A stretch of DNA of 64,000 nt, taken from NCBI RefSeq assembly GCF_009914755.1, contig NC_060926.1. The stretch is one strand, 5' to 3'. Below, piece by piece: positions 1-64,000 of the stretch; the stretch's first letter is position 1; every line of letters starts with the position of its first letter. The notes beneath the pieces were generated by a model, which saw only the letters and a list, made by a program, of their open reading frames with translations, was not told the origin of the DNA and did not search any database. Origin of the DNA: the human T2T-CHM13v2.0 reference genome, Homo sapiens. Both the position numbers and the translations under genes were made by a program.

Positions 1-1
1 A

Positions 2-1068
<1,067 letters not shown>

Positions 1069-1329
1069 GTAATAAATTGAATGACTGATTTGAAATGGTA
1101 AAATTAACTTAGAACAGGCCTGTTTTAAAATGGCTTTATTGAAATATAATTCACATACCATATAATTCATTCACTTAAAATATATAGTTCAGTAGTTTTT
1201 AGTACATTCACAGATTTTTGCAGTCATTAACATAGTCAATTTTCGCGCATTTATATTACCCCAAAGAGAAACCCCATATCCATTAGCAATCCCACCCATT
1301 GTCCTATGCCTTGCCCCTGACAACCATGA

Positions 1330-1676
<347 letters not shown>

Positions 1677-1810
1677 TAAATGCAGTTATACAATATGTGG
1701 TCTTTTGTGACTGACTGCTTTCACTTAGCATAATGTTTTCAAGGTTCACCTATGTTGTAGAGCATGTATCAGTATGTACTTTGAATTTTTTTTGTTTTTG
1801 TTTTTTTTGA

Positions 1811-2098
<288 letters not shown>

Positions 2099-2184
2099 TG
2101 AATTTTAAGTAAAATATTTGGTAAAGTACACAAAAATATTGGTGATAGTTTATAATTTTCTTTGTAACAAAAGTGGATTTGTAA

Positions 2185-2478
<294 letters not shown>

Positions 2479-2505
2479 TGATCTGCCTGCCTCGGACTCC
2501 CATAG

Positions 2506-2808
<303 letters not shown>

Positions 2809-3210
2809 TAGGATTACAGGCATGAGCCACCGCGCCCAGCCAAAAACTGCTTTTCTAAGTGTATCAGTTGTTCAAAGGTTATAAATGGTGAAGTTCTATG
2901 TTTACCATATGTGCTATCTAAGCGTCCACAGATGCAAATCTTTCACCCATATGAACAACAGCTAATTCATAACCTTATTTATGCAGAACACAGTAGACAA
3001 TGAGAAAGCAAACAAAAGAGGCTGTTCTGCTGCCCAAATAGTTGTTTCAGAGTCCCTTACCTGAAGCAAAGGAAACAACAGAATGAAAAGGCAGCCTATG
3101 GAATGGGAAAAAAATATTTGGAAACAATATATTTTATAAGGGATTAGTTACCAAAATATATATCAGATACTCCTACAACTCAGTAGCAAAAAACTAATAA
3201 TCATAGCAAC

Positions 3211-3903
<693 letters not shown>

Positions 3904-4881
3904 ATAACCCAATTAAAAAATGGAAGAAAACGCCGGGCGCAGTGGCTCACACCCATAATCCCAGCACTTTGGGAGGCTGAGGCGGGCGGATCACGAGGTC
4001 AGAAGTTCGAGACCAGCCTGACCAACATGGTGAAACCCTGTCTCTACTAAAAATACAAAAAGTAGCCAGGCGTGGTGGCACACACTTGTAATCCCAACTA
4101 CTCGGGGGGCTGAGGCAAGATTGCACCACTGCACTCCAGCCTGAGTGAAAGAGTGAGACAGTGTCTCAAAAAAAAAAAAAAAGAGAAAAGTGGAAAAAAA
4201 GTCTGAATAGACATTTCTCCGAATAAGGCATACAACAGGTATATGTTCAGTGTCACTAGTAATCATCAGGGAAATGCAAATCAAAATAAGAGTAATCACC
4301 TCACACCTGTCAGGATGGCTGTTGTCAAAAAACAAAAGAGCTAGTCCTGGTGAGGATATGGAGAAAAGAGAACCCTTGAACACTGTTGATGGGGATGCAA
4401 AATGGTGTAGCTACTATGGAAAACAGTATGGCGATTCCTCAAAAAATTAAAAATAGAATTGCCACAGAATGGATTGCTGAATAGATCCAGCAATCCCACC
4501 TCTGGATATTATCCAAAGGAATTGGAATCAGAATCTTGAAGAGACTGGGTGCCGTGGCTCACATCTGTAATGCCAACATTTTGGGAACCCAAGGCAGGAG
4601 GATCCCTTGAGGGAAGGAGTTTGAAACCAGCCTTGTTGACATAGTGAGAACTCATCTCTACAAAAGAAAAATTGAAAAACTAGCCAGCTTGGTGACACAT
4701 ACCTGTAGACCCAGCTACTGAGGAGGCTGAGACAGGAGGATCGTTTGAGCCTAGGAGTTCTAGGCTGCAGTGAACCATGATCGTGTCACTGCGCTTCTCC
4801 ATTCTGGGTGACAGAGCCAGATCCTGTCTCAAAAAAAAAAAAAAAATCTCGAAAAGAGATGAATGGGTAAAGAATATATAA

Positions 4882-5260
<379 letters not shown>

Positions 5261-5879
5261 TGAGGATATAATGGTGGTTGCCAGGGGCTAGGGGAAAGTG
5301 AAAATGAGGAGTTGCTAATCAGTGGGCATAAGGTTTCAGTTAAGCAAGATGAATAGGTCCTAGAGATATGCTGAACAACATAGTACCTATAGTTAACCAC
5401 ACTTTATTGTTCACTTAAAAATATGTTAAGAGGTTAGGTCTCATTTTAAGTGTTCTTACCATGATAAAATAAAAAAAACTTTTTAGAAAATCCCTCACCT
5501 GAAGCTTCTGTACTTTTATTATTATAGGAACTCCTGACATTTTAAGATGTGTTTACTGGCTGAGCGCAGTGGCTCACGTCTGTAATCCTAGCACTGTGGG
5601 AGGCCAAAGCAGGCACATTTCTTGACCCCAGGAGTTCAAGACTGGCCTGGGGCATATGGTAAACCCTCATGCCTACAAAATACAAAAATTAGCTATTGGA
5701 GAGGCTGGAACTATAGGCATGTGCCACCATACCTGGCTAATTTTTCGTATTTTTTTTATAGAGATGGGGTCTCCCTATGTTGCCCAGGCTGGTCTCAAAC
5801 TCCTGGGCTCAAGGGGTCCTCCCACCTCCGCCTCCTAAAGTGCTGGGATAATAGGCATGAGCCACTGCACCTGGCCTCC

Positions 5880-6700
5880 TTTCCAACCTGTATACATTTT
5901 ACTTCCTTTCCTTATCTTACTGGATTAGCTCGGACTTCCAGTACAACACTGATGAGGAATGGTGAGACGCAGCATCCTTGTCTTGTTCCTGATCTTAGTG
6001 GGAAAGCATCTAGTTTCTCCTGATTAAATATGATGTTAGATGTAGGCTTTTGCAGACATTGTTTACCAAGTTGAGAAAGTTCCCTTTCTCTTCCTAGTTG
6101 GTGGGGGTTTTATTATGAATGGTTGTTAGATATTGTCTAATGCTTTTTCTGCATATGTTGATATGATTATATTATTTTTCTTCTTTAGGCTAATGATGTG
6201 ATAGATTACATGAATTAATTTTCAGTGTTAAACCACTGCAGCCTCGCATACCTAGGATAAATCCTACACGGTTGTGGTGTTTACTTTTTTATATACATTG
6301 TTGTATTCTGTTTGCTAATATTTTGTTGAGTATTTTTGCATATATGTTCATGATAAATTTTCTGTAGCTTTCCTTTCTTGTAATGTCTTTGGTTTTAGTA
6401 TTAGCATAGTGTTATCCTCGTAGAATGAGTTAGAAGTATTCCCTCTGCTTCTATTTTCTGGAAGAGATTATAGAGAATTGGCATCATTTCTTTCTTAAAT
6501 GTTTGGTAGCATTCATCAGTGACATCATCCAGACCTGGTGCTTCTGTTTCGGAAGGTTATATATTATTGATTTAATTCCCTTAGTATGCATAAGCCTATT
6601 CATATTATCTGTTCCTTCTTGTGTGTGTTTTGATAGAGGGTGCCTTATAATAAATTGGTTCATTTCATCTAAGTTATCAATTTTAGGGGCATAAAGCAGT
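5880..6700 (-). mobile_element. Old L1 ORF2 (RT region) fragment
   Basis: CATCCTTGTCTTGTTCCTGATCTTAGTGGGAAAGC is the reverse of the L1 [12 protein letters not shown] coding motif; degenerate with stops. Confidence 0.8.
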
Positions 6701-6832
6701 TCTTAATGCCTTTGCTACTCTTTTTTCCTGTGCCTATACACTCATCAAAAGTGAAACAAACCCATTACCACCTGTTCAATGGAGCCAGAGTGCCCCAGTT
6801 TTCTGAACTGTACCTTATATCTCTTATTGTAG

Positions 6833-6997
<165 letters not shown>

Positions 6998-7014
6998 TAA
7001 TTTTTGTATTTTTA

Positions 7015-7543
<529 letters not shown>

Positions 7544-7788
7544 TCACTGCAACCTTGGCCTCCTGAGCTCAGCCTCCCAAGTAGCTGGGGCTACAGGTGT
7601 GCACCACCACGCCCAGCTTATTCTTTTCTTTTTTTATAGAGATGGGATTTCGCCATGTTGCCCAGGCTGGTCTCCAATCCTGGGCTCAAGCAGTTCTCCT
7701 ACCTTGGCCTCCCAAAATGCTGGGATTACAGGCATGAGCCATTGTGCCTGGCTGTATTTTCTATTGTAACTATTTCCTACGATACATC

Positions 7789-7841
7789 TCTACTCTACTC
7801 TACTCTTACTATACATTTCCACTCCACTCCACTCCACTCTA
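7789..7841 (+). repeat. (CTACT)n/(CCACT)n pentanucleotide microsatellite
   Basis: Visible tandem CTACT then CCACT units. Confidence 0.85.
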
Positions 7842-9181
7842 CCCTGAACCTCTTATAAACATAGACCGTTTCTTACTCGTCTTCATATCTCCCTGCCACC
7901 TAGCATGTAGTAGATACTCAATAAATATTTGAGTAATTTGAATGCACATGATGAAGTTTAATAGAATTTACACATTAAATAAATAACATGAAGGAATGAA
8001 ATTTCAGCTACTCTGGATGCTCAGCTTTATTGGCTTTGTATTTAGTAATTACTAATGGAGCACTAACTACCATCTGAACAGAAGAAACAGTTAAATACCA
8101 GAAAGCATAAAATGGTTATAATGATATTACTAATATTTGAGAGTGTACTGTGTGCCAGTATGTATACTGATACTTACTATATACCATGTTTAGGCTTTTA
8201 TATATATTTTCATTTAATCTTCACAACAACCATGTGAAATGAGTGGTGGTATCTGTATTTCACAGATAAGCAAAGCAAATCACATAGAAGTTAAGTTTAT
8301 TGTCCATTGTCAGTGTGACTAAATGAAGGCACTTAAATACAAACAGCAACACCCAGACTTTTAGACAATATGCTATACTGCTATGTGACTATGCTGATTA
8401 AAGGAAGGGGAAAATCACTAGTGTTATAAGAAACCATCTTAGGGTGTAACTATTTCTGTGTAAGAGGTATCATGTCATTGCTTTGGAAAAGGCATAATAC
8501 TTTGTGATGATATGGAGTATTTTAAGAGTATATACGAGAGGACTACCTAGGGAAGGAAAAAAATGTATACCTAAGTTAAAGCACTGCCCTGAGTATCGGC
8601 ATTTTAGTAACAATATAGTGATGGCCTTTTTTTTTTTTAAGAGATGAGGTCTCACTATGTTGCCCAGGCTAAAATGCAGTAGTTAGTCACGGCATTCTAG
8701 TGGGCTCAGTCACAGCACACTACAGCCTCAAACTCCTGGCCTCAAGTCACTCCTCAAGTGACTACAGACGTGCACCACCACGCCAAGGCTCAGTGATAGC
8801 TATTCTCCATGACAGTCTAGCATAGTGATTAAGAGCAGAGACATTGGTAGCTTGAGTTCAGTTCCTAGCACTGCCTCCTAGTAGCTTTGTGGTCTCTGGC
8901 AAATTTCTTAAGCTTTTTCTTCATCTATTAAATGGGGATAAAAATAATACCTACCTTTAGGGTCATTGTGAGGATTTGAATGAGTTGGCACATGTAAGGT
9001 ACTTAGAATAGTTCTTTATAAGATGTCATGGTTAGGATCACAGACTTGGGAGACAGAGTGGCAGCATGGTTAGTTAACAGTATCTAACTTTGCCGGGCGT
9101 GGTGGCTCACGCCTGTAATCCCAGCACTTCGGGAGGCTGAGGCAGGCGGATCACGAGGTCAGATCGAGATAATCCTGGCTA

Positions 9182-9391
<210 letters not shown>

Positions 9392-9515
9392 CTAACTTAT
9401 ATTTCCTGGCACAGTATAAGAGGTATAAAAGTATGATTTATAATACTTTATAAAAGTATTATTTATAGAATTTGAGAAATCGTATTTCTGTACTTTTATA
9501 AATTTTCCTGCATGA

Positions 9516-9808
<293 letters not shown>

Positions 9809-9979
9809 TGATCTCTTGACCCCGTGATCCGCCTGCCTCAGCCTCCCAAAGTGCTGGGATTACAGGCATGAGCTACCTCACCCAGCTGATATTTCTTCTA
9901 TAAAGAAATAAAAATACAAAATAAAAACCAGTAAAGTATTAAACTACTATAGGCTGGATACAGTGGCTCACACCTGTAA

Positions 9980-10183
<204 letters not shown>

Positions 10184-10824
10184 TGAGTAGCTGGGAGTAC
10201 AGGAGCGTACCATCATGCCCAGCTAATTTTTGTATTTTTTGTAGAGACAGGGTTTCACCACGTTGGCCAGAATGGTCTCAATCTCTTGACTTCATGATCC
10301 TCCCGCCTTGGCCTCTCAAAGTGCTGGGATTACAGGCATGAGCCACTGTTCCCAGCCTCTCCAAAACATTTTTAAAATTCAGCCAGCTGTGGCAATGTGT
10401 GCCTGTAGAACCAGCTACTTGGGGGAGAATCACTTGAGTCCAGGAGGTTGAGGCAGCAGTGAGCTGTGATCATGCAACTGCACTTCATCCTGGGTGACAG
10501 AATGAGACTCTGTCTCAAAAATAAATAAATAAATCACTATAAATAATGTTTTCAGTGGGAAATATTCTGAAGTGTGCAAAGGAACAAAAATGCAATTGTT
10601 CCTGATGCATTATCCCCTTTAGTTCAAAAGTGTTTTCTGTTACCAAAAAAACGCATAGTAATCCCTTTTAAAGTCATTTTGAGCCCTTTAAAAATAACAC
10701 ATTTTTGGCCAGGAGCAATGGCTCACACCCGTAGTCCCAGCACTTTGGGTGGCCAAGACAGGCACATCACTGGAGCCCAGGAGTTTGAAACCAGCCTGGG
10801 CAACACAGTGAAATCCCATCTCTA

Positions 10825-10989
<165 letters not shown>

Positions 10990-11032
10990 TCAAAAAACAG
11001 AACAAAAACACCACACATTTTCTACTCCAGAC

Positions 11033-11799
11033 CAGTGGTTTTTAACCTAGAGAGATTTTTGCCCCTAGATGCATTTGGCAATGTGAAGAGATGTTTTTGG
11101 TTGTTATAACACTGGGGATTGGGGATGGGGCAGGGATGTGCATCCTACTTGTTGTATCTCATGGGTAAAGGCCAAGGATACTGTTTAACATTCTGCAACA
11201 GTGATCCCCAACTTTTTTGGCACCAGGGACTGGTTTTGTGGAAGACAGTTTTTCCACGGACCTGTCAGGAGAGAAGGGGAGAAGGGGAGATGGTTTTGGG
11301 ATGATTCAAGCACATTACATTTATTTGCACTTTATTTCTATTATTATTACATTGTAGTGTATAATGAAATAATTATACATCTCACCATAATGTAGAATCA
11401 GTGGGAATCCTAAGCTTGTTTTCCTGCAACTAGATGGTCCCATTTGGGGGCAATGGGAAACAGCGACAGATCATGAGGCATTAGAGTCTCATAAGGAGCC
11501 TGCAACCTATATCCCTTGGATGCTCAGTTCACAGGTTCATGCTCCTATGGGAATCTAATGCCACCACTGATCTGACAGGAGACAGAGCTCAGGTGGTAAT
11601 GTGAGCGATGGGAGCAACAGTAAATACAGATGAAGCTTTGCTTGTTCGCCTGTCACTCACCACCTGCTGTGCAACCTGGTTTCTGACAGGCCATGGGCTT
11701 AGGGGTTGGGGATCCCAATCTCCAGTGCACAGGACACCTCATACAGCAAAGCATTATTCATTTCTAAATGTTAGTAGAGCTGAGGTTGAGAAAACCATG
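11033..11799. mobile_element. MER20 (hAT) with nested MER1A (~11199-11716)
   Basis: MER20-like CATTTGGCAATG..GAGATGTTTTTGGTTGT and GCTGAGGTTGAGAAA ends; inner CCCCAACTTTTTTGGCACCAGGGACTGGTTT...GGGGTTGGGGATCCC, MER1-like. Confidence 0.7.
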
Positions 11800-11972
11800 C
11801 TCTGGACTAAAAAGGGGTTAATGACTTCCCCAAGGTTATATTAACTTAGGAGAGGGCCTGAACTACAGACATGCACGTAGCATCTAAGTTCAATATCCTT
11901 AACTAGAACAAAATAAGTAAATTTTTAGAGACCTAATAGTTAATAGTGCCTGTTTTTCTTTATCTTGTTTAG

Positions 11973-12111
11973 GGTTTGTGAAACAGGATCTGATAATCAA
12001 CCTCTTGGTAATAATCAACAATCAAATTGTGAATATTTTGTTGATAGCCTTTTTGAGGAAGCTCAGAAGGTTAGTTCCAAATGTGTGTCTCCCGCTGAAC
12101 AGAAGAAACAG
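11973..12111 (+). CDS. UBXN2A: UBXN2A internal coding exon (first coding exon in window), (W)VCETGSDNQPLG...AEQKKQ
   Basis: Polypyrimidine tract + AG at 11971-72; donor GTAAAT at 12112; 139 nt, phase 2 to 0; peptide matches recalled UBXN2A N-terminal region and joins in frame to the next exon. Confidence 0.95.
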
Positions 12112-12474
12112 GTAAATAAATGTCTATTACTTTTCTTTTTCTTTCAGTGTTTCTCAATATATGGACCTGTTAGAGGGTCCCTAAGGTCAAAATTGTTTTG
12201 TTTGAGACAAGGTCTTTCTCTGTCACCCAGACTGGAGTGCAGTGGCTCGATCTTAGCCCACTGCAACCTCAACCTCCTGGGTTCAAGCAGTCCTCCTGCC
12301 TCAGCATTCGCAGGTAGCCCGGACCTCAGCACACACCACCATGCCCAGCTAATTTTTTTATTCTTTTGTAGAGACGGGGTCTTGCTTTGTTGCCCAGGCT
12401 GGTCTCAAATTCCTGGGCTCAAGTAGTTCTCCTGCCTTGGTTTCCCAAAGTGCTGGGATTATAGGTGTGAGGCC

Positions 12475-16200
<3,726 letters not shown>

Positions 16201-16491
16201 GTGTTTGTGAAAAATCCTTTCACTCTGATTCGCTTTTTAAATTAAAACTTAATCTATTAGTTGTGAAAGGCTTATGTTGAAAAAAGGCTTATGTTAAAAA
16301 GCAGACTTATTACTCCTTGACCCTAGCATCTACTTTCTTTTTTCGTTTTTTTAAGATGGCGTTTCACTACTGTTGCCCAGGCTGGAGTGCAGTGGTGCGA
16401 TCTCATCTCCCCACAGCTTCCACCTCCTGGGTTCAAGCGATTCTCCTACCTCAGCCTGGGATTACAGGCATGCACCACCATGCCTGGCTAA

Positions 16492-16650
<159 letters not shown>

Positions 16651-17119
16651 TAACTCTTAGATATTTCTACTGACATGAGCTTTCTGTTTCTGATAATATG
16701 CTAATAGTGATAGTTATTGATTTTTCAGATTTTTGAATTATGTATTCACTTCGTATTATACATAATAAGGATTTAGCTCTTTTTCTACCTTCCCCCTCTC
16801 CTCAGATCACCTCTTCCCATTCTTCTAACATAGTTGTGTCACAATTGGGGATTAAATCAATTGTTATTTATATCTGTAAAAGTGTAAATACTGTACAGCA
16901 TAAGCGGGAGCTACCGCGCCTGGCCCACCAGTTAAAATTTTTCTAAGGGAAGATTGCGGTGAAACCCTTCTTCCTTCAGTGGATTGGTTGTCGACTAGGG
17001 GAGCTCTACTGCTCTTGCTCTGGAATCTATGATCCTGAGTATTCTCTCTCCTGATTACTCAATTCTGTGCCTCGCCCAACATCGCTTCCCCCTTATATTT
17101 TAATGTTTATGAAGCCAGT

Positions 17120-17442
17120 TGTAGTAGTCCATTTTTACGCTGCTGATAAAGACATACCCGAGACTGGGAAGAAAGGAAATTTAATTTGACTTAGTTCCAC
17201 ATGGCTGGGGAGGTCTCATAATCATGGCATCAGCAGGAGAAAATGAGCAAGAAGCAAAAGTGGAAACTCCTGATAAACCCACCAGATCTCGTGAGACTTA
17301 TTCACTATCACAAGAATTGCATGGGAAACACGGGCCCCCGTGATTCAATTACCTCCCCCTTGGTCCCTCCCACAACACACGGGAATTCTGGGAGATACAA
17401 TTCAACTTGAGATTTTGGTGAGGACACAGCCAAACCATATCA
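17120..17442 (-). mobile_element. THE1 (MaLR) solo LTR
   Basis: TGTAGTAGTCCATTTTTACGCTGCTGATAAAGACATACCCGAGACTGGG ... GGACACAGCCAAACCATATCA. Confidence 0.85.
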
Positions 17443-17665
17443 ATGATTTTGATTTTTTGTGGAAACTGGGTCTCGCTATGTTGCCAGGGCTGGTCTCCAA
17501 CTCCTAGGCTCAAGTAGTCCTCCTGTCTTGGCCTCCCGAAGTGCTGGGATTACAGGAGTGAACCACCCCACCCGGCCTGAATAGTGATAGAAGAAATTTT
17601 CAAAGGACTTTCAATCCTACTACATTTTATTAACATGACGCATTTTGTTTCCTACTGTTTTGCAG

Positions 17666-17772
17666 GTAGATGTAAATATAAAATTATGGAAAAACGGATT
17701 CACCGTCAACGACGATTTCAGAAGTTATTCCGATGGTGCCAGTCAGCAGTTTTTGAACTCCATCAAAAAGGG
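17666..17772 (+). CDS. UBXN2A: UBXN2A coding exon, SEP domain start VDVNIKLWKNGFTVNDDFRSY...SIKKG
   Basis: TTTTGCAG acceptor, GTGAGT donor at 17773; 107 nt; LWKNGF motif typical of SEP domains (p47/p37 family). Confidence 0.96.
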
Positions 17773-19121
17773 GTGAGTAGCCAGGTGTGGTAGGTCAAGC
17801 CTGTAAACCCAAAACTTTGGCAGGCTGTGGCGAGAGGATTGCCTGAGCTCAGGAGTTCAAGGCCAGCCGGGGAACATAGCCAGACCTCATCTCTACTTAA
17901 AAAAAGAAAATTACCAGCCAGCCCAGCTACTCAGGATTGCTTGCACTTGGGAGACTGAGGCTACAGTGAGCCATGCTTGCACTACTGCACTCCAGCCTGG
18001 GCAACAGCACGATGCCCTGTCTCCAAAAAAAAAAAGGCGGGGGTCGGGGGGGTGGGGGTGGGCTTGGTGGCTCATGCCTGTGATCCCAGCACTTTGGGAG
18101 GCTGAGATGGGGAGATCACCTGAGGTTGGGAGTTCGAGACACCAGCCTGACCAACATGGAGAAACCCCATCTCTACTAAAAATACAAAATTAGCCGAGTG
18201 TGGTGGCACATGCCTGTAATCCCAGCTACTTGGGAGTCTGAGGCAGGAATTCACTTGAACCCGAGAGGCGGAGGTTGCAGTGGGCCAAGATTGCACCATT
18301 GCACTCCAGCCTGGACAACAAGAGCAAAACTCCATCTCAAAACCAAAGCAAAACAAAAAAAACAACGAGCTGGAATGAGTAATCTTTGTAATCAGAAGAT
18401 ATTTTAGGCATTGTTTTGGTGAAAGAATCCATTTTAATGTTCACACACTCCCTACACATTCACAGATATACTTTTTCTTTTGTACATTCACATTTTTATA
18501 AGATGAATTTTCTTAAGAGAACCACAACTACAATTTTTTTTTTCCCGAGATGGAGTCTTGCTCTTTTGCTCAGGCTGGAATACAGTGACATGATCTCAGC
18601 TCACTGCAGCCTCCGCCTACTGGGGTCAAGTGATTCTTGTGCCTCAGCCTCCCGAGTAGCTGAGATTACGGGTGTGTGCCACCATGCCCATCTAATTTTT
18701 GTATTTTTTAATAACAGTTTCACCATGTTGGCCAGGCTAGTCTTGAACTCCTGACCTCAAGTGATCTGCCCACCTCTGCCTCCCAAATTGCTGAGATTAC
18801 AGGTGTGAGCCACCACGCCTGGCCAACAAATATAATTTTGAAGAAAGTTTAGGAACTTGAATTCTGATCAACCCAAATCTTACTTAAACTAATTTACTTT
18901 ACTAAGTATTTTCTAATACCTCATTTTCTTTATTATTTAATTTTGTTTAAATGTTTAAATATCTTTAAAGTCTTTAAAATGGTCATGGTAGAAGTCTCTC
19001 TGACCCTACTCTGGCTTGGGAGGCTGCCCGATTCATGAATAAAAATTTTAAAAGAATCTGCCGGGCACAGTGGCTCATGCCTGTCATCCCAGCACTTTGG
19101 GAGGCCGAGGCGTGCAGATCA

Positions 19122-19394
<273 letters not shown>

Positions 19395-19539
19395 TTACGC
19401 CTGTAATCCCAGCACTTTGGGAGGCGGAGGCGGGTGGATCACGAGGTCAGGAGTTCAAGACCAGCCTGGCCAACATAGTGAAACCCCGTCTCTACTAAAA
19501 ATACAAAAATTAGCCACGCATCGTGGCACGTGCCTGTTA

Positions 19540-19692
<153 letters not shown>

Positions 19693-20175
19693 TTATGAAT
19701 CTAAGTATTATACATGCTTGGTCTAGAAAATTTTTTTAAGTATTAAGAACTCGAAAATCAGCCAGGCATGGTGGCTCATACCTAATCCCAGCACTTTGGG
19801 TAGCCAAGGTGGGTGGATCACCTGAGGTCAGGAGTTCAAGACCATCCTGGCCAACATGGGAAAACCCCATCTCTACTAAAAAATACAAAAATTAGCCGGG
19901 CATGGTAGCAGGCGCCTGTAATCCCAGCTACTTAGGAGGCTGAGGCAGGGAGAATTGCTTGAACCCAGGAGGCAGAGGTTGCAGTGAGCTGAGATCATGC
20001 TACTGCACTCCAGCCTGGGCGACAGAGCGAGACTCTGTCTCAAAAAAAAAAAGAACTTAAAAATCACTTATAATTTAACCACTCTGAAGTAACTGCTGTT
20101 AACATTTTTGTTGAATTTCATTTTATCATTTTCTGTCCATAGATGCATATATACTATGTGTACATTTATTTTTAA

Positions 20176-20446
<271 letters not shown>

Positions 20447-20639
20447 TAGTAAAGATGAGGTCTTGCTGTGTTACCCAGGCTGGTCTCAAACTCCTGATCT
20501 CAAGCAATCCTCCTGCCTCGATCTGCCAAATTGCAGGGATTACCAGCGTGAGCCACCACGCCCAGCCAAGTATTTTAAATTTTACCACTATGAAAAATAT
20601 TTTTGACTATTTTCTTTTATTTATGTAAAAAAAAAAACC

Positions 20640-21750
<1,111 letters not shown>

Positions 21751-21999
21751 TTAACTCAAACAGAAAAAAATAAAACAATTACCTAGAATTGCTATATGTA
21801 TACAGTGGTATTTATTCACTAAAATATTTTTTAAACTTTCTTATTGAAGTATGGCTTATATACACAAAGGTACAGGCCAGGTAGGCCAGGTGTAGTGGTT
21901 AATGCCTGTAATCTCAACACCTTCGGAGGCCAAGGCAGGAGGATCATTTGATCCCAGGAATTAAACCAGCCCGGCCAACATAGCGAGAACCTGTCTCTA

Positions 22000-22206
<207 letters not shown>

Positions 22207-22295
22207 GAAAAGTGCAGAAATCATAAATATATACTAAATGAATTTGTATTATTTCCGTTTTCAGAATAAATCAACTACTTTATTAGAATTTGTTA

Positions 22296-22475
<180 letters not shown>

Positions 22476-22617
22476 TCAGGAGTCTGAGGCAGGAGGATCG
22501 CTTCAGCCCAGGAGGTCAAGGCTGCAGGGAGCCATGATTGCACCACTGCACTCCAGCCTGGGAAACAGAATGAGACCCTGTCCCAAAAACAAGAAACTCA
22601 AATTATTTATTTAACAG

Positions 22618-23140
<523 letters not shown>

Positions 23141-23592
23141 TGTAGTATATAGTCATCAAGTATTTCATGACTTTAGTACTATTTTAGGTACTGCTATAAA
23201 ACTCATGCTGGTTGGGGGGCAGTGGTTCACGCCTATAATCCCAGCACTTTGGGAGTCTGAGGGAGGAAGATTGCTTGAGCCCAGGAGTTCAAGACCAGCC
23301 TGGACAAGACCCTGTCTCTACAGAAAATTTAAAAAATATATGCTTTCACAATAAAAAATAATAAAAACTGATGCTGTTCATGAGCTTATGGTCTTAAAAA
23401 TTATATTCCTGTGGGTTTTTGGTATTCATATTATTTAACTACATTGTTTTGAATACATTTAGTTATTTCATTGTATAGAATATTATATATTTCTGTATAT
23501 TTCTACATATTCATTTTTTGTATGTACAGAATGTTTTTCAGAGAAATAAAATACATTGGGAGCTTTATCATTTTCTTTCTTTGTTTTCCAAG

Positions 23593-23730
23593 GGAATTAC
23601 CTTCAGAATTACAGGGAATTTTTGATAAAGAAGAGGTGGACGTTAAAGTTGAAGACAAGAAAAATGAAATATGTTTGTCTACGAAGCCTGTGTTCCAGCC
23701 CTTTTCAGGACAGGGTCACAGACTAGGAAG
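23593..23730 (+). CDS. UBXN2A: UBXN2A coding exon ELPSELQ...FQPFSGQGHRLG (SEP end + SHP box)
   Basis: AG 23591-92, donor GTAAAT 23731; 138 nt, phase 2-2; FSGQGHRLG is an SHP-box p97-binding motif (FxGxGxxL). Confidence 0.96.
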
Positions 23731-23799
23731 GTAAATATGCCTATTGTCTTGTTTTGCATAGATCAAGGCTTAACTAATATTCTGTCTATCAGTATTTTA

Positions 23800-24202
<403 letters not shown>

Positions 24203-24294
24203 TCAAAAAAAAAGAAATGCCAGCAATACAGTAAAAAATCATGCAGGCTTTTTTGTTTTTCTTTTTTTCAAATCAAAAGGGCTTGGCTTATTAA

Positions 24295-24718
<424 letters not shown>

Positions 24719-25369
24719 TGATCTATGTATGAATTTTGAGGTAATAAAAATGAAAATCAGTGTCAGTATCAAAGCCTTAAATTATTTTCAAGTTTTACAG
24801 TTTCCATCCTATCTAACAGAATATGCAGAGAGATTATATAGATATGAGAGCTCTTTGATTTTTATAAATTCTCATATTTTAAATTATCAAGATTGGTAAG
24901 GTGCATACATATTCATCCACACATACAAATATATCTGGATGCATCCTTCAGAATGATCAGGAAGTACTTTATTTAGTTTCTTTTTCATTATAACCTAAGG
25001 ACTAAGCTCAATAAAGAACTTATAATTTCTTCTAGAAATTTAACCTGGGCAGTAGGTAAAGGTAAAGTCCATAGATCTATGAACCTTCTTTAAAATTATC
25101 CATTCTGTAAAGCACTACTCAAATAATACCAGTAATAATATATGTAGCTTACAAATTACTCAGATATGTATAACTTCATCAGATTCTTAGAACCATCATA
25201 TATTGTGGACATAAATAATATATCTTTCTGTTATTACTGAAGAAACACATATAACTTAAAAAATCTTCCTTAAAGTTATACTTGCTATAATATTTTTATA
25301 GTAATTATTTAATAATAAAGTTTTATTGAATGGAAAAAACGTCTAACTTTGTTGTCTGGATTTCCTTAG

Positions 25370-25528
25370 TGCCACACCAAAAATTGTTTCTAAAGCAAAG
25401 AATATTGAAGTTGAAAATAAAAATAATTTGTCTGCTGTTCCACTGAACAACTTGGAACCCATTACTAATATACAGATCTGGTTGGCCAATGGAAAAAGGA
25501 TTGTCCAGAAATTTAACATTACTCATAG
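25370..25528 (+). CDS. UBXN2A: UBXN2A coding exon ATPKIVSK...TNIQIWLANGKRIVQKFNITH (UBX domain start)
   Basis: TTTCCTTAG acceptor, GTGAGT donor at 25529; 159 nt, phase 2-2; IQIxLAxG...FN UBX signature. Confidence 0.96.
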
Positions 25529-25805
25529 GTGAGTCTTCAATTTCAGTATTTGATATTTTTTCACCAAGTTAAAATTTCATTTTTTCTTTTTGGTTCAGTC
25601 AACAGTTTATTTTTTAGAGATAGAATCTTTCTTTGTTGCCCAGGCCAGAGTGCAGTGGCACAGTCATAGCTCACTGCAGTCTTGAAGTCCTGGATTCAAG
25701 CAATCCTCCCACCTCAGCCTCCTGAGTTGTAGAACTACAGCCACATGCCACCATGCCCAGCTAACTTTTTTTTTTTAATTTTTATTTATTGCCAGCTAAT
25801 TTTAA

Positions 25806-26261
<456 letters not shown>

Positions 26262-26394
26262 TAATAAATAGTTCTCTAAACATAATTATGTCTAGACAGT
26301 TTTTTTTTTTTTTTGAGGCAAGGTCTCACTCTGTCACCCAGGCTGGAGTAGAGTGGCGCGAGCCACCGTGCCCAGCTGATAATGGGTATTTTTA

Positions 26395-26541
<147 letters not shown>

Positions 26542-26786
26542 TTAAATTAGCTGAACATGGTGATGCACATCCGTAGTCCCAGCTACTTGGGAGGAGAATT
26601 GCTTGAGCCCAGGAGGTAGAGACTGCAGTGAGCCGAATTGCACCATTACACTGCAAGCCTGGGTGACATTGAGACCCTGTCTCAAAAAATAAAAATAATC
26701 ATAACAATAACAGTAATGAAGTTGGCCGGGCACGGTGGCTCACACCTGTAATCCCAGCACTTTGGGAGGCCGAGACGGGTGGATCA

Positions 26787-27059
<273 letters not shown>

Positions 27060-27232
27060 TTAGGATTTTCATTCTCATCATTTGATTCATTTTTCTGTTT
27101 AAGTAGATGCATAATTATAAAAGAATTATTTTTAATGTTTTAAATTAGTCATTAGCATTATATGCATATCCTTCTGTCAATTATAGTGAAAGAATGAAAA
27201 TACAGAAAAACATTAAAAGAAATTGAAGTTAA

Positions 27233-27608
<376 letters not shown>

Positions 27609-30184
27609 TAAAAGCTTTTTTTTGGCTGGGTGTCGTGGCTCATTCTTGTAGTCCCAGCAATTTGGGAGGCTGGGGACTATTCAGGAGGCTGAGGTGGGAG
27701 AATCACCTGAGCCCCGGAGGTTGAGGCTGTGATGAGCCATGATCTCACCACTGTACCCCAGCCTGGGTGACAGAGCAAGACCCTGTCTCAAAAGGAAAAA
27801 AAAAAAGTTTGTTTTGTTTTAATTAAAAATAGAAACATGTCATATATAGCATATGTAATTTTTCTTTTTTTAAAAAAATTTTTTTTCAGGAAATGTGGTA
27901 CAGATAAATAACAAATATAGGGAGAGAGTTAAAAGAATAAGAATAAAATACATATGTACCACCTACCTCAAAACATAGATTCTTATCAGTATACCTTATG
28001 TGTCTTTCTGTGATCATGTCTCTTCTTCTGTGGAAGAGGTAAATAACCACTGTCCTAAATTTGTGTTGATAATTTGCTGCTTTTATTTATAGCTTTACCT
28101 AGTATATATGTATTGCTAAAATAGACTAAATTGTTTTGCTTATTTCCAAATAATTACTCTGAATTTCAAACCAGCAAAAACTTACAGAAAAAGGACCTGG
28201 CACGGTGGCTCACGCCTGTAATCCCAGCACTTTGGGAGGCCGAGGTGAGCAGATTACGAGGTCAGGAGATGGAGACCATCCTGGCAAGCACGGTGAAACC
28301 CCATCTCTACTAAAAATACAAAAAATTAGCCGGGCGTGGTGGCAAGTGCCTGTAGTCCCAGCTACTCGGGAGGCTGAGGCAGGAGAATGGCGTGAACCTG
28401 GGAGGTGGAGCTTGCATTAAGCCGAGATCGCGCCACTGCACTCCAGCCTGGGGGACAGAACGAGACTCCATCTCAAAAAAAAAAAAAACAAAAAAAACTT
28501 ACAGAAAATGTTCAAGAACAATATAAAGAACTTTTCTTGGCCAGGTGCAGTGGCTCACGCCTATAATCCCAGCATTTTAGGAGACCGAGGCAGGCAGATC
28601 ACAAGGTCAGGAGTTTGAGACCAGCCTGACCAAAATGGTAAAACCCCATCTCTACTAAAAATACAAAAAATTAGCTGGCCGTCGTGGCGTATGTCTGTAA
28701 TCTCAGCTACTCAGGAGGCTGAGGCAGGAGAATCACTTGAACCTGGGAGGCAGAGGTTGTAGTGGGCTGGGATCGTGCCACTGCAGTCCAGCCAGGGTGA
28801 CAGAGTGAGGCTCCATCTCAAAAAAAAAAAAAAAAAGAAAGAAAAAACTTTTCTCCCTAAGCATTCAAGAGTTAGTGCCAGTCTGATGACCCATCACTTG
28901 AAATACTTAGGTATAGATTATCTGTAAACAAGGAACTTCTCCCACATAACCACAATACAGCCATTTAAATCAGGAAACTTAACCTTAATACGCTTGTATC
29001 GACTAATAGACCCTAATTCAGGGTTTTCCATTTTATCTAATACCTTCCTTTATAGCAAAAGGCCATTCAGAATTACACATTGCACTTAGTTGTCGTATCT
29101 CAGTTTGAAATAGTTCCTTGTCTTCCTTTGATTTTTATAACCTTGACTTTTTAAAATATTACAAGCCAATTTGTTTTGTTTGATGCTTCCTCATGATTAT
29201 ATTTAGGTCACTAATTTTGGCAGGGGTGTGACAGAACTAATGCTTTGTACCTCTCATTGTATTCCAACAGGTGGCATCATTTACATTTGTCCCATTATGA
29301 TGATGTTAAATTTGACACTCGATTAAAGTGGTGTCTACCAGAGTCCTTTACTGTAAAGTTACTCATTTTCCCTTTGTAATTAATCTGTATTTAGTGGGAA
29401 GGACTTTGAAATAGGATACTTATGTTGCTCACAAGACCTCAGATTGATTGATTGATTGATTTGTGTCTATACCTACTCATAGTTTGCTATTTTATTCAAT
29501 AGTTTATGAACTCTTACCATCATTATTTATTTTGATATGCACATTGTCTCAGGTACAGTTTGTGAGACGTCCTTTAAACTGATTCCTGTGTTATTTTGAA
29601 ATGGTCCCATAATTCTTGAACATTTCCTTGTTTTCAGCACAAAATTTTTTTTCAAGTTCATTCTACGCTTTTCCAGGAATCCCTAGTTCTTTTTAGTGGA
29701 CAGCGGTATTGACAATCCAGGATCTGGGTACTAGATATGCTTATTGCTTATCAGGATACCACTGCTTCCAGGCCCTCTGTTTGAAAAGAATTGTTTGTGT
29801 GCACACGCACACACACACACGCCAAAAAGAAAACTATTTCAAAAATTGAAGAGGGGATACTTCCAGACTCATTCTATGAGGCCAGCATTACCCTGATACC
29901 AAAATCAACAAAGACACACACAAAAAACCTATACATATACATATGTGTGTGTGTGTGTGTGTATGTATATATATGCACTTAAGTTTATATCTGTATTTAT
30001 TCCTTTTTTTTTTTTTTTGAGACAGGGTCTCACTCTGTCTCCCAGGTTGGAGTGTAGTGGTATAATTACAGATCACTGCAGCCTCCACCTCCCCAGACTC
30101 AGGTGATCCTCCTCAGTTTTTATACTTTTAATAGAGAGGGGGTTTCACCCTGTTGCCTAGGCTGGTCTCAAACTCCTGGACTCA

Positions 30185-30610
<426 letters not shown>

Positions 30611-31169
30611 CTATATAAGGATTGTTCTAATTTTCTCCTTTCCATATTTGTAACTAACTTCTACAGTGCAAGGCCTGGCTCCAGTTATAATTAACACATT
30701 TATTTAATCAGTTTTCCTATATGTGACCAATGTCCTTTTTCCACTGCTGCCTCCTACCCCACATGTAAGCCTTCCTCACACTGCTTGGGCTTTGACTCTC
30801 CTTGTTGAATTCCAATATGGATTCCCTCCTCTTCCTGCTAGGCTCTCTGACACATCATCACCCCAGGGCACCCCTTCACTGGAATGCCCTCTCACACTGC
30901 TTGACTTGAGGACTCTATGCCAGTGACCTCCTCTGCTTGGTAGACTGACATTCTGGGCTGCCTCTAAGATGCTCTCCTCACCACTGTCTGGTTCTGACAC
31001 ACTGCAGTCAACTGCTCTTCCATATGAATGCTTTTTTACTCTGCTTGGGACAACCTGCTCTGTTGTGATTTTTACTGGGCAATAGCTGACTGATTCAGCC
31101 ATGTAAACTTGGACTGTTACCCATAAAGGTAGACTGAATAATTATTTTTATAATGGAAGACAGTAATCA

Positions 31170-31607
<438 letters not shown>

Positions 31608-31992
31608 TTAAAAGCTACTAAGCCATGACTACTCTTCTCCTACCCACCAGCTTGGATATTTTTCCTCACCCCACTTGGCCTCTGACATCCTACACTAGAC
31701 AGCTCTTATATGGGCCACCACAACTCCCAGCATTTCTGAAATAGATGCCTCCCATGTTCTGTCCTACTAATGGCTTGGTGGCTTTTGGACTGAATCATTA
31801 AAAAATTGTGTTTTTCTTCCGTTTTTTCTGCTTATTTTATTAGTTACCAAGAAAGTTGTGCTAAAATCTCCAACTATGATTATGGATTTGTCTATTTCTT
31901 ATTTACTTCTGTCAATGTTTGCTTTATATATTTTAAAGTTATATAATTGGGTCCAGCAGAGATGAAATTGTGTTTTTCTGATTAATTGACTT

Positions 31993-33386
<1,394 letters not shown>

Positions 33387-34388
33387 CCTTTTTAGCACTG
33401 TCACATGTCTCTCTCAATCCTTGGTAATGCTTTTTGTGTTAAATCTACTCTGCCTGATATTAATATGGTCATAACAGCTTCCTTCTAATTAGTATTTGCC
33501 TGGTATATTTTTCTACTTACTTTTAATTTCAACGTATCTGTATATATTTATCTGTGTGTGTATTTAAAACTATCTCTTGTAAATAGTTGAGTTTTGTTTT
33601 TAAATCTAGGCTAACAGTATTAGTTTCTGGTTTTGTGGGGTTTTTTCCTCCTGTTTTACTCTGCAAGGAGGTTTCTGTTTTGTGGATTTCTTTAGCTACC
33701 ATCTACCTGGTGCTTTCTATGTGTTTGGCTCTCTTGAAGGCATTTCACTTTTATTTCTGTCAAAACCATTCTAGACAGCTGGAATCACACAACTGATTAT
33801 CATAATAATAGAAGAAGCACAAGTTTGAAATTGTGTCCTGGAATGTTCTTTTGTGACCTAAATTCCTTCCAAATGAAGAGGAGAGCAAACTAAAGATGTA
33901 GAAATGGGAATGGGGATTTGTTATTCTGGCCCAAGCTTATTTGTTTATCTTCAGGGAAATAAATTTTAATCTTGACTTGTTTATCTAGGTGAATAACAAT
34001 GAAACACGTAGCTTTTTTTCCCCCTAAATGACTGAAGCGTTTAAAAATTTTTGGCCAACAGCATTTATTTAGTAATGATTAATCAGGCTTTTTCTTTTCT
34101 GTTTTAAATATATAATATATTTTGGTAGAGACAGGGTCTCACCTGCTGGGATTATAGGCTTGAGCCACTGCCCCTGGCCAACAATTTCACTCTGTTACTC
34201 TCTTCCTTTTTGCTATTTTTGTCAACAAATATGTTACTTCTACGAACATTTTAACAACCCTCAAAATGCTATTACTTGTAAACAATATTCACTTATATAT
34301 CATTTTACTTTTTCTGTTTTTTACCCAGTTTGATGTTTTAGCCTGAACAATTATGCTTAGTATCTCTTAAATTTTTTTAATTTTTTAA

Positions 34389-34568
<180 letters not shown>

Positions 34569-36169
34569 TAGAGACAGGGTTTCACCATGTTGGCCAGGCT
34601 GGTCTCCAACTCCTGACCTTGTGGTCCGCCTCGGCTTCCCAAAGTGCTGGGATTACAGGCGTGAGTCACCGAGCCCTGCCTTTAGTATCTCTTTAATTGC
34701 TTATCTACTAATGATGAATTCTCTTAGCTTTGATTTGAACACATCTTCATTTTTAAAGACCATTTTCACTAGGCTAGAACTGTCAGGTTTTTCTAGCACA
34801 TCAGCTCTTAAGAATGCCCATATGTTGTCTTCCAGCTTCCACTCTCCTACTCAAAAATCAGCTGTCAGCCTTTTTCTTGCTCTTTTGAAAGATATTAAGT
34901 CTTTTTTCCTCTCAGTTTAAAATTTTTCTCTTTGTTCTTAGATTTTAATAGCTTGAATATGATGTGCCTAGGTGTTAGTTATCTTTGCATTATATTGCTT
35001 AGAATTTGCTGAGTTTCTTGGATCCATAGTTAAGGTTTTTTGTCAGTTTGGGGAGTTTCTTGGCCAGTATTGATGGAAATGTTCTCGTATTTTATTCTCT
35101 TTTGTCTTTGGCATTTGTGGCTTTATTTACATGTATGTTAGATGTTTTCAGTGTATCTTATATTCTTTTCTAATTTTTTTCTTCTTTTTCCTTCTGATTC
35201 AGTCTGCATATTTTCTATTTGACCTGTCTTCGAGTTCAGTAATCTGTTGTATTGGTCTGGTCTGTTAAATACATGTGTTGGAATTCTTACTTTCAATTCT
35301 ACTGTCACTTGTAGACTTTTCATTTGAGTCTGTTATTTTTCAGGTGTCTGGTGAAATTCCTCATCTTTTTATTTTATCTGTTGCTTCTTCTGGATTTTAG
35401 CATACCTTATAATTCATCTGGTCATTAGACCTTGTTTATGGAAACATTGTAGACGTTTCAGATGACATCATCTTCCTCCAAAGATACCTATGCTTCTATC
35501 AGACAGATTCCTAATGGATTATGTTGATTTTATTAAGAGTTAGTTGGATTGACTGTAGACTTTACTGGGGCTGGTTGGTTATCTGTTTTGCTTTTAGAGC
35601 ATGGACTTGAACCTTAGGGTCTGACCCTTAGAAGTGGTGAAAACCTGGGTGTTTACCAAGACTCCTCCACATTGGCAGAGCTTAAACTCTAGAGTCTGTG
35701 TGCCCAGCATTTTGGAGCTGCTAGAATCTCTCCTCAGTCGCTGTTTTCTGTTGGGTTCTTTGAATTCTCATTCTACTAATAGCTGAGGAGTTAGCCAATA
35801 ACTTAAGAATTTGTTACGGTTTTCTGGTCACGTTTCTTTATGGGTCCCTCTGTTTCAGGATTTTGGCTTATAAATCCCAGCTTCTTGTCTCTCCTTGGTG
35901 TAGTGAAATGGCTTTTTTTTTTCCCTCTAATTCACTGCTACAAATTGGAAAGTGCCCTCAGTGAAAAAACCAGTGTAAATGTGGAGCTCACCTTGTGCAT
36001 TTCCTTCCTACAGGGCTCTCAGATGATTTACATTGGTTGGTCTTCAGTGCTTTCACATAGCGCTTTTATGTTTAGACGCTCCTTGACTTATGATGTAATG
36101 TCCCAATAAGCCCATCCACGTTGAAAATGCATTTACCCAGCACTTTGGGAGGCTGAGGCGGGCGGATCA

Positions 36170-36533
<364 letters not shown>

Positions 36534-36617
36534 TCAATAAAAGCCATTTCATCAATGATCAAAACAAAATCCTCTTATTGTCTTTTTATTTTTTATTTAT
36601 TTGTTTTTTTGAGATGA

Positions 36618-37022
<405 letters not shown>

Positions 37023-37192
37023 TAAAGTGCTGAGAGTACAGGCATGAGTCACCATGCCCAGCCCTCTTAATGTCTTTTTACACTCTGCTGAATCTTTAGT
37101 TATGCTGCATTTGCATTCCTATTGTTGTTCAATTATGCCTTCTCTTTTTCTGTTTTCTTTTTTCTTTTTCTTTTTCTTTTTTTTTTTTTTAA

Positions 37193-37452
<260 letters not shown>

Positions 37453-37491
37453 TGAGCCACCATGCCCAGACTTTTTTTTTTTTTTTTAATA

Positions 37492-37782
37492 AGAGATGGG
37501 GTCTCGCTATGTTGCCCAGGCTGGATTGGCAGGGCTATTCACAGGTGCGATCCCACTACTGATCAGCACAGGAGTTTTTACTTGCTCAATTTCTGACCTG
37601 GGCTGGTTCCCCCCACCTTAGGGAACCTCTTTCACCTGGAGTTCACCATATTGATTCCAAAGTTACTGCGAGCACCTGATTGCCATAGCACACTACAGCC
37701 CCGGAAATCCTGGGCTCAGGGAATCCTCCCACCTCAGCTTCCCAAGTAGCTGGGACTATACGCATGTGCCACTGCGCCCAGT
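37492..37782 (-). pseudogene. Near full-length 7SL (SRP RNA) pseudogene
   Basis: Reverse complement contains Alu-domain ends plus S-domain sequence absent from Alus (ATCAATATGGTGA, CTAAGGTGGGGGGAACCAGCCCAGGTCAGAAATTGAGCA, GTGCTGATCAGTAGTGGGATCGCACCTGTGAATAGCC); T-run (A tail) at 37472-37487. Confidence 0.9.
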
Positions 37783-38131
37783 GCTGTTTTCTTTTTTATT
37801 TAGAGATAGGGTCTTGCTATATTGCCTAGATTGATCTGGAATTCCTGGGCTCAAGTGATCCTCCTGCTTTGGCCTCCCAAAGTCCTGGGATTACAAGTGT
37901 GAGCCAGCCTATTTTTCTTGATAAATCTTGTCAGATTTGTTCATTTTTATTAGTCTCTTTAAATACTAACTTTCTGCTTAGTCAATTCTATTTCTGAAAA
38001 TACCTTTATACTTTCATTGGATTTATTTTCTTCTTTTGGTAAATTAGATGTTAAGGCTGTGATAAAATAGCAATTTACATAAGCACATCTGATTTCTTAT
38101 ATCTCTGGATTTAAGAATGTCAACAGTCTAA

Positions 38132-38272
<141 letters not shown>

Positions 38273-40368
38273 TAAGTACCTGGGACTACAGGCACCACCA
38301 CACCCAGCTAGTTTTTGTATTTTTAGTAGAGACGGAATTTCACCATGTTGGCCAGGATGGTCTCAGTCTCTTGATCTCGTGATCTGCCTGCCTCGGCCTC
38401 CCAAAGTGCTGGGATTACAGGTGTGAGCCACCGTACCCGGCCTCTAAAGCCTTTATATATTGCATTTGTTTTGATTTTATTAGTTTTGCCAGAACTTTAT
38501 TTTAATATTTTCTTTTTTTTTTTTTTAAGATGGAGTCTTGCTCTTGTCACCCAGGCTGGAGTGCAGTGGCGTCATTTTGGCTCACTGCAACCTCGCCTCC
38601 TGGGTTCAAGTGATTCTCCTGCCTCAGCCTCCTGAGTAGCTGGGATTACAGGTGACCACCACCACACCCAGATAATTTTTGTATTTTTAGTAAAGACAGA
38701 GTTTCACTATGTTGGCCAGACTAGTCTTGAACTCCTGACCTCAGGTGATCCACCCACCTCAGCCTCCCAAAGTGCTGGGATTACAGGCGTGAGCCACCAC
38801 ACCTGGCCTATTTTAATATTTTCTAACTTAATACATAAATATAGAATATCTCTCAACATTGTTTTTTGTTTCTGTCATTTCCACTTTCTAGTTTTTGGTT
38901 GTCATCATCATTGATACATGAGCTTTTTAATTTATTTTTCACTCATCCAATATTTATTGTATCTCTGATAGGTACTTTTCTAGGCACCAAGGATGTATCT
39001 ATGAACAGAAACAGAAAATACTTGTTTTGTGTAATTTCTAGTCAGGAGAGACAGAAAATAAATAAGTCATATAATATTTGAGAAGACACATTTGAAAAAT
39101 ATAAAAGCAGAGAAGAATAATGGGTAAGAATCTTGGCTGGGCACGGTGGCTCACACCTGTAATCCCAGCACTTTGAGAGGCTTAAGCGGGTGGATCACCT
39201 GAGGTCAGGAGTTCAAACAAGCTTGGCCAACATGGCAAAACCCCATCTCTACTAAGAAATACAAAAACTAGCCGGATGTGGTGGCAGGCGCCTATAATCC
39301 CAGCTACTAGGGAGGCTGAGGCAGGGAGAATTGCTTGAACCCGGGAGGTGGAGGTTGCAGTGAGCCAAGATCACGCCGCTGCATTCCAGCCCAGGCAACA
39401 GAGCTAGACTCCATCTCAAAAAAAAGAAAAGAATCTTTTTTTTTGAGACAGGGTCTCACCCTTTCATCCAGGTTAGGGTACGGTGACATGATCTCAGCTC
39501 ACTGCAACCTTCGTCTCCCGCGATCAACCTTCGTCTCCCTCCTCAGCCTCCCGAGCAGCTGGACCTGTCTTTTAAGTCCACACTCCAATCCTTCCACCTC
39601 CAGCAATCTTTCCCCAGTTCTTTTAACCTTTGTTTTCTTGCTTTTTATATTTATGTTCTTTGACATAAGCTTTAACCTTTAGTTATCCAATTTTTGGTAC
39701 CCAAATGAATACACAGGACTGGGTCTTAGACTTTTTTGGTAGCCCTTACAGGTTTAATAAAGTGGCACGTAGTGAATTTTAGTGAATTGATTGAATGAGA
39801 GAATTCTTTCTTTAGTGATAGGCATATTTCATTAATTCTGAGTTGCACATTTTTTCACATTTTAGCATCTGTGAAATGAGGATGCATTCTATAATCCATG
39901 GCTACATGACGATCATGATACAATTGTGACAGCCTCTGTAAAACATAGCCATAATTCCTTTGTCTTACCTAAGATAATTAACAGTAGTAATTCATAGTAC
40001 TAATTATCTTACCTAAGATAATTAACAGTAGTAGTAGTATTGTCATCAAATTTCTGGGAGTCAAACTTTAAAAGATAGCCCAAATAATCAGTTATATCAT
40101 AAATTCAGTTATTCTATATATTAACATATCCAGAGTCTGGGTGTTGTGGCTCATGCCTGTGATCTCAGCACTTTGGGAGGCTGAGGCAGGAGGATCAGTT
40201 GAGCCCAGGAGTTATTATGATGGCACCACTGCACTGCATCCTGGGTGACAAAGCAAGACGCTATCTCTAATAATAACATATCCAGATACTTTTACCAGTT
40301 GTTGTTACTATAAATTAGGTAATTCAAATTTTCCTAAAATTATATTAATAGTTTTTGCTGTTTTACAG

Positions 40369-40564
40369 AGTAAGCCATATCAAAGACTTCATTGAAAAAT
40401 ACCAAGGATCTCAAAGAAGTCCTCCGTTTTCCCTGGCAACAGCTCTTCCTGTCCTCAGGTTGCTAGATGAGACACTCACACTGGAAGAAGCAGATTTACA
40501 GAATGCTGTCATCATTCAGAGACTCCAAAAAACTGCATCTTTTAGAGAACTTTCAGAGCACTGA
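40369..40564 (+). CDS. UBXN2A: UBXN2A last coding exon VSHIKDFIEKY...LEEADLQNAVIIQRL...ELSEH*
   Basis: TTTTACAG acceptor 40367-68; TGA at 40562-64; C-terminal UBX fold residues (TLEEADLQNAVIIQR); frame continuous with the previous four exons. Confidence 0.96.
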
Positions 40565-41021
40565 TTTTTGATAGACTAAGTGGAAAATTTGCAGAGAAAT
40601 GATGGTTGTAAGTGGACATGCAAACCAAAATTGGGGATTGGAGAAGTCAGACTCACTAGACTTTTGGTTCGAGTACTATTGAACTCTCTCCTGATGAGAA
40701 GATGTTTAGATAAGTACAAGTTAAGAAAGTAGCATATGACTGGAAACTATATTCAGTGCACTTTCTCCAAAAGACTACCCAGAAAAATAGACTTATTTTC
40801 AAATACCAGTTATCAAGATATATTAAATAGCTGTATTGTTTAGAATCTTAATATGGTATAAATTAGCATATGTATTCACAATATTCATTCAGACATCATT
40901 CCCAGACAGCAGGGATTTATTTAAATGTTAGCTGTCTGAGTTTTTAAATAGCTAATACGACCGGGTACAGTGGTTCATGCCTGTAATCCCAGAACTTCGG
41001 GAGGCCGAGACAGGCAGATCA

Positions 41022-41294
<273 letters not shown>

Positions 41295-41496
41295 TCATGC
41301 CTGTAATCCCAGCACTTTGGGAGGCTGAGATGGGAGGATCACTTGAAGCCAGGAGTTTAAAACCAGAATGATCAACAGAGTGAGACCCCTGTCTATATAT
41401 TTTTTTAATTTAAAAAATAAAAGAATAAAATTGTGTAGCTCAGTATAGTATCAAGATTAATCTGCCTACTCACATTTCTACACTTTATAAAAATGT

Positions 41497-41502
41497 AATA
41501 AA
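41497..41502 (+). terminator. UBXN2A: Candidate proximal poly(A) signal AATAAA of UBXN2A
   Basis: AATAAA in unique sequence ~930 nt after the stop, followed by a T-rich downstream region (41530-41580). Confidence 0.5.
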
Positions 41503-41707
41503 AGAAAATTATCTTTCTAAAAAGCCTATTCCCTTTCCATTTTATTTTCTTTCAAAAATTATGGATTTGTTTTTGGCTAACATTTGGGATTAGCCATTCA
41601 TTTGCCACCACTCACTTAGAATATAATGCCGGTGTGTGTCACATTACTAGTATTTTTTAAATGCATCATATAAAGTATGGTTTTCTGTTTCTTTTTCGTT
41701 TGTTTGA

Positions 41708-41815
<108 letters not shown>

Positions 41816-42393
41816 TAGCTGGGATTACAGGCATGCGCCACCATGCTTGGCTAATTTTGCATTTTTAGTAGACACGGGATTTCACCATGTTGGTCAGGCT
41901 GGTCTCGAACTCCCGACCTCAGGGGATCTGCCTGCCTAGGCCTCCTGAAGTGCTGGGATTACAAGTGTGAACCACCGTGCCCAGCTGGTTTTCTGTTTCA
42001 TACATCAGAGTCAACTTGTGAATACATTTAAAGATTATTTCATTTTGATATCACGAAGAAAAACAGGCTTTATATCTCAGACTTTAACTAAATCCAGTTA
42101 GACCTCAATTTTTCACTGTCAGATTAAATCCCCATACCTGAAAATAAGTTTAACATTTTTTTTTGCAAATGATCTATTGAATCAGATTTAAAATGAAGCA
42201 TGCATTGAGTGTGCCAAGGAACTAAGTGGTCCATAGCAGCAGTAATGTTCATAGGGTGCGAGATGCCTGCTATGAAACAGCAACTCTCAAACATTTTTAT
42301 CTCAAGACCATTTGTTTATGTGAGCTATATATATTATTATATTAAATATTAAATTTTTAAAATATTTATTTATGGGCCAGGCACGGTGGCTTA

Positions 42394-42654
<261 letters not shown>

Positions 42655-42803
42655 TCAAAAAAAAAAAATTATTCATTTAAAAATAACTTCTGGCTGGACA
42701 TGGTGTCTCACGCCTGTAATCCTAGCACTTTGGGAGGCCAAGACAGGTGGATCACTTGAGCCCAGGAGTTTGAGACCAGCCTGGGCAACAAGGCAAAACT
42801 CTA

Positions 42804-43256
<453 letters not shown>

Positions 43257-45240
43257 CTACCACGCCTGGCTAATTTTTGTATTTTTAGTAGAGACGGGGT
43301 TTCGCCATGTTGGCCTGGCTGGCCTCTAACTCGTAACCTCAGGTGATCCGCCCGCCTTGGCCTCCCAAAGTGCTAGGATTATAGGCGTGAGCCACTGTGC
43401 CCAGCCAATAATAACTTATAAAACATGAAACGATTTAGTGAGAAAAGTGGCCGGTTTTTTGGGGGGAATTACTTTCTGTCATAAAGAAGATAGATGGGTT
43501 CTCATGTCTTCTACATTCAGTCTGTTGTGCAGTCACATATCATGTAGACTCTGGAAAACACCTCTGTATACTGGTGAAAGAATGAAAAGAAGCAAATAAT
43601 GCCTTAGTATGATTATGAAAAACGTTTTGACTTCACAGTGCCCTGAATGGGTCTTGGGAATCTCCAGGGATCCCTCAGGCACACTTTGAGAACCAATCTA
43701 TATAAAGTGATGGTTCACAATGATTCTGAAGCCTTAGTTTCAGAATCATTTGGGGCAGCTTTTCAAAAATGCCATTCCTGCCACCTACCACAAAGATTCT
43801 GATTCACTGTATCTGTGATGGGTCTCAGATCTCTGCATTTTTAATCTCACGTGATTCTTAAGTATGTGGTGGAAGTACCTTTCTTCAGGAAATTCTGTCC
43901 TAAGCTTTTACCCTGAGAAAATAAAACCTGCATGCTTTCACCATGGACGGTGGGAGACTCCACTGAAACACATCTGCTAGACCACTAAGTTTATCCTTGT
44001 CACCCAGTTTGCTCTTGGAAAGAGTCTGTTCCCTTTTGTCACTGAACCAATCATGACATAAACTTGTGCTTTACCTCCTATAGCACAGCCGAGACAAGGC
44101 TGGAACATTTAATTAAGGTTTTTACTAAGGACTCAGGAATAACAACAGGGAAATATCTATGTAACTAGATGACCTGACATAAAATCTATCTTCTGATTGC
44201 AGTCTATTGTGAGAATGCTGCTTTTCCTAGCTCCCAGCCTTCCATGGGGCAGAAGGCTCTTTTAATTAGGAAGAGAGGGAGGACAAAGGAGAGCCTTTTC
44301 TTTTGTCCATTACTCTTAGAAATGAACAGGTACATAATAGAAAATAAATAATTATTGTTGGTAATGTTTACACAGCAGTGTTAGAGCCTCTCTGTAGTGA
44401 AACAAAAATAATGTTCTTACCAAAAAAAAAAAAAAAAAAAAGAGGCAATGATAAAATCAATGAGCTTATCTTTCTGATATAGAAAATAACAGGATGACAG
44501 TTAATACATGTTCAGGAATCTAAGAAAATGTTTCATATAGGCCTATCATGTAGCATTTTTATTTGCATAATTATAGTCAACATATGATTCTCCATGTAGG
44601 GGTCTCTCATTGAGAATGTTTCCTGTGTACCTATAGAAAAGCCTCTTTGGTAGATTTTCCGGTTTATAATTATTTAACCAGAAGATACATGGGAGGTTCT
44701 TTTGTATGTACCTGTAGAATACATCCCAGTAAGGGTCCTATGGAGAAAGACCTGTTGTCATCAATAACCTTCATTATTCTAACTGTGAAACGTTCATTAA
44801 TGCGAATAATATCCTCAAAGATTTTCTACAATGAGAATCATCCAGTAAAGCTTTTTAACTGAGAATTTAAAAGTTGTAAAATTGTTAGTTAAATGTGTAT
44901 AATTATCAAAAGAGGTTGACTTTGGAAAACAAACAATTTGCTAAGGGAAGGAAAACTTGAAAATAATCACCTTAGATGGGGCATACAATTTGACCTAAGC
45001 AATTGTTTCAAAACTGTCTTCAGTTTCTTGAAAATAATTGTTAGGGCTGATATATAGAAATACATATCTAGGCCAGGCACGGTGACTCATGCCTGCAATC
45101 CCAGCACTTTGGGAGGCTGAGGTGGATGGATCACGAGGTCAAGAGATCGAGACCATCCTGGTCAACATGGGGAAACCCCGTCTATACTAAAAATACAAAA
45201 ATTAGCTGGGTGTAGTGGTGTGCGCCTGTAGTCCCAGCTA

Positions 45241-45397
<157 letters not shown>

Positions 45398-45584
45398 TTA
45401 TTGGTTAATTACTATGCATTTTTTTCAGTTTAAAAAATAATCTTATTTTATATACTTCTCTCGGTATAATTTTTCATGACATTTCAGCATGTTGATAATA
45501 TGTGTGCATCTATTTCAGTGCCTTAAAGTATTTTGAGAGCAATCTTTTGCTGACAGTTGAAGAACTGTTAATGAAATACTGTTC

Positions 45585-45590
45585 ATTAAA
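45585..45590 (+). terminator. Candidate distal poly(A) signal ATTAAA (long UBXN2A 3' UTR)
   Basis: ATTAAA in unique AT-rich sequence with T/GT-rich sequence downstream; use is inferred only. Confidence 0.3.
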
Positions 45591-46078
45591 AGGATCTGTG
45601 AAATCATTTACCCTTGTTATAAAATAGTTATATGCAAATACACTTGTCATTTTATTTGGCAAAGTCATTCAGTTTGATAATCAACAAACATTTATTAGGT
45701 GCTTTTGCTTTAACCAACATTACTTTCATTTAATACTCAGAAATGTAAAGATGTGCTATTTTTGAATACTAACTCAATGATATGTTTAATTTTTCATTTA
45801 TTCTTTGTGTTATCAGCTGAACTAGCATGAAGACTCTTTAGTAGGGTTTACTCCTTTGTTCTTTTCCTAAGTACAAACCATTTTATGAAAAAATTGCTCA
45901 TTGCACTAAACCTTCAGATGGAAATGGCTTATTCAGTAGACCAGTATTTGGCTTTGTCATTTGTTTTAATGTATTTTTTGCACAGATAATTTATATTCAT
46001 TATAGAAAACTATAATATGCAGATATGCTAAAATGATCCTTAAATCACCTATTATTCTGCCTTTCACATATAACCACT

Positions 46079-46310
46079 ACTGGTCCTAGTGGTGCATGCC
46101 TGTTGTCCCAGCTATTCAGGAGACTGAGGCAGGAGGCTCGCTTGAGCCCAGAAGTTCTGGGGTATAGTGTGCTCTGCCAGTCGGTCAGGTGTCTGCACTA
46201 AGTTTGGCATCAATTTGGTGATCTCACTGGAACGGGGGACTACCAGGTTGCCCATTGGAAAAGGAGCAAGAACGAATGCTGATCAGTAGTGGTAGTACAC
46301 CTGTGAATAG
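46079..46310 (+). pseudogene. Degenerate 7SL (SRP RNA) pseudogene with internal deletion and 3' truncation
   Basis: Contains GCACTAAGTTTGGCATCAATTTGGTGA, GGGGGACTACCAGGTTGCC and TGCTGATCAGTAGTGG...CCTGTGAATAG; lacks the TAAGGAGGGGTGAACCGGCCCAGG segment. Confidence 0.85.
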
Positions 46311-46351
46311 TTTAAAAAGTGAAAAAAAAAAAAGCCAGGCGCAGTGGCTCA

Positions 46352-46654
<303 letters not shown>

Positions 46655-46797
46655 TTAAAAACTACTAGTAACATTTTGATGTGCATCCTTTCAGATATTT
46701 TTTAGTATATCAGCTTTTAGTCTTGTTTTAATTAAAAGGCAGCTGCCTTTGTTATTTAATCCTACTTTATTGAAATCTAATTTGTCTTTTGCATTAA

Positions 46798-47216
<419 letters not shown>

Positions 47217-47959
47217 TAAAATTGTTTTTACCTGCTGCCTTTCAAACTTAAAATTGCAGTAGTATAAACAACAAAGTACAAGTGTTGAGAATGCAATATT
47301 TCCAAACCTTTTAAAAATGCATATCAGTAGGATGTACTTGAAAGTAGATTGATTATCTAGCTGAACACAGTGGCTCACGCCTGTAATCCCAACACTTAGG
47401 GAGGCAGAGGCAGGAATAAAGCTTGAGCCCAAGAGTTCGAGACCAGTCGGAGAAACATAGCAAGATCCTATTCTCCACAGAAAGGAAAAAAAAAAAAAAC
47501 CCACAAATTGTAAAAGTAGATTATCTAAAGAAACTTTGGCTTTAGTTTATATTTAATTTCCAAGGAATTAAATATTTAGCACATGCATTATCTAATCTAT
47601 CCTTGTATTTGCAATCAGGGAAACAAAATGTACCCATTTTGTAGATTAAGGAATTAAGACATATAAAATGGAATGACTTGCTCTAAACTGGGTAGTGTAT
47701 CCTTTAGGATTAGATTTAGCTGTGACAGAAAATCCAGAATAATAGTTGCTTACAAGGTCAAATTTTATTTCCCATGCAAAAGTCCAGAGGGAAGCAGTTC
47801 AGGGCTGGTAGATCAACCTCATAAAATCATCAGATTCCTGTACTGTTGATCTGCCAATCTCATCACTCTGTAGACTTGGGGTCTCAGGGTAGCTGCACTA
47901 GCACCAGCCGACACATTTGTATTTCAGCCAATAGGAAGAAGCAGATATCTTTCCTTTTA

Positions 47960-49540
<1,581 letters not shown>

Positions 49541-49556
49541 AGTTAATGTGTACCCC

Positions 49557-50280
49557 TGTTACTGGTGGAAGGTATCTGAGTCACGTGGCACCAAAATATG
49601 TCAGCAGGAGTGAATCTATATGGGTCTGCAGCAACCTCAGTTCCTGCCTCCTCAGAAGAAAGAATTCCACTGAGGGGCATAAGGCAGAAGGAGAGACTGA
49701 GGCAAGTTTTAGAGCAGGAATAAAAGTTTATTAAAAAGCTCTACAGCAGAAATGGAAGGAAGGAAAGTACACTTGGAAGAGGGCCAAGCGGGTGACCTGA
49801 AAAAGAAGCGCACAGTTTGACCTTTTGACCTGGGGTCTTATGCATTGGCATACTTCTGGGGTCTTGCATCCCTTCTCCCCTGATTCTTCCCTTGGGAGGC
49901 CTGCCTGCATGGGCAGTGGTCTGCCAGCACTTGGGAGGGGAGTGTGCACACTGTGTATACTGGAGTTGTACCCATGCTCACTGGAGGCGTTCTTCCCTTA
50001 CCAGTCCGGTGTCCTTCGAGGGTCACATGTCAGTTAAACTCCGCAATTTGTGTAAGCCCACTTGCCCAGCTCCTGAGATCTTACCGAGAAGCTGATCACC
50101 AGTTTCAGGTTTTCTCTATCTATTGGGAGACTGCCTTTCCCTGGCCCCGCTGGATCAATGATCATTTTAGAGGGAGCATAACAACCGCCTGACTGTCGCC
50201 TGATGGTTGCCTGACGTACCTGGTTGGAAGCGTGGCCCTCTCCTGCCCTTTTCGAGGCTGACTAGCTACCTGCTGTCACC
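49557..50280 (-). mobile_element. Solo ERV1 LTR (MER50-like) adjacent to the MFSD2B promoter
   Basis: TGTTACTGGTGGAAGGTATC...GGGTCTGCAGCAACCTCA...CCTCAGAAGAAAGAATT...GAGGGGCATAAGGCAGAA as recalled for MER50; CCCC on both sides (possible 4-bp TSD). Confidence 0.7.
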
Positions 50281-50379
50281 CCCCTTCCCTTTTAAGGACT
50301 TTTCTGGAATGTTGGCCTGTGCCACCTGCTTTTATTCGCTGGCCAGAACTTAGTTACTGGCCATCCCCGTGGTCTGTAT

Positions 50380-51500
50380 AGGAGACTCGACAATGTATAT
50401 TTCAGGCGTTGGGCATCATGTGTAGCCGGCGGAATGCCTGTTCAGCCATGGTCCAGCCTGAACGAGCGGGCCTCTTGCTTCATTTTGCAGGGGAGCTGCT
50501 GCTTGCCCGCGGTCACCCCAGCGGTCTGGCGGAGCCCTTAGCGCGCAGGGCCGCCGTCTGCGGGCGCTCACGCCCCCGGGGATCCACCCCAAGGAGAACG
50601 GTCCTGAGGGCCTGCCGGGCCTTTCCCCCCGCGGATTTTGGTTCTTCGCTGTTTCCCTTTGGGGTGCCCTTCGCGGTTTCTGCGTTTCCCCCGCGTTGCC
50701 AGCAGCCACTCGCGCCGCGCCCCTAGCCCAGAACCGCCCCTCCCAAGGGCGATAACCCCGAGGGCAACGGCCGCGGGCGGCGCTGCGGTGGCAATGGCGG
50801 CGCCCCCTGCACCAGCCGCCAAGGGGTCCCCGCAGCCGGAGCCGCACGCCCCAGAGCCCGGCCCGGGGAGCGCCAAGCGAGGGCGAGAGGTGAGCGGGGC
50901 GGCGGGGACCGGGAAGGGGCTGCGTCCTCGGGGAGCTCCAGGGCGTCGCCTCGCAGCCCCTTTTCCAGCTGGGGGCAGCCCGGAGGGGCTCGGCCCAAAC
51001 CTGCCAGCTCAGGGGCTGCCCTCGCGGGGTTACACGGCTGGGAGCGGGGAGGCTGGTAGGTGCCGGCGCCGGAAAGAGACTAGGACGGGAAGCCTAGCCC
51101 TAGCCAAGGAAGTAACTTGGGGATGCGTGGTCATTGCTGTCCTGATTCCCGGCTTAGGGGTCTTGTCCGTGCCACCGCAGGTCCTCCCGGGGTCCCCGAG
51201 CTCTGGGCAGGCAGGGCTTTCTGAAGCGCCTGGGGAGGCTGCGTCCTTCCCGACCTCAGGCAGCTGCTGTGGCCTCGGCCTCCCTCCCAGACCCTGGCCT
51301 CGCCCAGGCACCAGGCTCCCCTTGGAGGCAGCCTCAGGGAAGGTCCTGGCCATGGGCTCCGACAAGAAGGGAGGAGGGCAGGTGGGAGCGGCGGGGTCTT
51401 CGGGGCCCCTTGTCCCTTGCCCGATGCCGCCGGGCCGTGCTGGCCAGTGGGGCTGTGCTGGACGGAGCAAGGGGCCTGGGGCTTCCTGGGCCTCACTGAA
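50380..51500. promoter_or_regulatory. MFSD2B: CpG island / MFSD2B promoter and first exon region
   Basis: Abrupt rise in GC and CpG density; GC box CCGCCC 50734-39 and CGATAA 50750-55 just upstream of the ATG at 50794. Confidence 0.85.
50794..50889 (+). CDS. MFSD2B: MFSD2B coding exon 1 [32 protein letters not shown]
   Basis: ATG in strong Kozak context (GCAATGG); donor GTGAGC at 50890; 96 nt, phase 0. Confidence 0.93.
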
Positions 51501-52146
51501 CGCGCCTGCTCCCTGCTCGTGCCCAGGGCATTCTGTGGCCTCCCCTGACCACCTCAGCCCCCAGCCTGTTCAGGGCTTCCTACGAGGCACCTGGGAGCAC
51601 AGGATTGCATCCCACAAGAAAGTGAGGTGAGATGAAGGGGCTCTCCGGGGACTCTCACTTCCCAGGGAAACTTAGAAATTCAGGGTGAGATTAACAGCAA
51701 GAGGGAAACACTCGCATTGCTGATGAAGTTCCGGCGTGGAATCCTCTTACGACTCTCCGAGGGGTGGCAGCCCCGGTCACTCCAAGGAGACCGAGGTGCC
51801 CTGCCCTGGGTCACGCAGCTAGAGATAGCAGGGCTGCGCCCCTCGCCCGGAGCCGCCCCTCCCAAGGGGCTTCTCCTTGTACAGCTCACTGTACAGCTGT
51901 ACCGGGCTTTTATGACTTTCGGTAAAACTGTCATCCTCAAGACGGCAAGATGGGATCATATCCCTGGCTTCACTTGGAAGTTCTTTCTAAAGTTCTAAAA
52001 ACTTGCTAGGCCTGTTTTGGGGGATACAAGAGTCCCCATTAGGGGGAGAGGGGGACTGTCACGTTGAATTCTGCCTGTTCTTAAAGTTTTCTGGAAGCTG
52101 AAATGATGTTCACACAAATGTCAGAAAAGAATCATCCTGCCCCCAG

Positions 52147-52201
52147 TGTGGTTTTCCCCTGTGGGTAGGAAGAGTGTGCAAAGTGTGATAAACCCTTATC
52201 T
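52147..52201. promoter_or_regulatory. Candidate erythroid/megakaryocyte intronic enhancer core (RUNX + ETS + paired GATA)
   Basis: TGTGGTTT 52147-54, AGGAAG 52167-72, TGATAA 52186-91, TTATCT 52196-201 in non-repeat sequence. Confidence 0.5.
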
Positions 52202-52825
52202 GGGGAGACCTTCCCTTCACAAGAGCCTGCTGGGGTGTCCTGCAAGATGTGGAAATGGGTGAAGCCATGTCATCTCCACTCCCTCCAGCCCCCAGCAAAC
52301 GATGAGAAAAGAGCCCAGCTTCTTCCAAAGAAACAGCACTTTACACAGGGTCTTCATGGCCATTTATTGCTTCAACGGATATATACTAAGCACCTACTGT
52401 ATACCAAGCTTTGTTCTAGGTACTGGAAACACCATGATAAATAAAAGGTGGAGTTCATGCTCTCAGAGAGCTTACATTCCTGTAGGGAGAGGCAGGAACT
52501 AAATGAAAATATAGCAGGCGGTAAGTACAACTGAGAGAGGTGAGAGGTTAGGGAATGCCTCTTGGAGGAGGTGACATTTAAGCTGGTGACATCAAACCAG
52601 AATGACAAGGAGTCACCTTCCAGGCAGAGGAATGGGAAGGGCAAAGGCCCTGAGGCAGCAACAGACTTGATGATTTTGAGGAATAGGAAGGAGCCCGGCG
52701 TGGCTGAAGGAGAGCTATTTGAGGTGAGGTGGGTAGGGGGCCGACTGGGTGGACTCCTTAGCCATGATCAGGACTTGGAGTTTTATTCAAACTGCAATGG
52801 TATTGACTGAATACCATGGATCTGG

Positions 52826-52848
52826 AAACAAACAAACAAACAAACAAA

Positions 52849-52874
<26 letters not shown>
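52826..52874 (+). repeat. (AAAC)n-(CA)n compound microsatellite in MFSD2B intron 1
   Basis: AAAC units followed by about 13 CA units. Confidence 0.9.
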
Positions 52875-52879
<5 letters not shown>

Positions 52880-52973
52880 AACAGACAAAAAAACCCTGCA
52901 ATAGCAAGCCATTGGAGAGTTTTAATCAGAGAGGAGATGGGATCTGATTATTTATTTATTTATTTATGACTGA

Positions 52974-53324
<351 letters not shown>

Positions 53325-53981
53325 TGATAGACAAGAACTGGAAAGAAGAATAGATGACTCCTAAGTTTGTGGCCTGAGCCACTGAGGGGACCAGCGGTGC
53401 CATTTGCTAGGAGCTGGATTAGACAATGGAATGGCCATCAGGAGCTGTATGTAGACCATGCTAAGCTGAGACGCCTGCCAGGCATCCCTGGAGGGCTGTG
53501 GGTAGGCAGGCTATGGGTAAATGAGCTATCGCCTCATTTACTCATCGAAGAAACAACTTTGTGAAGTTGGCAGGGATGTTGCATTTGACAGATGAGGAAA
53601 ACAGGCTTAGAGAGATGATGTGATTTATTCAAGGTCACATAGAGGGGTAGGTGACAAAGGCAGGCTCAAGCCCAGGTCTCCTGACCTGCAGCTTACACGG
53701 CCGTGCTGACTCAGTAAATGATGGCGGCTTCAGCAGGAAGCCCAGGGTAAGATGTCCAGAAGAACTTCCCCCCTGGAAATGTTTAGAGGTCAGGGTTTAG
53801 GATCTTTTTTCTCTTCGTCTCACTTCCTCTTAGGATGACATGGGGGCAAAATGGGGCTGAGAGGTTGCTGGAAAAGCCCTGAAGACATCACAGAGACTCA
53901 GGATGTTTACTGAAGTCATGGGGTGTGGGGACCTGTTTTGTGTCTGTTGGGAGAAGGGCTTAGTTCCTGTGTCTCCTCCAG

Positions 53982-54107
53982 GACAGCAGAGCCGGTCGCC
54001 TCTCATTCTGTACAAAGGTGTGCTATGGCATTGGTGGGGTCCCCAACCAGATAGCCTCCAGCGCCACAGCCTTTTACCTGCAGCTTTTCCTGCTTGATAT
54101 AGCACAG
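53982..54107 (+). CDS. MFSD2B: MFSD2B exon 2 [42 protein letters not shown]
   Basis: CTCCTCCAG acceptor, GTAAGT donor; 126 nt; KxCYxIGGxPxQ is the MFSD2/MelB-family TM1 signature. Confidence 0.96.
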
Positions 54108-54374
54108 GTAAGTGTGGGCAGTAGCCCAGTCTCTGCTGGCATCTTCCTTGGGGTCTGGTCCTTCCACCCCCACCTCTGCTTCTGCTCCCACTATCCTTGT
54201 AGACAGCACTTCTGACACGAGCTCAACAAAAAGCCAGAAGCCAATGAGGGCAAGGTACTCAAGAATGTTTACTGCAGCCTGTTTGTAGTGGGAAAATGAG
54301 AAACAATGTAGATCCCTGACAATATAGAAGCAGTTGGCTAAGTAAGCTGTATCATAGCCACATAATAGACCAAG

Positions 54375-55198
<824 letters not shown>

Positions 55199-55520
55199 AC
55201 TAACATCACTATCAAATAGACTATCATGCAGCCATTCAAAATAATGATCTATACCAGTTGACTTAGAGTGATTTCCATGATGCTCTGGTGAAAAAGAAAA
55301 GTTAGTTTTAGAGAAGAGTATATAAAATGATCCCATTTTAACAAAACAAAGACAGGCTCCATATGTGTGTGTGTGGATGGATATGTATATATACATATGT
55401 ATCTGTCCATGTTTAAAATGTGAGCATGGAGAAAATTCTAGAAGGATATACACCAACTCGTTAATGTTGGCTACCGGAGGGAATGATGGAGAATGGAGGG
55501 TAAGTAAAACCAAATTTTTA

Positions 55521-55871
<351 letters not shown>

Positions 55872-55922
55872 TCACACACCCAGCACTTTGGGAGGTCAAG
55901 GCGGGAGGACCGTCTAAGCTCA

Positions 55923-56150
<228 letters not shown>

Positions 56151-56357
56151 TTAAAAAATAAAATAAAATAATAAAATGAGGTATCCACGAATGTTTAAGA
56201 TGACAGTCTGATATGATCCCATTTATATAAACTGATCAATCTCAAGCACACATGAAGAAGCCTATGAAAGGCTGATCATCCAAACGATTCTGGCAGTTGT
56301 CTTGGGATGCTGCGATTTCAGATGAGCTTTGCTTAGTATTTTCCTGCATAGTTTGAG

Positions 56358-56591
56358 TGTTTTTCTAATGAGTGTATTATTTACATAGTCAGAAAAAACA
56401 ATGCATCCTTTCCATTGTGAAACACAGTGTCCACCTCTGTCAGCCCAGAGGCACCCTCCTTGCTCTGAGCCAGAATGTTTTTCTAATGAGTGTATTATTT
56501 ACATAGTCAGAAAAACCAGTGAATCCTTTCCATTGTGAAACACAGTGTCCACCTCTGTCAGCCCAGAGGCACCCTCCTTGCTCTGAGCCAG
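56358..56591 (+). repeat. Tandem duplication, 118-bp period (56358-56473 / 56476-56591)
   Basis: Two 116-bp copies with 3 mismatches clustered in AAAAAACAATGCATCC vs AAAAACCAGTGAATCC. Confidence 0.95.
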
Positions 56592-56852
56592 CCCCAGATG
56601 AGGGCCCTGGAGTCCTCTCCGCAGTGGCTGACATGAGTACTAATGGGAGTGTGCAGGGCGGCAGCACTCAGCTCCCTCCCCTGGACTCAGCCCCGGGATC
56701 AGCATCCTGGGGAAGGCTGAGGAGCCCTTGACACTGTGGCTCTGCCCTCCGGTCCCGGTTCCCAGGCCTCCCTCTTGATGGCAAGCAGGCCTGGATGGGC
56801 TCTCTGCTGCTGCTGGGCCTCAGCTCTCTATCCCCTCCCCTGTCTGTTTCAG

Positions 56853-56977
56853 ATCCCTGCCGCCCAGGTGTCACTTGTTCTGTTTGGGGGAAAAGTGTCT
56901 GGGGCGGCTGCTGACCCTGTGGCTGGGTTCTTCATCAACAGGAGCCAGAGGACAGGGTCTGGACGGCTCATGCCTTG
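56853..56977 (+). CDS. MFSD2B: MFSD2B exon 3 [41 protein letters not shown](W)
   Basis: TGTTTCAG acceptor, GTGAGC donor; 125 nt; DP..G and GRxxPW motifs of the MelB/MFSD2 family. Confidence 0.96.
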
Positions 56978-57541
56978 GTGAGCAACCGCTCAGTCCTTAG
57001 GATCCAGGCACCTGGTCCTGGCCCTGAGGTCACTGTTTGTCACAGCCCTATTTCCTAGCAGAAACCCACTGGGTGGTTAGGAGACAAGACTGGATAATAT
57101 CGCAGGTGCACTGGGGACTGACTGTGAGTGATAAGGAGTTCAGAGACATTCTTGGGGACTCTCCCTCCCCAGATGGCACGGGGCTGGATGAAGCCTCCAA
57201 GACTCCCAGGCCTGGCCTGGGGCACTGAGTGTGGGAAGGCTGGGCTGAAGGCCATGCGAGGCCTCACGGAGGAAGTACAGCTCAGTGTCCCAATGTCCAC
57301 ACAGGGAAGGGCACCAGCAGCGCTGAGAGTGCAGCTGGAGCTCCCACGAGGAGTGGCCGCCCATTCCCCACTGCCTCCATGACCCATCGGCCACTTCTCC
57401 CCTGCTCCTGGCTCCCACCCAGGGCGCCCCAGCCTAGGGATTCTCAAGGGGCAGAGAAGGGGTGGGGTTCCTCCAGGCTGGGCCCTTTGTGTTCCCCTGT
57501 CTGGGTCGGGGGGCCGCTCCACCTCGGCTGTGCTTCCGCAG

Positions 57542-57665
57542 GGTGCTGGGCTGCACCCCCTTCATCGCCCTGGCCTACTTCTTCCTGTGGTTCCTGCCCC
57601 CCTTCACCAGCCTGCGAGGCCTCTGGTACACGACTTTCTACTGCCTGTTCCAGGCCCTGGCCACG
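57542..57665 (+). CDS. MFSD2B: MFSD2B exon 4 [20 protein letters not shown]...YCLFQALAT
   Basis: CCGCAG acceptor, GTAAGC donor; 124 nt; hydrophobic TM segments; phase fits neighbours. Confidence 0.95.
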
Positions 57666-57982
57666 GTAAGCAGGGCCCCTTCCTGGGCCTGTGCTCTGGC
57701 GAAGCCCATTGCTGGCCATGGCCACTCTGAAGTGTGCTGTGGGGGCAGGGCTGCCGCCCTCCCCACCCGCCTGTGCCTGGACCATGCCATTGGCACTCGC
57801 CAGCCTTGCGCGGGACTGGCTGCCCCCTCCTGCCTTTGGGACCCTAGCTCCGACTTCAGGTGGCCAGCTGGGATATGTCACGTTGGCCTGTGGGTGTCGG
57901 GATGTGACACCCAGGATGGGGGAGGTCGCCCGCTGTCACCAGGCAAAGCTGGGGGCGGTTCTAAGCTCTGCCGACGCCCCAG

Positions 57983-58061
57983 TTCTTCCAGGTGCCCTAC
58001 ACAGCGCTCACCATGCTGCTGACTCCCTGCCCAAGGGAGCGGGACTCGGCCACCGCCTACC
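57983..58061 (+). CDS. MFSD2B: MFSD2B exon 5 [26 protein letters not shown](R)
   Basis: AG 57981-82 (alternative in-frame AG at 57990-91), GTGAGT donor; 79 nt; VPYxAL...ERDSATAYR family motif. Confidence 0.92.
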
Positions 58062-58154
58062 GTGAGTGCAGCCGTGGGTTTCGGGTTCCAGGGAGGCAAC
58101 TGCCCCTGGGACCCCACTCCCTCTCAGTCACCTTAAGTGGCACTCTGTCTCCAG

Positions 58155-58285
58155 GGATGACTGTGGAGATGGCGGGAACACTGATGGGGGCCACTGTCCA
58201 CGGGCTCATCGTGTCCGGCGCCCACAGACCCCACAGGTGCGAGGCCACTGCGACCCCGGGGCCAGTCACTGTCTCCCCGAATGCA
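58155..58285 (+). CDS. MFSD2B: MFSD2B exon 6 [21 protein letters not shown]...TVSPNA
   Basis: TCTCCAG acceptor, GTAAGT donor at 58286; 131 nt, ends in phase 0. Confidence 0.95.
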
Positions 58286-59108
58286 GTAAGTGCACTGGGT
58301 GGCAAGGCCCCCCAACCTGGGGTCCCCTCTGCAGGGTCACCTCCTTCCTCTAGGGCTGGTTCTCCCGTCCACACCACTTTGTTGTCTTTTAGGGGGCTCA
58401 CTGTGCCCCCTCATTCCTTCCCTGCTCCTCCAGTTGAGCAGATGGCCCCCAAATCTAACGTCCTCTGCTAAACCTGCCTCCTTCTGGGTTCCTTCTAGAC
58501 ATAAAATAGAATAGACACTGGGCCAGCCACCTGGAGCAGAGGAGGCCAGCCCCAGAGGAGGGGCGAGGGTGGGGAAAGCCGCAGGACAGGCTAGGGGAGG
58601 GGGCAGCAGAGGGGTCTGCTGTCCTCGCAGAGCCCTGGGTAAAGCCCTTCCTATGACCCATGCCCCCTCCCCCAGCCCTGACCAGGTGAGCCCCCAACCC
58701 GCAGCATGAAATGGTGAAATGAGAGGGGGAAGCCCCCTTCCTTCCCTTTCACGGCGGGTCCCTTCAGCACTGGGCGGACACACCTCTATTTTATCCACCA
58801 CATTTACCTTCTCTTTTTCCATGTCCCCCTTTCCTTAAGTAAATGACATTACCATCCTCCAGCACTGTCCTCTTCTTCTCCTCCCCTCTCTCAACTCTCC
58901 AACCTATGACCGAATCCTGCCCATTTTTTAGGCCAAAAGTCTTCTGGGATGCATCCAGCCACCCTGCACCCCACTGCCATGCCCCGGCCCGTGCCACTAC
59001 CTCCCTCTCCACCCCACAACTGCTGCCTCCGCCTCTTACACGGCATCCCATCCTTGCCTTCTGCCACCTCCCTGTGCGGTCAGGTGCCCTTTGAAAGGAG
59101 TTTGAGCA

Positions 59109-59428
59109 ATGTTCATCCTCATTGCCTCCTGTTCTGCCCACGATCCCCTCCCCCAAGATACTCTTTGTGGGGAAGAGGGGCTGGGGCAATGCAGGCTGGG
59201 TGACCGACTACCCCAGTCCCAGGGAAGGTGGGGCCCTGCCTCTAGGATGCTGCAGCAGAGTGAGCAAGGGGGCCCGAATCGACCATAATGGGTGTAGGGG
59301 CCACCTCCTCCCCCTGTTCTGTTGGGGAGGGGTAGCCATGATTTATCCCAGCCTGGGGCTCCCCCTCTGGTTTCCTATTTGCAGTTACTTGAATTAAAAA
59401 AAATCCTTTTCTGGAAAAAAAAAAAAAA
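59109..59428 (+). pseudogene. 5'-truncated processed retrocopy, probably the HMGA1 3'-UTR terminus
   Basis: Perfect 15-bp TSD AAAGGAGTTTGAGCA (59094-59108 and 59429-59443); poly(A) tail from 59415; ATTAAA at 59393-98. Body (...CTCTGGTTTCCTATTTGCAGTTACTTGAA...TCCTTTTCTGG) matches my recollection of the HMGA1 mRNA end. The retrocopy structure is seen directly; the parent is from memory. Confidence 0.82.
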
Positions 59429-59568
59429 AAAGGAGTTTGAGCATGGGTGGCCCTCGCCTTCAGGACTGGGCATGGGCTGCCCTCCGCAGCCTTCATGTAG
59501 GCCTCTCCTCTGTGTGCTCTGAAACCTGCTGTGTTGGCCTTTTGTGCTTTTTTTTTTTTTTTTTTTGA

Positions 59569-59906
<338 letters not shown>

Positions 59907-60137
59907 TAGTGTGGTCCCTGGACCAGCAGCATCAGCAACACCTGGAACCTTGTTAGAAAGGTAGATCCTCAGGCCCTACCTCAGTCCTCTGATTCACTAA
60001 TTCTAGGGACCGGGCCCAGCAATCTCTATGTTAACAAGCCCTCCCGGGGATTCTGCCCCCACCAATGTCTCAGCATCAATAGTATGAGAAGAATACCAGT
60101 AATATCTGTGGCCCACCACCCATTCAAGAAAATGTTA

Positions 60138-60401
<264 letters not shown>

Positions 60402-60687
60402 TCACCTTGCCTATGTACTCTGCAAAATGAAAATGAAGGGCCTTGGAAAGTCAATCTCCCCTTTCCCAATGCACCTACTGCCCCAGCCAGGGGATTGCAG
60501 CCTCCAGCACTGGCACCCTCTAGGTGTCCACTAAGCACCTGGATTGGGATAGGTGAGAGGCCCCCACCCTCCGAATCCACACGCTGCTGCTGGCCAAGGG
60601 CCAGAAGGCTGTATCCTAGACTGACTCTCCCTGCACTCACATCTGCGCCCCCATTCAGGCCTCCCATGCCTCTCTCCAATGCCAATG

Positions 60688-60862
60688 CCATCTCCTCAGG
60701 TGGAGCAGAGCTACCTGGCCCTGTTCTGTACACATGCCTCCCAGCTACACGACCACGTCCAGGACCTGGTGCTAGCTGTCCTGGTGAGGGGGCCTGGGGT
60801 GGTGGAGGCTAGGTCACTTGGGGCCCTGAGCTGGGGACATGTGTGGTCCTTGATGTGACACA
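60688..60862 (+). repeat. Intragenic duplicate of MFSD2B exon 9 and flanks (copy of 63119-63293); exon-like part 60700-60783
   Basis: Base-by-base comparison: 175 bp, 4 mismatches (60719, 60764, 60771, 60775), offset 2431; AG/GT sites retained. Confidence 0.97.
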
Positions 60863-61239
60863 AGGGTTGGGGAAGGGAAAGTATCAAGGAGTGGGGAGCA
60901 GGAGGCTGAGAACCCATGCCCAGGGGGCAGAGCCTCATGTGAGCAGAGACTGGATGCTCTTGGTGGCTCACAACCCACTGTCCCATCAGATTTCACTTAC
61001 AAAATTGAAATCCATTATAAAATTATTAAGAATCTCAAGACAGCAACAGCAGAGCATTGAACCCCAGAGGCAGTGCCCTCCAGAGCATGAGGCCCAGGGC
61101 GGTTGCACAGGATGAGTGCCCTGCCCCACCCTGCGCCCTCCCTCTCCTCCCCTCCCCAGAGGCAGCCTCTGTCCCGAACTGGCTGTGACTCTCGTGCATG
61201 TCTTTATAGGCATTTTAATGCATATGTATTCTTCTCTGA

Positions 61240-61577
<338 letters not shown>

Positions 61578-61613
61578 TAATTTTTTATTTTTATTTTTTA
61601 TTTTTCCTTTTGA

Positions 61614-61718
<105 letters not shown>

Positions 61719-61761
61719 TGAGTAGCTAGGATGACAGGCACCCGCCACCACACCCAGCTAA

Positions 61762-61908
<147 letters not shown>

Positions 61909-62345
61909 TAATCTGAGTCACCATGCATCTCACCGTGCTGTAACCACCTGCTCCTGGATCTGTCTTCCTCCCCACACTCTGAGCCCTGTGGATGGACAGG
62001 GCTCACTTATTCATCATTGGAGCCTCAGGGCCTGGCATGCGGAAGGCAGCAGCAGTCAATGTTTGCTTCATAGAATGTGGGAAGGAGCACTTTGGCTCCT
62101 GGGGCATGTGTCCTCTTTGCCATGCAGGGAACACAGGGTCAGCAGAGGGGGTGTGTGGAAGGACCAGCCCGGGCCCGGAGAGCATGCTGTCCTGTGGGGT
62201 GATTGGGAGGTGGGGACCCAGCGTCCTGGGCTTGGGTTGTGCCTCCCTCCGCTCCCACTGGGAGGCAGTACTGCCCTGCCCCTCCGGTGTCACCACCTCC
62301 AGGGGTTGAAGACATCACCCATCCCAGTCCTGTCCTGTCCCACAG

Positions 62346-62436
62346 GCCCATCTCTACTGCATTGCGGCTGCCGTGGTTGTAGTGACTTACCCCGTGTGCA
62401 TCAGTTTACTGTGCCTAGGGGTGAAGGAGCGGCCAG
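62346..62436 (+). CDS. MFSD2B: MFSD2B exon 7 [30 protein letters not shown]
   Basis: CCCACAG acceptor, GTATGG donor; 91 nt; TM helix ending in GVKE, typical of the family. Confidence 0.94.
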
Positions 62437-62546
62437 GTATGGGGTTTGGTGAGGAGGGAAGCAGAAGCTGGGGGCAGGGCTCTGCTTGGGGGCAGGTTTT
62501 GCTTTTGAACTCTGCGAAGCCAAGGTGACACGCTTCTGCGTTGCAG

Positions 62547-62668
62547 ACCCCTCTGCCCCAGCCTCAGGCCCAGGCTTGAGTTTCCTGGCTGGGCTGAGCC
62601 TCACTACCCGGCACCCACCCTACCTGAAGCTGGTGATCTCCTTCCTGTTCATCTCTGCTGCTGTTCAG
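62547..62668 (+). CDS. MFSD2B: MFSD2B exon 8 (D)[12 protein letters not shown]...[19 protein letters not shown]
   Basis: TTGCAG acceptor, GTACCT donor; 122 nt, phase 1 to 0. Confidence 0.94.
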
Positions 62669-63130
62669 GTACCTCTGGCCAGCTGCCCCCGACAGGCTTG
62701 GTGCTGGCCATGCTGACCTTGCATAGGTTCAGGGTGCAGTCTTGGCTTGAGTTTTATAGGGAGAAACCTGCGGCTGGCACATGGCTCAGAGGGGCTGGTG
62801 CCGGGAGGGAGATCCCGGTAGGGCTTGTGGGAATGGAGGGCCAGGGCCTGGGCACTAGGAGGCTGACAATGTCTGGGCGGTTTCCTCTCACATTACCTGA
62901 AGTGTAGTCAAGTCCACCTGATCACAGCTGAGCAGGTGATGAGGGTGGCCTAGGAGTGGTGTTTGTATCTGTGTTGGGGATAAGTGTCCTTTGTGGGGGA
63001 AGGGACTGTATGATGGTAGCAGCAAGCCAAGGTCCCAATGGAGATGCCAGACTCCAGACCCTGTCCTTGCCCTTGACTTCTGAGCTCCTGCCATGCCCTG
63101 CACATACCCACTTCCTGTCCATCTCCTCAG

Positions 63131-63214
63131 GTGGAGCAGAGCTACCTGGTCCTGTTCTGTACACATGCCTCCCAGCTACACGACCACGTCCAGGGCCTGG
63201 TACTAACTGTCCTG
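63131..63214 (+). CDS. MFSD2B: MFSD2B exon 9 [28 protein letters not shown]
   Basis: CTCCTCAG acceptor, GTGAGG donor; 84 nt, phase 0-0; colinear between exons 8 and 10. Confidence 0.94.
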
Positions 63215-63519
63215 GTGAGGGGGCCTGGGGTGGTGGAGGCTAGGTCACTTGGGGCCCTGAGCTGGGGACATGTGTGGTCCTTGATGTGACACATATGGCC
63301 AGAGTTCTGGTGGTCAACATTTTGGACTTTGCTTTGGTCTTGGTCACCTGCATTCCAGCAGAGGGTAGAATTGGGGCCAGGATTACAACATTCATAGCCA
63401 CCGGTTTGAACCAGGGGCAAGGCCAAGGTCAGGCATCCAATCTAAAAGCCAAGGCCTTGGGGTCCCAGGCAAAGGCGCTGGCAGCACGGCCCTGGCGTGA
63501 CGATGCTGTCTGCTCACAG

Positions 63520-63600
63520 GTCTCAGCCGTGCTGAGCACCCCGCTGTGGGAGTGGGTTCTCCAGCGCTTTGGGAAGAAGACGTCAGCCTTTGGGATCTTT
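63520..63600 (+). CDS. MFSD2B: MFSD2B exon 10 [27 protein letters not shown]
   Basis: CTCACAG acceptor, GTGAGT donor; 81 nt; PxW...RFGKK MFS loop motif. Confidence 0.96.
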
Positions 63601-63827
63601 GTGAGTGAGGCGGGAATCAAGGATTGGGGGTGGCCGGAGGGGAGAGGTGAGCGAGGTGACCTTGGTGCCTGAGCCTCCTGGGGCCAGCAGGGGTGGATCT
63701 GTGTTCCCTTGAGTCTTTAGGGCCTAGCACAGGGCAAGGCATGGGGGTCGTCAGTCGAGTCGTGTGTGAAGGAGCAGGCCCCACGAAGAAGCAGGTGGCG
63801 GGACAGCTGGTGTGTGTGTCTCCCCAG

Positions 63828-63937
63828 GCGATGGTGCCCTTTGCGATCTTGCTGGCTGCTGTGCCCACAGCACCTGTGGCATATGTCGTGGCCTTTGTAT
63901 CTGGCGTGAGCATTGCTGTGTCCTTGCTGCTACCCTG
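63828..63937 (+). CDS. MFSD2B: MFSD2B exon 11 [36 protein letters not shown](W); gene continues beyond window
   Basis: TCCCCAG acceptor, GTAGGC donor at 63938; 110 nt; LLPW motif. Confidence 0.94.
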
Positions 63938-64000
63938 GTAGGCTGGGTGTGGGGGCCTCACGTGTGTCCACAGTGGGTGTCACCTCCTTCATGTAAACCT

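What the first reader, a model, noticed from the sequence alone, without database searches (positions are those of the whole stretch)
59094..59443. Sense-oriented HMGA1 3'-UTR retrocopy with perfect TSD inside MFSD2B intron 6
Seen: a 15-bp perfect TSD, an A-tail and an L1-endonuclease-like TG/AAAG insertion site enclose ~306 nt of non-Alu sequence. From memory this is the terminal HMGA1 3' UTR; with no CDS, it may be missed by pseudogene annotation. Established: HMGA1 pseudogene RNAs have been described acting as decoys for HMGA1 3'-UTR-binding proteins and miRNAs. Inference: this copy is co-transcribed in sense with an erythroid/MK gene, so it could act as a lineage-restricted decoy or mis-attract HMGA1 3'-end reads.
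Basis: partly seen in the sequence, partly recalled or inferred. Interest (0 to 1): 0.7.

Follow-up and report, generated by a model that had tools for sequence, protein, structure and literature searches.

The report
Truncated HMGA1 retrocopy in MFSD2B intron
A 308-base copy of the tail end of the HMGA1 messenger RNA sits in an intron of the red-cell and platelet gene MFSD2B; it was likely pasted in by LINE-1 machinery during primate evolution and is likely a harmless passenger, an ordinary kind of short pseudogene that the annotation and lists checked here omit.

Summary
A 15/15 target-site duplication (59094-59108, 59429-59443) and an A17 tail enclose 308 nt that match the 3' end of HMGA1 on chromosome 6 at 301 of 309 columns. 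It lies in sense in MFSD2B intron 6. It is a 5'-truncated processed pseudogene of a known class, the short mRNA pseudogenes of Terai et al. (PMC2831318). It is missing from the RefSeq table, the eight-member HMGA1P list and Terai's Table S1. Five private substitutions in 285 nt and 4 of 4 intact CpGs make it one of the youngest HMGA1 copies. A decoy role is weak: only 2 of 8 parental miRNA seed families are kept, it has no known promoter, and it is predicted to leave with the intron. Read mis-assignment holds in simulation only for 50-nt reads or reads with untrimmed poly(A). The one live idea is that it gave intron 6 its only AATAAA/ATTAAA hexamer, a possible intronic poly(A) site; the parent's downstream GU element was not copied, and no RNA data were available. 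Ordinary; low interest.

The parts
59094..59108 (+). 5' target-site duplication (15 nt); last A also matches the parent (1-nt microhomology)
59109..59415 (+). Copy of the last ~308 nt of the HMGA1 mRNA (positions 1097-1405 of the 1405-nt last exon), 5'-truncated, no coding sequence
   Evidence: 301/309 identical to C6:34069628-34069936
59415..59431 (+). A17 tail remnant (first A may be templated, last three belong to the 3' TSD); only run of 12 or more A in intron 6
59429..59443 (+). 3' target-site duplication (15 nt, identical to the 5' copy)
59393..59398 (+). ATTAAA hexamer at the position of the parent's AATAAA poly(A) signal; the only AATAAA/ATTAAA on the sense strand of the 4060-nt intron 6
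59386..59393 (+). Retained miR-26 8mer seed match (seed recalled)
59247..59253 (+). Retained miR-103/107 7mer-m8 seed match (seed recalled)
59293..59320 (+). Retained TGTA (59293) and C-rich pyrimidine tract (59301-59320), one of two such tracts in the parent's last exon; possible upstream 3'-processing or poly(C)-binding-protein elements (inferred)
58286..62345 (+). Host: MFSD2B intron 6 (phase 0); the insertion starts about 0.8 kb after the 5' splice site and ends 2.9 kb before the 3' splice site
   Evidence: hub RefSeq table

Best explanation
This is a 5'-truncated processed pseudogene of the HMGA1 mRNA 3' end, likely made by LINE-1 target-primed reverse transcription in a primate ancestor and likely a neutral passenger that is spliced out with MFSD2B intron 6. 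Shown: sequence origin, TSD, A-tail, end at the mRNA cleavage site, 1-nt 5' microhomology, intronic sense position. Inferred from established L1 biology: ORF2p nicked a degenerate TG/AAAG site, primed on the HMGA1 poly(A) tail, stopped after about 308 nt and joined the 5' end by microhomology. Inferred: it is transcribed only as part of MFSD2B pre-mRNA and degraded with the lariat. Its practical effect is likely technical: the A17 can prime oligo-dT on nuclear MFSD2B RNA, and untrimmed HMGA1 poly(A)-junction reads can align better here than at the parent.
For: TSD, tail and 97% identity. The class is defined by these hallmarks, with TSDs peaking near 15 bp and last-exon origin (PMC2831318). 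HMGA1 has made at least 10 such copies, one of them another 3'-UTR-only fragment. The copy has 5 private substitutions in 285 nt. It lies 0.8 kb or more from both splice sites and outside the three RefSeq enhancers; the hub table lists one MFSD2B RefSeq transcript. The parent's GU-rich downstream element was not copied: 5 TGTG/GTGT in the parent's next 60 nt, 0 in the 60 nt after the copy's tail. No paper holds HMGA1+pseudogene+MFSD2B or MFSD2B+intronic polyadenylation.
Against: Neutrality is inferred, not measured: no RNA, population or primate data could be examined. The copy keeps a usable hexamer, TGTA and a C-rich tract in sense. It shares T at the poly(A)-signal position with the six other copies aligned there that are not P2 or P3, whereas the parent, P2 and P3 have A (P4 has G); if that reflects insertion before HMGA1P2, 5 changes are fewer than the 11-14 expected (Poisson P 0.04-0.006). 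The site borders an A-run and other sites conflict on the order of P2 and P6, so this is weak.
Confidence: 0.87

Rival explanations
1. The insertion created a cryptic intronic polyadenylation site. A fraction of MFSD2B transcripts would read through the exon 6 donor and be cleaved at the copy, giving an mRNA for 227 MFSD2B residues plus 61 intron-encoded residues (stop at 58469), without the S1P-binding C-domain, ending in the HMGA1 3' end.
For: Only AATAAA/ATTAAA hexamer on the sense strand of intron 6, at the native spacing from the cleavage position, with upstream TGTA and C-rich tract. Read-through frame and stop computed. S1P binds mainly in the C-domain, TMs 7-12 (PMC13558637 passages). 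The genomic A17 would make 3'-end pipelines discard a true site as internal priming (inference), so absence from atlases would not be telling.
Against: No GU-rich downstream element. ATTAAA is weaker than AATAAA and a site about 1.1 kb from a 5' splice site is usually suppressed by U1 (both recalled). One RefSeq transcript only (hub table). No paper found. Introns 1 and 2 also hold hexamers, so a hexamer alone means little.
Confidence: 0.09
2. The copy acts as a lineage-restricted decoy (ceRNA or alphaCP1 sponge) for HMGA1, as described for HMGA1P6, HMGA1P7 and HMGA1-p.
For: Keeps miR-26 8mer, miR-103/107 7mer and one C-rich tract. miR-26 silences HMGA1 (PMC4856999 title and abstract start). 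Decoy roles are reported for three long HMGA1 pseudogenes (PMC5053758). MFSD2B is the erythrocyte and platelet S1P exporter (abstract starts).
Against: 6 of 8 seed families present in the parent's last exon are absent from the copy. The described decoys are near-full-length copies with their own transcripts; alphaCP1 competition is described for a cytoplasmic protein. An intronic fragment is nuclear and short-lived, and one site per molecule would be a negligible share of the miR-26 target pool (recalled, inference). It needs the previous rival to be true first.
Confidence: 0.02
3. The fragment arose by DNA-level duplication or from another HMGA1 pseudogene rather than from the mRNA of the parent gene.
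For: It shares three states with other copies against the CHM13 parent.
Against: Closest sequence is the parent (97%) ahead of P3 (95%); none of its 5 private changes is shared with P2 or P3; homology stops at the cleavage site and is bounded by its own TSD and tail; the 5' flank has no other match.
Confidence: 0.02

Closest known systems
Short (5'-truncated, last-exon) mRNA pseudogenes of Terai et al. 2010, PMC2831318
   Same: Last-exon origin, no coding sequence, poly(A) remnant, 15-bp TSD, 5' microhomology, missed by protein-based pipelines. Their Table S1 has a row (Pseudogene2153) that very likely is the other 3'-only HMGA1 copy, at 2q.
   Different: This locus is not in their table (expected hg17 chr2:24,152,938-24,153,244), and at 308 nt it is just over their 300-bp cut for 'short'.
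Named HMGA1 processed pseudogenes HMGA1P1-P7 and HMGA1-p (PMC5053758 Table 1)
   Same: Same parent, same 3' end and tail; the eight other copies found here lie on the eight listed chromosomes.
   Different: Seven of the eight hold exon-joined coding sequence (P4 on chr9 does not); this one holds only 22% of the last exon, lies at 2p23 inside a host intron, and is not listed.
HMGA1-p, HMGA1P6, HMGA1P7 decoy RNAs
   Same: Share the terminal 3' UTR with miR-26 and miR-103/107 seed matches.
   Different: Those are long copies reported as transcripts; this one lacks most seed sites and has no known transcript.
Retroelement-donated intronic polyadenylation sites (recalled class)
   Same: Sense-oriented insertion bringing a hexamer and A-tail into an intron.
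   Different: Use of the site is untested here; the downstream element is missing.

Membership tests
L1-mediated processed pseudogene (short, 5'-truncated) | Homology to the 3' end of a spliced mRNA, ending at the cleavage site | tested here: met
   301/309 to the HMGA1 3' end; stops where other copies' tails begin
L1-mediated processed pseudogene (short, 5'-truncated) | Poly(A) tract directly downstream, absent from the parent gene | tested here: met
   A17 at 59415-59431; parent continues with non-A sequence
L1-mediated processed pseudogene (short, 5'-truncated) | Target-site duplication of 5-30 bp at both ends | tested here: met
   15/15
L1-mediated processed pseudogene (short, 5'-truncated) | L1 endonuclease consensus TT/AAAA at the 5' TSD (not always present) | tested here: inconclusive
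   TG/AAAG, 4 of 6; consensus described as not always present
L1-mediated processed pseudogene (short, 5'-truncated) | Loss of introns | not testable with these tools
   The copy lies wholly within the last exon
L1-mediated processed pseudogene (short, 5'-truncated) | Empty site with a single TSD copy in outgroup genomes | not testable with these tools
   No primate genomes held (no relatives)
HMGA1 decoy pseudogene RNAs (HMGA1P6/P7, HMGA1-p) | Carries the set of HMGA1-targeting miRNA seed matches | tested here: not met
   2 of 8 seed families with a site in the parent's last exon are kept; 10 families tested, seeds recalled
HMGA1 decoy pseudogene RNAs (HMGA1P6/P7, HMGA1-p) | Stable cytoplasmic transcript | not testable with these tools
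   No RNA data; no such transcript in the hub's RefSeq table
HMGA1 decoy pseudogene RNAs (HMGA1P6/P7, HMGA1-p) | Contains the mapped alphaCP1-binding element | tested here: inconclusive
   One of two C-rich tracts is kept; the paper that maps the element was not seen
Intronic polyadenylation site | Hexamer about 10-30 nt before the cleavage position | tested here: met
   ATTAAA 59393-59398, 17 nt before 59415
Intronic polyadenylation site | U/GU-rich downstream element | tested here: not met
   0 TGTG/GTGT and 8 GT/TG dinucleotides in 60 nt against 5 and 17 in the parent
Intronic polyadenylation site | Observed 3' ends with untemplated tails | not testable with these tools
   No RNA data

The most novel reading that the evidence does not exclude
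A primate-specific HMGA1 retrocopy transplanted a working poly(A) signal into MFSD2B intron 6, so that erythroid and megakaryocytic cells make a truncated 288-residue MFSD2B mRNA ending in the HMGA1 3' end with its miR-26 site, tuning S1P export; the site has gone unseen because its genomic A17 is filtered as internal priming and its reads resemble HMGA1.
Probability: 0.06. Interest if true: 0.55.

Novelty: new member of a known kind. Interest (0 to 1): 0.17.

Why it matters
As it stands, little: one more of several hundred short mRNA pseudogenes, raising the HMGA1 copy count seen here to ten against eight named. It is useful as a caution: it can collect untrimmed HMGA1 poly(A)-junction reads, can cross-react with HMGA1 3'-end primers or probes on genomic DNA and nuclear RNA (inference), and offers an oligo-dT priming site in MFSD2B pre-mRNA. 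It would matter more if the donated hexamer truncates the main red-cell and platelet S1P exporter in primates only.

Tried and rejected
PDB sequence search with an HMGA1 exon gave no significant match (best E 7.1); parent identity rests on exon structure, AT-hook motifs and the match of eight copies to the published chromosome list. A random-position control for the TSD (1603 of 200000) was rejected as a null, because about 300-bp Alus with their own repeats likely dominate it; the shuffle control is used. Rfam found nothing at gathering score in intron 6; the only hit on the copy had E 0.94. Pairing of the A17 with the T-run of the neighbouring antisense Alu appears in the MFE fold but not in the centroid, z -1.6: not significant. 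The idea that the copy is missing from Terai's table because a cDNA exon overlapped it was dropped: three long HMGA1 copies also seem to be missing (using recalled approximate coordinates; P6 and P4 not settled, only 11 of 23 and 11 of 44 places shown). The MFSD2B alternative-transcript-usage signal in PMC12932927 is tied to a variant outside the gene with a coding proxy and says nothing about this copy (2 of 4 rows of Table S5 seen). PMC4856999 passages did not give the position of the miR-26 site in HMGA1.

Full report
Observation. The sequence shows a 15-nt perfect direct repeat at 59094-59108 and 59429-59443 and an A17 run at 59415-59431. The 15-mer occurs only twice in the window even with one mismatch allowed, and 0 of 100 shuffles reached two matches. 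The base before the left repeat is G, so the site reads TG/AAAG, 4 of 6 positions of the TTAAAA consensus, which Terai et al. say is not always present. By the hub's exon table the element lies in sense in intron 6 of MFSD2B (58286-62345, phase 0), outside the three listed enhancers.

Parent. A search of the own genome with 59109-59414 gave 11 matches from 11 candidates scored: the window itself, then C6:34069629-34069935 at 97%, and nine others at 75-95%. The chromosome 6 locus is the intron-containing gene: seven of the nine other copies align to it in 5-7 exon blocks, and three exons encode the RGRP AT-hook core (Pfam AT_hook the only hit for both exons tested, below cut-off). Eight of the nine lie on chromosomes 12, 4, 13, X, 2p, 6q, 10 and 9, matching by chromosome HMGA1P3, P2, P6, P1, HMGA1-p, P7, P5 and P4 in Table 1 of PMC5053758 (parts 1-3 of 6 read); I use those names on that basis. 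The window copy and a second 3'-only copy at C2:201664444-201664696 are not in that list. The window copy covers positions 1097-1405 of the 1405-nt last exon, 301 of 309 columns identical. It ends at the point where the other copies' tails begin and the parent gene continues with other sequence, and shares one A with the TSD at the 5' junction. The 5' flank has no second match in the genome.

Age. Outside the terminal A-tract the copy differs from the parent at 6 of 285 sites; at one of these all 10 copies agree against the CHM13 parent, leaving 5 private changes (1.75%, Poisson 95% range 0.6-4.1%), with 4 of 4 CpGs intact. P3 has 2.4% private changes over 1358 sites, and P1, P2, P6 and HMGA1-p 5.5-7.8%. 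At a recalled rate near 1e-9 per site and year this means roughly 6-40 million years, an ape or Old World primate insertion (inference). One site disagrees: at the poly(A) signal the copy has T (ATTAAA) like P1, P6, HMGA1-p, P7, P5 and the 2q copy, while parent, P2 and P3 have A. If read as order of insertion, the copy would be older than P2 and would have too few changes (P 0.04 to 0.006 for 11 to 14 expected). The site borders an A-run, and P2 and P6 share parent-derived states in conflicting patterns at other sites, so I do not take this as evidence of constraint; primate orthologues would settle it.

Known class. Terai et al. (PMC2831318; parts 1-2 of 4 and passages read) found 4464 mRNA pseudogenes by tail and TSD, 645-654 of them new and 300 bp or shorter, with TSDs peaking near 15 bp, and explain that last-exon copies escape protein-based searches. 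Their Table S1 (part 1 of 25 read, seven searches) can be calibrated: rows at hg17 chr2:24,078,345-24,079,599 and 24,035,198-24,035,707 fit SDHCP3 and RPS13P4 of the hub table, which puts this copy at 24,152,938-24,153,244. All 17 places starting with 241 were shown and none is on chr2, so it is not listed. Rows whose parents I recall as HMGA1 cDNAs fit P3, P2 and P5 by chromosome and strand, and Pseudogene2153 (chr2, minus, 561 span, 264 after Alu removal) fits the second short copy, which has an Alu just upstream of its 253 matched bases. One html and five .doc supplements of that paper could not be read. No paper holds HMGA1, pseudogene and MFSD2B together. GENCODE, UCSC RetroGenes and RCPedia were not available, so 'unlisted' covers only the RefSeq table, the review and Table S1.

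Decoy idea. Of 10 miRNA seed families tested (seeds recalled; families named), 8 have a site in the parent's last exon and 2 are in the copy: miR-26 (59386) and miR-103/107 (59247). The two miR-15/16 sites lie just upstream of the truncation point; let-7, miR-196, miR-214, miR-142-3p and miR-370 sites are also lost. One of two C-rich tracts is kept; the original HMGA1-p paper was not seen, so whether this is the alphaCP1 element is open. The reported decoys are long copies described as transcripts, and alphaCP1 is described as cytoplasmic (passages). An intronic fragment would need its own 3' end to reach the cytoplasm. I rate the decoy reading at 2%.

Intronic polyadenylation. The copy supplies the only AATAAA/ATTAAA on the sense strand of intron 6, with TGTA and the C-rich tract upstream. 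Cleavage there would give 227 MFSD2B residues plus 61 intron-encoded ones, lacking the C-domain that holds S1P (PMC13558637 passages). Against it, the parent's GU-rich downstream element was not copied (5 against 0 TGTG/GTGT in 60 nt), introns 1 and 2 hold hexamers too, U1 usually suppresses sites this close to a donor (recalled), RefSeq lists one transcript, and no paper holds MFSD2B with 'intronic polyadenylation'. Because the genomic A17 sits at the cleavage position, oligo-dT data cannot tell true cleavage from internal priming (mechanism described in PMC11247185 passages). I rate measurable use at about 9% and a functional role at about 6%.

Read assignment. Exact-identity runs between parent and copy are 81, 50, 47, 55, 18, 30, 7 and 13 nt. 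In a local-alignment simulation against all 11 loci (my own scoring, not a real mapper), HMGA1 reads with the tail kept scored best at the window copy alone in 18 of 339 (50 nt), 17 of 369 (90 nt) and 47 of 369 (150 nt) start positions; the copy tied with the parent in 39, 0 and 1, and with another pseudogene in 3, 29 and 0. With the tail trimmed, 309 of 309 reads of 90 and of 150 nt went to the parent, and 39 of 309 reads of 50 nt tied with the copy. Reads from MFSD2B pre-mRNA primed on the A17 mapped back to the window in 308 of 308 cases at 90 and 150 nt, and 39 of 308 tied at 50 nt.

Verdict. A real, cleanly built, young, 5'-truncated HMGA1 processed pseudogene; a new member of a well-known class, likely neutral. 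Origin is shown with high confidence; lack of function is inferred. Other papers seen only as search listings with abstract starts: those; passages only: PMC4226687, PMC6043803, PMC5470649, PMC4856999, PMC12932927 (plus one supplement search). Interest 0.17.

Noticed in passing
L019:445-697 (G000:C2:201664444-201664696, minus): A second, older 3'-UTR-only HMGA1 copy (253 nt matched, 84%, 0 of 3 CpGs intact) with an Alu at its 5' end; not among the eight named HMGA1 pseudogenes, very likely Terai's Pseudogene2153.
   Followed up: partly
L012:9416 (HMGA1 poly(A) signal): Seven of the nine copies in the alignment have T where the parent, P2 and P3 have A, suggesting that the HMGA1 poly(A) signal changed from ATTAAA to AATAAA during primate evolution.
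   Followed up: partly
L012:9385: The CHM13 HMGA1 3' UTR has T where all 10 copies have C: a recent parent-lineage change or a polymorphism.
   Followed up: no
window 59363-59384: The copy holds a 3'-splice-site-like sequence (pyrimidine tract plus CAG ending at 59384), about 30 nt before the A-tail; four other candidates lie earlier in intron 6. No evidence of use.
   Followed up: no
window 59548-59847 and 60140-60414: An antisense and a sense Alu about 300 nt apart directly downstream of the copy, with more antisense Alus at 61274-61894: an inverted pair that could form double-stranded pre-mRNA.
   Followed up: no
L014 and L015 (HMGA1P2, HMGA1P6): The two copies share parent-derived bases in conflicting patterns along the 3' UTR, as ancestral polymorphism, recombination or recurrent change would give.
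   Followed up: no
G000:C13:66544392-66544439 (minus): A 48-nt match (88%, E 8e-6) to the upstream part of the HMGA1 last exon; not examined.
   Followed up: no
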